Positions 1-64,000 of a stretch of 64,000 bases of DNA are shown one piece after another (within the stretch, counting starts at the first letter, position 1; each line of letters opens with the position of its first letter). The stretch lies in NCBI GenBank assembly GCA_038845975.1, contig JAWBQF010000010.1, forward strand, positions 12,522-76,521. The letters are read 5' to 3'. The stretch comes from Candidatus Methanomethylicia archaeon. Lineage in GTDB: Archaea > Thermoproteota > Methanomethylicia > CALHIW01. The notes below the pieces were generated by a model, which worked only from the letters and a program-made list of their open reading frames with translations, was not told where the DNA came from and did no database searches. The position numbers and the translations under genes are program-made.

Positions 1-2
1 AA

Positions 3-185
3 TTTTATAAAGCCATAAATAATCAAAAAACCATAAAGGTATTTTATGATGTTGCTAGTAAAGTTAAACCTATAAAAATACTTAGAATACCACCACTTAC
101 AAAACACGATATTAAGGATACTACTATACTAGTCAGGAAATATAGTAATGCGCTAGCTGAAATAGTAAATATCCTTAAGCTCTAA
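3..185 (+). CDS. 3' end of a gene truncated by the window edge (hypothetical)
   Basis: Open frame FYKAINNQKT...AEIVNILKL ending TAA at 183-185; not in the ORF track because the start lies outside the window. Confidence 0.55.
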   Translation, partial: FYKAINNQKTIKVFYDVASKVKPIKILRIPPLTKHDIKDTTILVRKYSNALAEIVNILKL

Positions 186-625
186 TTAATCTATCAACTT
201 TACCGGTACTTCATATCTAAATCTTTACAGTTTAAACACTATGAATATATTTAAACATGTTTAAATTCATCTCTAAACTCTAGAACCTAGGCTACTTTAT
301 CCAAGAGGTCATTAGGAAAACATATACGGTGGAGCTTCATAGATTTAAACATGTTTTATATCTCTCCTTTAGTGCTGTTTTGTCATAAAGTAGACTTTTA
401 TCATTAATCTAAAATCTTAGTTACTGAATGTTTCATGTGAATTCTTAACATTCATTTTCTATTAAGCACTATAGTATTTTGAATAGTTTTGGTGGCATAT
501 AATCATTAGAATGTGTTAAAAACCAAGACTACAGTCCAGCAATACTGCACAAACACTATAGACACATCTGAACTAAGCTTCGTTAAACTTATAAGATTGA
601 TAAAGTATGGCTAACTGGTGGTTTC

Positions 626-1426
626 ATGAATATTGTAGTCTGCGTAAAGGCAATACCATATATTGAGGAAAGGATAAGAATAGATCAAAACTGTAAGGAC
701 ATTGTTAAAACAGGATTAAAATTTAAAATAAATGATAGCGATGAAAATGCATTAGAGGAGGCACTTATACTAAAGGAGAAATATGGTGGAGCTGTAACCG
801 TTGTTTCTCTATGTAGTGATAAAGAACTTACATATGCTGAGCAGGTTATATGGGAATGCTACGCTAAGGGGACTGACCATGCAATACTTATATGTGATAA
901 AATATTTGAAAATCTAGATCCATACATCACATCAAGGACCCTAGCTGAGGTTTTAAGAGGTATAAAGTATGATCTTATATTAACTGGATGTCAAGCAGTT
1001 GATGATAGTTACATGCAGATTGGACCGATGATAGCGGAAATTCTTGGAATACCGTATACAACACTAGCTGTAAAGATGCAGGTTCTAGATAATGAAAGAA
1101 TTCTTGTACATAGAGAGCTTGAAGAGGGATATAGACAGGCTGTTGAGATTAAACTACCAGCATTAATTACTATTCAGACAGGTATTAACCTACCAAGATA
1201 TGCAGCTCTCATAAAGGTTCTAGCCGCGAAGAAGAAGCCTATAAGGAAAATTACAGCTCAAGAGTTAAAGCTGAATATGGAGATGATAAATTCATGGAGA
1301 AGCATATTTATTGAAGAAATGTATATACCAAAGGCTGAAAGAGCTGCTCAAATAATTACTGGATCTCCAGCAGAGGCTGCAGCTAAACTCGCCTTAATTG
1401 TTAATAATATATTAAAAAGCGGGTGA
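626..1426 (+). CDS. etfB: Electron transfer flavoprotein beta subunit (FixA/EtfB family)
   Basis: MNIVVCVK start, INDSDENALEEA, LTGCQAVD, LPALITIQTGINLPRY motifs; adjacent to etfA. Confidence 0.93.
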   Translation: MNIVVCVKAIPYIEERIRIDQNCKDIVKTGLKFKINDSDENALEEALILKEKYGGAVTVVSLCSDKELTYAEQVIWECYAKGTDHAILICDKIFENLDPYITSRTLAEVLRGIKYDLILTGCQAVDDSYMQIGPMIAEILGIPYTTLAVKMQVLDNERILVHRELEEGYRQAVEIKLPALITIQTGINLPRYAALIKVLAAKKKPIRKITAQELKLNMEMINSWRSIFIEEMYIPKAERAAQIITGSPAEAAAKLALIVNNILKSG

Positions 1427-1430
1427 AAAC

Positions 1431-2399
1431 ATGAAGGAAGTTCTAGTTATAGCTGAGCATAGAGAAGGAGAACTGAGAAGTTCCTGCCTTGAAACTATAT
1501 CGAAAGCCCACGAGGTCGCAGGTAAGGGGGGATTAGAGGTTACATCGGTAATCATAGGTTCAAACATTAAGCCATTAGCAGAAAAACTACGGGAATATGT
1601 TGGTAGGGTTTATCTAGCTGAAAATCCTGAAATTAAGTATTATGATTTTGAAACTTACAAGCACATAGTATCTAAGCTTATAAGAGAAGTTAAGCCATTA
1701 ATGGTTTTAATGGGTCATACATCATACGGTATGGACTTAATGCCCGGCTTATCATCCTATCTAAATCTACCCCTGGTAACAGACTGTATAGATATTGAAT
1801 TAAATAATGGAAGATTTAATGCTATTAGACAGGCATATGGTGGTAGAGTTAATGTGAAAGTAAGCCTAAAACCATCAGAAACATATCTAGCAACGCTTAG
1901 AGCTGGAATATTCCAGCCAGCTAAACCAATTCAAACTAAGGGAGAAATAGTTGAAGTTGGTACCCCACCATTAGAGCTAAAAGTTAAACATCTTGAAGTA
2001 ATTAAGCCAGAAATTGAAGATATAGATATTTCAAAGGCAGATATTGTTATAGGAGTTGGATTAGGTATAGGAGCTAAAGAGAAAATACCTGTTGTTGAAG
2101 AACTTGCTAAAACGCTTGGAGGAGTTTTAGGATGTTCAAGACCAATAGTTGATAGGGGATGGCTACCACAAACTAGACAAATAGGATTTTCAGGCAAATC
2201 TATTAAGCCGAAAATATACATTGCTGTAGGAATTAGCGGAGCTGCGAATCATGTAGCTGGGATTAAGGGGGCTAAAACAATAGTAGCAATAAACAAAGAT
2301 CCTGGAGCACCAATATTTAATGTTTCGGATTACGGTATTGTTGGAGATTTATTCCAAGTTATACCAATATTTATACAGGAATTGAAAAAATTTAAGTAA
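1431..2399 (+). CDS. etfA: Electron transfer flavoprotein alpha subunit (FixB/EtfA family)
   Basis: GCSRPIVD, QIGFSGK, YIAVGISGA, AINKDPGAPIF FAD-domain motifs. Confidence 0.95.
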   Translation: MKEVLVIAEHREGELRSSCLETISKAHEVAGKGGLEVTSVIIGSNIKPLAEKLREYVGRVYLAENPEIKYYDFETYKHIVSKLIREVKPLMVLMGHTSYGMDLMPGLSSYLNLPLVTDCIDIELNNGRFNAIRQAYGGRVNVKVSLKPSETYLATLRAGIFQPAKPIQTKGEIVEVGTPPLELKVKHLEVIKPEIEDIDISKADIVIGVGLGIGAKEKIPVVEELAKTLGGVLGCSRPIVDRGWLPQTRQIGFSGKSIKPKIYIAVGISGAANHVAGIKGAKTIVAINKDPGAPIFNVSDYGIVGDLFQVIPIFIQELKKFK

Positions 2400-2984
2400 T
2401 TATTTAAGAATAAAACTCATTTTTTCATATGCTCTTTTATTTATATTCTCATGAATATTAGCACCATAAGAATCAATAACTACAGTTAGAGGACCGAAGT
2501 TTTCAACTTCAAGTATCCATAATGCTTCAGGCATTCCTAAATCAAGCCATTCAACGCCTTTAACCTTTATAATAGATTGAGCTGCAAGAACAGCAGCACC
2601 GCCAGTAAATTCAGTATATACTGCACCATAGGCTTTACAGGCTTCAGCTGTTTTAAAGCCCATACCTCCCTTACCAACAATCATTCTAACTCCAAGAGCT
2701 CTTATTACATCATATTCGTAAAGCTCCATTCTAGTACTTGTTGTTGGTCCAGCAGCTATAACAATCCACTCCTCATTAACCTTCTTAACTATTGGCCCGC
2801 AGTGATATATAGCCATTCCTCTAAAATCTACAGGCAATGCACCACCCTTACTGACTATTTCAAGAATTCTCCTATGAGCTTGATCTCTGGCTGTATATAT
2901 AGTACCTGAAAGATATACTATATCGCCAATTCTAAGAGTTCGAACATCAGATTCTGAAAGAGGAGTTTTAAGCTTGTACTCCAC
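2400..2984 (-). CDS. Fe-S fumarate hydratase / tartrate dehydratase beta subunit
   Basis: TARDQAH, HCGP, AGPTTSTRM, GKGGMG motifs. Confidence 0.92.
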   Translation of the reverse strand: MEYKLKTPLSESDVRTLRIGDIVYLSGTIYTARDQAHRRILEIVSKGGALPVDFRGMAIYHCGPIVKKVNEEWIVIAAGPTTSTRMELYEYDVIRALGVRMIVGKGGMGFKTAEACKAYGAVYTEFTGGAAVLAAQSIIKVKGVEWLDLGMPEALWILEVENFGPLTVVIDSYGANIHENINKRAYEKMSFILK

Positions 2985-2990
2985 TATAAA

Positions 2991-3866
2991 TCACCCTAAC
3001 ACCTTATAAGTTCCATTACTATACACTACTGCAGAAGCTCTTCTTGCAGCCCAACAGTTAAAAGCTATAGCAACGGGAAGACTTGCTACATGTCTATGAG
3101 CATACTCAATATTGACACCAAGAACTGTTGTTCTACCTCCTAAACCCATAGGCCCAATACCAGTTTCATTCAATAGATTATAAAGCTCCATTTCCATTTC
3201 TGCTATCTGAGGCTCTGGGCTTCTCTTATTTAATGGACGTAGTAATGCTTTCTTAGCTAAAACCATAGATATATCAGCACCACCGCCAATACCAACACCT
3301 ACAATTGTAGGGGGGCAAGGCATACCGTTAGCTTCAAGAACTGAATTAATAATGAATTTTTTCACACCCTCAATTCCATCAGCAGGTGTTAACATCTTAA
3401 ACTTACAAACATTCTCCGACCCTCCACCTTTAGGCATAACTGTAAGTTCTAGTGAATCACCATCAACAATGCTCCAGTGAATATATGGTATGAAATGCCC
3501 AGTATTATCACCTGAGTTTTTATTTGTAAATGGATGAACAGCATTAGGTCTTAAAGGTACTTTACTAGTTGCTATACGTGTAGCATTAATAATTGATTCT
3601 TCAATATACTTAATACCTGGAAATGAAGCACCAACCTTAGCAAAGAAGATTATAGTGCCAGTATCTTGACATACTGGTGCCTCAATGCTTTCTGCAAGCT
3701 TAACATTATCAAGAATAGCCTTAAGTTGAGCTTTAGCTATATCGCTAACCTCATTATCATAAGCTGTTTTCAAAGCATTTTTAACATCATCTGGCAAGTA
3801 TATAACAGCTTTTCTAATAATTTCAATACAGACATTTTCAATAACTTTAGGATCAATCATTTCCAT
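2991..3866 (-). CDS. Fe-S fumarate hydratase / tartrate dehydratase alpha subunit
   Basis: PVCQDTG, KGGGSEN, PCPP, GIGPMGLGG, CWAAR motifs. Confidence 0.93.
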   Translation of the reverse strand: MEMIDPKVIENVCIEIIRKAVIYLPDDVKNALKTAYDNEVSDIAKAQLKAILDNVKLAESIEAPVCQDTGTIIFFAKVGASFPGIKYIEESIINATRIATSKVPLRPNAVHPFTNKNSGDNTGHFIPYIHWSIVDGDSLELTVMPKGGGSENVCKFKMLTPADGIEGVKKFIINSVLEANGMPCPPTIVGVGIGGGADISMVLAKKALLRPLNKRSPEPQIAEMEMELYNLLNETGIGPMGLGGRTTVLGVNIEYAHRHVASLPVAIAFNCWAARRASAVVYSNGTYKVLG

Positions 3867-3914
3867 CCATAGCTAAATTGGAAAGATTCTTAAAAGCTTT
3901 TTCACATCATGAAA

Positions 3915-3974
3915 GATTCTGTGAGCTTTAAATATGGAAGATGTGCATAGTTAATAGCTTAAGTTTACAAGGGC
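3915..3974. mobile_element. Decayed ~60-bp miniature element of IS6 TIR family A
   Basis: GATTCTGTGAGCTTTA...CTTAAGTTTACAAGGG resembles both family-A ends and the interior of the 26507 mini-element. Confidence 0.45.
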
Positions 3975-4059
3975 ATTGAAACCGCAGACAAACTCTATAA
4001 CTGCTAGATATGTAGGCTATTAGCTATATATGATGTTTATGGAAATTAAGCTTTAACAC

Positions 4060-5424
4060 TTATTGAACCATACTATTTTTAAGTTCACTACTTACTCTTA
4101 TAAGGATATTTACAGCTTCTCTTGCATTTTCGGCAAAAACAACTATCATAGGCTCCTTACCTATATCTCCAGTATGGTATATAACGTCTGGTACAGATCC
4201 ATATTTAGATATTGCCTGCTCAACACCCCAGGGAATTGTAGCTCCCTCAATATCCTTAATTTCTTTAGGTTCAAGTTTCCTATTGTATGATGATACTTTA
4301 AGACCTAAACTATTAAGAGCTTTTAAAACTTCAGGATCATACTTAATATTCAATGCAGCCCTTAAATCGACATTGTACTCCATAATTTTTAAAATATATC
4401 TTGCTAGATGTGATGATGCACCAAACTTAACGCATTCAGGAATTCTAACACCATCAATCGACTTTACAATTCTTCCAGGAACTGCAGCTACATCATTTAT
4501 ATCTGTAGCATATGGTATTGCCATAGCAATATTCATTCCAACCTCAGGTATAAAATACTCCAAGTTACGTATATGTCTTAATAGCTTTAGAGCTTCCTCA
4601 ACTTCTCTGATAATATGATGTCTTGAGGATTCACGATATAACATCACCATGGGATTTACTGGTCCATATCCTCTACCAATATTTAAACCATATTTCACAG
4701 CTAATACTACAAGTTCTTTAGCTTTTCTTACTGAATCTATTATACTTAAGCCCTTAGCAATTCCAGCAGCTATAGCTGCTGAAAAAATGCAACCTGTTCC
4801 ATGTGTTGTTTTAGACTCTATACGTGGTGATGAAAGAATTTCAACTTTTCCCTCATGTACTAAAACATCAGGAGACTCCTTATCCTTAAGATGACCTCCC
4901 TTAACAACAACCGCCTTAACACCATACTCACATATTTTTCTAGCAGCCTTAATCATATCATTAACACTTTTAATTTCAAATCCGGAAAGAAATTCAGCTT
5001 CAGATATGTTTGGTGTTAAAACAGTCGTGAGTGGTAAGAGCTCTTTAACCATAGATTTTATGGCATCCTCTCTTAGAAGCTGAGCACCGCTCTTAGAAAT
5101 CATTACTGGATCAACAACAACTGGGAAGCCATATCTTCTAACTCTACTAGACACTACATTAACGATTTCCTGTGAATAAAGCATACCTGTTTTAGCAGCA
5201 TCTATTCCAAGATCTTCAGCAACAGCGTCAATCTGTTTACCAACAAAATCTGCAGGTATATTGAAAATTCCGGTGACAGAAAAGGTATTTTGAGCTGTAA
5301 CAGCTGTTAATGCAACTACTCCATGAACGTTTAAAGCGGCGAAAACCTTTAAATCAGCTTCAATACCAGCACCACCACAGGAATCGCTACCGGCAATAGT
5401 TAGTACAATAGGTATTTTAGCCAT
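4060..5424 (-). CDS. thiDN: Bifunctional HMP/HMP-P kinase ThiD fused to thiamine-phosphate synthase ThiN
   Basis: TIAGSDSCGGAGIEADLK, KGGH, THGTGC; C-terminal ThiN domain IPEVGMN...FGASSHLAR...GKEPM. Confidence 0.93.
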   Translation of the reverse strand: MAKIPIVLTIAGSDSCGGAGIEADLKVFAALNVHGVVALTAVTAQNTFSVTGIFNIPADFVGKQIDAVAEDLGIDAAKTGMLYSQEIVNVVSSRVRRYGFPVVVDPVMISKSGAQLLREDAIKSMVKELLPLTTVLTPNISEAEFLSGFEIKSVNDMIKAARKICEYGVKAVVVKGGHLKDKESPDVLVHEGKVEILSSPRIESKTTHGTGCIFSAAIAAGIAKGLSIIDSVRKAKELVVLAVKYGLNIGRGYGPVNPMVMLYRESSRHHIIREVEEALKLLRHIRNLEYFIPEVGMNIAMAIPYATDINDVAAVPGRIVKSIDGVRIPECVKFGASSHLARYILKIMEYNVDLRAALNIKYDPEVLKALNSLGLKVSSYNRKLEPKEIKDIEGATIPWGVEQAISKYGSVPDVIYHTGDIGKEPMIVVFAENAREAVNILIRVSSELKNSMVQ

Positions 5425-5796
5425 AGATACATAGGTTAATCTAGATATTTAAACTTAGTTAAAATAACTGTTAACAGAATGATTTAGGTAAGCTTAGAAT
5501 ATACAATTTCCTTCAGCATTAAAAATAACTACATTAACGCTATGTAGCTCCAGCTTAACTTTAACTCTAATGTTTACAGATAATTAACTACTAGTTTTTA
5601 TAGCTTAGAAGATTGTTTACAAGTAGTAGAATGGAGATTCCTACTTAATTATTTACCTAAGTATATTTCCTGAAATTAACATCATCTAACATTCTCTCTA
5701 ACACTAGATCCATATTCCTTAGCTATTAATAAGGTTTAGATAAATAACATTCAATAATTCATCCTGAAACTAAGCTTTCAACTTATTACTGGATCA

Positions 5797-6780
5797 TTAA
5801 TCATCTTCTTCAACGATTTTCCTAGATGTTACTGTTTCCCCGATAATCCATCCAAACTCCTCTCTTAATATTAAAATTGATGCTTGAGGGGGAATTACAC
5901 CTTTCTCAGTAATTAATAAATCAATATATTCTGGAGGAGTAACATCAAAAACAGGATTTTTAACTTTAACATTTATATTCTCTCTTAGAAAGGAATTATC
6001 TACCACCTCTAATGGTGATCTCTCCTCAATTTCTATAAGCTCACCAAGTATTGTTTCTGGACTGAATTTGTATGTTTCAGCAGCTACGAAGAATCTTACT
6101 CTTGCCTCATGAGCTGCTAAAGCTATTAAAGATGTACCGATCTTATTAACAACAGCTCCATTAGCAGCAACAGCATCAGCACCTACAATAACCTTATCTA
6201 TATCCTTCATAAAGTGTCTTACAGCTGAATCGATAATTAAGGTAACCTTAACACCAATACTACTAAGTGTCTTTGCTGTTAAATATCCTTGAAATCTAGG
6301 TCTTGTCTCAGTAACATAGACTTCTATTTTCTTACCATGTTTATAGGCTGTTTTAATAACTGATATTGCAGCTGAGCTATTACAATGTGTTAAAAGTACA
6401 TCACCATCCTTAATTCTTCTAGCTCCAAGCTCACCAATCACATCAAGTGCTTTAAGTGAATTCTCTATAAATAAATTAGCTGATGTTATAGTAATATCCT
6501 TAAGAATTTTTAACTCAATACCTTTCCTATAGGCCTCCATAACCCTATACGTAATGAATCTAATACTATTTGGTAATGAGACGGCTGTAGGTCTTGTATT
6601 TAGTAGGATTTTTGAAACCTCATTCAACCCATCCATATAATCATCAACATTCCTAGCAGTTGAAGACTCTGCAAATATAATGAATGCTTTAGCAGCTGAT
6701 CTAGCTATTTCAGTTGCACCTCTTATTCTCATAGTTCTTATATCATCAGCTATTCTTAAAATCTCATTAGAATACTTCAT
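5797..6780 (-). CDS. Ribose-1,5-bisphosphate isomerase (eIF-2B-like family)
   Basis: IRGA, RPTAVSL, THCNS, ETRP, GADAV, NKIGT motifs. Confidence 0.88.
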   Translation of the reverse strand: MKYSNEILRIADDIRTMRIRGATEIARSAAKAFIIFAESSTARNVDDYMDGLNEVSKILLNTRPTAVSLPNSIRFITYRVMEAYRKGIELKILKDITITSANLFIENSLKALDVIGELGARRIKDGDVLLTHCNSSAAISVIKTAYKHGKKIEVYVTETRPRFQGYLTAKTLSSIGVKVTLIIDSAVRHFMKDIDKVIVGADAVAANGAVVNKIGTSLIALAAHEARVRFFVAAETYKFSPETILGELIEIEERSPLEVVDNSFLRENINVKVKNPVFDVTPPEYIDLLITEKGVIPPQASILILREEFGWIIGETVTSRKIVEEDD

Positions 6781-7666
6781 TAAACATCCTCCTTAGAAAC
6801 TCAGCAATAACTGATTTAACTGAAACATAGCTTACCGGGCTTGGAACAGTATCAGTTCCAATAACAGCTTCAGCACCAGCTTCTAATATTTTCGATAATG
6901 CTTGATTAACAAGAATTGGATGTGTACATGCTGTAATGATTTTTCTAGCACCATAACTCCTTAATGCTTTAATAGCTTCAACCATAGTCACACCAGTACT
7001 TATAATATCGTCAACTAAAATTACATCCTTACCATCAACATTAAGTCTTTTAGGCTTAACAGTAACTCTGTGAGAATCGTATCTAATCTTTTCCAGAACA
7101 TCATATTCAATATTTGCTCTTTTAGCAGCTATTTCAGCCCATTGCTTAGACTCTTCATCAGGTCCAATAACAATGGGAAACTCAGGCTTAAAACTTAGCA
7201 TTACATAATCCATGAGAAGCCCCATTGCTGATAAATTATAAACAGGAATTTTAAATAGTTCTGATGGATTACTAATTCTATGAAGATGCATATCTATGGT
7301 AACTATGGAGTCAATATTTAAACTTTTAAAAATGGAGGCAATAGTTTTAATACTTAATGCTTCACCAGGTTTAAATCTATCATCCTGACGAGTATAGGCA
7401 AAATACGGTATAACAGCTATAATCTTACTTGCACCGAGATCTCTTACTAAATCAGAAAGTAATATAAACTCCATAAGGTAATCATTAGGTTTTAAAGCAA
7501 AACTTTGAAATATAGCTACAGGCTTACCTGAAACATCACCATTAATCCTTACATAAACTTCACCGTCAGGAAAAACTTTATATTCACTAGGAACTATTGG
7601 AGTACTAATTAGCTTTGATACATTTACTGCGAGATATCTACATGAAGATCCGGATACTATTAGCAT
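6767..7666 (-). CDS. prs: Ribose-phosphate pyrophosphokinase (PRPP synthetase)
   Basis: FPDGE, PYFAYTRQD, VDDIISTGVT PRPP-binding loop. Confidence 0.93.
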   Translation of the reverse strand: MLIVSGSSCRYLAVNVSKLISTPIVPSEYKVFPDGEVYVRINGDVSGKPVAIFQSFALKPNDYLMEFILLSDLVRDLGASKIIAVIPYFAYTRQDDRFKPGEALSIKTIASIFKSLNIDSIVTIDMHLHRISNPSELFKIPVYNLSAMGLLMDYVMLSFKPEFPIVIGPDEESKQWAEIAAKRANIEYDVLEKIRYDSHRVTVKPKRLNVDGKDVILVDDIISTGVTMVEAIKALRSYGARKIITACTHPILVNQALSKILEAGAEAVIGTDTVPSPVSYVSVKSVIAEFLRRMFNEVF

Positions 7667-7798
7667 AAAGATCTACCTAAACTAAGTACTTAAATATTAT
7701 TGTAACTAGTGTATAGCCTGCCGTTCGAATATTAAGACAAGATTTACACTCTTTAAGGAAGCTAATAATTCTAGTTACCCATAGAATAGAAGTGTAGA

Positions 7799-7854
7799 AT
7801 GATGATGTACTTTTCGCTTGAAGCATGAGCTATGAGGAGCAGTAGAGCAGCTGA
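7799..7854 (+). ncRNA. C/D-box guide sRNA
   Basis: C box ATGATGA 7799, 12-nt guide, D' TTGA, C' ATGAGGA, 12-nt guide, D box CTGA 7851-7854; intergenic. Confidence 0.7.
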
Positions 7855-8190
7855 TGAAGTGCTAATCCATAAGCTATAACTAGAAGTGGAAAATTCCAGG
7901 CCTTGGAGGCGCTAACAATATCAATTCGTAACATTCATAGTTTAACTATCTCTAGACTCTCCTAAATTATAGATTTAAGACTTAATAGTTAAAATAATCT
8001 ATAGATTTGTTTCTAGAAATACTAAGTAGAACTTCATTTCTTCTACAGGTCCTAAGCTTACAAACTGCAGATTAAGCCAAAGAACTTAGAATGTAGAATC
8101 ACTATAGAGGTAAATTTAAAACTTTATTATTCTTCCAATAATCTTTGATTGTTAACTTTAGGGATATTTTTAAGGGTAGTTTCATAATAA

Positions 8191-8375
8191 ATGTTGATGA
8201 GCATAATAGTTAAGATAGGACAAGAATTTGAAAACAAATTAAAGCCATGTAGATTAAGTATCTATAAAACCTATAAGTATCTACTTGTAAGCGGGGAAGT
8301 AGGGATCTGAGAAGACTAATGAGAAAGTTGAAAAGTGAAAATGTAGAGTTTGAAGTAATTATACAATCTCCTTAA
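8191..8375 (+). pseudogene. Small (~60 aa) ORF interrupted by a frameshift at a G4 run
   Basis: ATG 8191 frame stops after 39 codons; a shifted frame from GCGGGGAAG continues SRDLRRLMRKLKSENVEFEVIIQSP to TAA 8375. Confidence 0.35.
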
Positions 8376-8414
8376 CAAGTTAAGTTTTTATATTTTAAAT
8401 AACTAAATTAATAG

Positions 8415-9137
8415 GTGCACATTTTGAGAAAGGTAGAAAGCATACAGTTTAGAATTTCAGTTGTTGATTGTTTAAAAAGACTTAAAACAATGTATTCTTA
8501 CAGTAAACTTGAGGAGATAACGGGAATACCTAAAACTTTACTATGCAGATACATTAAGGGCGACGTTCTTCCAAGCGAGAAATCAGCTCGTGAACTATTA
8601 AGATCCCTGAGAAAATATGATGATGTTGGAATGCTTATTAAAAGTAGACTTAGAATAAATGAGGATGGACTATTTGACCTAAGCAGTATTGCCTATGATA
8701 TTTCAATATTAAGAAGAGCATCTCAAGAAGCATTTATAAAGTTTTCAGATAAGGGGGTAACAAAAGTTTTAACAGCAGCGATTGACGGTATACCACTTGC
8801 AACCTCAATAGCAACGATGCTGAACGTACCAATAGCAGTAGCAAAAACCCATAAGGATCCGTCAACAGATAGCTTCATAGAGGAAAGCTATGTTCTTGTA
8901 AGCCCTACTATGAGGATTACATTATATCTACCACGAAGATTAATTAAAAGGGAAGATAGGGTTCTTATAGTTGATGACGTTATTAGAACAGGAAGAACAG
9001 TTTCAAAACTTATTAGAATGGTTGATAAATGCAAAGCAAGCGTTGTGGGTATATTTGTTCTGATAGCTGTAGGAAAAGCTTGGAAGGAAACGTTTTCAAG
9101 TTTTGAATCACCAGTTGCCATTCTATATGAGATATAG
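8415..9137 (+). CDS. HTH plus phosphoribosyltransferase protein (PurR/Apt-like)
   Basis: N-terminal HTH (YSKLEEITGIPKTLLCRY); PRTase loop VLIVDDVIRTGRT. Confidence 0.85.
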   Translation: MHILRKVESIQFRISVVDCLKRLKTMYSYSKLEEITGIPKTLLCRYIKGDVLPSEKSARELLRSLRKYDDVGMLIKSRLRINEDGLFDLSSIAYDISILRRASQEAFIKFSDKGVTKVLTAAIDGIPLATSIATMLNVPIAVAKTHKDPSTDSFIEESYVLVSPTMRITLYLPRRLIKREDRVLIVDDVIRTGRTVSKLIRMVDKCKASVVGIFVLIAVGKAWKETFSSFESPVAILYEI

Positions 9138-9144
9138 CATTACC

Positions 9145-9194
9145 AGACGTGGCAACTTAGCATATTGTAGCTTTCTTCTTAAGTTGCCAGGCCC
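9145..9194. mobile_element. 50-bp TIR-only miniature element (IS6 TIR family B)
   Basis: AGACGTGGCAACTTAG...CTTAAGTTGCCAGGCCC flanked by perfect 8-bp direct repeat GCATTACC; 48/50 identical to 20597-20646 in reverse orientation. Confidence 0.85.
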
Positions 9195-9766
9195 GCATTA
9201 CCTATAATAATATTCAATAATGGGAATACATTATTTAATCAGATGGTTTACTATGTAGAGTATTAAAGATTTCAAACTTAGTATAGATTCACATAAAGCA
9301 TTAAGATAAGCATTTCTCAGAAATATGCTATACCCTATAGAAGTTTTACTTCTTCTATTACTTTAAGTTTTAGAATTTCCATCAGCAGTAAAACAATGGT
9401 TTCTTTTAACCTCAGATAAGTTCTCTAGAGGAATGCCTAAAGGGATGTTAATGTAGAGCTAGCTAAATAAATACTTAAAAATGGCTCTGTGGCTTAATAC
9501 TTGTTTCCCATATTTTTATCCATTAAATACTACGATTATAGAATCCATATTAAAATTTCTCGTATTTTATGTAAATTTAGATCTACGAATTTCAGAATTA
9601 AGCTACAAAACGTTAAAATTTTCAAATATGCTTATAGTTATATAGATTTAGGAAGAAATATTTGGCTGCTAGTTTAATATTTCAGATTAGCTTATACAAT
9701 CTAACTATTAAAATCTTTAATTAGTAAAAGTATATTTAGAGTAATTCCTAGTATTATAAGGTTAAA

Positions 9767-10180
9767 ATGCCGAGAAGGCCGAAAACGAGGAAACGTAAAT
9801 CTGGATATATGTACTTTATAGCTGATGGTATAAGTTCAAGAATGAACATAGAGGAAATTGTAAAGGTAGTGTTTTCAAAGGGCGAATCATACAGGAGAGC
9901 GGCATACATAATACTTGAGGAGGTTAAAAGATTAGCGGCAATGAGTGGAAGAACTACACCAACATATAACATTACATCTGATGAAATGTCAGAATTTATT
10001 AAAAGAAAGTTTGGAAGAAGACGTAGAAGCTTAGCCTATAAAGTCTTATTCGAATTTCTTATACCTTTAGGAATGATGAAGTATAGTCCAGATGAAAAAA
10101 GATACTTTTTAAGTAGAGAGTTTGCATTAGCACTTAAAAGAATAGGGGATTCATATCTTCGATGGCTGGAAACAGCTTAA
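9767..10180 (+). CDS. Basic hypothetical protein, possible winged-helix DNA-binding
   Basis: 137-aa ORF, K/R-rich, helix-helix-wing-like C-terminus. Confidence 0.6.
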   Translation: MPRRPKTRKRKSGYMYFIADGISSRMNIEEIVKVVFSKGESYRRAAYIILEEVKRLAAMSGRTTPTYNITSDEMSEFIKRKFGRRRRSLAYKVLFEFLIPLGMMKYSPDEKRYFLSREFALALKRIGDSYLRWLETA

Positions 10181-10368
10181 ACACTAATTAATGTTTTAAA
10201 TGAATATTATCAGTTTACTCCATTATATAAATGTATATTTCAGTTAAGCATTTTAAAAGCTGTTAAATAACTACGTTAAAAAACATTGACCAAAAAATCA
10301 AATTTTTCATTTAAAACTTTCAAACAAGAAATTAAGATATACAGAATACATATATTAGGGATTCTGCG

Positions 10369-10587
10369 ATGCGAGGGCATTTAGCCTCAAGAAAGAGTAA
10401 AAGTATAAAATTTAAATGTAGTAAGTGTGGAAGAAAACTTACAAGAAACGACTTAATTAAATTCAGCTCAAATTTAAAACCATTATACTCACTTAATAAT
10501 GGTGGGGAATATAAACCATTATGTGTTACATGTTATCATGAACTCATAGGCTTATATGTAACTCGACAATTAAAAACAGCTAAATGA
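10369..10587 (+). CDS. Small zinc-finger protein
   Basis: CSKC...CVTC pairs in 72 aa. Confidence 0.6.
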   Translation: MRGHLASRKSKSIKFKCSKCGRKLTRNDLIKFSSNLKPLYSLNNGGEYKPLCVTCYHELIGLYVTRQLKTAK

Positions 10588-10708
10588 AACTTATTACTTA
10601 AATTATTCTATTCTTTTATTTAACCTTAAAACTCTAAGTTAATATATGGTTTAAAAGGGAAAATAAGTAGTAGATATGATAGCTGTAAATCGTAATGTAA
10701 AGATAAGT

Positions 10709-10760
10709 TCAGAAAACGGCTTTAAATCATCTTATAGTCTACTCACCTCCTTTTCATCAT
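10709..10760 (-). ncRNA. C/D-box guide sRNA candidate
   Basis: Minus strand ATGATGA-AAAGGAGGTGAGTAGACTATAAG-ATGATT-TAAAGCCGTTTT-CTGA, 52 nt; D' box is degenerate. Confidence 0.6.
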
Positions 10761-10842
10761 CCCATATAGAAATTAGGGAAAACTTAAAAGCTTTATGTGA
10801 TTATCATGGTTTAAAACCTTAAATAATACTGGTGGAAAGCTG

Positions 10843-12729
10843 TTGAACATTGATGTATTGATCATAACTGAAAAACCATCAGTTGCAAGAGTATTTGCTG
10901 AAATACTCTCTAAGAGTAAATATCGAATTATGTATAGTCATAACATTGAATACTATGTTTTTAATTTAAATAGTGAAGTATGGGCTTCAATAGGTCTTAA
11001 AGGACATATTTTAAACTACGATTTTCCAAGTAAGTTTAATAAATGGACAGAAGTAAATCCACGTGATCTATTCTTCATAGACCCACTGCACGTCATCGAG
11101 AAAGGATGCTATAGATATGTTGAAGTCCTAAAAGATATTGGTAGAAACATACGTTACGCTCTACTAGCTCTTGATGCTGATTCTGAAGGGGAAAGTATAG
11201 CGTTTGAAGTTCTTGAAATATTGAAGCAAATCAATAAGTACTTTGAAGCTAAAAGATTATGGTTTTCAGCAGTTACAGAAAGGGATATTTTGCATGCATT
11301 AAACAATCCTCAAGAGCCTAATAGACTTCTAGCTGAGAAATGCTTTACAAGAATGATTATTGACTTAACAATAGGATCAGCATTTACAAGACTTCTTACA
11401 TTAAGCGTTAGAAAAACACTTCGTAACGCTCTTCCTAAAGGACATTTTCTAAGCTTTGGACCATGTCAAACGCCTACATTATGGTTTGTAGTTCAAAGGG
11501 AAATTCAAAGAGAGAAATTTAAAGCTAGAAAGTTCTATAGGATTACATGTACGCTTAAAGCTAATGGATTAGTATTTGAAGCTGAACATTATAAAGGAAA
11601 AATAGATAGTAAAGAGGAAGCTGAGAAAATATATAGTAAAATTAAGAATGCATTGAAAGCCTATACTAGAAGCTTTAAATCAAACATAAAAACTAAGAAT
11701 CCTCCAACACCATTAAACACCATAGAGTTTGAAAGTAGAGTAAGTAAATTTCTAAACATTAGATCTAAAACAGCCCTAGACATAGCAGAGAAACTCTACC
11801 AGTATGGATATATTAGCTATCCTAGAACAGAAACCGAAATATATGGACCAACAATAAACTTAAAAGAAATCGTTCAAATGCTTTCAAAAAATATAAACTA
11901 CAGTAAGTATGCTGAAAACCTAATTCTTAAAGGATTTAAGCCTACGAGAGGGGGGAGAGATGATAAAGCCCATCCGCCAATACATCCAACAAGAATAGCT
12001 TATGAACAAGTTATTACTGAAGAATTTTCAAGAAATGCTTGGAGAATATATGACTTCATAGCTAGACATTTCCTAGCAACACTAAGCAAACCAGCTTTAA
12101 TTGAATCTCAACGTTTAGAGCTGGAAATTGAAGAGGAGAAATTTATAGCTGAAGGATTAAAAATTATTGAGGAAAACTATCTCGAAATATACTTCTACGA
12201 GAAAATCAGTGAGAAAAAAATACCAAAACTAAACACTGGAGAGGAAGTTGAAGTATTGAAAATAGAATTGAAAGAAGGAGAAACATCACCACCACCATAT
12301 CTCTCAGAGGCAGAACTGATAAAGCTAATGGAAGCTAAAGGAATTGGAACTGATGCAACAATTCAAGACCACATATATACAAACATTAAGAGAGGATACT
12401 TCTACATTGAAAATAAACGATGTATACCAACACCTTTAGGCATACAGTTAATAAAGGCATTAGACAGCATAATACCTGAAGCCATTAGACCGGAAGTAAG
12501 AGCCTTTATTGAAACACAGATATTACAAGTTGCAAAGGGAATTAAGACAAGAAGCGAAGTAGTGGAGTTTGCTAGAAAAACATTTCTAAACTACTATGAT
12601 AGACTTGAAAAGAACATAAGTGAAATATCGAAAGCTCTAGCTCCACTAGTAAGGAAAAGCATACTTCTTACAAATATTAAGAGGAAAACTAGAAAATTTA
12701 AACGGGCCCGAGGGGATTTGAACCCCTGA
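10843..12729 (+). CDS. topA: DNA topoisomerase IA (archaeal topo III-like)
   Basis: TEKPSVA TOPRIM, DADSEGE, SFGPCQTPTL, catalytic YISYPRT, AHPPIHPT, GIGTDAT. Confidence 0.93.
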   Translation: MNIDVLIITEKPSVARVFAEILSKSKYRIMYSHNIEYYVFNLNSEVWASIGLKGHILNYDFPSKFNKWTEVNPRDLFFIDPLHVIEKGCYRYVEVLKDIGRNIRYALLALDADSEGESIAFEVLEILKQINKYFEAKRLWFSAVTERDILHALNNPQEPNRLLAEKCFTRMIIDLTIGSAFTRLLTLSVRKTLRNALPKGHFLSFGPCQTPTLWFVVQREIQREKFKARKFYRITCTLKANGLVFEAEHYKGKIDSKEEAEKIYSKIKNALKAYTRSFKSNIKTKNPPTPLNTIEFESRVSKFLNIRSKTALDIAEKLYQYGYISYPRTETEIYGPTINLKEIVQMLSKNINYSKYAENLILKGFKPTRGGRDDKAHPPIHPTRIAYEQVITEEFSRNAWRIYDFIARHFLATLSKPALIESQRLELEIEEEKFIAEGLKIIEENYLEIYFYEKISEKKIPKLNTGEEVEVLKIELKEGETSPPPYLSEAELIKLMEAKGIGTDATIQDHIYTNIKRGYFYIENKRCIPTPLGIQLIKALDSIIPEAIRPEVRAFIETQILQVAKGIKTRSEVVEFARKTFLNYYDRLEKNISEISKALAPLVRKSILLTNIKRKTRKFKRARGDLNP

Positions 12730-12798
12730 CCACCGGCTTTCTTCCTCATCCGCTAGCCAACCTGAGGCCGGCGCGCTTCCATACTACGCTACGGGCCC
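12703..12798 (-). tRNA. Intron-containing tRNA with Arg-type body and apparent CAG anticodon (identity unresolved)
   Basis: GGGCCCG acceptor stem, D-stem GCGT/GCGC, anticodon stem CCGGC/GCCGG, T-arm AGGGG-TTCAAAT-CCCCT, discriminator G; 22-nt insert (12739-12760) if spliced at 37/38; anticodon at 12764-12762. Confidence 0.85.
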
Positions 12799-12886
12799 AA
12801 TATATTATCGCTTAAATACTTAAAAGCATTTAGAAAAGTTAATACATTTAGAGTTAAATTTATTAGTTCTTATATTGTGATGACTT

Positions 12887-13678
12887 ATGGAAAATATTGT
12901 TAACAGCTTAATACAGCTTGGCTTAAGTAGAGGAGAGGCTGAAACCTACCTACTAATCATTAAAGAATATAGAGTTTCTACTGATTTCTTAAAACTGAAG
13001 TTAGGGGTTAGGAGTCAGGACGTTGAGGAAATTCTAAAATTACTAACAGTAAAGGGATTTATTAAGCCAGTATCTGAACTATCTAATACCTATGAGGCTA
13101 CAGAACCTGAAACTGCTATATCAAGACTAGTATTAAATCGTATTAAAGATCTTGAAGATAAAATCAGTCAGATTAGAAATCTCGGATTGAAAATTAAGGA
13201 TGATATCCTTAAAACGTATAAGGAGGCTAAATACGGTATTAGAGCTGAACAACTTATACAACCTCTAGCCAGTCTTAGTGAAATGGAGATTCACACATTT
13301 AAAATTATTTCTGAAGCTGAAAGAAATATTGATATTTTTACTTTAACTTTTGGATGGTATGATAAAGTTCGTGAAGCATTAATCTCATGTCTTGAGAGAA
13401 GAGTTACCATTAGAGTTTTAATGAAAATAGCTGATGAAACTTCAAGAAGAATAGCTCTAGAACTTAAAGAATTAGGAGCTAGCGTTAAAATACTAGCTGA
13501 AGAATGGCATCCATTAAGAGGAACAATAGCTGACAATAAGAGAATGGTATTTTTAATATGGGCTTCTAAAGGTGAGAAACCTATATACTATTTACCACAC
13601 TACTCAACTAATGAGGGAATTCTTGAAATATTTAAAGAATTCTTTAATAAAAAGTGGAATGAAGCAAAGCCATTATAG
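12887..13678 (+). CDS. TrmB-family transcriptional regulator
   Basis: LIQLGLSRGEAETYLLI wHTH, coiled coil, PLD-like C-terminal domain (RGTIADNK). Confidence 0.85.
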   Translation: MENIVNSLIQLGLSRGEAETYLLIIKEYRVSTDFLKLKLGVRSQDVEEILKLLTVKGFIKPVSELSNTYEATEPETAISRLVLNRIKDLEDKISQIRNLGLKIKDDILKTYKEAKYGIRAEQLIQPLASLSEMEIHTFKIISEAERNIDIFTLTFGWYDKVREALISCLERRVTIRVLMKIADETSRRIALELKELGASVKILAEEWHPLRGTIADNKRMVFLIWASKGEKPIYYLPHYSTNEGILEIFKEFFNKKWNEAKPL

Positions 13679-14350
13679 ATTAAATATAAACGAAGTAATG
13701 TTGAGTATAATTAAATTACAAAGCAGACCTCCATAAACCACTATGACTTTAATAAAGAGTCCTTAGCATATTTCCAGCACTTAATATATCCTAGACCAGA
13801 TCAGTGAATATACTTATAATGTGTAGTATGAATGTGATTCCACTGTTTCTTAAACTGGTCTACTTCACATATAATTTTTAAGGCTACTTTATTACTCAGT
13901 TTATCATCTCTTGCAACATTTACTATTCAAGCTATTGCTTTATGTGTAAGTCCCAGACATGAAATAAATGCTTTAACCTCCTCCTTCAAACGCTCTACAT
14001 ATATCTAATAGTTTCATCATTGTCCTTAACTAATACACTTATGAGCACTACAAAGATGCTTAAATAACATATCTATGCCTTATTGGATCAGTATGTAGAA
14101 CATGAACTATAAAAGCAGCTTTAAACTTTCTATATAACTTACCGTCATGTTAACTTTAAAAGTTTAAGCGAGGGTTTTCTTACCATATACTAGTAAGATT
14201 AGCAATTATAGATTCTTAATAGGATAAGACTGCACATTAATAATTAAAACATGTAGAAAATGGAAATTCAAAGATATAATAAAATTAAGATTCTAACAAT
14301 AGAGATGATAAAAATGATATAAAACTTCTAAAGTTAACAAACATTCTAAC

Positions 14351-14550
14351 CGACGTGATAACTTAAGAAGTATACTCTGTTACTAATATTTCATATGGTA
14401 TTAGAGGTTTGTAGAGGTCTGGATTCTTTGATGGAAATAAGATTCCATTGAGGTTAAGTACAGGTATAGCTTTATATTTAGATGTTTGAGAGAATTTCTA
14501 GAATTTATTTACGTATAGTCTACGATCAACAACTAAATCTTACTTGTTTC
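14351..14550 (+). mobile_element. Left-end fragment of a decayed IS6 family-B element
   Basis: GACGTGATAACTTAAG TIR followed by a GFFDGNKIPLR..GIALYL-like relic; aligns by eye with the 58708 end of the 58096-58708 element; right boundary approximate. Confidence 0.55.
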
Positions 14551-14797
14551 CATCAAACTACATTCAAATAATGTAAATTATTAAAGCTTACAGTGGCTGT
14601 GGCATAATTTTCACCTCTAATATTTTGAATAACTCTATTCCCCTTATGATCTCATGTTTTCCTATTTTTAAAGCTCTTGGCCATGAAGGACGTGAAGACT
14701 AGAAGAACATATGCGGCTATATTTGCCAAGCCTTTCACATACAGCCTTCCTATAGCATAAATGTTATAAAAATCAATAAATACCTAAATAGTGGTAT

Positions 14798-15922
14798 TTA
14801 AGTAATATTGTAATAGCTTCTAAGTCTTTTAAGAGAATACATTCTTTCACTATTATTTATCTCAGCTTTTTCAATGATTTCTACTAAAAACTTTATAGCT
14901 TCATCCATTGCTTCTCTATTTACTGGAAATGGAACACCATCCTTACCTCCAAAAGCAAATGAGTACTTTACAGGATCCCTCCAGCTTGGAGGAGTACCGT
15001 AAATAACTTCTGAAATTAGAGCAAGCCCACGTATTGTAGCCGGTCCAATACCTTTAATGGTTAAAAGCTCCTCAAAATTCTTAGGCTGAGTTTCATATGC
15101 ATTTCTTAAAGCATCCCAATTAATACTACGAGGCATATATAGCACATCTATAGTATAGCTTGTACTTGAATTGGAAAACCACTTATCTAGGCTCTCTTGG
15201 CATATTGGTCTTATAGATTTTAATGCATTTAAAATCTTATGTGGACCATCTTTAACTATATCTACGCATATTTTTCTACAATCTTCACTATTACTTGAAG
15301 TCATATCTAAAACTCTTCTTCTCACAACATTACCAACTATGGCTGTATGGGGTTCATTAACATAGTCTTTAAGAGCCGTAGATAACCAATGATATCTACG
15401 AGCTGTTTTATCATGAATATTCATGCCTTGCTGTATAACGGCCCAATCTCCATCTTCAGAAACTATGAAGACATGATGATAAAGAGGATATCCTGCTTGA
15501 ATGGCAGCATTATCAATCTTAGCTGTAATTCTACTAGCATATTTTAAGCTTTCAATTTTAGATGTTGATAAATTAAACAAGGCACCTGTGATCTCAATAT
15601 CATTTAGAGTTTGAATTGAACGTTTACCTTTACCACCACAAACAGCAAGACCATGTCTCTCATGTTTTAAAGCGGTTCTTAAAACACCAGAAACCACTGT
15701 TGTAACCCCTGAGGAATGCCAATCATATCCTAATATACAGCCAAAGCTTTGAAACCAGAATGGATTTGAAACTCTTCTTAAAAACTCATGTACTCCATAT
15801 TCATCTATAATGATTTTAACAATAACATCTGCAAGTTTAATCATTCTTCTAACAAGCCAACTTGGTGCCTTCCCGCCGTGGAGGGGAAGGTAGGCTACTC
15901 CAGACCTTTCCAAAGTTATCAT
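14798..15922 (-). CDS. DUF763 family protein
   Basis: LPLHGGKAP, DWHSSG, QQGMN, ARRYHW, FAFGGKDGVPFPV. Confidence 0.9.
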   Translation of the reverse strand: MITLERSGVAYLPLHGGKAPSWLVRRMIKLADVIVKIIIDEYGVHEFLRRVSNPFWFQSFGCILGYDWHSSGVTTVVSGVLRTALKHERHGLAVCGGKGKRSIQTLNDIEITGALFNLSTSKIESLKYASRITAKIDNAAIQAGYPLYHHVFIVSEDGDWAVIQQGMNIHDKTARRYHWLSTALKDYVNEPHTAIVGNVVRRRVLDMTSSNSEDCRKICVDIVKDGPHKILNALKSIRPICQESLDKWFSNSSTSYTIDVLYMPRSINWDALRNAYETQPKNFEELLTIKGIGPATIRGLALISEVIYGTPPSWRDPVKYSFAFGGKDGVPFPVNREAMDEAIKFLVEIIEKAEINNSERMYSLKRLRSYYNIT

Positions 15923-16554
15923 TAACTAGTTTAAACTAGGAAATTTAAACTTATCTCATGGCAAAAATTGAATAATACATAATTTAAGATGAAACCATAA
16001 GTTATGCATATACTAATGGAACTATAGGAATACACTCTTACTCAAATGTTTTGTTTATGTGATTCCTCATATTCTTCTGAATGATGGCTATTCCGCTGTC
16101 TTCTAAGCTTACTAGTGTTAATGATGTTAGTGTTCTTACTATGAGTCATACAATGTTATTAGGTTGACATAGAGATATTATCATAGATGTTGCCGTAAAT
16201 CTGTATTAAAACTTAATGTAAGACTAAACAATATTTACATATTCAAAATTTTTCTAAGAATAACCTAACCTATTCAAACTCCAAAAGAAACAAGAAAAGT
16301 ATAGGAACTGATAGCAATAATAAGCTAACCACTAACAAATACCTAAGTAAATAGTTGGTAGCTAAGAGTTATTAGAAGAATGATAGAGATAGAGCTTTTA
16401 AAGATCTGTCTTTATGACAAGAATGAGATAACACTATGGGAGCTTTACTTATATGTGATTTAGAGTAATACTAAATAGATAGTGTAGCTTTATATAGCTT
16501 AAGATAATCAGTATTAAGAACATTGAGAACTACTAGATAATTAATGGTGAGCTT

Positions 16555-18006
16555 ATGGCTAGAAGTATTTTACTACATCATACACTTACACCTGCTCTTG
16601 GAGTGGTTTTCATGATTGTATCATTTACACTTATTGTTCCAGGTATTCTAGGATTTGCTTTTACATTGAGTGGGAAACATGATGAAGCAAATATTGCAAC
16701 AGCATTTATACATATTGGACTCGTATCCTTTGCCTTAGGATTTTTTACTTTTAGAAAGTTTAGAATTGAGAGTGTAAGATTAAGTTATGGGGAGGCTATT
16801 CAAATAGCGGTTATTTCATGGATTCTTATACCAATAGTTAATGGAGTAGCAATAAGTATTTCAGGGTTAATGAGTCCTATAGATGCCTTATTTGAATCTA
16901 TAAGTGGCTTTACAACAACAGGGCTAACAGTTTTAAAACCACCAATTGAGAGCCAACCATTAACTCTACTGTTTTGGAGAAGTGTTTCCCAATGGGTTGG
17001 AGGACTTGGAATAATCTACATATCAATTTTAGTAATTGCACCTCCAAGCTTATTAACAATGAGAATATTTACTGTAGAGGGACATTTAGAAAAAGTTGAA
17101 GCAAGCGCTGTTGAAACAGCTCATAAAATAATTAGAGTATATCTATTACTAACAGGTTTAAGTATTATCTTATTCTTAATCGTAGGTATGAATCCCTTTG
17201 ATGCATTAAATCATGCATTAACAGCAATAGCAACCGGTGGATTTAGTACAAGAACTGAAAGTATTGGATACTACAAGTCAATCCAAGTATATATTGCTGC
17301 AATCATATTAATTATACTGGGAGCTTTAAACTTTCCATCTTATACGAAACTTATGAAGGGAAAAATTAGGGATTTCATAAAGTATGAGGAAAATAAAACG
17401 TTTCTAGCTCTAGCATTTTCAATATCTATACTTCTAACCTCTATACTCGCCTCAAAAAGCAGTATTGAAAATCCTATTATGTTCGGAATCTTCCATACAG
17501 TTTCAGCTATTGGTGGATGCGGATTTCAAATTGGAAACTTAAATATACTTAATGAGACTTCAAAAGCATTAATCATAATTTCCATGATTCTTGGAGGATG
17601 TACAGATTCGACAGCTGGAGGTATTAAGACTTTAAGAACAATAATGATGTTTAAAGCTTTAAAATGGGAGCTTAAATTAGCATTATCACCAAAAGGAACT
17701 AGAATAATTAGAAAGATCGGAGATAGAGAAGTTACTGATGAAGTACTGATAAGAACAGCTTTATTTATGTTAATATATGTACTCTTAGTATTTATAGGTG
17801 GAGTAGCAATTAGTATTGAGGGATATTCATTAGTAGACTCAATGTTTGAAGCTGCTTCCGCCATAGGTAATGTAGGATTAACAATGAATATAACCTCGCA
17901 TTTAGCCCCTACATGGATTAAACTAATTCTAATGATATACATGCTTCTAGGAAGATTAGAGATTCTACCATATCTACTGCTAATTTACAGATTCATTAAA
18001 AAATAA
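16555..18006 (+). CDS. trkH: Trk potassium uptake membrane protein
   Basis: FESISGFTTTG, QWVGGLG, ATGGFS, STAGGIK, SAIGNVG, GRLEI. Confidence 0.93.
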   Translation: MARSILLHHTLTPALGVVFMIVSFTLIVPGILGFAFTLSGKHDEANIATAFIHIGLVSFALGFFTFRKFRIESVRLSYGEAIQIAVISWILIPIVNGVAISISGLMSPIDALFESISGFTTTGLTVLKPPIESQPLTLLFWRSVSQWVGGLGIIYISILVIAPPSLLTMRIFTVEGHLEKVEASAVETAHKIIRVYLLLTGLSIILFLIVGMNPFDALNHALTAIATGGFSTRTESIGYYKSIQVYIAAIILIILGALNFPSYTKLMKGKIRDFIKYEENKTFLALAFSISILLTSILASKSSIENPIMFGIFHTVSAIGGCGFQIGNLNILNETSKALIIISMILGGCTDSTAGGIKTLRTIMMFKALKWELKLALSPKGTRIIRKIGDREVTDEVLIRTALFMLIYVLLVFIGGVAISIEGYSLVDSMFEAASAIGNVGLTMNITSHLAPTWIKLILMIYMLLGRLEILPYLLLIYRFIKK

Positions 18007-19043
18007 TGTTTATAGTCTAATTTAAATTCATAATCTAGAGGCGGATAAATGTTGAAGTTCTACATTTTGTTAGTATTTAAAGCACTTGACTGATTATCAA
18101 TTCTTTCTTAGCTTGTTTATATTTGTGATATATAGTGTTTTATGCGTTAATCTATTACTCTAGCATAGTTTCCTATGGTTTGATATGTAGGTTGTATATG
18201 TGTTAGCTACTCTAGGAGTATATGCTAATAATACCGGCTACTAGCGTCTATTGATGGTTTTAATCTTAACATATAACCTTATTAGAATTGCTTAACATTC
18301 TTATAAACTCTCTATCTTATACTTAATTGCTTAAATAGTACTCCTACATAGATATCATGAATTCATTAAGATTAATCTTTAGCCCTCTGCGAGCAGCTTA
18401 AATAACAGTATTAATCCAATATACTAGTTTAACTCGACTTGAACCATACATGACCTTAAGACATGCTTACTAATAACATAAGAGCTTAAGCATACTAAGT
18501 ATTCTTCACTTGAAAGCTAGCATAACCTAACTACGTAACATAAAATGGTTTATTATGTTTAAGCTACATTGATAGCTTACAAGCTTTTATTCTTCTAATA
18601 AATTGTTTCGATACTTCAAGCTTAGGATTTACTATTTAGCAACGATAAGCTCTGTCAAGTATTTTGGAGCGATGAAATTAGAATCTTAAAATCAGTCGTC
18701 ATTCATGAAGACTTTCCTACCAGATTTGAAATCCGCATGCTTAAGTTATCTCATAGACAAGGAAAATTTAGGAAGAAAAATTAGTAAGTTCAACATGAAG
18801 ATGAAGAACCTAACACAAATAAGTTAAAACAGAAAGGTTTAAACCCTGTTAACTAAGTACTACTTATTACATAAATATTGAAGACTTAACTGTGAGCTTG
18901 ATCTTTAAGAATTTTAAACTTGAAATTCCACTAAATATAGAGTTAATGTAAAGTTTGATAGGGTATTTAAAATGCTTAGAATCATTATGGAATTCATATT
19001 TTAAATAGTAAAGTTTAATTAGGATTGGGATTATTGATTTTTA

Positions 19044-19691
19044 ATGAGGATCTTAATTGTTGGAGCTGGAGATGTTGGAAAAAGACTTACAAAGATATTG
19101 ACCAAAGGCGGTAATGAAGTAGTAGTCATTGATAGGGATAAGAGAGCATGCGATATTGTTGCTGGTGAAACTGACGCCTTAGTGTTAAATAGGGAGGCTA
19201 CCGATTTGAATGTATATGAGGAGATAGAGATAGATAAGTTCGATATTGTACTTGCATTAACAAACAGAGATGAAGTTAATCTTTTTGTATGTATGGTTGC
19301 TAAGAACTATGGAGTACCGAGAATTATAAGTCTTGTAGAGGATGAAAAAATAGCTGAGTTTATGAGTGGGTTAGGTGTTGAAAAACCACTATGTAAACCT
19401 AAGCTAGTTGCAAACACATTAAGTAACATTATTGAAGGAAGAAGGGGAGTAGCGGAAATTTTTGAGGTGGAGAAGGGAAGCTTCAAAATAGTAGCAGTAG
19501 ATATTGGTGAGCATATAGTAGGTAAAACATTAAGGGAACTTAATATACCTTTAAGAGCAAAAATAATATCAGTATTTAATGGTGAGGAATTTATTGACCC
19601 GGATCCGGATTATACTTTAAAATATGGAGATATGGTTATAGCATTAGTCCATGTAGACGATATTAGAAGGCTAGAGGACACATTAAGGTGA
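19044..19691 (+). CDS. trkA: Trk potassium uptake regulatory RCK protein
   Basis: ILIVGAGDVG Rossmann motif, TNRDEVN, TrkA-C domain. Confidence 0.9.
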   Translation: MRILIVGAGDVGKRLTKILTKGGNEVVVIDRDKRACDIVAGETDALVLNREATDLNVYEEIEIDKFDIVLALTNRDEVNLFVCMVAKNYGVPRIISLVEDEKIAEFMSGLGVEKPLCKPKLVANTLSNIIEGRRGVAEIFEVEKGSFKIVAVDIGEHIVGKTLRELNIPLRAKIISVFNGEEFIDPDPDYTLKYGDMVIALVHVDDIRRLEDTLR

Positions 19692-19698
19692 AGATAGA

Positions 19699-20481
19699 AT
19701 GGCTGAGGCTTGGCAGTGGATAATTGATCAGACAACACTTTTAATGATTTTAAGAATAATTATTACAATTGTATTGGCCTATTTAATAGTTAAATTTTTA
19801 GAATTTATTCTTTCAAGACTCTCACATAAACATATTATAAGCTATGAGGATGCTAAAAGGATAGATGCTATAACTACAGTATTTGTATATGTAGTTACAG
19901 CCATAACTATAATTTCAATAGTTACATGGTCTGAAACCATAATATATACTCTAGTAGGATTGTTGTTAATAGCTAGTGGTATAGCATTATATTCAATTAA
20001 AGACATCATTGGAAACTTAATAGCGTATTATGGCATAATATCAGTTAAAAATGTAAGAATTGGAAACATCATAGAAATAAACAATGAGAGGGGAGTTATT
20101 AAGGGAATAACTCCAACACATATTGAGGTATATATAAATGAGGATAAAACCATACAAGTTCCAAATATTGAAATATTTCAAAAACCAATACTGATATATA
20201 AGGCACCCCATACAGTTAAACTTAAAGTTAAAATGAATAGACTAATTGAATTTGCAAATATTGAGGAGAATTTGAGAGACATATTATCAAACTATAAGGA
20301 AATAGTTAAGACAAAGAGTCCAATAGTACATGTTAGGGAAGTTAATGATAAAAGCTTTGAATGCATATTAACAGTTTATGTTGAAAACCCAATGAAAAAG
20401 GAGAAGGTATTTTCAGATATTGCAAAAATTCTAACCGAGAAATTGCAAAATTCAATAATAAACATTGAAAACATAGAGTAG
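19699..20481 (+). CDS. Small-conductance mechanosensitive channel (MscS family)
   Basis: Three N-terminal TM helices, KDIIGNLIA, VRIGNIIEIN..GVI, VPN. Confidence 0.8.
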   Translation: MAEAWQWIIDQTTLLMILRIIITIVLAYLIVKFLEFILSRLSHKHIISYEDAKRIDAITTVFVYVVTAITIISIVTWSETIIYTLVGLLLIASGIALYSIKDIIGNLIAYYGIISVKNVRIGNIIEINNERGVIKGITPTHIEVYINEDKTIQVPNIEIFQKPILIYKAPHTVKLKVKMNRLIEFANIEENLRDILSNYKEIVKTKSPIVHVREVNDKSFECILTVYVENPMKKEKVFSDIAKILTEKLQNSIINIENIE

Positions 20482-20596
20482 CTAGACAATTTAAGGATCA
20501 TAGCTAGCATTATGATAGCTATAGTAAGGTACTATGAACTTTAAATATTGAAATGGAAATTGTAGTTAATGGCTTACGTTTATAAGACAATAATAG

Positions 20597-20646
20597 GGAC
20601 CTGGCAACTTAAGAATAAAGCTACAATATGCTAAGTTGCCACGTCT
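20597..20646. mobile_element. 50-bp TIR-only miniature element (IS6 TIR family B)
   Basis: GGACCTGGCAACTTAAG...CTAAGTTGCCACGTCT; near-identical to 9145-9194; imperfect 8-bp DR AATAATAG/GATAATAA. Confidence 0.8.
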
Positions 20647-20654
20647 GATAATAA

Positions 20655-21384
20655 GGCTTTGTTAACTTAAGCATGTTTTATCACCTCTATTTTTGGTATT
20701 ATGTTTTCTATGAATTCTTAGCTTTTATTTCCTATTAATCCATGTTTGTTCAGTATGTATATTATTGATTTTAAGCATTAATGCATGCTTACAATCACAT
20801 CTATCCTTCATGCACGGTATGTAGTTATCGAATAGCTTAGTTCTATCCTATATACTGTATTATTCTCTCCATTAGATTCTTAACCTCTAAACTATACAAT
20901 TCATGTTTTAATTTTAATATTCTACTGCTTTATAATAATGAGCCCCATCACTTAATACAACTATATTAGAACCATAAATAGCTCTAATCTTTTTAAGGAA
21001 TGTTAGAGATGTAAGCATGTTGCAACATCACAAACCCATACATATAGAATCCTTCTTAATAATGGCTCGAATGCAACATAAACAACCTTACTCTTAAAAC
21101 CTACTTATAATAGTATCATCAACCATAACAATTCTAACATCCCTCCTATCAAAATCAATAGAAGATTAAGATAAACCACGATAATATAGATACATAACTC
21201 CTAACAATAATGAAGCTTAGAATATCTGAAGCCATTCTAGAAGAACATGAACGAAAATATATATAAGCACCATAAACAACTAGAATAAATGGAGTTCTCT
21301 CCCTAACAAACTTAACAACTTTAACCATAGATTCACCATAAATAAGGGAGAGAACTCCCAAATAAATCTAAAGTTAACAAAGCC
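20655..21384 (-). mobile_element. IS6-family element (family A), transposase pseudogenised
   Basis: TIRs GGCTTTGTTAACTT/AAGTTAACAAAGCC, perfect 8-bp DR GATAATAA, 730 bp; minus-strand relics FVRERTP..VYGAYIYF, DGAHYY, DRTKLFDNY typical of archaeal IS6 transposases. Confidence 0.88.
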
Positions 21385-21440
21385 GATAATAATATAGTTA
21401 GGTTTAAATACTACATTTTCGATATAAAGCAGGTGATACT

Positions 21441-21590
21441 GTGAAGGGATTACTTGTATGTCCGAATTGTGGTTTTCAATTTGAGATAAGTTATGGAAGA
21501 ACATTTGCATGTGGTGGGTGTAGATATTCAGTAACTGGAAGCTGTAATATGGCTAAGTGTCCTAAATGTGGATATGAGTTTAATATATAG
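21441..21590 (+). CDS. 49-aa Cys-rich zinc-ribbon-like protein (missed by ORF track)
   Basis: AGGTGA RBS, GTG start, MKGLLVCPNCGFQFEISYGRTFACGGCRYSVTGSCNMAKCPKCGYEFNI*. Confidence 0.8.
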   Translation: MKGLLVCPNCGFQFEISYGRTFACGGCRYSVTGSCNMAKCPKCGYEFNI

Positions 21591-21597
21591 TATCATT

Positions 21598-23826
21598 TTA
21601 GGAGATATGTGGTGGTAGTATTTTTGCTTCAGCTGCTGTTCTTGAGTATCTTCTTGCAAACGATTCGTAGAAGGCTACTTCTTGCTGTGATAATGGTCTA
21701 ATTCCCTTAAGAGCTTCTTCAAAATGCTTCATACGTATCTTAAGCTCACTAAGACTATTCTTTAAATCCTTCTGATTACCATACTCTAATAGAAACTCTC
21801 TTATTGCAAGCATAGCAGCATTACTACATACAGAAGCTATATCAGCACCCGTTGCTCCTTTAAGCCTACTTATAAGAGCATCTATACTAACATCTTCAGC
21901 AAGAGGTTTACCCCTTAGATGTATTGAAAGTATTTCCTTAATTGCTTCAGTATCTGGTAGAGGTACATAAATTAGCTTATCGAACCTTCCAGGTCTTAAA
22001 AGTGCTGGATCAATTATATCTGGTCTATTAGTTGCAGCTATTACAACAACATTCCGAAGATCTTCAATACCATCAAGCTCAGTAAGCAACTGACTTACTA
22101 TTCTCTCAGTAACATGAGAATCCCCTAGTCCTGAACCGCGCATTGGAGCTATAGCATCAATCTCATCAATAAATACCACACAAGGAGCTGCCTGTCTAGC
22201 TTTTCTAAATATTTCTCTTACTGCTTTCTCGCTTTCACCAACCCATTTACTAAGTATTTCAGGCCCTTTAATAGATATGAAGTTTGATTCGCTTTCATTA
22301 GCTACTGCTTTAGCTAGTAATGTTTTACCAGTACCCGGAGGACCATAGAGAAGAATACCCTTAGGAGGTTTTGTATTCATATGTTGAAATACTTCAGGAT
22401 ATTTTAGAGGCCACTCAACAGTTTCCCTAAGTATCTGTTTAACATCCTCTAATCCACCTATATCACTCCATTTTACATTTGGAATCTCAACCATTACCTC
22501 ACGTAGTGCTGATGGTTCAACATCCTTTAATGCTTCAAGAAAGTCATTCATTGTAACCTTCATCTGATTAAGAATTTCCGCCGGTATAACTTCTGCTTCA
22601 AGATTTATTTTTGGTAGGAATCTTCTAATAACTCTCATAGCAGCCTCCTTACATAGATGAGCTAAATCCGCTCCAACAAAACCATGAGTTAAATCTGCAA
22701 GTTTCCCAAGATCAACATCGTCTGCTAAAGGCATATTCCTAGTATGTACGTGTAGTATTTCTAATCTAGACTGTCTATCAGGTACTGGAAACTCTATCTC
22801 CCTATCAAATCTTCCAGGTCTACGTAGTGCTGGATCTATAGCGTTAGGTCTATTAGTTGCTCCTATAACGACAACTTTACCACGTGGCTGAAGACCATCC
22901 ATTAATGCAAGAAGCTGAGCAACAACTCTTTTCTCAACTTCACCGGTAACTTCCTCTCTTTTAGGAGCTATAGCATCGATTTCATCAATAAATATTATGC
23001 TTGGAGCTGTTTCCTGAGCCTTCCTAAATATTTCTCTTAATCTCTCCTCACTTTCACCATAGAACTTACTCATAATTTCAGGTCCACTAATACTATAGAA
23101 GTTAGCATTTGTTTCATTAGCTACTGCTTTAGCTAGTAATGTTTTACCAGTACCCGGAGGACCATAGAGAAGAACGCCCTTAGGTGCTTCTACACCAAGT
23201 CTTTCAAACAATTCAGGATGTCTTAGAGGAAGCTCAACCATTTCCCTAATCTTCTGTATTTGCTCTTTTAAGCCTCCAATATCCTCATATGTTATTCTGG
23301 GTAATCCTTCAGGTAAGGCTTTAACAGGCTCCTCACTAATGACTATTTCAGTACTTGAGGTAACAACTACAGCATCCGCGTAGGGTTTAACGTTTACTAC
23401 CATAAGCTCAACCTTCCTACCCATAATCCCTACAGGTATGTAGTCGCCTCGAGTAACAACTCTTCCTTCAAGAAGCTGAGCTAAATACTCCTCACCACCA
23501 ACAATTCTTAAAGGTTCTGTTGGTGCAAGTACTACTCTCTCAGCTTGCTTAGCTACCGCCTTTCTCACAGTAACCTTCTCATCAAGACTCACATTAGCGT
23601 TCCTCCTAGTATAGCCATCAATTCTAATAATTCCCTTACCATAGTCTTCACTGTATCCAGGCCAATTTATTGCAAATGTTCTTCTCTTGCCAATAATTTC
23701 TATGACGTCGCCAGCAGATAGTTTAAGCTCCTCTACAACCATCGGATCTAATCTTGCAATGCCTCTTCCAACATCTCTTGGATGAGCATTCTCCACTCTC
23801 AAAACAACATGCTTCCTCTCACTCAT
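21598..23826 (-). CDS. cdc48: CDC48/VCP-like AAA+ ATPase
   Basis: N-domain plus two AAA modules, each with [20 protein letters not shown]. Confidence 0.97.
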
Positions 23827-23834
23827 ATAGACAC

Positions 23835-24341
23835 CTAATCTATTTTTATTTCAAATCCTTTAGGTTTAGGAATACTTTTAAGCTTGAACTTAACTTCAAG
23901 AATACCATTATTATATGAAGCTTTAGCTGTTGATGGATCTATATCATAGGGGAGATCTATATCAATACTATACCTTCTAAGTTTACCGTCAGCACTTATA
24001 GATAGTAGATTCTCTGTAGAGCTTACTTTAATCTCCTCCTTTGAAACACCAGGCATTTCAACTAGAACCGTTAATATGCCTTCCTTTTCATCAATGGCTG
24101 TTTCATAGTACGGTGTTCTAATATTGGATTCTGAAACTGGTAGTTTAACATTACCGAAACGTCTAATAACTGGATATCCTTCAGGAGTGAAGGATATACT
24201 TAAGCCATACATGTATGGCCTTTTAAACGTTGTAAATGCTGCTTTACCTATACGACGTATCCTCCGCTCAATAGCATTCTCAATTTCATCAATCATTCTA
24301 AATATAGAGTTAAAGATCCTTTCAAAATCTTCACTAAACAC
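23835..24341 (-). CDS. hsp20: Small heat-shock protein (Hsp20)
   Basis: EMPGVSKEEI, AKASYNNGILEV alpha-crystallin motifs, C-terminal IKID. Confidence 0.92.
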   Translation of the reverse strand: MFSEDFERIFNSIFRMIDEIENAIERRIRRIGKAAFTTFKRPYMYGLSISFTPEGYPVIRRFGNVKLPVSESNIRTPYYETAIDEKEGILTVLVEMPGVSKEEIKVSSTENLLSISADGKLRRYSIDIDLPYDIDPSTAKASYNNGILEVKFKLKSIPKPKGFEIKID

Positions 24342-24463
24342 TATCTCACCTAACTAGAGATAGAAAAATAGGTATATATAAATTTTTTCCCTTAACAATT
24401 CATGAATGCTATCTCAAAATTTTAGAGTAAGATTTATATATAGCTTTTTATGATAGTACCAAT

Positions 24464-25114
24464 ATGGAGGATATAATATCGATAATTGCGAACCCGGAAA
24501 GAAGAAAAATAATTAGATTACTTACAGAAAAGCCTAGATATTTTCTTGAATTAGCTAGGGAGCTTAAAATTTCGCAGCAATCACTACATATACACTTAAA
24601 TAAACTAGTATCTATAGGTGTAATTAAAAGCTATATTGTTAAAAGCCCTTACGGTCCATATAGAAAATACTATGCTTTAAACAGTGATTTCTGTATTGAA
24701 CTTAATGTTTTAAATGGATTATATCATATTAATATATGGAATCCCATTAAGGAGTTCAATGGTGTTAATGATTTAAAAGATCTTGAACAGCTTATTGATA
24801 ACATAGAGAAGGAAAGCGATCTAATTAAATCATTAAGGTTAACTAATACCGTATTAAGAGAAATAAATAGAAGACTTAATGAATTAAATATGAGGAGACT
24901 TTACTTAATAAATTTAATGGCTAAGGCTAGACGTAAAGCCCTCGAGATAATTGATAAGCTTAACGTTAATTATGTTGAGAGGAAAATTCTAAAAGATACT
25001 TTAGGTTCAGACCCAGAAAAAATTGATGAGTTAATTGATAAAATATTTACTGAGGAAATTGAACTTATAACTAGAGAATTAAAGAGTAAAATTTGTAAAA
25101 TATTTGGCTTATAA
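24464..25114 (+). CDS. ArsR-family regulator, Phr/HSR1-like heat-shock repressor
   Basis: ANPERRKII..PRYFLELARELKISQQ..HL wHTH, GPYRKYY, coiled coil; divergent from hsp20-cdc48. Confidence 0.8.
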   Translation: MEDIISIIANPERRKIIRLLTEKPRYFLELARELKISQQSLHIHLNKLVSIGVIKSYIVKSPYGPYRKYYALNSDFCIELNVLNGLYHINIWNPIKEFNGVNDLKDLEQLIDNIEKESDLIKSLRLTNTVLREINRRLNELNMRRLYLINLMAKARRKALEIIDKLNVNYVERKILKDTLGSDPEKIDELIDKIFTEEIELITRELKSKICKIFGL

Positions 25115-25425
25115 CATTAAATCTAATAATTGTTTACTTCAACTTAGTAGATAATAATTTTGCTATAAAGAAAATTACTACAGAAGATAACGATTTTATT
25201 TCTCTTCTATTGGTTACTGGCCATTTGTTTACATCGATGGTTAAATATTTATTGTAAAGTTAACTAGCTATCCTAATAACACTTTCATATATTGTAGATT
25301 AAGACAGTAAATATTATTCACCAGGATAAATGAGCTGGGATAATAAAAGTTTAATCAGTACCTTAAAAATTAAGTCTTCTTTGCCTTCTTTTAAACGTAT
25401 GGGAACCCATAGAGAGATTAATATG

Positions 25426-25686
25426 CTAAGTAGATTGCTTACTCCATATAACTTCACCAGAAATTTTAGCTATTCTCACTATTCTATGATGGGGTATATA
25501 TTTCTCCTCATGATTTTTCCTTATTATAATGCTTCCTGGTCTTAGCTCTGAAATATCTGTAAAAAGTACTTTCTCAACATTGTTTCTATGATCTCTACTT
25601 ATAAAGTAGATTTCGATATCGCTAATTCTATATTTCCCTGACCATTTAATCTCATTAAGTATGTCTCTTATTCTTAGCCTCCCCAT
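25426..25686 (-). CDS. DUF504 / MJ1316-like RNA-end recognition protein
   Basis: IRDILNEIKW and IPHHRIVRI motifs. Confidence 0.8.
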   Translation of the reverse strand: MGRLRIRDILNEIKWSGKYRISDIEIYFISRDHRNNVEKVLFTDISELRPGSIIIRKNHEEKYIPHHRIVRIAKISGEVIWSKQST

Positions 25687-26453
25687 TATAACACCGAGAA
25701 AATAAATAGAACTAATGATAGCAAGAATAGAAGTAGCCAGATCCTTAAATTCGATTGGAACAATTTCCCACCATCAAACATCGGTAGTGGAAGTAAATTA
25801 AATAGTGCAAGAAACGAATTTATTGTGAGAATATAGAATCCATATACACTTAATGCTTTAATAAAATTCATTATGATTAAACCTATAAATGCAATAACTA
25901 TGTTTGTTAATGGACCTGCTGAAGATATTTTAGCTTCAATTCTCCTCGTAATATATGGACCCCAAATCACTACAGCTCCGGGAGCTACAAATCTAATAGG
26001 TAAAGCTACTGATAATAAAGATATTAAAGCCAACATAGGATTAATACGGAATTCAGCTTGTAAGCCGTGCTTCTGAGCAGCTAGCTTATGAGCTACTTCA
26101 TGAACTATAAATCCTAAAAGTACAGCTACAACTATGGGTGGAACTACAGTTAAATTTTTACCCCATGAAAAAATCAAGCTGACTATAAGCATAGCAACTC
26201 CTAAATGTTTAAGCTCTGTCTTTGAGAAATGGAAAGTTATTAGTTGCCTAATAATTGATGGCCTCTCATAAATTAATGGTTTAAACTCAACCCTAAACTC
26301 AGGTACTCCTCTTCTCAACCCAGGACATTGATGATTCTCCGGTAAACGATGAGTAGAACAGAAAACTCCACCACAATACGAACATGTGAAAGGAAAAGAT
26401 TCAATAGCCCCACATACTTGACACTCCCTACGTTTCTCCACACTAAACACCAA
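25686..26453 (-). CDS. AN1-type zinc finger fused to site-2 (M50) intramembrane protease
   Basis: [28 protein letters not shown]; [21 protein letters not shown]. Confidence 0.88.
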
Positions 26454-26506
26454 TTAAACAGTAAGATATTCAATAGTAAACATATATATACTTTACTTAA
26501 TAACTA

Positions 26507-26563
26507 TGCTTTGTGAACTTTAGATGTGAAAGCTATGTAATTGATGTCTTAAGTTAACAAACA
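26507..26563. mobile_element. ~57-bp miniature element of IS6 TIR family A
   Basis: GCTTTGTGAACTTTAG...CTTAAGTTAACAAA: both family-A ends joined by ~25 bp. Confidence 0.6.
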
Positions 26564-27070
26564 CAACTACCAAATCAATCAACTCAGCATGAACGCTACC
26601 TTACTTCCTACAGCATTAGCTAGTGACCGCTAAGCCACGCTATTTCACAACATACTGTAGTATCCTTAACTTTTAATGTTAAAAGTAAGAACTTATCTGA
26701 GAGAAATTAGTATAAAATCCTAAACATAACCAATATAGAGCCTTGTAGATTCCATTTCTACAATAGAGATTCGTTGAAACCTTTTTACCAACATTCATAA
26801 ATATCGAGTACATCTACATAACCTTAACAACATAATCCTAATAGTGAAGCCCAGGTTTCTAGATATAATGTAATACTTATGAAACTATGTTCGGAATATA
26901 TAGCTTTACTAATAGATTTAGGTTGTTGAAACTCTATGAGAGATAAAAGATAGCAGGTCATAGAATTGCAAGGAACACGAACAGTATTAATTTCAGATTA
27001 TTAATACCGGATAGTAATACACTACAGGAAAAAGGTAACTTATTTATATTCTATAGGATAAATCTTAAGG

Positions 27071-27589
27071 GTGAATATGGTTACACTTCATGAGGTAATT
27101 AGGGAAGCCATATTGTCTTTTGGCGGTGTAGCATCCTCTAACGAAATAGCTAAATACATTAATGAGAAGTATCCTAATACTTGGAAGAGGAATTCAATAA
27201 AGACATGTTTATATTCATGTAGTGTAAATAATCCTTCAGCATATGCTCACCATGCTTCAACACCTAAATTCCTATTTAATCATGGCCAGGGAGTTTATGA
27301 AATCTATGATCCTAAAAAACATGGAGTATGGAGTAATGGAGTAAAGATTGATGAAACACAGCCTATTCAAGTAAGAGAAGTATTAGACGCATCTCCTAAA
27401 GAAGAAGCTATTGAAACAGAATTAAGTCAAAGTCATGCTGCAAATGAAGTTAGAATTAACCCTGCCGAAACATTAAAACCTACAAGAAACGAAGTAGAAA
27501 ATACAAGTAATAAATTTAGCTTCTTCGATGCTATTAAATCACTTATTGCAAAAATAAAGCTTATAATATTTCTAATATTTAGAATATAA
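27071..27589 (+). CDS. Hypothetical protein with N-terminal winged-helix-like domain and low-complexity linker
   Basis: 172-aa ORF; helical N-terminus, SVNNPS..H, FLF..GQGVYEIYDPKKHG. Confidence 0.65.
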   Translation: MNMVTLHEVIREAILSFGGVASSNEIAKYINEKYPNTWKRNSIKTCLYSCSVNNPSAYAHHASTPKFLFNHGQGVYEIYDPKKHGVWSNGVKIDETQPIQVREVLDASPKEEAIETELSQSHAANEVRINPAETLKPTRNEVENTSNKFSFFDAIKSLIAKIKLIIFLIFRI

Positions 27590-27591
27590 CA

Positions 27592-29541
27592 TTAGGAATA
27601 ATTGTAAACTAATAGAGAAATATTAATAATAAGAGAGACTGTAATTGCAAGTATTATATTTGCAGCTGTAATTACTAATGTTTTTTTAACTCCATATTCT
27701 TTTACTAGTGCAGCTAAGGTTGCTATGCATGGAATATAAAGCATTGTGAATATAGTGAAGACAATCATTTGTCTTGGTGTAAGAACAAGTGAGAAATTCA
27801 TAGTTCCTGAAGCTTCAGCAAGCATAGCTATTACTAGTTCTTTTCTAAGTATTCCTAGAATTAGTGGTACAACAGTTACAGTAGGTAAACCCAGTAAACT
27901 ACTAACTATTGGTTCAAATTCTTTCTCAATAACATTTAGTAATCCCGTTTCCTCCAAATAGTTTACAAAACCGCTTCCAATGATAAGAAGTGGAAATGCA
28001 ATATATAGAAATTCCTTAATTCTAATGTAGGTTTTTAATAAGATAATCTTAATACTTGGAATTCTAAACGGAGGCATCTCCATAATTAAACCTATAGCTT
28101 CACCAGTAAGCCATAGATTAGCAAGCTTTCCAATAGCGAATACTAAAGCTAGATTCATAATGTATAGGATTAGAGCTACATGTACTCCAATATAGTTACC
28201 AACCAAATTTAGGATGATAATTGTTCTTGCTGCACATGGTACAATCGTTATCAGGAAACCTAATATAAGCTTCTCCCTCCATGACTCCATAATTCTACAT
28301 CCTATACATGCAGGTACATTACATCCATAACCAAGCAGTAATGGTATGAGTGCCTTACCATGCAGTCCAATTTTATGCATTAATCCATCCACTAGGAATG
28401 CAGCTCTAGGAAGATAGCCGCTATCCTCCATTATGTATAGTAGTATGTAAAACGGAACAACGTAAGGTATTACGAGAACCAGACCAGCTACAAACCCATC
28501 TATAAATCCACGTATAACCCTAAACCTCAATGCAGGCAATTCATTAATTAGTACATATAGAAGTTCTTCAAGTAGCCCACTTAGATAGCCACCAATGAAA
28601 AATATTAGTGAAAACATAGAGGTTAAAACTAATATTAGAATCAAGTAGCCCCAAATCTTATGTGTTGTAATAAGGGATAGATTTTCAATTAGTGAGGAGG
28701 TTGGTGGAGTCTTAACTTTTAAAACTTCATTTGCAATTTTACTTGCTAAGGCGTATCTCTCCGCAGCTATAATGATGTGTGACGGTTCACCGTGAACTTC
28801 TTCAAGCCTGCAAGCTAGAGACTCAGCTAATAGTAATATCTCTCTACCTTCACTAATAGAGTTAAACTTACTAATAACTTCATTATCTCTTTCTAATAGT
28901 TTGACTGCAAGCCATCTTGGAGGATAAGTTCTACATAGGAAGGATGCTTTCTCAGTAATTATATGTCTTAGCTTTTCAATAGAATCCTCAACTTCTTTAC
29001 CATACCTAATTTTTAATGGGTTTAATTTAATTTCTCCTAAAGCCGCTTTAACAGCTATAGATAATGCCTCATCAACACCTTGCCCGCTTATAGCAATCAT
29101 CGGTATTACTGGAACACCTAAAATTTCAGAAAGTCTATTAATAGCTATATTTAATCCTCTTTTAGTAGCAATATCTATTAGGTTTAAGGCTACGACTACT
29201 GGAGCTTCAAGCTCCAAGATCTGAATTGTTAGGTAGAGATTTCTTTCAAGTGATGAGGCATCAATAACATTAAGTATAATATCCGGTTTTTCAGTAGCAA
29301 TATATTCTCTAGCAATAACCTCTTCTTCACTATATGCTGAGAGTGAATATGTTCCAGGAAGATCAAGAACTTCAACTATATATGAACCGTATTTAACAAT
29401 ACCTTCAGCTTTCTCAACAGTTTTACCTGGCCAGTTACCGACATGTTGGGCTAAGCCCGTTATTTGGTTAAATATTGTTGATTTACCAACGTTAGCATTA
29501 CCTGCAAGAGCAATTTTAATAGTTCTACTTCGATTAGTCAT
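27592..29541 (-). CDS. feoB: Ferrous iron transporter FeoB
   Basis: GNANVGKS, VGNWPGKTVE, DLPGTYSL, GYGCNVPA, LYIPCIAT. Confidence 0.96.
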   Translation of the reverse strand: MTNRSRTIKIALAGNANVGKSTIFNQITGLAQHVGNWPGKTVEKAEGIVKYGSYIVEVLDLPGTYSLSAYSEEEVIAREYIATEKPDIILNVIDASSLERNLYLTIQILELEAPVVVALNLIDIATKRGLNIAINRLSEILGVPVIPMIAISGQGVDEALSIAVKAALGEIKLNPLKIRYGKEVEDSIEKLRHIITEKASFLCRTYPPRWLAVKLLERDNEVISKFNSISEGREILLLAESLACRLEEVHGEPSHIIIAAERYALASKIANEVLKVKTPPTSSLIENLSLITTHKIWGYLILILVLTSMFSLIFFIGGYLSGLLEELLYVLINELPALRFRVIRGFIDGFVAGLVLVIPYVVPFYILLYIMEDSGYLPRAAFLVDGLMHKIGLHGKALIPLLLGYGCNVPACIGCRIMESWREKLILGFLITIVPCAARTIIILNLVGNYIGVHVALILYIMNLALVFAIGKLANLWLTGEAIGLIMEMPPFRIPSIKIILLKTYIRIKEFLYIAFPLLIIGSGFVNYLEETGLLNVIEKEFEPIVSSLLGLPTVTVVPLILGILRKELVIAMLAEASGTMNFSLVLTPRQMIVFTIFTMLYIPCIATLAALVKEYGVKKTLVITAANIILAITVSLIINISLLVYNYS

Positions 29542-29545
29542 GGGG

Positions 29546-30157
29546 TTAAACCCTTCTTACAAATACTCTTTTAGCAACACCATAACCAAGTGCAAGACTA
29601 GTACCTCTAACAAGTATTTCAATTGGCCCCCTCATAGGTCCCTTCCTAATAATTCTTACTTCAACATTTGGGGTTAAACCCATCTCAGCAAGTCTTAATG
29701 TTAATCCTCTACCACCTAGAATATAGGCTACTAAAGCTCTATCACCCTCCCTTAAATCTACTAGTGGTACTGTATCCTCAATTCTCCAAGGCATTTGTTG
29801 AAGATCTCTAGTTAAGTCCCTAACAGAATCTTTATCTAGGCCATGAGATCTAGATATATGAGAGTACCAATTATGAACTTTACCTTCAAACCTTCTCCTT
29901 AATAAGTCTAAAATAGAGAGTTTATGAATTGAATTGTGTAAATGATTACCTCTATGGTTTAAAACAGCTTTCTCACCTTTATCTGTAAGCAGATAGCCGT
30001 AGGAGTTCTTAACTATATAGCCGTTATTTAACGCATTGCCTAACACTTCACTAATTGCTTGTTCAGATTGATTAAGTCTACGTGAGGCATCACTAATACT
30101 GAACTTATATTTAAGCTCCTTAATCAGTTCAAGAACTTCAATAAGTAGATCCTTCAT
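29546..30157 (-). CDS. wHTH plus His-rich linker plus FeoA domain protein
   Basis: N-terminal wHTH (YLLTDKGE), His-rich centre, C-terminal FeoA (RLAEMGLTPNVEV..GPIEI..LALG). Confidence 0.78.
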   Translation of the reverse strand: MKDLLIEVLELIKELKYKFSISDASRRLNQSEQAISEVLGNALNNGYIVKNSYGYLLTDKGEKAVLNHRGNHLHNSIHKLSILDLLRRRFEGKVHNWYSHISRSHGLDKDSVRDLTRDLQQMPWRIEDTVPLVDLREGDRALVAYILGGRGLTLRLAEMGLTPNVEVRIIRKGPMRGPIEILVRGTSLALGYGVAKRVFVRRV

Positions 30158-30816
30158 GTAATCATCTTCCTAACATTTATAGATGAAGTAATAGTAGGGC
30201 CTAGAGTTCTTGTAATTCCATTAATATCTATGATTAATAGGTTATCAAACGGTATCTTATCTATAACTTTAAGAATACTACCTGGAGTAAGCCCTATATC
30301 TTTAGCATATTTAAGTATATTAAAGCTTTCATCTGTAATATTTACAATAACACCAGTATCACCTAAACTTAGATTTGAAAGCTGTATACATGGGATTTCA
30401 TCAAGCTCACCATTAGGTTTAGGAATAGGATTACCATGAGGGCATGTATTAGGGTTTTTTAAAGCTTTTTCAATTAAATCTGTAACATATTTTGAAAGAC
30501 CATGCTCAAGCCTACAGGCTTCATCATGGGCTTTACACCAATCAACTTGAAGAAGATCTGTAAGAAGTCTTTCTGAAAGTCTATGTCTTCTCACAACATC
30601 AATAGCTACCTCCACTCCTTTACTAGTTAGCTTAACACCCTTATGATATTCATGAATTATAAATTTCTTTTTCTCAAGTATTTTAACCATTTTAGAAACA
30701 GTACCTAAAGTAACATTTAGCATCTTAGCTAAATCAGTAGTCTTAGCTAAACCATACTTCCTCTCAAGCTTCCATATGGATTCAAGATATTCCTCTTCAA
30801 CAATAGATATATGCAT
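30154..30816 (-). CDS. DtxR/MntR-family metal-dependent regulator with FeoA domain
   Basis: EEYLESI, RRHRLSE, EACRLEH, CPHGNPIP. Confidence 0.93.
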   Translation of the reverse strand: MHISIVEEEYLESIWKLERKYGLAKTTDLAKMLNVTLGTVSKMVKILEKKKFIIHEYHKGVKLTSKGVEVAIDVVRRHRLSERLLTDLLQVDWCKAHDEACRLEHGLSKYVTDLIEKALKNPNTCPHGNPIPKPNGELDEIPCIQLSNLSLGDTGVIVNITDESFNILKYAKDIGLTPGSILKVIDKIPFDNLLIIDINGITRTLGPTITSSINVRKMIT

Positions 30817-30964
30817 AATATTAACTACGAATAATACAATATATATTTTTCTATAATCTAATTTTTAATTAAGAAATTTCTTATTCACATTGAATATATT
30901 ACATAAAATTTATATTCAAATTTTGAATAGACTGTTAGCAATAGCTATATATAAAGGTGATTTA

Positions 30965-32503
30965 ATGAGTTACGATATCATTATAACTAGCGATAGAACA
31001 ATGATAAGTAACCATCACAGTAACGAGTTTTTGGGATTTTTAACTACAAGCCCATCAATGGGGTTACCCGAACCTATCTGGATGTGGCTTGCAGCTCCTA
31101 AAGTTAAAGTTGATAAGATAGGTAGACCTATTCAAGCACCATACGGTCTAAGAAAAATCGAAGCAGCACTTCAAAACGCTGGATTTAAAGCAGCTATTAT
31201 AGATCCAGACCATATTTACAAGCATCTAGATAAAGCTAAAATAGTCATGATAGGACATCACGACTACTTCGCATTAGGACCACCAAGCTGTGAATGGATG
31301 ATGATTACAGGTAGAGAGCCTGTAAATGCTAGAAGCTTCCGTAGATTTATGGAGAGGTTTACACAAGCAGCAAGAAATAAAGATATTAAAATTGTTGTTG
31401 GAGGGCCTGCAGCATGGCAATGGCTATACATGCCTAAACTAATAGAGAAGTATAGAATTTCAACAATTATTGACGGAGAGGCTGATAAGATTATAACTTA
31501 TATAGCTCAAAAAATATTGCGTGGAGATTCTTTACCTAAATATATACAAGTTAGTTTAAACGATACACCTAGACTTGATGAAATACCATTAATAAAATAT
31601 CCGTCGGTTAATGGATTTATTGAGGTTATGAGGGGGTGCCCACGTAAATGTAGATTTTGCAGTGTAACTCTTAGACCACTTAGAATATATACTTTTAACA
31701 TGATAGAAAGAGAGCTTAAAGTAAATAGTTTAGCAGGTATAAGAAAAGGAATACTTCATGCAGAGGATTTACTACTATATGGTAGTGATGGAGTAAAACC
31801 TAAACCGGAACCGCTAATAAAACTCCATGAACTTGTTAAAAAATACTATATGAACATTGCTTGGAGTCATGTAAGCCTATCAACTGTAAAGTATGGTCAA
31901 GAAAACTTTAAACTTATCTCGAAGCTAACTGAAATAATATATGGTAGTGGACAAAGCTGGATTGGAGTAGAGGTTGGAGTAGAAACAGGATCAGTAAGGC
32001 TTGCTAGAAGAATTATGCCTATGAAGGCTTTACCATATCCGCCTGAAACATGGCCTGAAGTCGTTGAGGATGCATTCATGATAATGCATGAACATAGAAT
32101 TATACCGGCTGCAACCATTATAATAGGTCTCCCAGACGAAACTGAAGATGACGTTTTAGAAACAATAGAGCTTATGGATAAGCTGAAGAAATATCGAAGC
32201 CTTATAGTTCCAATGTTTTTCGTACCAATGGGAACATTAAAAGATAAAAATTGGTTTAAAATATTAAATATTAGAGAAGCGCATGAAGAACTTCTGGTTA
32301 AATGCTTTAGACATAGCATATACTGGGCTGAAGATATACTTTCAAAATTCTATCTAAGAGAACCACATCAAGCACCACTAAATATTCTTCTAAAAACGGT
32401 AATAAACTACTTTAAGATCAAAACAAGAAGTTTTCTAAAGTATTACGAAAATAGAAGTTTAACAACTAAACTTAAAATATGCTGTACAGCAAGGGTCCAA
32501 TAA
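30965..32503 (+). CDS. B12-binding-domain radical SAM protein
   Basis: APYGLRKIEA, VVGGP, RGCPRKCRFC; start moved from 30890 to ATG 30965 behind an AGGTGA RBS. Confidence 0.88.
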   Translation: MSYDIIITSDRTMISNHHSNEFLGFLTTSPSMGLPEPIWMWLAAPKVKVDKIGRPIQAPYGLRKIEAALQNAGFKAAIIDPDHIYKHLDKAKIVMIGHHDYFALGPPSCEWMMITGREPVNARSFRRFMERFTQAARNKDIKIVVGGPAAWQWLYMPKLIEKYRISTIIDGEADKIITYIAQKILRGDSLPKYIQVSLNDTPRLDEIPLIKYPSVNGFIEVMRGCPRKCRFCSVTLRPLRIYTFNMIERELKVNSLAGIRKGILHAEDLLLYGSDGVKPKPEPLIKLHELVKKYYMNIAWSHVSLSTVKYGQENFKLISKLTEIIYGSGQSWIGVEVGVETGSVRLARRIMPMKALPYPPETWPEVVEDAFMIMHEHRIIPAATIIIGLPDETEDDVLETIELMDKLKKYRSLIVPMFFVPMGTLKDKNWFKILNIREAHEELLVKCFRHSIYWAEDILSKFYLREPHQAPLNILLKTVINYFKIKTRSFLKYYENRSLTTKLKICCTARVQ

Positions 32504-32818
32504 CAATATCTAATAAAAGCTAACTGAATTTATAGATTGTCCTTCTCCACTCTTATAATTAGAAGCTAATTAAAAACCTCATAATCATCCTAAATAGGAA
32601 AATTACATAGAAATTTACAGCTATGTATCAGAATATCTATCATCTCTACGAATATCTAAATACTTATTAGTCCTGAAAGTTATCAATGAAGCTGGAATCC
32701 AACTTAACCGATTGCTTACATTATTATTGCATCTATTATTTGTAGTATAATTAATCAGTAGATTGATGTTTTCCAACATCATATATGAGGAAATACATAA
32801 TTTCTCTACCATTCCATT

Positions 32819-32866
32819 CCCTGTAAACTTTAAGTTTATGTATTAGTGACTTAAGTTGACAAGATA
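32819..32866. mobile_element. Decayed ~50-bp miniature element of IS6 TIR family A
   Basis: CTGTAAACTTTAAG...CTTAAGTTGACAAGA; interior similar to 26507 element. Confidence 0.4.
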
Positions 32867-32882
32867 CAGTACCCTAGCATCA

Positions 32883-33114
32883 GGACCTGGCAACTTAAGC
32901 TTTAAGATTTCCTTATTCATTATGCTTATTGATGTGACATGATTGATTTATTATTGTTAAGCCTACATATCAAATATTAAAATTCATAGGTGGAGGAAAT
33001 GGTTTAATGAATTCCCATATGCCATTACCTAATTCTCTAAACTCCACGATAGAACCTATAATCAGCACGACTTAAATAATTTTTAGGCGAGTTCAATCTT
33101 AAGTTGCCACGTCC
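32883..33114. mobile_element. 232-bp MITE (IS6 TIR family B)
   Basis: GGACCTGGCAACTTAAG...CTTAAGTTGCCACGTCC, DR TAGCATCA/TAGCACCA (7/8). Confidence 0.85.
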
Positions 33115-33161
33115 TAGCACCAAGTAGAAACATTTAAATTGATTAGAGAACATTTAAAGTT

Positions 33162-33557
33162 ATGGTTTCAACAGTTATAATTAGCTTAATTGCCGGATGG
33201 ATTACAGCTGCATTTGCAATGTGGATGGCTGCAAGAATAGTTGCTGGAAGTAAAGCTACATTTATTGGGTCATTACTTATAGCAGTTATTGGGCCAATTC
33301 TAGTATTTACCTCACTTATACTTTCTACTCCACTACTGGGTTCATTAAGTATTTTATTAGCATTAATACTTTGGCTATGGGCTGTAAAATCAATATTTGG
33401 AGTAGGATGGATTTCAGCATTTGCAATAACCATACTTTCAACATTCACATTTCTAGTAGCAATAATAATTGTGAGTATAGTTCTAGGTATAAGTGAGTTT
33501 ATGCTTTCAATATTGAGAAGACTTATAGAGGGATATCCACATATTGTTAGATTTTAA
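33162..33557 (+). CDS. Small membrane protein
   Basis: 131 aa with about four hydrophobic segments. Confidence 0.7.
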   Translation: MVSTVIISLIAGWITAAFAMWMAARIVAGSKATFIGSLLIAVIGPILVFTSLILSTPLLGSLSILLALILWLWAVKSIFGVGWISAFAITILSTFTFLVAIIIVSIVLGISEFMLSILRRLIEGYPHIVRF

Positions 33558-33592
33558 CGAATGCTCTTTAATAAGATTTTGTGGTTAGTTTC

Positions 33593-34273
33593 AGCTTGCT
33601 AACTTAAGCATGTTGATTATTCTATTTTGGTGTTTTGTTTCTATGAATTCTTAGCTTTCATTTTTTCATTAATTTATGTTTATTAGCTATACTATTGATC
33701 TCATAAGCATTGATACATGTTCATTATCGCATTTATCCTTCATGCATGGTATATAATTATCGAACAGCTTAGCTCTATCCTTAACATACCGTATTATCCT
33801 CTCCATTAAATTCCTAACTTCTAAAATATATCATGTTTAAACTCAATATTCTTCATGCTATAATATTGAGCACCATCACTCAATACAATTATATTAGAAC
33901 TGTAAATGGCTCTGATCTTCTAATGTTAAAATGTAAGTATGTTCACATCATCATAAACAATGTGAGAATCCTCCTCAATAATGGCTTAGCAACACAAACA
34001 ATCTTATTTTAGAACTTACATTAATGATTGCACCATCAGCCATAAATCCCAATATCCCTCCTATCAAATAGAAATCTTAAGATAAACCATAACATAGATA
34101 CAACTCCTACAAAAATAAAACTTAAAATATCAGAAGCCATCCTAAATGAATGAAAATATAAGCAATAAACAAATAGAATAAATGAAGACCTCTCCCAACA
34201 AATCTAACAACTTTAACCATACTAACACCATAAATAAGGTAAACTCCAAAATAAAGCTAAAGTTCACAAAGCC
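33593..34273 (-). mobile_element. IS6-family element (family A), more decayed copy
   Basis: Collinear with 20655-21384; right TIR AAGTTCACAAAGCC nearly intact, left TIR eroded; DR TTAGTTTC/TTGTTTTC. Confidence 0.82.
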
Positions 34274-35140
34274 TTGTTTTCTGATTTTTCTATGAGTGTT
34301 TTGATCTTTTCTAGTGGGTTTGTTCTAGTTTAGGATTGTTTGAGTGATTAGTGGTGTTCGATGTTCTGGATGTGGTTCTATGAAGATTAAGAGTTATGGG
34401 AATTGTAGGCTTGATTTAAGAGTATTTCTGTTTGTAAGGGATATTTAATAGTTAGGGCTGTATGATATTCTATTATTCTAGATTTAGGGAATGTTATTCT
34501 CATAATGTTCTAGGCTTACGTAATTCATATATGGTTTAATGCTTCTAATAGGAGTCTAATGACTGTATTTAGGTTTTTGGGAAACTTATGTTGAGGATTA
34601 GAGATGGAATTGGTAAGATTGAGTTTAATGGTGTTCTTGAGTTGATGAACTATACGTTAGTACTGATTGGAGAGTAGAGTAATAGTATATTATTAACATC
34701 TAGGTAGAGTACATAGACATAGATCTTTAGGAAGTATGGATTATGGAGTTACAATAAGCTAGTTATACTCATACTTTAGTATGAATATGTTTCATCAAGT
34801 ATTGTTGAGTCTAAATAGTCCTCAAGATAATAGGTAGAGAATTGAGAATAACTCAACAACATATACTGATAGCTTCAACAAACTTACTAAGTAAGCTAAA
34901 TATACTCATGAATATATAAACAACATTCAGAATGAATCAAGAAGAATACCAGATAACAACCTCAAGAATAAACATCAACAACTAAGCCATAATTAACAAT
35001 TCAACACAAGAAATACAACAATATAAACCTAACCCAACAACATCCAAGCATGTAAAAAACAAAAAGACAAACCAACAAAGGCAACCATAAAATCATAAAT
35101 AACTTATATATCAATAATCCCAAAACCTTATTAAAGAGCG
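34274..35140. other. Non-coding relic with strong G/T-rich left half and A/C-rich right half
   Basis: No long ORF; composition switch visible near 34750-34850. Confidence 0.5.
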
Positions 35141-35173
35141 TTAACAAAAACTTTATACGTTTTCCGAATATTA

Positions 35174-36613
35174 ATGTTTGTGCCTGATATTGATACTATA
35201 GGCTATATTGGAGGATTAAGTAAGCTAAGTAATATTCGATTCATACTTAAATACTTAACTGGACGATGCCTAAGAGATAAAGAGAGACGAGTAGAAGTAG
35301 CTTTACAACTTTACACAAATACTAGAAGTAATGCCTGCTTTACATGTAAGCATATTGTCTATCCAGTAATTAGTAAAATTATTAAAAGAGGAGCTGAAAG
35401 CTTTGGAGTACCTGAATGGAAAATGAAGGAGAAATTTAAAGACCCATATTGGAGGAGAGGGCTTGCCTGTGTTCTTATAGGGGTTGCTAAGTACGGCATA
35501 CAAAGACCATTTACACCAGGAGTACCATTTCTAATCGTATGGGATTATACTTATGCATGTAATCTTAAGTGTAAACACTGCTATAGTAGTGCTGGTAAAC
35601 CTTTAAAAGATGAGATGGGAAGAAAAGAAGCTTTGAAAGTTGTTAGCATTCTTGGAGACATCGGTGTACCATCAGTGGCATTTTCAGGTGGGGAGCCACT
35701 AGTAAGAAACGATATATTTGACGTTTTAAAGCTATGTAAGGAATACCGTATATTTACTGCAATAGCTACAAACGGTACTACTTTAACCAGGGAAAATGTT
35801 GAGAAACTTAAAAGTAGTGGAGTTGGATATTTACAGATTAGTCTTGATGGAGTAAGTCCTAAAACACATGATAGCTTTAGGGGAATAAATGGAGTTTTTA
35901 ATAGAGTTATTGAGGGAATAAAAAATGCTGTTGAATCAGGAATATTTGTTGAAGTAGCAACAACAGTAACCAAGTTAAACATTCATGAAATTAGTGACAT
36001 TATAGATTTATGTAGAAGGCTTAAAGTCAACTGGTTTATGGCATATAACTTCATACCTACGGGAAGAGGAAGAGAAGTAGTCAATCTTGATCTTTCACCA
36101 AGTGAAAGGGAGGAATTGCTTAAAAACCTATGGATTGAGGCTTTAAAAGGAGGCTTAACTGTTTTAACTACAGCTCCACAATTTGCACGAGTTGCACTAA
36201 TAAATTCAAAGAATATTAATGAAGCTATAGTACCAACGCATTTCTACTCAATGAAGCTACCAGGTAAACTTGCGGAGTTAAGCGAATTTGTTGGTGGATG
36301 TGGAGCTGGAAGAAGCTACTGTGCAATAGAGCCTGATGGAACTATTCAGCCATGTGTGTTTTTACCAGTAAGAGTTGGAAACATCCTCATTGATAATTTT
36401 GAGTATTTATGGGATAATAGTGAATTACTTATAAAATTAAGAAATAAAGACCTACTGAAAGGAAACTGTGGAGTATGTAAGTATAGATATGTTTGTGGTG
36501 GATGTAGAGCAAGAGCATATGCATACTTTAACGACTACATGGCTCCTGATCCCGGCTGTATATATAATGCTCAATACATACCTGAATTAAAAACAAGAAT
36601 ATATTCAAAATAG
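35174..36613 (+). CDS. Radical SAM protein with SPASM domain
   Basis: CNLKCKHC, FSGGEP, CGAG..YCAIEPDG.IQPC, CGVCKYRYVCGGCRARA. Confidence 0.92.
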   Translation: MFVPDIDTIGYIGGLSKLSNIRFILKYLTGRCLRDKERRVEVALQLYTNTRSNACFTCKHIVYPVISKIIKRGAESFGVPEWKMKEKFKDPYWRRGLACVLIGVAKYGIQRPFTPGVPFLIVWDYTYACNLKCKHCYSSAGKPLKDEMGRKEALKVVSILGDIGVPSVAFSGGEPLVRNDIFDVLKLCKEYRIFTAIATNGTTLTRENVEKLKSSGVGYLQISLDGVSPKTHDSFRGINGVFNRVIEGIKNAVESGIFVEVATTVTKLNIHEISDIIDLCRRLKVNWFMAYNFIPTGRGREVVNLDLSPSEREELLKNLWIEALKGGLTVLTTAPQFARVALINSKNINEAIVPTHFYSMKLPGKLAELSEFVGGCGAGRSYCAIEPDGTIQPCVFLPVRVGNILIDNFEYLWDNSELLIKLRNKDLLKGNCGVCKYRYVCGGCRARAYAYFNDYMAPDPGCIYNAQYIPELKTRIYSK

Positions 36614-36621
36614 TCAATTTG

Positions 36622-36879
36622 CTATGTTGAAACATGCTCTAAAACTTCTCTAATAACATCTCCAACCCCAATATCTGAAATATTAGAAGATATAAATACA
36701 CTTAAAGAGTTTAAATCATCTAGCCCGAACATGTTTCTAAAAGCAGTTATGATAAGTCTCCTAAAATCACTTAGAAGCTCAAGTGAAGCTATAAGCTTAT
36801 ATGTTTCAACAATTACCTTTCTCGCTTCAGCCATAAGCTTTCTATTTTCCTCACAAACGGTCTTAACATCATCTACCAT
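36622..36879 (-). CDS. Hypothetical protein
   Basis: 85-aa ORF with protein-like composition in otherwise empty space. Confidence 0.55.
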   Translation of the reverse strand: MVDDVKTVCEENRKLMAEARKVIVETYKLIASLELLSDFRRLIITAFRNMFGLDDLNSLSVFISSNISDIGVGDVIREVLEHVST

Positions 36880-37048
36880 CTTAATCAGAATATATATCCA
36901 CTAATATCTTTAACAATTACGATATATTTAACAATTAAACACAACTTATTTTTCCTAGAAATACATTTATAATACTGTCTTCCACCTATAGAAACTATAA
37001 TTAGATTTAAAAATTTAAGTAAGAACTCTTTAAAATCTAGGTGTTTAA

Positions 37049-38425
37049 ATGTTTAATGTTAGAGTTAGAGGAATTTACGCTACTGCTATAACTAGGCTTT
37101 GCATGGATTGGGGGTTTAGGATTGTTCAGCCAACCGAGACTATTATCGATAGGTTTAGACTTACAGATTTAAAGGAACCGCCTGACATCACCATTAAAGA
37201 TTTGGAAAGCAAAGATGGAATTATAATTATTGGTTTACGTAGAGCTGTAGAGGAAGTATTAAAAAAGCTAGAAATATATTTTCCAGAAGTTATTGTTTTA
37301 AAGTGTTTAATGCCTATACGCTCTATTGTTAAGGGTATTGTTAAAGATTTTAGAAATGGTGAATACATAGTTGAGGTTAAACCAAATATATATGGTGTTT
37401 TAAAGGGAAACTTTAGGATAGGAGATGTTATTACAGTATCTGTTGCTAAAACATCTTTCACGCGTAACAACTACTTAAAACTTTCAAGTAGTCTATGGAT
37501 TAAGGGGAGATATGCATATTTAATTCAAGATAGTAAGGTTATTGTAAGCAGACACATTAGAGACCGTAACATTAGAAGGGAATTGTCTTCATTAGGGCTT
37601 CTCTTTAAAGAGAAGGGATGGGGTGTTAAGTGGAGAAGTTCAGCACAGTATGCTAATATACCCTCCTTAATGGAGGAATTAAAGAAACTCTATGAAAAAG
37701 CTAGAGAAATACTTAAAAGCTCTGAAAAAACACCATATGTGGAGCTGATTGATGGAGAATATATTGCTAAAGTTATTTTCCCGTCAACTACTAAAATAGA
37801 GCTAGATAAAATTAGAAGTAAAACTATTCCAACAGTATATAAGCATCATATCTACAAGTCGAGTGGAAAAATAGGATCAGTACTTGTTGATTTTGCTGAA
37901 AAAATACTTAACGAATTTAATGTAGATGTAGTATCAGGAGATCTACATGAATTCATGATTGAACTACTAAGGCAAAGGAGTAAAGTAGAAATACTACATA
38001 TTAAACCTTCAGGAGAAATTATAAGTTTAACTCCAGGCTCAATCATAGAAATAAATAAGGAAAAACTAATTCTGAAAAGAAGATTAACTGCCGGTGGCAG
38101 ATATGATGGATTAAACATTCCTAAAGAAGAAGGAGATTATGACATAATGGAGGTTAAACCAAATGAATGGACTATTACACATAGCTACTACTCAAAAAAT
38201 AGAGTATTAAAGGGCAGATATATCAATATAAATACACCACCAGAAATAACATACAAATATATTAAGTATATAGATTTAATCGTAGATATTGTCATACTAC
38301 CAAATGGAGAAGTTAAAATTCTAGATTTGGAGGAATTTGATAAGCTATGTAGTGAGGGAGTAGTATCTAGTTATATTAGAACTAAGGTCAACAATATTAT
38401 TAGCTCCTTTAATACTGCTCAATAA
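37049..38425 (+). CDS. FAU-1-like ribonuclease (RNase G/E-like plus DUF402)
   Basis: VRVRGIYATA, WGVKWRSSA, GRYDGL, YININTPPE..YIDLIVD. Confidence 0.88.
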   Translation: MFNVRVRGIYATAITRLCMDWGFRIVQPTETIIDRFRLTDLKEPPDITIKDLESKDGIIIIGLRRAVEEVLKKLEIYFPEVIVLKCLMPIRSIVKGIVKDFRNGEYIVEVKPNIYGVLKGNFRIGDVITVSVAKTSFTRNNYLKLSSSLWIKGRYAYLIQDSKVIVSRHIRDRNIRRELSSLGLLFKEKGWGVKWRSSAQYANIPSLMEELKKLYEKAREILKSSEKTPYVELIDGEYIAKVIFPSTTKIELDKIRSKTIPTVYKHHIYKSSGKIGSVLVDFAEKILNEFNVDVVSGDLHEFMIELLRQRSKVEILHIKPSGEIISLTPGSIIEINKEKLILKRRLTAGGRYDGLNIPKEEGDYDIMEVKPNEWTITHSYYSKNRVLKGRYININTPPEITYKYIKYIDLIVDIVILPNGEVKILDLEEFDKLCSEGVVSSYIRTKVNNIISSFNTAQ

Positions 38426-39235
38426 AACATCATAAAATGCAGTTGTATTAAGTCTATAAAGTACTTAAGTGTTTAAGTTATGTTCTAAGCTTACTTCTAA
38501 ACAGGGTATATCGAAATATTATTTTGTTGTATTTTATGCTTGTAAGGTGGGAATATAGGGTTTATGATGTTAGATGCTAAATGATTCTAATTTTTCAGTT
38601 TCGATTCGGTTGGCGGAGGTTTAAGAAGTTTAGCTTATGCTTGAAGTATTGGTTTAGAGAGCTGTTTAAGGTTTATATATGCTAGGTTTATTTGATGGAA
38701 GAATTCTACTACTTTAGCTATTAGGATTGAGCATCTTCCTAGTTAAATTGTTATAAATGTATACTCTTCATCATGTAAAGTAAGTTATGACTACATAGTT
38801 TCGATTTAACAGTTTCACTAACTGTATAGAATCTACATGAGCTTCTTATGTATAAGAGCTTAATGGAATCATGCTAGTTCATACTAATACAACATTAGAG
38901 TTCGTAAAAAGTATTCTGATTAGTATTTGATGATAGAGTACTTAATGCCAACTAAATAATTTAGCTAAGGAATATATTTTAATCGTCCTAGAGGCATAAG
39001 TAGAATTAGAATAGATATAGATTCTTTAACACGAACTCTACAACTAGATATACTGGCGGGAAGACTTCGAAATTCTAAAAGTAAAGTTTAGGGATAGACT
39101 AAACCAGAAAGAAGAATCAATAACAGGATGAATCTAAGGATCATATATCAACTAAAATACTCATGAGGGACTATAGATGAACAATTAAGCACTATTGTTA
39201 AGGCTAAAATTTATAAATTCTTTAGGAGGTTATAA

Positions 39236-40177
39236 GTGGTTAATATGAGTTCATGGGATGAATCTATAGCTAAAGCTGTTGAGAAGGTAAGTCCGTCTGT
39301 TGTTGCTGTAGGAAGTTTAAGGATTGCTCATGATTACTTCCTTCAACCCATACCAATAACAGGTTTAGGTTCAGGAGTTATTATAGATGGGAATGGATAC
39401 ATATTAACCAACTATCATGTTGTTGAGGGTGTGGAACGTATAGAAGTAGCATTAAGTGGTGGTAGAGTGTTAAGAGGTGAAATTGTAGGTGTTGATCGGA
39501 GAACAGATCTAGCATTATTGAAAGTCAATATGAAGAACTTACCAGCAGCGATACTTGGAGATTCGTTAAAACTAAAAGTTGGACATATTGTTTTAGCTAT
39601 AGGTAACCCATTTGGTCTATTAGGGGAGCCTACAGTTACTATTGGTGTTGTAAGCGCATTGAAAAGAACAATAAAGTCTGAAAGAGGAGTTTTTGAGGAT
39701 ATGATTCAAACAGATGCTCATATTAATCCTGGAAATTCAGGTGGACCTCTTATAAACCTTAATGGGGAAGTTGTTGGCATAAACACAGCTATAATTCCAT
39801 TTGCTCAAGGAATTGGATTTGCAATACCAATAAACACAGCTAAGAAAGTTGTTAACGATCTTATAAATTATGGAAGAGTATTAAGACCCTGGATTGGTAT
39901 TCAAGGTGTTGATATAAATGAAAAAATGGCTGAATATTATGGATTACCGATAAGTAAAGGATGCTTAGTCATAGATGTTGCTCCTAATGGACCTGCAGGC
40001 TATTACGGTATTCAACCTGGTGATATTATAACTGCAATTAGTGGTAGGGAAGTAGACTGTACGGAGAAGTTAAAGTCAATAATTGAGAGAATGAATATTG
40101 GAGACATAATTGAGATAACTATTATTAGAGGAGATAAAATAGTAAACATACCTATAGAGCTAGGCTATTTAGAATAG
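39236..40177 (+). CDS. HtrA/DegP-like trypsin protease with PDZ domain
   Basis: LTNYHVV, DLALLKV, INPGNSGGPL catalytic triad motifs; PDZ; no signal peptide seen. Confidence 0.93.
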   Translation: MVNMSSWDESIAKAVEKVSPSVVAVGSLRIAHDYFLQPIPITGLGSGVIIDGNGYILTNYHVVEGVERIEVALSGGRVLRGEIVGVDRRTDLALLKVNMKNLPAAILGDSLKLKVGHIVLAIGNPFGLLGEPTVTIGVVSALKRTIKSERGVFEDMIQTDAHINPGNSGGPLINLNGEVVGINTAIIPFAQGIGFAIPINTAKKVVNDLINYGRVLRPWIGIQGVDINEKMAEYYGLPISKGCLVIDVAPNGPAGYYGIQPGDIITAISGREVDCTEKLKSIIERMNIGDIIEITIIRGDKIVNIPIELGYLE

Positions 40178-40180
40178 CTT

Positions 40181-40876
40181 ATGGAGAAAATAATAGTAGA
40201 TAGAGAATTAACGAATAAGTATTACGTATTTAAAGATAGGGAGGAAGCAGCAGTAAGGCTTGCTAAAATGATTAAAACGAAAGAATTAGTAGATCCAGTA
40301 GTGTTAGCAATACCTTCAGGAGGAGTACCGGTAGGTGCTACATTAGCTTTAATACTTAAATGCGAGTTTAACCTATTAATTTGTAGAAAACTCCACTTTC
40401 CAAACAATCCAGAAGCAGGATTTGGAGCTGTAAATCCTGATGGTGACATAGTGCTTAATAGAGAACTTATAAATTACCTCAACATTAACAGGGAACTTAT
40501 AAATATGGTTATAAAGCTGGAAATTGAAGAGATAAAGAAACGTTTTGAAGTTTTCAGATTGATAGAAACATCAATTAACAATAGGAGCACTATAATAACT
40601 GATGATGGACTTGCATCAGGTTACACTATGCTTTCAGCTGTTAAATACGTTAAAAAGAGAAAACCGGAGAAAATCATTGTGGCAATACCAACAGCATCTA
40701 TAAGTGCATTAAATTTAGTAGCTCCACACGTAGATGTTATTTATTGTGTTAATGTTAGGGATGATACATATGGTTTTGCCGTTGCAGATGCTTATAAAAA
40801 CTGGTATGATGTAAATGATGTTGAAGTATTATCATATATTAATAAATTTAAAAGTGAAAAACTTAACATGAAATGA
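40181..40876 (+). CDS. Phosphoribosyltransferase-family protein
   Basis: FKDREEA, IPSGGVPV, DDGLASGYT. Confidence 0.88.
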   Translation: MEKIIVDRELTNKYYVFKDREEAAVRLAKMIKTKELVDPVVLAIPSGGVPVGATLALILKCEFNLLICRKLHFPNNPEAGFGAVNPDGDIVLNRELINYLNINRELINMVIKLEIEEIKKRFEVFRLIETSINNRSTIITDDGLASGYTMLSAVKYVKKRKPEKIIVAIPTASISALNLVAPHVDVIYCVNVRDDTYGFAVADAYKNWYDVNDVEVLSYINKFKSEKLNMK

Positions 40877-41232
40877 CTATAGAAACAATATGTTCCTTAT
40901 ATCTTACTATTGTAAATTAATACGTTACTTAATTGAATTTAATAATTCATAATGTTAAACTGTTGATTTTGTATAGAAATAGTTTCAAAATATTTAAGCT
41001 TTTCATATTTAATGTGTATTATTATGCACGTGAAGTATTACTAGTTATTAACTAGTTAAACATTAATTCAATGAGAACTATTGTTTAAATATATTAACAT
41101 TACTATAGTTAATATATTTCAAGAATCATGTTTAAACTTCATTAAGTAGGGTGAATCATGTTTAATAGGGACTTAGATTTCAAAGTTTAAAATCAAAGAA
41201 AGATTTTTAAAAGGATATAGGGTAAATACATT

Positions 41233-42117
41233 ATGGCTAAAATATTGAGATACATAAGGCCTGATGGTTTAGAATCTTATGGATTAATAGTTAATAATCT
41301 TGTTATAGATCGTAGGGATATAGAAAGAATATTGAATCTAAAACTGCCTGAAGATATTGTATCCTTTATATCTAGTACATATTTAAACATGATTCTTGAA
41401 AAAATTGAGAACCTCAATTTTAAGCAGGGATTTAAACTAGAAAATTTAAGATTACTTGCACCAATTCCAAACCCGCCGAAAATACTATGTTTAGGGTTAA
41501 ATTATATAGATCATGCTGAGGAGCAGAAGAAAACTCCTCCTGATGAGCCTATGATATTTATTAAGCCTAAAACATCAATAGCAGGACCCTTTGATGATAT
41601 TTATGTTCCATCTGACTATGTTCAACAACTAGACTATGAGGGTGAGCTTGCAGTTATTATTGGAAAGCTAGGTAAAAGGATAAGTGCATCTAGAGCTTTA
41701 GACTATGTATTTGGATATATGGTGTTTAATGACTTATCAGCTAGAGATATACAAGCTAAAGATAAACAATGGACACGCGGGAAAAGTCTAGATCAGTTTG
41801 CTCCAATAGGTCCATGGATAGTTACAAGAGATGATATTGAAAACCCATATAATCTTAAAATAATAACTAAAGTTAATGATGAGATAAGACAGAATTCATC
41901 AACTTCAAAAATGGTGCATAAAATAGATAAAGTAATAGAAGTATTAAGTAAGGGAATGACACTTGAACCAGGAGACATAATAGCTACTGGTACACCTTCA
42001 GGTGTAGGTGTTTTCATGAAACCCGAACCTAAATTCTTAAAGCACGGAGATATAGTTGAGATAACAATTGAAAAAATAGGAACAATAAGAAATCGAATAA
42101 TATTCACCAGACCTTAA
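41233..42117 (+). CDS. Fumarylacetoacetate hydrolase family protein
   Basis: GLNYIDH, DYEGEL, NDLSARD, RGKSLD, IATGTPSGVG. Confidence 0.93.
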   Translation: MAKILRYIRPDGLESYGLIVNNLVIDRRDIERILNLKLPEDIVSFISSTYLNMILEKIENLNFKQGFKLENLRLLAPIPNPPKILCLGLNYIDHAEEQKKTPPDEPMIFIKPKTSIAGPFDDIYVPSDYVQQLDYEGELAVIIGKLGKRISASRALDYVFGYMVFNDLSARDIQAKDKQWTRGKSLDQFAPIGPWIVTRDDIENPYNLKIITKVNDEIRQNSSTSKMVHKIDKVIEVLSKGMTLEPGDIIATGTPSGVGVFMKPEPKFLKHGDIVEITIEKIGTIRNRIIFTRP

Positions 42118-42511
42118 AATACGTAATTGATATTAGTTGAAAACTATCCATTTTATCAACGTTTATAGGGTTAATTTCTCAACACAAAATTTATAATTTA
42201 TTCATAAAAATTGAATAATTTTTCACTCTCTGCTAATTGCACATAAGATTTACCTAATCATTTCCGAAGCATAAAGTCTTAGTTGAATCATCATTCTTCA
42301 TGACTTATTATATTTTGTCAATTTGGTCTTAATTTTAACATGCAGATAAATAGCAATAGTATTATATTGCACCTCAAAGCTTCAATAAATTAGGTTTATT
42401 TCAATATGTTCTAAATTGCTACTATGCTCTTAAGCCTATATAATTTTTAGAAGTATTAATTTTAGTTAGACTTATAGAATATGGAGTTTCAGCTGTAATA
42501 TAGTGTTTACA

Positions 42512-43531
42512 TTAAAGCTGCGGAATTATGGAAATGCCAATAATGTACATTAACCCACATAAAACAGCAGTTACAGGTACTGTTAAAATCCAGAAGATAG
42601 CTATACTAATTGTAACAGTCTTATTGATGAGTTTTCTATTTTTAGCAATTCCAGCTCCAATAATTGATCCAACAGTAGCATAGGATGTAGATATTGGTAA
42701 GCCATATCCTATAAACATGTAGGGTATAGTTGTAAAGAGATAAACAACAAAAGCATTACTTATCTCTGCTGCAAAACCAGTTAATACGTCAAGTCTATAA
42801 ACTTCAAATGCAACTGTTTTTAAGACTCGGGGACCAATAACTAGTCCCCCAATAACGATTCCAATAGCACCATAAGTAGCTAGTAGAATCATAGTATTAT
42901 AGTCAGGTAAACGACCTAACTTCGATGCAATAGTAACATAAACACCAGTAGCATTACCAACATCATTAGCTCCGAAAGAATAGGCTGAAAAACAGAGAGA
43001 AAATATAAGAAGAACCTTAATTAGCTTCTCAAAAACTAGTGATTCCCAAATTTTACTTCTCTTAATGAATGTTTCAAGCATTTTATAAACTGTAAATGCA
43101 AGAATAAGACTACATAGAGGGGAAGAAATCCAGCTTAAGGCAATCATTGCTAAAACTTGAATATTAATGTTTAAGCCATATTTAACAAGACCATATCCTA
43201 AAATAGCGCCAATAACTGAATGTGTTGTTGATATTGGTTTACCTAGAAGAGAGCTGATTAAGATCCATATGTTAGCTGATAGAATAATAATAAAAGCTCC
43301 AAGAACATCAATTTCAGGTACTATACCTACCCCTATGGTTTTCATAACCATAAATCCTTGAAGTAAAGAGCCAATAAAAGTAAATACTGAGAAAAGTATT
43401 AGAGCTTTGCTAATTGATAATACTCCAGACCCTACAGCACAATCAGTAGGATTAACAGCATCATTCCCACCCATGTTAAATGCCATTATGAAGGACAATA
43501 CTAAGCCACAGGCAAGCAGCACTATATCCAA
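42512..43531 (-). CDS. PiT-family inorganic phosphate transporter
   Basis: GGNDAVN and GANDVGN signatures, PISTTH. Confidence 0.92.
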   Translation of the reverse strand: MDIVLLACGLVLSFIMAFNMGGNDAVNPTDCAVGSGVLSISKALILFSVFTFIGSLLQGFMVMKTIGVGIVPEIDVLGAFIIILSANIWILISSLLGKPISTTHSVIGAILGYGLVKYGLNINIQVLAMIALSWISSPLCSLILAFTVYKMLETFIKRSKIWESLVFEKLIKVLLIFSLCFSAYSFGANDVGNATGVYVTIASKLGRLPDYNTMILLATYGAIGIVIGGLVIGPRVLKTVAFEVYRLDVLTGFAAEISNAFVVYLFTTIPYMFIGYGLPISTSYATVGSIIGAGIAKNRKLINKTVTISIAIFWILTVPVTAVLCGLMYIIGISIIPQL

Positions 43532-43617
43532 CTAAGCCACCACTACAACATTATGAGAAATATTTATATAGTTTCTCTATATAATAATCATAGTCTATAT
43601 ATAATATATAGATCTAT

Positions 43618-44670
43618 ATGGAGACAAGAAAACTCGTTAAAACAGGAGGGGCAACTTACATAATTTCTCTACCTAAGGAATGGATTAGAAGACATGAATT
43701 AAGTAAGGGAGCATCTATAGGCATATATGAACAGGCAGACGGGTCACTTATACTAAGACCTTTAACATTCAACTTAAAACAAAACAATAAAGTAATGAAT
43801 TTAAAAATTATAAGTGAGAACGAGGAAGTTACATTAAGAAGCATTATTGCAGCATATATTTCAGGATATGATGTCATAAATATATTATCAAACAAGATCC
43901 CATTAAACTTTAGGCGTAAAATCAAAGAGGTTATTACTAGAAAGCTTACAGGTGTTGAAGTGATTGAGGATTCTTCAACAAAAATAACGCTTCAAGTCCT
44001 ATCACATTATGCTAGCTTCCCACTAAGAAGAGTTATAGATAGAATGGGTGCTTTAACATCATGTATGTATGATGATATTTCAAGAGCACTTACAGAAAGA
44101 GATAGAGATCTTCTCCGTGATATTATTGAGAGAGATGATGACGTTGATAGACTCTACTTCTTATCAATAAGACAGTTAACAGCAGCCATTAGGGAGCCGA
44201 ATATACTAAGTAGTTTAGAAATTAAGGATCTTCGAGAATGCTTAGAGTATCGTGTTATAGTTAGACATATCGAAAGAGCAGCTGACCATGCTACAATAGC
44301 ATCTACAAATCTATATGAAATCCTAGATTTAATTGATAAAGATATAGTTTCAAAACTAATTGAAATGGAGAATGAAGCCTGTAAGTCATTTAGGAACTCT
44401 ATATACTCTATAGTGAATACAAGTAGTAAAAGAGCAAACATAGCTTTGAGTTTAAGAGGCTTAGTGCGTGATTATGAAGTTGACTTAATAGAGAAAATAC
44501 TAACTGAAACCTCTAATGTTAAGGTAGTAGCTTACTTACGCTTAACTATTGAAAGTCTAAGAAGACTTGCAGAATATGCAGCTGGAATTGCTGAAATACT
44601 ACTTGATCTAGACATAGATACAAGAAATGAAGCAAATATACATGAACAGATTGAAGACACATTTAGTTAA
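43618..44670 (+). CDS. AbrB-PhoU phosphate uptake regulator
   Basis: RKLVKTGGATYIISLPKEW AbrB domain; RDDDVDRLY, ERAADH PhoU repeats. Confidence 0.9.
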   Translation: METRKLVKTGGATYIISLPKEWIRRHELSKGASIGIYEQADGSLILRPLTFNLKQNNKVMNLKIISENEEVTLRSIIAAYISGYDVINILSNKIPLNFRRKIKEVITRKLTGVEVIEDSSTKITLQVLSHYASFPLRRVIDRMGALTSCMYDDISRALTERDRDLLRDIIERDDDVDRLYFLSIRQLTAAIREPNILSSLEIKDLRECLEYRVIVRHIERAADHATIASTNLYEILDLIDKDIVSKLIEMENEACKSFRNSIYSIVNTSSKRANIALSLRGLVRDYEVDLIEKILTETSNVKVVAYLRLTIESLRRLAEYAAGIAEILLDLDIDTRNEANIHEQIEDTFS

Positions 44671-44709
44671 GTTTATATTTAACTGTAATACTATATACAA
44701 GATGAATTC

Positions 44710-45387
44710 ATGTCTAAATCCGGTCATGTTGCTGTATGGTTTGGTAGAAAAAGAGAGAAAGCAGTACTAGCAACTTGTGAAAAACACTATAGTAAAGTTT
44801 TAAGTGTTATTATGGAGATGAAGAAATTCATCGAGGCATACTATAGTGGCAACTTCGATGAGGTGAAGAAAAGTTTTGAAGAAATATTTAAGTTTGAAAG
44901 AGAAGCTGATGAAGTTAAGAAGAGTATAGTTACTGAACTTATGAAGGGGCCCTTTCATCCTCTAGATAGAGAGGAAATAATGAAACTTGTATTAACTGTT
45001 GATGATATAGCTGCCTATGTTAAAGCATCATCAAGAAGACTGCTTTACGTTAACCCTAAAGAAGTACCGGAAAACATTAGAAATGGATTGAAAATAATAA
45101 CATATAAGATGTGTGATGCAGCTACAATATTGAGAGATGGGCTTAATAAACTCGTATCTAAATCAGATGATGCATTAGACGCAGCTGAAAAAACTGAGAG
45201 GATTGAAGAGGAAGTTGATGATTTAAGAGTTGATCTTATAGCTGAAATACTTAAATGGGGAGATATGGTTAAAAGTATAGGTAACTGGCTAATGATTAAG
45301 GACGCTGTAGAATTCATAGAGAATGCTGTAGATAGACTTGAAGATACAGCTGATGTGATTAGAGCAATAGTAATACTAAGTACTTAA
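44710..45387 (+). CDS. DUF47 phosphate transport regulator
   Basis: EREADE, PLDREEI, DDIA, EEEVDD; next to the PiT gene. Confidence 0.88.
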   Translation: MSKSGHVAVWFGRKREKAVLATCEKHYSKVLSVIMEMKKFIEAYYSGNFDEVKKSFEEIFKFEREADEVKKSIVTELMKGPFHPLDREEIMKLVLTVDDIAAYVKASSRRLLYVNPKEVPENIRNGLKIITYKMCDAATILRDGLNKLVSKSDDALDAAEKTERIEEEVDDLRVDLIAEILKWGDMVKSIGNWLMIKDAVEFIENAVDRLEDTADVIRAIVILST

Positions 45388-46167
45388 ACTAAACAGATCT
45401 TTAACTAGCAGTTCAACACTTCTACAATCACCATCAAGGTTTAACCTTATTGGAGTTATTGAAATTACATTTTCATACTTTATAGCATAAACATCGGTTC
45501 CAGGCTCAGCATCTTTATAGTTATCTATAAGCCATGATACGATTCTATATCCATTATTAGTCTCACAATGTATATCGCAGTAGCTTACATGAGCAATTCT
45601 AGTTACTTTAACTTTAATATTATCTAGTTTTTCAGGGATATTTATAGATAATACTTGAACACCATTGGGCATGCCATTCTCTAAAATATATCTAACAATT
45701 CTTCTAGAAACATCCATTGCAACTCTAAGCTCATCAATACTAACATGATTCTTTCTACGAATATCCCTAATACAGTAGGAAATAGCAATAGCTGGAACGC
45801 CATGTATCGCAGCTTCTAAAGCAACGCCAATAGTTCCAGAGTTTAAAATATCTTCAAGCCCTATATTAGGCCCTAAATTAATACCAGCAACAACAATACT
45901 TGGTTTCCTCTTAAGAATTTTATTGGTAGCTATAAAGTATGCATCAGCAGGTGTTCCATTAATTGAGTAAGCTTTAAAACCATTAATCTCAATACTGGAT
46001 GTACGTATTAATCCTATAGATAATGCTTTACCAATACCACTACGTTCATATTCGGGAGCGACAATGACTATTTCACCAAGTTCTCTAAGAGCTTGACTTA
46101 AAGCCAATAGCCCTATACTATTAATACCATCATCATTAACTATCAGAATTGTATTCATAAGAATCAT
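45376..46167 (-). CDS. surE: 5'/3'-nucleotidase SurE
   Basis: ILIVNDDGI, GTPAD, GINLGPN, SGT; start probably ATG 46167 or 46158 rather than 46215. Confidence 0.93.
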   Translation of the reverse strand: MILMNTILIVNDDGINSIGLLALSQALRELGEIVIVAPEYERSGIGKALSIGLIRTSSIEINGFKAYSINGTPADAYFIATNKILKRKPSIVVAGINLGPNIGLEDILNSGTIGVALEAAIHGVPAIAISYCIRDIRRKNHVSIDELRVAMDVSRRIVRYILENGMPNGVQVLSINIPEKLDNIKVKVTRIAHVSYCDIHCETNNGYRIVSWLIDNYKDAEPGTDVYAIKYENVISITPIRLNLDGDCRSVELLVKDLFSLST

Positions 46168-46402
46168 AGAGTCATAAGATTTATAAAAATTTATATCTGT
46201 GGTAATAAAAATCAAGTGTCTTGAAGTATGTGAAGAATATTAATTCTATTTTCATATTTTAGTGAATGACATTATATAGCCTTAATTAAAAATAGAATTA
46301 GTAATTTTAATGAGGATAATAAGGAATATGATTATATACTTAATATTGTTGATGCAAGAGCTTAAATAGTAAAATGTTTAAGTCCTTTAGATTAGAAGAC
46401 TT

Positions 46403-47053
46403 ATGAAGCCTTACGTCATCTTATGTGCTGCTGAAACAATTGATGGTAAGATTGCTAGTAAAACAGGTTTTTCTAAGTTTTCATGTTTACAAGATCTTAA
46501 AAGGCTTCATATATTAAGGGCTAATGTCGATGCTGTACTTGTAGGGGCAAATACAATTATTAATGATAACCCCTTATTAACAGTAAGACTTATTGATGGA
46601 AGAAATCCTATAAGAATCGTTATAGATGAATTACTGAGAATACCGTTAAACGCAAATGTAATCATTGATAGATCAGCTAAAACAATAGTTGTTACCTCAA
46701 ATAAAGCCTTAAAAGAAAAAATAAGTAAAATACGTAGTATGGATGTCGAAGTATTAATCATGGGAGAAAGCATTAACCTTAAGAACTTAATGGAAAAACT
46801 GTATGAGAATGGGATAAGAAAAATACTTCTTGAAGGTGGGGGCATATTGAACTGGTATATGCTTTATCATAAACTTGTTGATGAACTTCACATAACTATA
46901 ACTCCATACATTCTAGGTGGAGATAATGCAATATCGCTAGTAAGAGGGGAGGGATTTAGCAATCTAGATGACTGTATAAAAGCTAAATTAATAGACTATA
47001 AGATATGTAGTTGTGGAGGGGAAATAGTATTAATTTATAAAGTTATGTATTAG
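46403..47053 (+). CDS. RibD-C/Rib7-type pyrimidine nucleotide reductase
   Basis: DGKIA, DAVLVGANT..DNPLLT, LLEGGG. Confidence 0.88.
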   Translation: MKPYVILCAAETIDGKIASKTGFSKFSCLQDLKRLHILRANVDAVLVGANTIINDNPLLTVRLIDGRNPIRIVIDELLRIPLNANVIIDRSAKTIVVTSNKALKEKISKIRSMDVEVLIMGESINLKNLMEKLYENGIRKILLEGGGILNWYMLYHKLVDELHITITPYILGGDNAISLVRGEGFSNLDDCIKAKLIDYKICSCGGEIVLIYKVMY

Positions 47054-47964
47054 AAAGCCATGGGTTCACCATCCAAGAATACTAGTGGTTTATTTATATC
47101 ATTAATGAAATGAAACTTAATTACTAAATTGATATCTTTATACAATCTTGATATTTCTAATAGTAAATCCTCATAAAATTTAACATAATTAACTGTGAAA
47201 CATTTAGGTAAACATACGTTAACAACAACATTTGGATGCTTATTACTAATATTGTAGAGAATATTAGAATACTTTAATGCATATAATTTAGATGCTAAAA
47301 CAACCTCTTTAGATGTTAGCGGTGTCTTAATAAGCTTAACATTAAATACTCTAGAAAACCAATAAATAATTTCTTTCTTAAACATATCTATATCTAACCA
47401 TTCTCCAGCTAAACTGGAGATATTAACTACTGGATATTTAATATTAATGAGGGATTTATATAAATTACTTAAGTTTGCATCAAATAAAATTGAACTATGA
47501 ACTAATAATGTATTCTGTGACCGGTACTGAGCAAAGCCAGCAATCTTGAAGTTATCAGTAAAGACACTATTAGAAGCCTTAAACTCCACATTAATACCTA
47601 GATCTCTAAGCAAATTTACCAATGGCTTAGCAGCAACTTTATATGCATATTCAACATTCATAAACTCTTTATATTTCTCAATATTAACAACTAGACTGAT
47701 ATTAATTACCCCCATATCATGATATACTGCACCACCGCCTGAAAGTCTTCTAACAATCTCTATACCCGTGATTTTACAGAACTCTAAATTAACCTCACGC
47801 ATAACATTCTGTGAATAGCTAATAATAACTGATGGATTGTTACGCCATAACCATAAAACACCGTCATAACCACCATTTTTAAATAATCTAAAAACTGATT
47901 CCTCAATACTAAGATTAAGCCTAGGATTAAAGCATTCATAATTTAATAATCTCCATAAAACCAT
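47050..47964 (-). CDS. Lipoate-protein ligase A family protein
   Basis: VRRLSGGGAVYHD, KIAGFAQ, VHSSIL. Confidence 0.85.
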   Translation of the reverse strand: MVLWRLLNYECFNPRLNLSIEESVFRLFKNGGYDGVLWLWRNNPSVIISYSQNVMREVNLEFCKITGIEIVRRLSGGGAVYHDMGVINISLVVNIEKYKEFMNVEYAYKVAAKPLVNLLRDLGINVEFKASNSVFTDNFKIAGFAQYRSQNTLLVHSSILFDANLSNLYKSLINIKYPVVNISSLAGEWLDIDMFKKEIIYWFSRVFNVKLIKTPLTSKEVVLASKLYALKYSNILYNISNKHPNVVVNVCLPKCFTVNYVKFYEDLLLEISRLYKDINLVIKFHFINDINKPLVFLDGEPMAF

Positions 47965-48460
47965 ATTTACCCTACAAGTCTAATCAAACCCCCAATAATA
48001 TATTATACTAATAATTTAAGGCTTAACTTAATTCTTAAAAGTGTAAAAGCATTACTAAATATTCTCCGGAAATTGGTTTAAGTTTACTTGTTCTGAGAAC
48101 TTACTTTAATAAATCTAGCAGCCATGTCTATGTATAGCTTTAGCTAAATACTATATAAGTATTAAATTCATCTAAGCTTAAAGGCCTCTACTAAATACTT
48201 AATTATACCGTAAAGACTTGTGAAGAGCGTAAAATTAATCCTATTAAACCGTTATAAACTTAGGCCTTTTATTGTCTTTCGAATTGTTAATAGCTGAAAA
48301 TGTAACTTGAAGAATAGATAAAATTCATATTCTTTAAAATATTGATCAGCATCTTTCCTTACGGAGTCTTCCAGCTCCATCTATGATGATATTAATTAGC
48401 GTAACTTATAAGTGATATATTATAATAAGCTTTATTAAGGAAATTAATAATATTTTTAGT

Positions 48461-48961
48461 ATGTGGAATATTCTTAGTGAACGATTCCAAAATGATCCGG
48501 CGAAAATGAGGGTTGCAAGACTTGTTATTGAGCTTGGATTAAGAGTTTATGGTGGGGAAGTTTATATTGGTCCATTAAAGGTTACCTTAACATCAATAGC
48601 TAAAGCATTAAATGTTGATCGAAAAACTGTAAGAGAAGCTGTGAAAATACTTTCAACTGATGAAAAACTTGGACCAATACTTAGTAAAATTAGATCAGCA
48701 GGCGCATTCCTAAATGAAGCTTCAAAAATTTTAGGGTATACACTAGTTATAGTTGAGGCGGATTCGCATATGCCGGGTATTATTGCAGGAATCACTAAGA
48801 TTATTGCTGATGCAGGTAGAAGCATAAGACAGATTATGGCTGAGGATCCTGATTTATTTCCTGAACCTAAACTTTACATAGTCATAGATGGAAAGATTCA
48901 GGAGGATCTAATTTCAGAGATGCTTAAAGTTCGAGGGGTGAAGAAGGTATCTATTTCATAA
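48461..48961 (+). CDS. HTH-ACT amino-acid-binding regulator
   Basis: IAKALNVDRKTV HTH; PGIIAGI..SIRQIMAEDP ACT domain. Confidence 0.82.
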   Translation: MWNILSERFQNDPAKMRVARLVIELGLRVYGGEVYIGPLKVTLTSIAKALNVDRKTVREAVKILSTDEKLGPILSKIRSAGAFLNEASKILGYTLVIVEADSHMPGIIAGITKIIADAGRSIRQIMAEDPDLFPEPKLYIVIDGKIQEDLISEMLKVRGVKKVSIS

Positions 48962-49059
48962 TATCTAGCCTTAATTCAAATTTAAGAAACTAATATAGAA
49001 CTCTCTAGGCTTTAAGTAAACTTTTTATTATTTTAGATCAAGTATATTGTGGTGATTAT

Positions 49060-49497
49060 ATGAGGTTCTATGAGGATTTTAATATTGGCGATTTCTTTGA
49101 AACCCCTAGAAGAACCATTACTGAGGCAGATATAGTAAACTTTGCAGGAATTAGTGGTGATTTTAACCCACTTCATATTGATGAGGTATTTGCTAAACAA
49201 ACAATATTTGGGAGAAGAGTTGCTCATGGATTACTAACTCTAGCTGTTACTTCAGGACTTTGGATGAGACTTGGCTTTTTTGAGGGAAGCGTTATAGCTT
49301 TTTACGGTATTGATAATCTTAGATTTGTAAAACCTGTATTTGCAGGAGACACTATTATGGCTAGGATTAAGGTTATTGAGAAAATTGAAAAGGGAAATTA
49401 TGGTATTGTAACTTTTAGTAATGAAGTTTATAATCAACGTGAAGAACTGGTACTTACATTTCAAGCAAAACTTTTATTGAAGAAAAAACAATTATAA
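49060..49497 (+). CDS. MaoC-like dehydratase
   Basis: FAGISGDFNPLH, VAHG, RFVKPVFAGDT. Confidence 0.92.
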   Translation: MRFYEDFNIGDFFETPRRTITEADIVNFAGISGDFNPLHIDEVFAKQTIFGRRVAHGLLTLAVTSGLWMRLGFFEGSVIAFYGIDNLRFVKPVFAGDTIMARIKVIEKIEKGNYGIVTFSNEVYNQREELVLTFQAKLLLKKKQL

Positions 49498-49721
49498 GTA
49501 CTGTATGGCTGTGAGCTTAAGCCTTATTAAGGTCTTCTCATCTTATTTATGATGACGATATATGCTGTAAAGAATTGAGCTTCATAAGGATTTTAGCACA
49601 TTTCAAACATAATCCATGATGAAAATAACACTTTACACATACTTTTCTCCCACATCGTCTACAAGTATAGCTTGCTGTTTTAAGCATGCATATAGAGCAG
49701 ATACTTAATAAATTTGCCATG

Positions 49722-50519
49722 TTAGCTGGTTTTTAATCTACTTATTATTTCCTCAGCCACCTTCCTTCCTGAAAGCAACATAGATCCAAATATTGGACCC
49801 ATACGCGGAGCTTGTTTTAAAGCTGCTACAGCCATACCTGCAACGTATAGTCCAGGAGCAACCATTCCGGTATTGTATAGTACTTGACGCTCACCTTCAC
49901 TAGCCCACATAGACTTTTCACCTTTAATTTCAAGTTCAAGTTCAGGTATTTTCCTTGAAACAATAGCTAATACTTCAGCATCATGTCCTGTTGCATCCAC
50001 AACCGCTCTACATCGTATAGCTAGAGGATCAACATGTAATCCAGACATTGTTACAGCAGTCCATTGGAGCACAACTCCAACTATTTGTGCTCCATATCCA
50101 CTATGTCTATACACTACATCATCTACAGTTACTCCAAGAAGTATTTTAGCTCCGGCATCTATAGCTGCTGATGCGAGTTTTGCTATGAGTTCAGCAGAGT
50201 CAACAACATAAATACCGTTTTCAACCTCCTCATAGTGACATTTTATCTCTTTAATTATTTCGTCAGCTGGACTTTCAACGATGACCTTATGGAAAAGCAT
50301 TCCTCCACCTCCTATTCCACCTCCGAAGGATAATTTCCTCTCTATAAGGAGTGTTTTTAAGCCTGCCTGCGCAAGATATTTTGCAGCTGATAATCCAGCA
50401 GGTCCAGCTCCAACAATCACTACATCCCGCTCAGTAAAATCTATCCAGTCTTCAATAGATTTCCTTAAGATATATCTTGTAACAACCTCTTCAGTAACTT
50501 CTTTTACACCCATAATCAC
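49722..50519 (-). CDS. thi4: Sulfide-dependent thiazole synthase
   Basis: [20 protein letters not shown] (His in place of the suicide Cys), PRMGPIFG; ATG start possibly 50513. Confidence 0.93.
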
Positions 50520-50572
50520 TGCTATAAGATTAAAAATATTTAAACTTTAAGTTTTATATTAGATGTTTAAGT

Positions 50573-51634
50573 ATGGATTTATTTATTAAAACTCAGAAAG
50601 GACTTGAGGAAGTAGCCGCATCCCATATTATTGATGTTTTAGGTAATGTTAAAGTAGTTACTAAGCCAAATGGATTTTTAGGTATTATATTAGCGGATGA
50701 TGTAGATGATAAATATAATGCTGTAAAAATCATTAATGAAAACATTCCAGAAGTAGAGTATGCTTATCCTATTGAGGCTGAAGTAAAATCAGTACTTGAA
50801 GAAATAGTTAATACATCAGTTAGAATAGCTAAGGAAAGAATTGTTAAGAATGAAAGCTTTGCTATAAGAACAACTCGAAGAGGTAAACATAATTTTTCAA
50901 GTATAGATGTTAATATAAAAGCTGGAGCTTTAATAAGAGAAGCTGTAGGATCCGATGTTGACCTTACAAGTCCAGATAAGATAGTATACATTGAGATATT
51001 GGGAGACAAAACCTATATAATGATTGGAAGTGGAAGAGAGTTTGAGGAGTTTAAGAAGAGAAAACATGGAAAGAAACCTATATTGGAATTTCTACGTAGA
51101 TTATCCATTGTTCAAATACCCTATACAGGACCTCTTAACGCTGTATATGCAATGGGAGTTAGAATTGGAAGAGCTGTACAAACATTTGAAGTTAATGAAT
51201 TAGTAGTATCACCTAAGGAAAAGATATCGGCAGATGAAGTGGATACATTTATTAAGGGAGTATTTGAAGGTATAAAATCCCGTTATGAAGTACAGCAGAG
51301 AACTTATAGAAGAGAAGTACATAAAGTACCAGTATATATTCAGGATCTATATCAGTTAGTTAGAGAACGACGTAATGAATATCTAATTTCAACCTCAACA
51401 AGAGGATATGTAATAAGTAGGATTTCAAACATAATTGATGAGGCAGTAAAAAGCGGTAAGAAAATAAGCATTCTCATAGGGGCAAGAGAGGGATTACCTA
51501 CAGGTGTACTTAGACTTTCAAGAGCTGTACTAGATTTAAGTCCTGGAGTTACAATATCAACTGATTTTGCATGTGTAGCCGCATTAATAGCCTTTATAAC
51601 ACATATAGAGGAAAAAACTCATAATGAAATGTGA
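50573..51634 (+). CDS. THUMP-SPOUT RNA methyltransferase
   Basis: THUMP (SFAIRTTRRGKH..VDLTSPD); SPOUT (IGAREGLP..DLSPGVTISTD). Confidence 0.85.
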   Translation: MDLFIKTQKGLEEVAASHIIDVLGNVKVVTKPNGFLGIILADDVDDKYNAVKIINENIPEVEYAYPIEAEVKSVLEEIVNTSVRIAKERIVKNESFAIRTTRRGKHNFSSIDVNIKAGALIREAVGSDVDLTSPDKIVYIEILGDKTYIMIGSGREFEEFKKRKHGKKPILEFLRRLSIVQIPYTGPLNAVYAMGVRIGRAVQTFEVNELVVSPKEKISADEVDTFIKGVFEGIKSRYEVQQRTYRREVHKVPVYIQDLYQLVRERRNEYLISTSTRGYVISRISNIIDEAVKSGKKISILIGAREGLPTGVLRLSRAVLDLSPGVTISTDFACVAALIAFITHIEEKTHNEM

Positions 51635-51676
51635 TAATAGATATGTATAACTACACTAGTATTATTGGCATGTAAA

Positions 51677-52399
51677 GGCTTTGTCAACTTGAACATGTTT
51701 TATCACTCTATTTTGGTGTGTTTGTTTCTATGAATTCTTTAGCTTTCATTTTTTCATTAATTCATGTTTGTTAGCTATATTATTGATTTTATAAGCATTA
51801 ATACATGTTCACTACCACATCTATCCTTCATACATGGTATGTAGTTATCGAATACTCTAGTTCTATCCTTAATATACTGTATTATTCCCTCCATTAAGTT
51901 CCTAACCTCCAAACTATACAATTCATGTTTTAATTTTAATATTCTCATGATGCTTTATAATAATGAGCACCATCACTTAATACAACTATATTTGAACTAT
52001 AGATAGCTTTAATCTTTTAAGGAATGCTAATGATGTAAGCATGTTGCAACATTACAAACTCATATGTAAAGAATTCTCCTCAGAAATGGCTCAAAACAAC
52101 ATAAACAATCTCCTCATAGAACCCACATTTATAATAGTATCATCAACCATAAATTCTAACATCTCTCCTATCAATCAATAAAAGCTTAAGATAAACCATG
52201 ATAATATAGATACGTGACTCCTAACAATAATGAAACTTAAAATATTTGAAGTCATCCTTAATGAACATGAACGAAAATATATAAGCAATAAACAACTAGA
52301 ATAAATAGAGTTCTCTCCTTACAAACCTAATAACCTTAGGCATACCATCACCATAAATAAGGAAGAGAAAACCCAAATAAAGCTAAAGTTAACAAAGCC
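51677..52399 (-). mobile_element. IS6-family element (family A), transposase pseudogenised
   Basis: TIRs GGCTTTGTCAACTT/AAGTTAACAAAGCC, perfect 8-bp DR CATGTAAA, collinear with 20655-21384. Confidence 0.88.
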
Positions 52400-52448
52400 C
52401 ATGTAAATGAGAATAAATATATATTGGAGTTATTTTAATTAATGCTAT

Positions 52449-53921
52449 ATGGCTACTAATTATGGTTCAATCGCTAAGGAAATAGCTGATATTATTGGTG
52501 CTGATAAGGTTTTTACTGAAGTCCATGAACGTATAGCTTACAGTAGGGATTGGAGTGTTAGACCCTTTAATGAGTTAAGTCTCCCTGATATTGTTGTCCG
52601 TCCTACATCAACTGAGGAGGTGGCTGCAACTGTAAGAATAGCGTATAAACATGGAGTACCAGTTATACCATGTGGTGGGTTAACTGGAATGGCTGGTGGA
52701 GCTGTTCCAACATTTGGAGGTATTATGATTGATACGCGCGGTATGAATAAAATTTTAGAGCTTGATACTGATAACTTAACAGTTACTGTTCAAGCCGGAA
52801 TAACAATATTTAAGCTTAATAGTGAACTTGAAAAATATGGTTTATGGTTTCCCCATGATCCTGAAAGCAAACAAGCAGCAACAGTTGGGGCATCTATAGC
52901 TACTAGAAACGATTCAACATTTGGTATTAAATATGGTAAAATTGAACAGGCAGTTATAGGCTTAATTTTGGTCGATGGTACTGGTGAAGTAGTTAGACTT
53001 GGACAAAGAAAAACTTTAATATCTTCGTCAGGATATAGATTACACTGGCTTCTAGTAGGGTCTGAGGGAACGCTTGGCATAATAACTGAGGCAACACTTA
53101 GAATATTTCCTAAGCCTAAGGATAGATGTGTAGATATGATAGCATTTAAAACATTTGCTGATGCCGTTAAAGCAGTTAACAGAATAATTCAGGCAGGATT
53201 ATCTATTGAATCTGTAAATATTATGTGTAGTAGTAGATTTCAGTATTATACTCATGCATATAAGGTTAAATATGGAAAGGAAGCAAAAGTCCCTCCTGAA
53301 ACAAAGGCTATATTATGTGTAACATTTAACGGCGACGATGAAGTTGTAAACTTCTCAAGAAACTACACTTTGAAAATATGTAAGGAAATAGGGGGAAAAG
53401 TTATTGAAGAGGGGGAAATTGTTAATGCATGGTGGACAAGTAAACACACATTAAATTTTGAACCTGGAAAGCAAAAATGGCCTGACAGTCAAAGAGTTGA
53501 GAGATTTGGAGCAGCTGATGCAAGCATACCTATGGGGAAACTTGATGAGGCATACGAGAAGTTTAAGGAAGTAGCGTTAAAAAATGGTTTGAAGATTTTA
53601 GGCATGAATGTTTATGTTCAAGCCCCATATAGCCTACATACAAGCGTTAGCTTTGCGGTTTATGTTAATGATAAAGACTTAGATAATATTAAAAGATTTT
53701 ACAACTATGTAAAAGAAATAGGATTATATGCATTATCCATTGGAGGATCCTCAACAAGCTATCAGGGTGATGGGGAAAAATATGCTGGAACTCTATGTGA
53801 AATCGAGCATAAAGACTCCTTAAAGCTAATATCATCAGTAAAAAGCATATTTGATCCTAAACATATTATGAACCCAGGTAAAAAATTTGGGCCATCAAAA
53901 TGGATTAAAGTAGGTGGCTAA
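52449..53921 (+). CDS. FAD-linked oxidoreductase (GlcD / D-lactate dehydrogenase-like)
   Basis: PDIVVRP, GGLTGMAGG, DPES..ATVG, GSEGTLGII, FDPKHIMNPGK. Confidence 0.9.
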   Translation: MATNYGSIAKEIADIIGADKVFTEVHERIAYSRDWSVRPFNELSLPDIVVRPTSTEEVAATVRIAYKHGVPVIPCGGLTGMAGGAVPTFGGIMIDTRGMNKILELDTDNLTVTVQAGITIFKLNSELEKYGLWFPHDPESKQAATVGASIATRNDSTFGIKYGKIEQAVIGLILVDGTGEVVRLGQRKTLISSSGYRLHWLLVGSEGTLGIITEATLRIFPKPKDRCVDMIAFKTFADAVKAVNRIIQAGLSIESVNIMCSSRFQYYTHAYKVKYGKEAKVPPETKAILCVTFNGDDEVVNFSRNYTLKICKEIGGKVIEEGEIVNAWWTSKHTLNFEPGKQKWPDSQRVERFGAADASIPMGKLDEAYEKFKEVALKNGLKILGMNVYVQAPYSLHTSVSFAVYVNDKDLDNIKRFYNYVKEIGLYALSIGGSSTSYQGDGEKYAGTLCEIEHKDSLKLISSVKSIFDPKHIMNPGKKFGPSKWIKVGG

Positions 53922-55052
53922 ATGAAAATTGGGAAATATATAGATAACATATATACCTGTAATAGAACTAGATGCGGATTCTGTATTGATGAGTGCCCAT
54001 CATATAGGGAAATAGGAGTTGACTTCTATACTTCAAGAGGAAGACTAATAATTGGTAGGGGATTAATTGAAGGAATAATTAAGCCATCACCACAAGTTGC
54101 AAAAACAGTATATGAATGTACACTATGTGGTTATTGCGAGTACAAATGTGCGCTTGAAAACGTTAAAATCCTTGAAGCATTAAGAGGAACTATAAAGGAG
54201 TCAGGATTTGAACCTGAACAATGCAAATATATTATCGCATCACTACATAATAATGAAAACCCATACATGAAACCAAAACGGAATAGAGGACTATGGGTTC
54301 GTGGATTAAATGTAAAAAAGAAAGGTAAAACACTATACTTTGCTGGATGTACAGTATCATATTCAAAATATCTTAAAGGCAATGCTAAAAACATAGTGAA
54401 AATACTTCAGAAAATAAGTTTAAACCCAGCTTACCTTGCATCTAGTGAATACTGTTGTGGTGCATTTCTACACATGCTAGGATATGAGGAGGAATTCCAG
54501 AAAAGAGTAGAGAAAAACTATAGGGTAATTAGAAATTCCGGATGTGAAACAATAGTAACTTCATGTCCATTCTGCTATTTAACACTTAAGAAAGAATATA
54601 GTGAAATACTTGGAAGCAAATATGATTTTAAAGTATTACACATAACCCAGGTATTGAAAGAATCTATAGATGATGGTAGGCTAAATCTAATAGTAGAAAT
54701 GAATACTACTGTTACCTATCATGATCCATGTCATCTAGGAAGGTTTATGAAGGTTTTCGAGGAGCCTAGAGAAGTTATTAAAGCAATTCCTGGCATAAAC
54801 CTTATTGAAATGAGGAAAAATAGATTTGATTCCCACTGCTGTGGAGGTGGAGGAGTACTTCTAGCAATAAATCCAGATATAGCGTTTTCAATAAATAGTA
54901 AAAGACTAAGTGAAGCTATTGAAACAGGAGCTAAAGCTATAGTTTCATCATGTCCAATATGCGTGGAAATGTTTAAACGTAAAATAAAATATGAAAATAT
55001 TAAGTTTAAAGCATACGATATAGTAGAGCTTGTAGCTAAAGCAGTAGGATAA
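53922..55052 (+). CDS. Fe-S oxidoreductase with CCG domains (GlcF/HdrD-like)
   Basis: Two ferredoxin motifs, YFAGC, CCG, SCPFC, YHDPCHL, CCGGGG. Confidence 0.9.
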   Translation: MKIGKYIDNIYTCNRTRCGFCIDECPSYREIGVDFYTSRGRLIIGRGLIEGIIKPSPQVAKTVYECTLCGYCEYKCALENVKILEALRGTIKESGFEPEQCKYIIASLHNNENPYMKPKRNRGLWVRGLNVKKKGKTLYFAGCTVSYSKYLKGNAKNIVKILQKISLNPAYLASSEYCCGAFLHMLGYEEEFQKRVEKNYRVIRNSGCETIVTSCPFCYLTLKKEYSEILGSKYDFKVLHITQVLKESIDDGRLNLIVEMNTTVTYHDPCHLGRFMKVFEEPREVIKAIPGINLIEMRKNRFDSHCCGGGGVLLAINPDIAFSINSKRLSEAIETGAKAIVSSCPICVEMFKRKIKYENIKFKAYDIVELVAKAVG

Positions 55053-55054
55053 CT

Positions 55055-56566
55055 CTATATTCCCTCCTTAAATCTCCTATAAGTATCATAGTTAACGTAC
55101 TGTAGAAACTTGTTTTCAGCCTGATACCTTACATTAAATCTCTCTATTCTAGATCTCTTATCCATTATTTGTGGTGTAGTTATAAATACATATGCATCAC
55201 TTCCAGCTCCAGAGCCATAGCTTACTAAAAGTATTCTCTCATATGGCTTCGCTACATCAAAGACTGCCGCTAAGCCAAGCGGCGAGGATCCAGCATAGAT
55301 GTTACCAAACCTCCCAACCTGTAATCCTGGAAGATACTGATCCTCTTTAAACCCTAAAATACGTGCAACTCTAATTGGAAAAGGTATGTTTGGTTGATGG
55401 CATACAAAATACTGAATATCATGTGGTTTTAAATTCATTTTCTCCATTATCTTAGATGCGGCCTTAACAATATGTTTAAAATATGCAGGTTCACCTGTAA
55501 ATCTTCCACCATGGCTTGGATATCGTTGACCATCCCTCCTCCAGAAATCAGCAGTATCAGAGGTCACAGAATACCATCCTTCAACTTCAGCTATAACATC
55601 ATATTTCCCAATTATAAATGCTACTGCACCAAATCCAATAAAGAAGTCAAGCTCACCACTCGGAGAATCTCTAGGGAAAGATTGAGAGTTATCTGCACCA
55701 ATAACCATTGTAAACTGAATACCACTTTTCTCGTAGGAAACAAGTGAAACAGCATCTTTTATCATGCTTGTCGCAGCTTTACATGCAAACTCGGTATCTA
55801 TAGCATCAATGCCTTGAACACCATTACTAAGCTTTTCACCAAGATCAAGAACTTGAATAACCTTTGATGCTATTGGCTTAACAGCATAGGGGTTTGATTC
55901 TGTGCCTACGTATACTTTACCTATAAGACTATTATCAACAGCTGAATGTATTAAAGCCCATTTAGCAGCTTCAACAGCAGCTGTTATTGAGTCCTCATCA
56001 AGAAATGGAACAGCTCTAACCATATTACCTTCTTTTATCCTAAATCTTGAAGTATAGAAACCATAGCCTACAATTCCTGGGTTTTCATATACTTTACTTG
56101 GTTTTATAATTTCATAGCGTTGATATGGGTAATACTCATCAGTAAAAGTAAATGTTAATGAAGCTGTTGGAATAATTTCATCTGGACCTACACTATATCT
56201 ACGTCTAAATCTTGGAGTAATCTCCCGGCCTTCAAACATGGAGACTTCAATATTGTCTTTGGGAACTATATAATCAGTAAGTCTTGCTGGAATTCTTATT
56301 TTACCATTATGGAATGATACAATACCATAAATGAATGATTCAAGCTTCCTGAAGCTGTTTGTAGGCTCTCTCACAATAGTACATGTTTCAAGCTCGCCCT
56401 TCTCAAAGAAAAGAGAAAACTCCTCCATTCTCCCTATACTTGCTCTACCACAGTTACCACAGTAGTTTCTAGGTTTAAAATATATGCCACCACATACACC
56501 ACATCTACTACTTCTTAATCTATCTCCAATATATGAAACTCTTCTTTCAATAGGTTCACTGCTCAC
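55055..56566 (-). CDS. DUF35 (Zn-ribbon/OB) fused to archaeal HMG-CoA synthase
   Basis: N-terminal CGVC..PRNYCGNC plus OB fold; HMGS motifs GTESNPYAVKP, EFACKA, HQPN, GNIYAG, SYGSGAG. Confidence 0.88.
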   Translation of the reverse strand: MSSEPIERRVSYIGDRLRSSRCGVCGGIYFKPRNYCGNCGRASIGRMEEFSLFFEKGELETCTIVREPTNSFRKLESFIYGIVSFHNGKIRIPARLTDYIVPKDNIEVSMFEGREITPRFRRRYSVGPDEIIPTASLTFTFTDEYYPYQRYEIIKPSKVYENPGIVGYGFYTSRFRIKEGNMVRAVPFLDEDSITAAVEAAKWALIHSAVDNSLIGKVYVGTESNPYAVKPIASKVIQVLDLGEKLSNGVQGIDAIDTEFACKAATSMIKDAVSLVSYEKSGIQFTMVIGADNSQSFPRDSPSGELDFFIGFGAVAFIIGKYDVIAEVEGWYSVTSDTADFWRRDGQRYPSHGGRFTGEPAYFKHIVKAASKIMEKMNLKPHDIQYFVCHQPNIPFPIRVARILGFKEDQYLPGLQVGRFGNIYAGSSPLGLAAVFDVAKPYERILLVSYGSGAGSDAYVFITTPQIMDKRSRIERFNVRYQAENKFLQYVNYDTYRRFKEGI

Positions 56567-57781
56567 TTAATCACCTCTAAATACGAAGACGTAGGCTTTA
56601 GTACCAAATCCTTCAAGCTCAACTGTTAATCCATGTTTTAATCCATTCTCAACTTTAATCTGTCTATCATTAGATACGCCTCTTAACTGTGAGGTTATTT
56701 CGAATATTTGTGCACCTCCCAATGCTCCAAGAGGATTTCCATCAGCTTTTAAACCACCATTAGTATTAACATATAAAACTCCATTACTGAATTCATAGTA
56801 AAGCTTATTTTTAATGTAGCTATTATAAATGATTTCCCATGATTTACCGCAGCTACAAAAACCTAGATCTTCAAGTAGAATTGCCTCCATAATTGTTGAC
56901 TGATCATAGAGTTCAGCTATTTGAATATCATTTATAGATATTCCGGCTTCACTTAGAGCTTTACTGCCTGCAAGCTTTACAGATTTAAATCCGATTCTTT
57001 GTGGTCTTAGGGTATAGGAAATATAGTCGGTAGCTGAACCTAGACCTACAATATGTATTGGTTTATCTGAGTACTCATATGCGATACGTGGACTAGTAAT
57101 AATAGCTACAGTAGAGCCGTCTGATGGATGGCCAGTTATTGGCGGTGCATAATCATAAATTCCTAGTATGCCTTTAGAAACATATCTAGCATTTAAAACG
57201 TCATCAATTTTAATCTCTCTACCATAAAACTGAGCATATTTATTTTTTGAGCCGAATTTATGGCTCTTAACTGAAACATAGGCTAATGATCTCATAAACT
57301 TATCGTAATACTCTTTTCCTATATTGTAAGTCTTAATGTATTCTCGAAGCATAAGCTCATGACTAGATTCAGGAGTCCCACCACTATAGTAGGTCCAGGG
57401 ATCATAAAGCATCATTAAGTCGTCCCTTATCTTATCAAGCCTATCACTAATCTTCTCAACACCACCAACAAGCACAATATTGTAACGTCCCGAATATATA
57501 GCTAGACACGCATTCATTAAGGCAGAGCTGAATGATCTAAACCTTTCCATTGGGATGTTAAGATTTAGCAGTTCAGCTAAAAATCCTTCTTCAATTCCGA
57601 TTTTATTTGTTACTTGTAGAAAGTAGTCACTAATATATATAGCCTCAATATCCTTCCTTTCAATATTAGCATTTATAAGAGCATTTAGACCTGCCTCCTC
57701 AATAAGATCTTCAGGATCCTTTTCATAATGCTCACCGAAAACAGTTCTTCCAACACCTATAATTGATGAGTATACAACCAT
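56567..57781 (-). CDS. Thiolase-fold (SCP2-type) protein lacking catalytic residues
   Basis: VGGVEK, SDG, EDLGF, NTNGGLK scaffold; no nucleophile Cys, YDQS in place of HDCF, GNP in place of GHP; start set at ATG 57781. Confidence 0.85.
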   Translation of the reverse strand: MVVYSSIIGVGRTVFGEHYEKDPEDLIEEAGLNALINANIERKDIEAIYISDYFLQVTNKIGIEEGFLAELLNLNIPMERFRSFSSALMNACLAIYSGRYNIVLVGGVEKISDRLDKIRDDLMMLYDPWTYYSGGTPESSHELMLREYIKTYNIGKEYYDKFMRSLAYVSVKSHKFGSKNKYAQFYGREIKIDDVLNARYVSKGILGIYDYAPPITGHPSDGSTVAIITSPRIAYEYSDKPIHIVGLGSATDYISYTLRPQRIGFKSVKLAGSKALSEAGISINDIQIAELYDQSTIMEAILLEDLGFCSCGKSWEIIYNSYIKNKLYYEFSNGVLYVNTNGGLKADGNPLGALGGAQIFEITSQLRGVSNDRQIKVENGLKHGLTVELEGFGTKAYVFVFRGD

Positions 57782-58095
57782 ATTAACACCACTTATATAA
57801 ATTGTCGAATATTGCATATGATTTAGTCGTACAACTACGATAGCAAACACCCTAATAAACTTATTGGTATTTAGATGAATAGCAACTTAAGGATTTAATT
57901 AGGAAGCTGAATTATTAGTTTCTAAATGATGAAGCTTAATATAATTGGATGGTTAATAGGATAAACTACATTTAAAAGCTAGAAGTTTAAGACTTGTTAT
58001 TTAGAAATAATGAAGTTCATAATAATTTTAATGGATGTAGTAGCTTATAATTAAAAAGTGGAATATAAACATTGTATCGTCACATTTTCTAGTTG

Positions 58096-58708
58096 GGACC
58101 TGGCAGCTTAAGCTCATTTTCTAGGTGGTTGTAGATTGTATGAATAGTTTATGAGTTCTAGTATTCATTTTTCTCTTATCTATGATTTTATTTATTGGTT
58201 TGATGTTATGTTGAGTATTTTGTTCTTTACTGAATGATGAGTATCTTATCTACTATAATTCTCCTATGAATTTTAACGATGATGGTTTATTTCTTGAGAG
58301 GTTTTGAAGCCATAATCTAATATCAATGAAAACCTATACTCATCACAATACCTCATTAATAATTAAACATCATAATATTCCCTTAAATACCTTCACAACT
58401 ATTACTTCACCCCTAAATACCTAAATAACTCAATAATCTACACTAGCATTAACCCCAGTCCCACCTATACCCTAGGAATGATCCACACTCACCCCTAAAC
58501 CTATTCACCCACCTACCAAAACATCCAGAAACCCATAACCAAATAATACTCCAACTCCTCAAACTAGACATCCGAATATGGAAGCTAGCAGAATCTTAAC
58601 ATCCAACGGAACCTTACTATCTCAAAAACTCCAAGATCCATATAAACCCTAATACTAACATAAAAACAATAAAAGCAGAACTTATATAACTTCTAAGTTG
58701 CTACGTCT
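58096..58708 (-). mobile_element. Decayed IS6-family element (family B), 613 bp
   Basis: TIRs GGACCTGGCAGCTTAAG / CTAAGTTGCTACGTCT; minus-strand relic SKVPLDVKIL resembling an archaeal IS6 transposase N-terminus; no DR. Confidence 0.72.
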
Positions 58709-58754
58709 AGATTTTATAGAGTTAGGTTTAAATGTTTGCATATTTGTTCAAATT

Positions 58755-58808
58755 GTGATGAAAGAAGAGCCACCTGAGCTTGTCGATGAGGATCCTGTTA
58801 TTCTCTGA
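58755..58808 (+). ncRNA. C/D-box guide sRNA, predicted 23S rRNA targets
   Basis: GTGATGA-AAGAAGAGCCAC-CTGA-GCTTGTC-GATGAG-GATCCTGTTATTCT-CTGA; D guide complements conserved 23S GGGAUAACAGG. Confidence 0.85.
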
Positions 58809-58862
58809 ATTTCGCTGCTACTTGTAGTGAAGTATATAAGCATGCTATGTATGTGTTTTTTT

Positions 58863-60257
58863 ATGAGTGAGCTTTGGCCATGGATTATTCCCTTACCTGC
58901 TAAAACCGATGAACAGTATCAAGTTCTTACATCCATATTTAGTAGTAAAGTTGCTACTAGCATCGTTAAGTGTATTAGGCTTTATGATAAGACCTATCAG
59001 AAAGAAATTATTGGGGCTACAGGTTTTTCTAAGAAGGCTGTTTTAAATGTTCTCAATAGGCTTGTTAAATTTAATATTTTAAATGAGGGTACTGAAAGAG
59101 TTGAAAGGAATGGTCGTAAATACTGGGTTAAATGGTATACTCCAACATTTCTTGGTAAATGGCTTATCCTTCTTTTAACTCCTATTGAGAAAATTAATCG
59201 TGAAGACCTTCATGAGATTCTTAGTAATCTCTTTAACCTATATGCTACCAGTCTTGCTAAGCTATGCTTAAAACTTAATATGGATTTTAATCAATACTAT
59301 GTATCTTTAAATAAAGCATATTTTAATGAGCTTTCTAAAGTCTTAATGAATACTAAAAAGCATTGTAGTGTAGCTGTCTTCGGGTCTTCAGCTCTGGATT
59401 ATATTATATCACTAGATGAATTCCCTAAATCTGATGAGGTTAGAATTGGTAGGGAGATATCTATATCCCCTGGAGGATCATCAGCTAATGTTGCTGTTGC
59501 TTTAAGTAGACTTAAAGTACCTACTGCATTTATAGGTAAGATAGGGTCTGATGATATTGGCCGTATAGTTATTAAGAGTCTTATTAATGAAGGTATTGAT
59601 TTATCTTCTGTTATAATTGAGGATAAGAGAACACCCTATGCTATAGTGGTTATTAAGAATGGATTTGATAAAAGAATTATTGTACCGTTATCTGATAATA
59701 TGTGTCTCTCAATATCTAATCCATCAGAGATTAACTGGTCTATTGTTGATGAGGTTAAGCTTATATATATTGGTGAAGTTTTCATCGAAGCTGCTTCAGC
59801 ATTATCTTCATATGCTAGGTCTAAAGATAAAATTGTAGTTTACCGCCCATCAACTCCCTTTCTCAATATGGGTTTTGAAAAGCTTAAACCAGTATTTGAA
59901 AATACAGATATTCTTATAACCAACATGTATGGCTGGTCGTTAATTTGTAAATCATCTTGTAAAAAGCTAAGATATGATGACTTTATAAGTGTTGGTGTTA
60001 AGTATCTGATTATAACTAAGGGTGGTGATGGAGTTGATGTTGCTACGGAGAATTATGTAAAAACTTTTCCAAGTATTAAAGCTAATATTGTAGATACATC
60101 CTATGCCGGTGATGTATTTTCAGCTGGTTTAATAAAAGCTTTACTTGATGGTAGTAGTATTGATGAAGCTATAAATTACGCTAGTAGAGTATCTGCAATA
60201 TCTATTTCACGTACAGGTGGACGTAGTAAAATTCCATTCCTTGAGGAGTTGACTTAG
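58863..60257 (+). CDS. wHTH fused to PfkB-family carbohydrate kinase
   Basis: N-terminal wHTH (YQKEII..FSKKAVLNVLNRLV); PGGSSANVAVALSRL, VDTSYAGD; ATG 58863 preferred to 58827. Confidence 0.85.
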   Translation: MSELWPWIIPLPAKTDEQYQVLTSIFSSKVATSIVKCIRLYDKTYQKEIIGATGFSKKAVLNVLNRLVKFNILNEGTERVERNGRKYWVKWYTPTFLGKWLILLLTPIEKINREDLHEILSNLFNLYATSLAKLCLKLNMDFNQYYVSLNKAYFNELSKVLMNTKKHCSVAVFGSSALDYIISLDEFPKSDEVRIGREISISPGGSSANVAVALSRLKVPTAFIGKIGSDDIGRIVIKSLINEGIDLSSVIIEDKRTPYAIVVIKNGFDKRIIVPLSDNMCLSISNPSEINWSIVDEVKLIYIGEVFIEAASALSSYARSKDKIVVYRPSTPFLNMGFEKLKPVFENTDILITNMYGWSLICKSSCKKLRYDDFISVGVKYLIITKGGDGVDVATENYVKTFPSIKANIVDTSYAGDVFSAGLIKALLDGSSIDEAINYASRVSAISISRTGGRSKIPFLEELT

Positions 60258-61360
60258 CTTCCTAAAATTCTACTTAATTGTTGTTTTATTGAATTTATTA
60301 CTGATGTTACTGGCTTAATTGTATTTAAAGCTATTAGGGCTACAGCAGCTGATGGTGTTGCTATTGATATTTCTCTTCCAAAAATGTCTGATAGACATAC
60401 AATCCTACTTAATCCTAATCTCTCAGCCGCTTTCCTAGCTAATATCTTCTCACCTAACCCCATGGTAAGTATTGGAGGCTCCTCTACACATTCTTCTATG
60501 ATTCTTGTGTAGACTTGATGAATTCCCTCAGCTATTTGCTCTATTTGTTTATCATATATGTATTTAGCTATATTTATAATATCTCTCTCTGAAAGCATAT
60601 CTACATCTGCACATACTATTCGTGCTATTCTAGCTAAGCATTCAGTCCTGGTTTTACCTCTACCATCAGCTGTTTCTGTTGTGTAATCTTCCTCTTTAAT
60701 GTTGTTGAGAACTAGATGTACATCCCCTGTTAATGCAAATAGTTCTGACGATACTCTAGCATATCTTCCTCTAACAGGTACTTTACTAATTATTGTTGCA
60801 ACGTTTGTCCTTAATACTCCTGTATATATTAGCTCACCGTTAATGAGTTTTTCAAGATCGTTCATGCCTTCAGCTCTACAAATCCTATTAACTATTGGTA
60901 TTATTGAGCATGTGGTACTACCAACATCAACGCCTATACATGTATTCATAATCCTTGATAATAACCAGCCTGTTGCTGCCCAATTTGAAGCTGCAACCTT
61001 ATTAGGTTTTTTCCTAGCTTCATCAGCACTGAAAATATTTAAATCATTACTTACAACCTTAATTTTTTCATTACCATATATGGACTCCATACAATTTATG
61101 ATATGTTCTATACCCTCCCTCTTTGTAAAGTATATGTCTGAAAGCTCAGCTGTCATTGTTAACCCGATGACATCAATATCCAATTTTCCAGCTATCCTGT
61201 CATGTATCTCTCTGATTTTTAATGAAAGATTTTCTTTGCCTTTACGCCAGATTGGAAAGTACTCCTTAATAGATCTTATGTGAAATCCATCATTTTCAAG
61301 CTTAACTAGACATGCCTTAATATTCGCCCCACCTACATCCCAGCCTATAGATGAAGGCAT
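60254..61360 (-). CDS. mfnF: MfnF-like / H4MPT-linked C1 pathway protein (hydantoinase-A fold)
   Basis: GWDVGGANIK, TMTAELSD, ASNW, DVGSTT, YTGVLRT, ETADGRGK. Confidence 0.8.
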   Translation of the reverse strand: MPSSIGWDVGGANIKACLVKLENDGFHIRSIKEYFPIWRKGKENLSLKIREIHDRIAGKLDIDVIGLTMTAELSDIYFTKREGIEHIINCMESIYGNEKIKVVSNDLNIFSADEARKKPNKVAASNWAATGWLLSRIMNTCIGVDVGSTTCSIIPIVNRICRAEGMNDLEKLINGELIYTGVLRTNVATIISKVPVRGRYARVSSELFALTGDVHLVLNNIKEEDYTTETADGRGKTRTECLARIARIVCADVDMLSERDIINIAKYIYDKQIEQIAEGIHQVYTRIIEECVEEPPILTMGLGEKILARKAAERLGLSRIVCLSDIFGREISIATPSAAVALIALNTIKPVTSVINSIKQQLSRILGS

Positions 61361-61371
61361 AGTTTTAAAAT

Positions 61372-62586
61372 CTATACATTAATAAAGCTTTTACTATTGA
61401 AGTAGTCTTCAACTTCTAGTTTTAGTCTTTCAACTTCTCTTTCAGTTTTCTCTACTGTTATACTGTTTGCAGTTATTAATGCTAATTCTTCCCCCCTCTT
61501 AACACTGTTTAATACAACAATGGGGTTTATGAATACGTTATCCCTACCAATGAATCTATCTAGAGTTTTAACTTTTACCTTTCTTTTAGCCTTTATCTTC
61601 CTAATTATTGAGTATCCACTATACTCTATATTTACATCAACATTTCTATTTACAACCATATTTGGTATGTTTATGTTAACTACCCTTCTAAGACCTATAT
61701 AAGATGTTGTTATTCTAGGATTTACATCTACTATGTATGGTATATTGTTTGAAATTATAAAGTCTAAGCCAATGAATCCATTTAAGCATTTTAACCTTCT
61801 TGTAGCCTCTACCAGAGTATTTAATATTTTTCCATCTAGCTTTATAGGAATTAATCCACCATTATATGACGATTCCCCCTCTGGAGGTTTTAAATCTACA
61901 TATTGAAGATTTATTGATAGTACTTTAACGTTTAATCCATCACCTACAATGCATGCACTAGCATTAACTCCATCAATAAATTCCTGAATTATAAAGTAGT
62001 TTTTTAAGGTATTGTTTTTAGCTTTAATTATTGCTTTCTCCATATCACTAATATTATTAATTAATGAAACCCCAATACATCCAACTCCATCAACTGGCTT
62101 GATAACAAATGGGGGTTTAATTCTTCTAGTTTTCATTAATATCTCCTCAAGTTTAAATGTTGACTTAACTGTTTTAGGTGTTGATATATTTTCTCTTCTT
62201 AACGCTTTATATAGTAAATACTTGTTTGAACATGTCTTTACTACTTCTAAACACGGTCCAATACTTTTTCCACCAGCTCTTTCTATTATACCTATGATTT
62301 CTGGAAGTTTTTGCGCTGGGGCTATAACAATTGTATAGTTGAACTGACTTGCAAGCCTTTTAAGTTTTATATATGGGTTCTCATGCTTACCAATTAATAG
62401 TATTTCATCTGCTTCGATAGGATATATATTTTGAATTTCACTACTTACCATTATAGTAGTATTATGCTTTGAGCTAAGATCCCTACTAATACATTTAAGC
62501 ATAGCATACCCCTCCATAGCTGCTCTAAACTCCTTCCAACTGCTAAAACCGCTAGTAGCATATTCTAAAACTAGAATTGACGCCAT
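61372..62586 (-). CDS. ATP-grasp ligase, MfnD (tyramine-glutamate ligase)-like
   Basis: LEYAT..EGYAML, IKPVDGVG, QEFIDG, VDVNPRITTSYIGL; adjacent to mfnF. Confidence 0.75.
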   Translation of the reverse strand: MASILVLEYATSGFSSWKEFRAAMEGYAMLKCISRDLSSKHNTTIMVSSEIQNIYPIEADEILLIGKHENPYIKLKRLASQFNYTIVIAPAQKLPEIIGIIERAGGKSIGPCLEVVKTCSNKYLLYKALRRENISTPKTVKSTFKLEEILMKTRRIKPPFVIKPVDGVGCIGVSLINNISDMEKAIIKAKNNTLKNYFIIQEFIDGVNASACIVGDGLNVKVLSINLQYVDLKPPEGESSYNGGLIPIKLDGKILNTLVEATRRLKCLNGFIGLDFIISNNIPYIVDVNPRITTSYIGLRRVVNINIPNMVVNRNVDVNIEYSGYSIIRKIKAKRKVKVKTLDRFIGRDNVFINPIVVLNSVKRGEELALITANSITVEKTEREVERLKLEVEDYFNSKSFINV

Positions 62587-62631
62587 TTACCCACACTCAT
62601 AGCATCAGGACCATGTTAAATATTACCTAGT

Positions 62632-63318
62632 CTACGTAAGTAATGCGGCAATAATTCCGGTTAGGAATATTCCATCAAATGTTCCAGCTCCCCCTATACT
62701 TACTACTGGAGCTCTAAGCTTCGGTATCTTGTCTATATTTAGTAGATCTGCCCCTATTAATGTTCCAAGCGTTCCTGAAATGTATGCTACTACTGGACTT
62801 CCTCCTCCAGTAATAAACGCTGCAAGTACAGCTACTATTGGTGGAATTAATGTTGGTATTGCTATTCCAAGTCCTCTTACAGGTCTTGCTACACCATGTA
62901 TTACTATGGTTGTAATCACCGTTGCTAATGTAATGCTTGGTAGTATTGCTATGTCTACCATGATAAGATATACTGATACCAATATTGGAATTAAGGCTCC
63001 CCCGACATTTACTGCTACAATTGTTTCTAAAGCTTGCTCCTCAATATATGGTGTAGGATAACGTACTCCAAAGAATTCTATAAATCCTAAGTTAATAACA
63101 GGAATTTCCGTTCTTATCCTATGTATTGGAATGTTTATAATGCTTCCAATAAGTGATGCTACTAGTAGGAAAGCAATTATTTTAGGACTGAATCCAAGTT
63201 TTCTAAACGCTACTCCAATAACATCTATAAATATAAGAAATGTGAAAAGCATTAACAAAATTAAAAACAACATCATAAATGGTATTGTAACTGGTGGATA
63301 GAGAATATGTTTACTCAA
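62632..63318 (-). CDS. DUF1614 membrane protein
   Basis: GSIINIP, AVNVGGALIP, GTLIGADL, SIGGAGTFDGIF. Confidence 0.9.
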   Translation of the reverse strand: MSKHILYPPVTIPFMMLFLILLMLFTFLIFIDVIGVAFRKLGFSPKIIAFLLVASLIGSIINIPIHRIRTEIPVINLGFIEFFGVRYPTPYIEEQALETIVAVNVGGALIPILVSVYLIMVDIAILPSITLATVITTIVIHGVARPVRGLGIAIPTLIPPIVAVLAAFITGGGSPVVAYISGTLGTLIGADLLNIDKIPKLRAPVVSIGGAGTFDGIFLTGIIAALLT

Positions 63319-63373
63319 ACTTACACCATATAACTTTAGATTTATAGCTAATATTCTTTACTAATTTAGAAAT

Positions 63374-63674
63374 TGCTTTGTAAATTTAAGTATATTTTAT
63401 TACCTCAACAGCCCCTAATTCTCCTCCTATTAAATTCAAATAGGAAGTTTAAAGATCTAAACCATAATATAGATTTCTAACCCTACAGTAATAAGCTTAG
63501 AATATCTGAAGCCCATTCTAAATAAATATATAGGTACCATAAAGCTAGAGTAAATGGAGTTTCCTCCCCAATAAACATTTTTAGACATAACTCTCTAAAT
63601 AAGAAATATACATCTATACATCTTGACTTTATCTCTAAATAAGAGATAAACTCCCAAATAAAGTTCATAAAGCC
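63374..63674 (-). mobile_element. 301-bp internally deleted IS6 family-A derivative
   Basis: TGCTTTGTAAATTTAAG...AAGTTCATAAAGCC ends, DR TTAGAAAT/TTAGAGAT (7/8), retains a transposase 5' relic (ETPF..LYIY..ASDILS). Confidence 0.72.
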
Positions 63675-64000
63675 TTAGAGATAGCCCTTTAACTTAGTAT
63701 GGAGTAGTTGATAACTAAATTCAAGATAGCGTTAAACAATGGCTTTTCTCATTCAATTTCTATAGCACTTACCTAATACTACAGTGTGAAATACTTAAAT
63801 TCTTCATTAGTGATTCAACATGTATTAGATTCTACTTATTCTTTATTCATAGCTGGAATGACCGTTTTCTATGATTACTATTTCATCATTATGGCTACTA
63901 TGGAGTTTATGGTTTGCTTGATTTCTCTATTTTTATAAAAATTTGTTAAATTACTCCTAGTAGTTTTAGTAGGTCTTCTAGTATTGCTGATATGTTGTTT

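Follow-up and report, generated by a model that had tools for sequence, protein, structure and literature searches.

We identified, in a 64,000-nt stretch of the genome of a hot-spring archaeon, Candidatus Methanomethylicia (the whole stretch analyzed, hereafter the window), what is very probably, judging from its sequence, a tRNA-Arg(CCG) gene with two 11-nt protein-spliced introns around a 3-nt exon. The first-pass annotation had read the gene with one intron, as a tRNA with an arginine-type body and the leucine anticodon CAG. Because two introns, one of them inside the anticodon, would both have to be excised, the apparent leucine anticodon is presumably an artefact of reading; in the two-intron reading, intron 1 begins with the A that seemed to occupy position 35. 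Our analysis retains from the earlier description the arginine-type body, the poor one-intron bulge-helix-bulge (BHB) motif and the unlikelihood of CUG reassignment. The one-intron premise is abandoned, and with it the explanations offered for the mismatch (a chimeric or mistranslating tRNA, anticodon editing, an unspliced tRNA-like RNA, a CCG-to-CAG error or a pseudogene), none of which is supported, as two introns give CCG without any base change.

The locus and the tRNA body

The gene lies on the minus strand of the window, from 12798 to 12703 (96 nt), and matches Rfam RF00005 with 57.4 bits (E = 9.1e-10; gathering score, 29). The alignment covers the full model (1-71) and places a 25-nt insertion in the anticodon loop. 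All sequence features on which the annotation had relied are present: an acceptor stem GGGCCCG/CGGGCCC with discriminator G (G73), a D-stem GCGU/GCGC with the D-loop AGUAUGGAA, in which the A after G18 G19 is A20, an anticodon stem CCGGC/GCCGG, a 5-nt variable loop (UGGUC) and the T-arm AGGGG-UUCAAAU-CCCCU. Every stem of this class-I cloverleaf is fully paired, and between the halves of the anticodon stem lie 29 nt, 22 more than a 7-nt loop has. The parts of the gene and its flanks, as predicted, are the following.

12703..12798, minus strand: whole tRNA-Arg(CCG) gene, 96-nt precursor body, CCA not encoded (RF00005, cloverleaf, solver)
12764..12798, minus strand: exon 1, tRNA positions 1-34, ending in C32 U33 C34, the last being the first anticodon base (sequence, enumeration)
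12753..12763, minus strand: intron 1, 11 nt, AGGUUGGCUAG, at position 34/35 within the anticodon (BHB motif)
12750..12752, minus strand: exon 2, the 3-nt micro-exon CGG (C35, G36, G37; from the one two-intron solution left by the BHB filter)
12739..12749, minus strand: intron 2, 11 nt, AUGAGGAAGAA, at the canonical position 37/38 (BHB motif after removal of intron 1)
12703..12738, minus strand: exon 3, with A38, the 3' strand of the anticodon stem, variable loop, T-arm, 3' strand of the acceptor stem and G73 (sequence)
12815..12832, minus strand: TATA-like A/T-rich stretch, possible archaeal promoter, ~20-31 nt upstream of the mature 5' end
12680..12702, minus strand: T-rich stretch directly 3' of the discriminator, possible terminator (sequence only)

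The TATA-like stretch could possibly be an archaeal promoter; in a comparison by eye, most of 15 other tRNA genes have a TTTATA/TTTAAA-like box at a similar distance.

A20 and G73 are arginine identity elements, and both recur in the genome's four other Arg genes. When predicted mature sequences are compared, that of the gene is 88 to 93% identical to those of the genome's UCG, CCU, UCU and GCG genes and 97.3% identical to that of an Arg(GCG) gene on a metagenome contig (L059), which bears out the assignment of the body to arginine (88 to 97% identity to other Arg tRNAs). Leucine-type features, a long variable arm and A73, have no match in the gene, with its 5-nt variable loop and discriminator G.

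Could the A at 12763 simply be wrong? A single base change separates CAG from CCG, and a one-intron gene would show the odd anticodon if the assembly or the sequencing were in error or if the gene had undergone a private C-to-A mutation. We consider this explanation hardly credible. Between 12710 and 12950 there are 0 differences in two contigs, X1 record 7 and X5 record 31, whose runs belong to separate studies, and the contig of a third study (X12 record 9) spans the tRNA, covering 12550-12801 with 2 differences, of which the listed one is at 12612, outside the tRNA, and the second carries no listed position. Assemblies of several studies and years agree fully in the gene's sequence, and the A, for which read support had been called for, is confirmed by these independent contigs. 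The paralogue, the sister genome (G001) and three metagenome contigs likewise have this A after N34. It is this recurrence of the same architecture in Arg(GCG) genes of the genome and its sister genome, together with the independent contigs, that rules out an error or a private mutation for practical purposes. Moreover, a CCG at 34-36 followed by GG-UUGG... would still leave a 22-nt insert, the removal of which is no better supported.

A single BHB-supported two-intron solution

The eight single-intron registers give AGA (three times), CGA, CAA and CAG (three times) and never an arginine anticodon, just as the first-pass annotation had stated, and none of the eight passes our BHB filter (central helix of at least 3/4 pairs and outer helix of at least 2; thresholds set within this analysis). 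Removal of a 22-nt intron in the canonical 37/38 register leaves the loop CU-CAG-GA with a central helix of only 2/4 pairs. The pairing of CCUCA with UGAGG, to which the annotation had drawn attention, is real and appears in constrained folds and in folds at 70°C.

With two introns, 196 deletions leave a 7-nt loop, 101 of them with U33 and a purine at position 37. Exactly one of these 101 passes the BHB filter, and its anticodon is CCG: the layout CUC-AGGUUGGCUAG-CGG-AUGAGGAAGAA-A would be spliced to the loop CU-CCG-GA. An independent BHB-guided recursive solver, applied to the whole precursor, returned the same single solution with a spliced-form score of 20/20. When the 29-nt region was shuffled 5,000 times, 65 shuffles had any passing solution and 2 had one with an arginine anticodon. 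Two simpler approaches were rejected. A plain BHB scan of whole precursors does not discriminate by itself because chance motifs are many in GC-rich tRNA, nor does the cloverleaf fit, since dozens of anticodons reach the top score when one- and two-intron deletions are enumerated on that basis.

In the predicted BHB of intron 1, G29 G30 C31 C32 pair with GGCU (4/4), the bulges are U33 C34/A and A G/C35 (slashes mark the cut sites), and the outer pairs are C28-G36 and C27-G37; with these 2 outer pairs and no inner helix, the motif is hBH-like. The central helix of intron 2 (CUCC/GAAG) has 3/4 pairs and an outer helix of 7 pairs once intron 1 is removed, but only 2/4 pairs in the unspliced transcript. 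Its 3' end, GAAGAA/A, is that of the canonical 12-nt introns in the genome's Arg(CCU) and Arg(UCU) genes. The intron 1 BHB fold is costlier than the minimum free energy (MFE) fold, which pairs GCCGGCC with GGUUGGC instead, by ~7 kcal/mol at 37°C and ~4 kcal/mol at 70°C; in three Arg(GCG) genes of the same design, the BHB fold is likewise costlier than the MFE fold at both temperatures.

The excision of one 22-nt intron at 37/38 from a relaxed motif, yielding an arginine-type tRNA(CAG) that either inserts arginine at CUG or is charged with leucine, would use the same 3' splice site as the canonical Arg introns, a canonical register with a 7-bp outer helix and a G37 after CAG, and ARAGORN in its intron mode calls the gene Leu. 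We nevertheless regard this outcome as very unlikely. Besides the weak central helix, a tRNA with CAG loses C35, which is a major arginine identity element, and its recognition by LeuRS is improbable because it has neither a long variable arm nor A73. The assembly already has a normal class-II, A73 tRNA-Leu(CAG) gene (G000:C5:88251-88346), which makes reassignment of CUG unlikely, as the earlier description had also argued from other evidence, and arginine insertion at CUG would be costly, the codon being used 1,518 times in long open reading frames (ORFs). We did not take the ARAGORN calls (Pro(AGG) with default settings, Leu(CAA) when introns are allowed) as evidence, because its isotypes are wrong for several intron-rich genes.

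Arginine and leucine isoacceptors

A BLAST search found exactly five Arg-type bodies in the assembly, the genes for UCG, CCU and UCU, the present gene and a paralogue on contig C21. Under the two-intron reading these give GCG, CCG, UCG, CCU and UCU, i.e., all five arginine isoacceptors. Without it, the assembly has no decoder for 2,162 CGU/CGC codons (counted in 1,163 long ORFs); read with one intron, the paralogue would carry GAG. Apart from the present gene, the assembly has no CCG decoder. The gene could in principle be dispensable, CGG being rare (293 codons) and potentially readable by Arg(UCG).

All five leucine isoacceptors are present too, and their genes are class-II and long-armed with A73. 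The Leu(GAG) gene (G000:C50:7843-7953) is readable only with an intron at 34/35 (BHB, 3/4; outer helix, 6), whereas the canonical register gives GUA and a BHB of 0/4. A genome-wide regular-expression search for hairpins with Arg or Leu anticodons returned mostly AT-rich noise.

Related genes in the genome and its relatives

The same two-intron design occurs in Arg(GCG) genes of this genome (G000:C21:2801-2904), of the sister genome G001 (L030) and of metagenome contigs (L059/L060). In each case a single solution (of 205, 197 and 190) passes the filter, and its anticodon is GCG. Their intron 1 homologues are 18 to 19 nt long and have a full inner helix (GGGU/ACCU), and in an alignment intron 1 of the Arg(CCG) gene resembles a derivative of them with a deletion of 7 to 8 nt. 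Only four distinct two-intron sequences are available, and among them the one central-helix partner that varies (G or A opposite C32) has no compensatory change. An orthologue of the Arg(CCG) gene was found neither in G001, which is 62% complete, nor elsewhere, and the flanks of L059/L060 do not align with the window.

These relationships could also be read as decay: a duplicate of a two-intron Arg(GCG)-type gene that lost its inner helix and became a poorly spliced or unspliced pseudogene, with CGG left to Arg(UCG). The 97.3% identity to the L059 gene, an intron 1 that is 7 nt shorter, a BHB fold for intron 1 that is not the MFE fold, the rarity of CGG and the lack of an orthologue in G001 are all in line with this scenario. 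However, all cloverleaf stems are fully paired, the central helix of the intron 1 motif (4/4) is better than in L030 and L059 (3/4 each), and Arg(UCU) and Arg(CCU), each present in the assembly as a single copy, carry similar short, loop-closed introns. Its role as the sole CCG decoder, the TATA-like box and T-rich tail, and the identity of its sequence across assemblies of several studies and years point in the same direction, and we consider decay unlikely.

One-intron tRNA-Arg(CCG) genes of three other Methanomethylicia genomes (G039, G040 and G016) offer a further comparison. Like the gene in the window, they have an Arg-type body, G73 and the loop CU-CCG-G, but their bodies are only ~83% identical to its predicted mature sequence. 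They carry a 13-nt canonical intron at 37/38 with a purine-rich 3' end (GAAGAG/A or GGAGAA/A) but, in contrast to our gene, no intron at 34/35.

A scan of 401 Thermoproteota genomes with the pattern GGCCTNAGG..GCTANCGG gave 21 matches in 19 genomes, and a reversed-pattern control had a comparable hit frequency. None of the 18 matches that fall outside G000 and G001 lies in a tRNA (ARAGORN found 0 genes in the 18 loci, and a regular-expression frame check found no tRNA in the 10 loci checked). One of two pattern matches in genome contigs, L058 in an Oligoflexus metagenome-assembled genome (MAG), is not a tRNA either. The pattern is narrow, and other 34/35 introns would therefore escape it.

Proposed splicing pathway

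We infer the transcription of the gene, both excisions and their order, and the aminoacylation of the product; of 21 listed sequencing runs, none is recorded as RNA. In the primary transcript, the 3' part of intron 1 (GGCU) would pair with G29-C32 to form a 4-bp BHB helix, placing both intron 1 cut sites in 3-nt bulges. The splicing endonuclease would cut both sites and a ligase would join C34 to C35, upon which the anticodon stem and the canonical 37/38 motif (CUCC/GAAG) could form and the endonuclease could remove intron 2. The expected product is a 74-nt tRNA with the loop CU-CCG-GA, A20 and G73 that would be charged with arginine and read CGG.

The genome encodes two paralogues of the splicing endonuclease EndA (PF01974), an ORF of 183 amino acids on contig C1 (match at G000:C1:60193-60450) and one of 180 amino acids on contig C30 (match at G000:C30:24213-24473). 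The best matches of one are crenarchaeal catalytic subunits (3p1z_B; E = 4.9e-51), and the other is divergent. Non-canonical introns are described as substrates of the heterotetrameric EndA type (PMC5829648), and two paralogues, one of them close to crenarchaeal catalytic chains, would fit this type. An ordered removal has a precedent in archaeal tRNA introns that are described as sometimes lying so close that the second BHB forms only after the first intron is removed (PMC8450103).

Relation to known archaeal tRNA genes

Archaeal tRNA genes with several introns are already known as a kind. Pre-tRNAs of Thermoproteales (Pyrobaculum, Thermofilum and Caldivirga) are described as having protein-spliced BHB introns, like those predicted here, with up to three per gene at canonical (37/38) and non-canonical positions and with related intron sequences across different tRNA genes (PMC4090602, PMC4033280, PMC8450103). 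The gene in the window belongs to another lineage, Methanomethylicia, and its predicted non-canonical intron interrupts the anticodon triplet itself (34/35), with just 3 nt between it and the canonical intron. Among the non-canonical positions that a review enumerates (3/4, 20/21, 22/23, 25/26, 29/30, 30/31, 45/46, 53/54, 56/57, 59/60 "etc."), 34/35 is not named (PMC4090602). A full-text literature search with interrupted-anticodon phrases returned nothing relevant, and a search joining tRNA introns with Methanomethylicia or Verstraetearchaeota had no paper on both topics among the matches listed.

A case from Staphylothermus followed the same bookkeeping logic as ours: a missing isoacceptor and an odd extra Leu call exposed a non-canonical gene, the "Leu(CAA)" being described as half of a split tRNA-Lys(CUU) (PMC3218864). 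That gene is split and trans-spliced, whereas ours is contiguous and has two predicted cis introns.

Implications

The finding matters for annotation, as tools that allow only one intron in the anticodon loop mislabel such genes. In the ARAGORN output, the Arg(GCG) paralogue appears as Val(GAC), and a Gly(CCC) gene as Arg(CCG). In MAGs, such miscalls can pass for codon reassignment, chimeric tRNAs or missing essential isoacceptors.

We tentatively hypothesize, as a possibility clearly less likely than not, that a family of short related introns with RGCUAN 3' ends has spread into the anticodon triplets of several tRNA genes in this little-sampled Methanomethylicia lineage. Arg(CCG), Arg(GCG) and Leu(GAG) would be affected at 34/35, Pro(UGG) at 35/36 and Val(GAC) at 36/37. 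Sought among class relatives, an odd Pro gene (C57) had no match in the other 61 genomes. If such a spread took place, the genomic "anticodon" of each of these genes would be cryptic, and the splicing of both Arg genes would have to run in two steps of obligatory order, across a 3-nt exon that is unusually small. In a bolder version, the shared 3' site may allow an occasional one-step removal of all 22 nt, and the resulting minor CAG-bearing Arg-type tRNA would be a regulated or stress-linked source of mistranslation.

In summary, this case would extend multi-intron, anticodon-interrupting tRNA genes to Methanomethylicia, and its two predicted 11-nt introns around a 3-nt exon would provide a compact natural substrate for tests of ordered splicing by endonuclease and ligase.

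Gene and surrounding sequence

The Rfam tRNA model matches the gene from end to end (57.4 bits, E-value of 9.1e-10); the anticodon loop carries an insertion of 25 nt. Direct reading of the sequence bore out every detail of the cloverleaf described in the first-pass annotation, and the two strands of the anticodon stem are separated by 29 bases.

Candidate tRNA gene and its parts, as read from the sequence
Window 12798 to 12703, minus strand: tRNA gene (Rfam tRNA model)
GGGCCCG/CGGGCCC: acceptor stem, discriminator G
GCGU-AGUAUGGAA-GCGC: D-arm
CCGGC/GCCGG: anticodon stem
UGGUC: variable loop
AGGGG-UUCAAAU-CCCCU: T-arm

A type IA topoisomerase ORF on the opposite strand (628 amino acids, 10843-12729, plus; Pfam Topoisom_bac 4.4e-111 and Toprim) overlaps the 3' end of the gene by 27 nt (window 12703-12729), and the ORF that follows it (12887-13678) encodes a TrmB-type regulator domain.

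The source genome is a draft of 2.77 Mb (33.7% GC, 76 contigs, 93% complete), in which the window occupies positions 12522-76521 of contig C10. Two runs belonging to separate studies (X1 and X5) gave contigs that show no differences across window 12710-12950, and a contig from a third (X12), covering 12550-12801, has 2 differences, of which the one listed, at 12612, is outside the tRNA. The agreement of these independent assemblies excludes the assembly error at 12763 that had been considered earlier; the DNA sequence is genuine.

Two predicted introns instead of one

Deletion of a 22-nt block yields, as previously noted, AGA, CGA, CAA or CAG in the 8 registers and nothing else; in the canonical 37/38 register the loop becomes CU-CAG-GA and 2 of 4 central pairs form, and the CCUCA/UGAGG pairing is present. 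ARAGORN's default setting made the gene Pro(AGG), and its intron mode gave Leu(CAA) with an intron of 22 nt; neither assignment is credible. A scan of the genome for a T-arm plus acceptor pairing revealed 4 further genes with the same body.

Further genes with the Arg-type body
C3: Arg(UCG), no introns
C30: Arg(CCU), one canonical 12-nt intron ending GAAGAA before A
C50: Arg(UCU), one canonical 12-nt intron ending GAAGAA before A
C21:2801-2904: Arg(GCG) under the two-intron reading, 37-nt anticodon region

The anticodon region is CUG-AGGGUUUUGACCUGGCUAA-CGG-AUGAGGAAGAA-A in the C21 gene and CUC-AGGUUGGCUAG-CGG-AUGAGGAAGAA-A in the candidate. Removing two introns from each, at 34/35 (intron 1) and at the canonical 37/38 (intron 2), leaves CU-GCG-GA and CU-CCG-GA, both Arg anticodon loops, and the 3' end of intron 2 is identical to that of the other Arg introns of the genome. 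Read in this way, the A formerly taken as anticodon base 35 is the predicted first base of intron 1, and C35-G36-G37 is a predicted 3-nt exon. The Arg-type body stands, and the apparent Leu anticodon most likely results from reading the insert as a single intron. We consider it very probable that the gene encodes tRNA-Arg(CCG) with predicted introns at 34/35 and 37/38.

We enumerated all two-intron deletions leaving a 7-nt loop, kept those with U33 and a purine at 37, and required for both introns a bulge-helix-bulge (BHB) motif with a central helix of at least 3 and an outer helix of at least 2 pairs. The candidate has 196 such deletions, 101 with U33 and a purine at 37, and a single one passes the filter, giving CCG. 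One of 205 passes in the C21 gene, one of 197 in its counterpart from the sister species and one of 190 in metagenome contig L059, GCG every time; no single-intron register passes in the candidate or the C21 gene. CCG was also the sole solution of a separate recursive solver run over the whole candidate precursor (the solver succeeded for 28 of 36 precursors, the 8 failures being class-II or otherwise unusual genes). Among 5,000 shuffles of the 29-nt region, 65 had any passing solution and 2 had an Arg anticodon.

BLAST searches with the Arg genes found exactly 5 Arg-type bodies in the genome. The two-intron reading makes these GCG, CCG, UCG, CCU and UCU, which is the usual archaeal Arg set. 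The one-intron reading would leave CGU and CGC (1886 and 276 occurrences in 1163 long ORFs) without any decoder in the assembly. The genome has 5 class-II Leu genes with A73 (UAA, CAA, UAG, CAG and GAG). ARAGORN recovered only 25 tRNA genes, against 29 with Rfam; in intron mode, ARAGORN reports the Arg(GCG) gene (C21:2800-2905) as 'Val(gac)' and a Gly(CCC) gene with a 19-nt anticodon-stem intron (C33:11934-12025) as 'Arg(ccg)'.

Predicted splicing motifs and enzymes

In the candidate, G29 G30 C31 C32, which precede the 5' bulge of intron 1, pair at 4 of 4 positions with GGCU, which precedes the 3' bulge. One bulge consists of U33 C34 with the following A and the other of A G with the following C35; the outer helix is made of C28-G36 and C27-G37. 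The C21 gene has the full motif, completed by an inner helix (GGGU/ACCU) that the candidate does not have. Intron 2 has 2 of 4 central pairs in the unspliced RNA versus 3 of 4 (CUCC/GAAG, adjoining the 5-bp anticodon stem) once intron 1 is out, a motif equal in quality to that of the genome's sole Arg(CCU) gene. This difference favors an order in which intron 1 would be excised first and intron 2 second.

In each of the four two-intron genes, the BHB fold of intron 1 is less stable than the minimum-energy fold by 4 to 8 kcal/mol, and covariation is absent among them. At minimum energy, the candidate precursor forms a 7-bp hairpin (tRNA index 27-43; window 12756-12772, minus strand) in which GGUUGGC from intron 1 binds GCCGGCC, made up of G26, the 5' anticodon-stem strand and C32. 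Because GGCC is palindromic, the intron 1 segment can also take the place of that 5' stem strand; with this substitution, the outer helix of intron 2 is 6 in the unspliced RNA.

The genome encodes two tRNA-intron endonuclease paralogues (183 and 180 amino acids). For one of them, the best matches among solved structures are chains 3p1z_B and 3ajv_B (E-value of about 1e-50), which we take to be the catalytic subunit of a crenarchaeal heterotetramer, and the second is divergent. On sequence grounds, the enzyme would be of the heterotetrameric type. Non-canonical introns are cleaved only by the heterotetrameric and epsilon types (PMC5829648).

Relatives and possible origin

The sister species, with the only other species genome in the family and order (62% complete), shares both introns in its Arg(GCG) gene, with a different inner-hairpin loop and A for G opposite C32. 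Three metagenome contigs carry the two-intron design, one of them identical to the C21 gene. In the other two (L059/L060), the body is 97.3% identical to the predicted mature form of the candidate, but position 34 is G and intron 1 is 18 nt long; their flanks do not align with the window. This near-identical body with G34 and a longer intron 1 suggests that the candidate descended recently from a GCG-type gene with two introns, through G34 to C and a 7-nt deletion in the inner hairpin. In three other members of the class (Methanomethylicia), Arg(CCG) is interrupted only by a 13-nt intron at the canonical site. Across 401 Thermoproteota genomes, a narrow pattern for the 34/35 intron occurred within tRNA genes only in the source and sister genomes, and 18 other matches were outside tRNAs. 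No orthologue of the candidate was found outside its own species, which, together with the missing inner helix, the energy of the intron 1 fold and the absent covariation, would fit a decaying duplicate; CGG codons are rare (293), and Arg(UCG) could decode them. We nevertheless regard such decay as very unlikely and favor tRNA-Arg(CCG).

Predicted introns within the anticodon triplet

Other tRNA genes, all outside the window, with predicted introns in the anticodon triplet
C50:7843-7953, minus strand: Leu(GAG), 13-nt intron at 34/35
C10:262-388: Pro(UGG), 35/36 intron placed by the solver (4 of 4 pairs in helix GGCU/AGCU), with additional introns
C50:12043-12142: Val(GAC), solver introns at about 24/25 and 36/37

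The Leu(GAG) loop region, CUG-UAUGAUGUGCUAC-AGGC, has a BHB in the 34/35 register with 3 of 4 central pairs and an outer helix of 6, and the canonical register gives GUA on a Leu body with 0 of 4 pairs. This loop can be read sensibly only with a 34/35 intron and is an independent control for the 34/35 reading. The gene has a second, 12-nt insertion within the T-loop (UUCAAA-AGAUUUCUGAAA-AUCCCAC); it was overlooked by ARAGORN, the Rfam search and a regular expression, and only BLAST with a Leu 5' half recovered it.

A Pro-type gene (C57:547-656, minus strand) encodes the anticodon loop CU-AGG-GA. To our knowledge, such an A34 is not expected in archaea. No other intron placement yields a good cloverleaf, and the gene has no match in 61 other genomes of the class. 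Pro(GGG), Pro(CGG) and two Pro(UGG) genes are already present in the assembly, so this short contig could derive from a different organism (genome contamination, 4.3%).

Some introns are so close together that one must go before the second motif forms, as the tRNAscan-SE 2.0 paper describes (PMC8450103), and Chan et al. used the same bookkeeping logic to resolve both an erroneous Leu(CAA) call and the apparent lack of Lys(CUU) (PMC3218864). The anticodon-triplet introns have similar 3' ends (GGCUAG, GGCUAA, UGCUAC and AGCUAG), and their predicted placements at 34/35 in Leu(GAG), 35/36 in Pro(UGG) and 36/37 in Val(GAC) suggest that interrupting the anticodon triplet is a habit of this genome.
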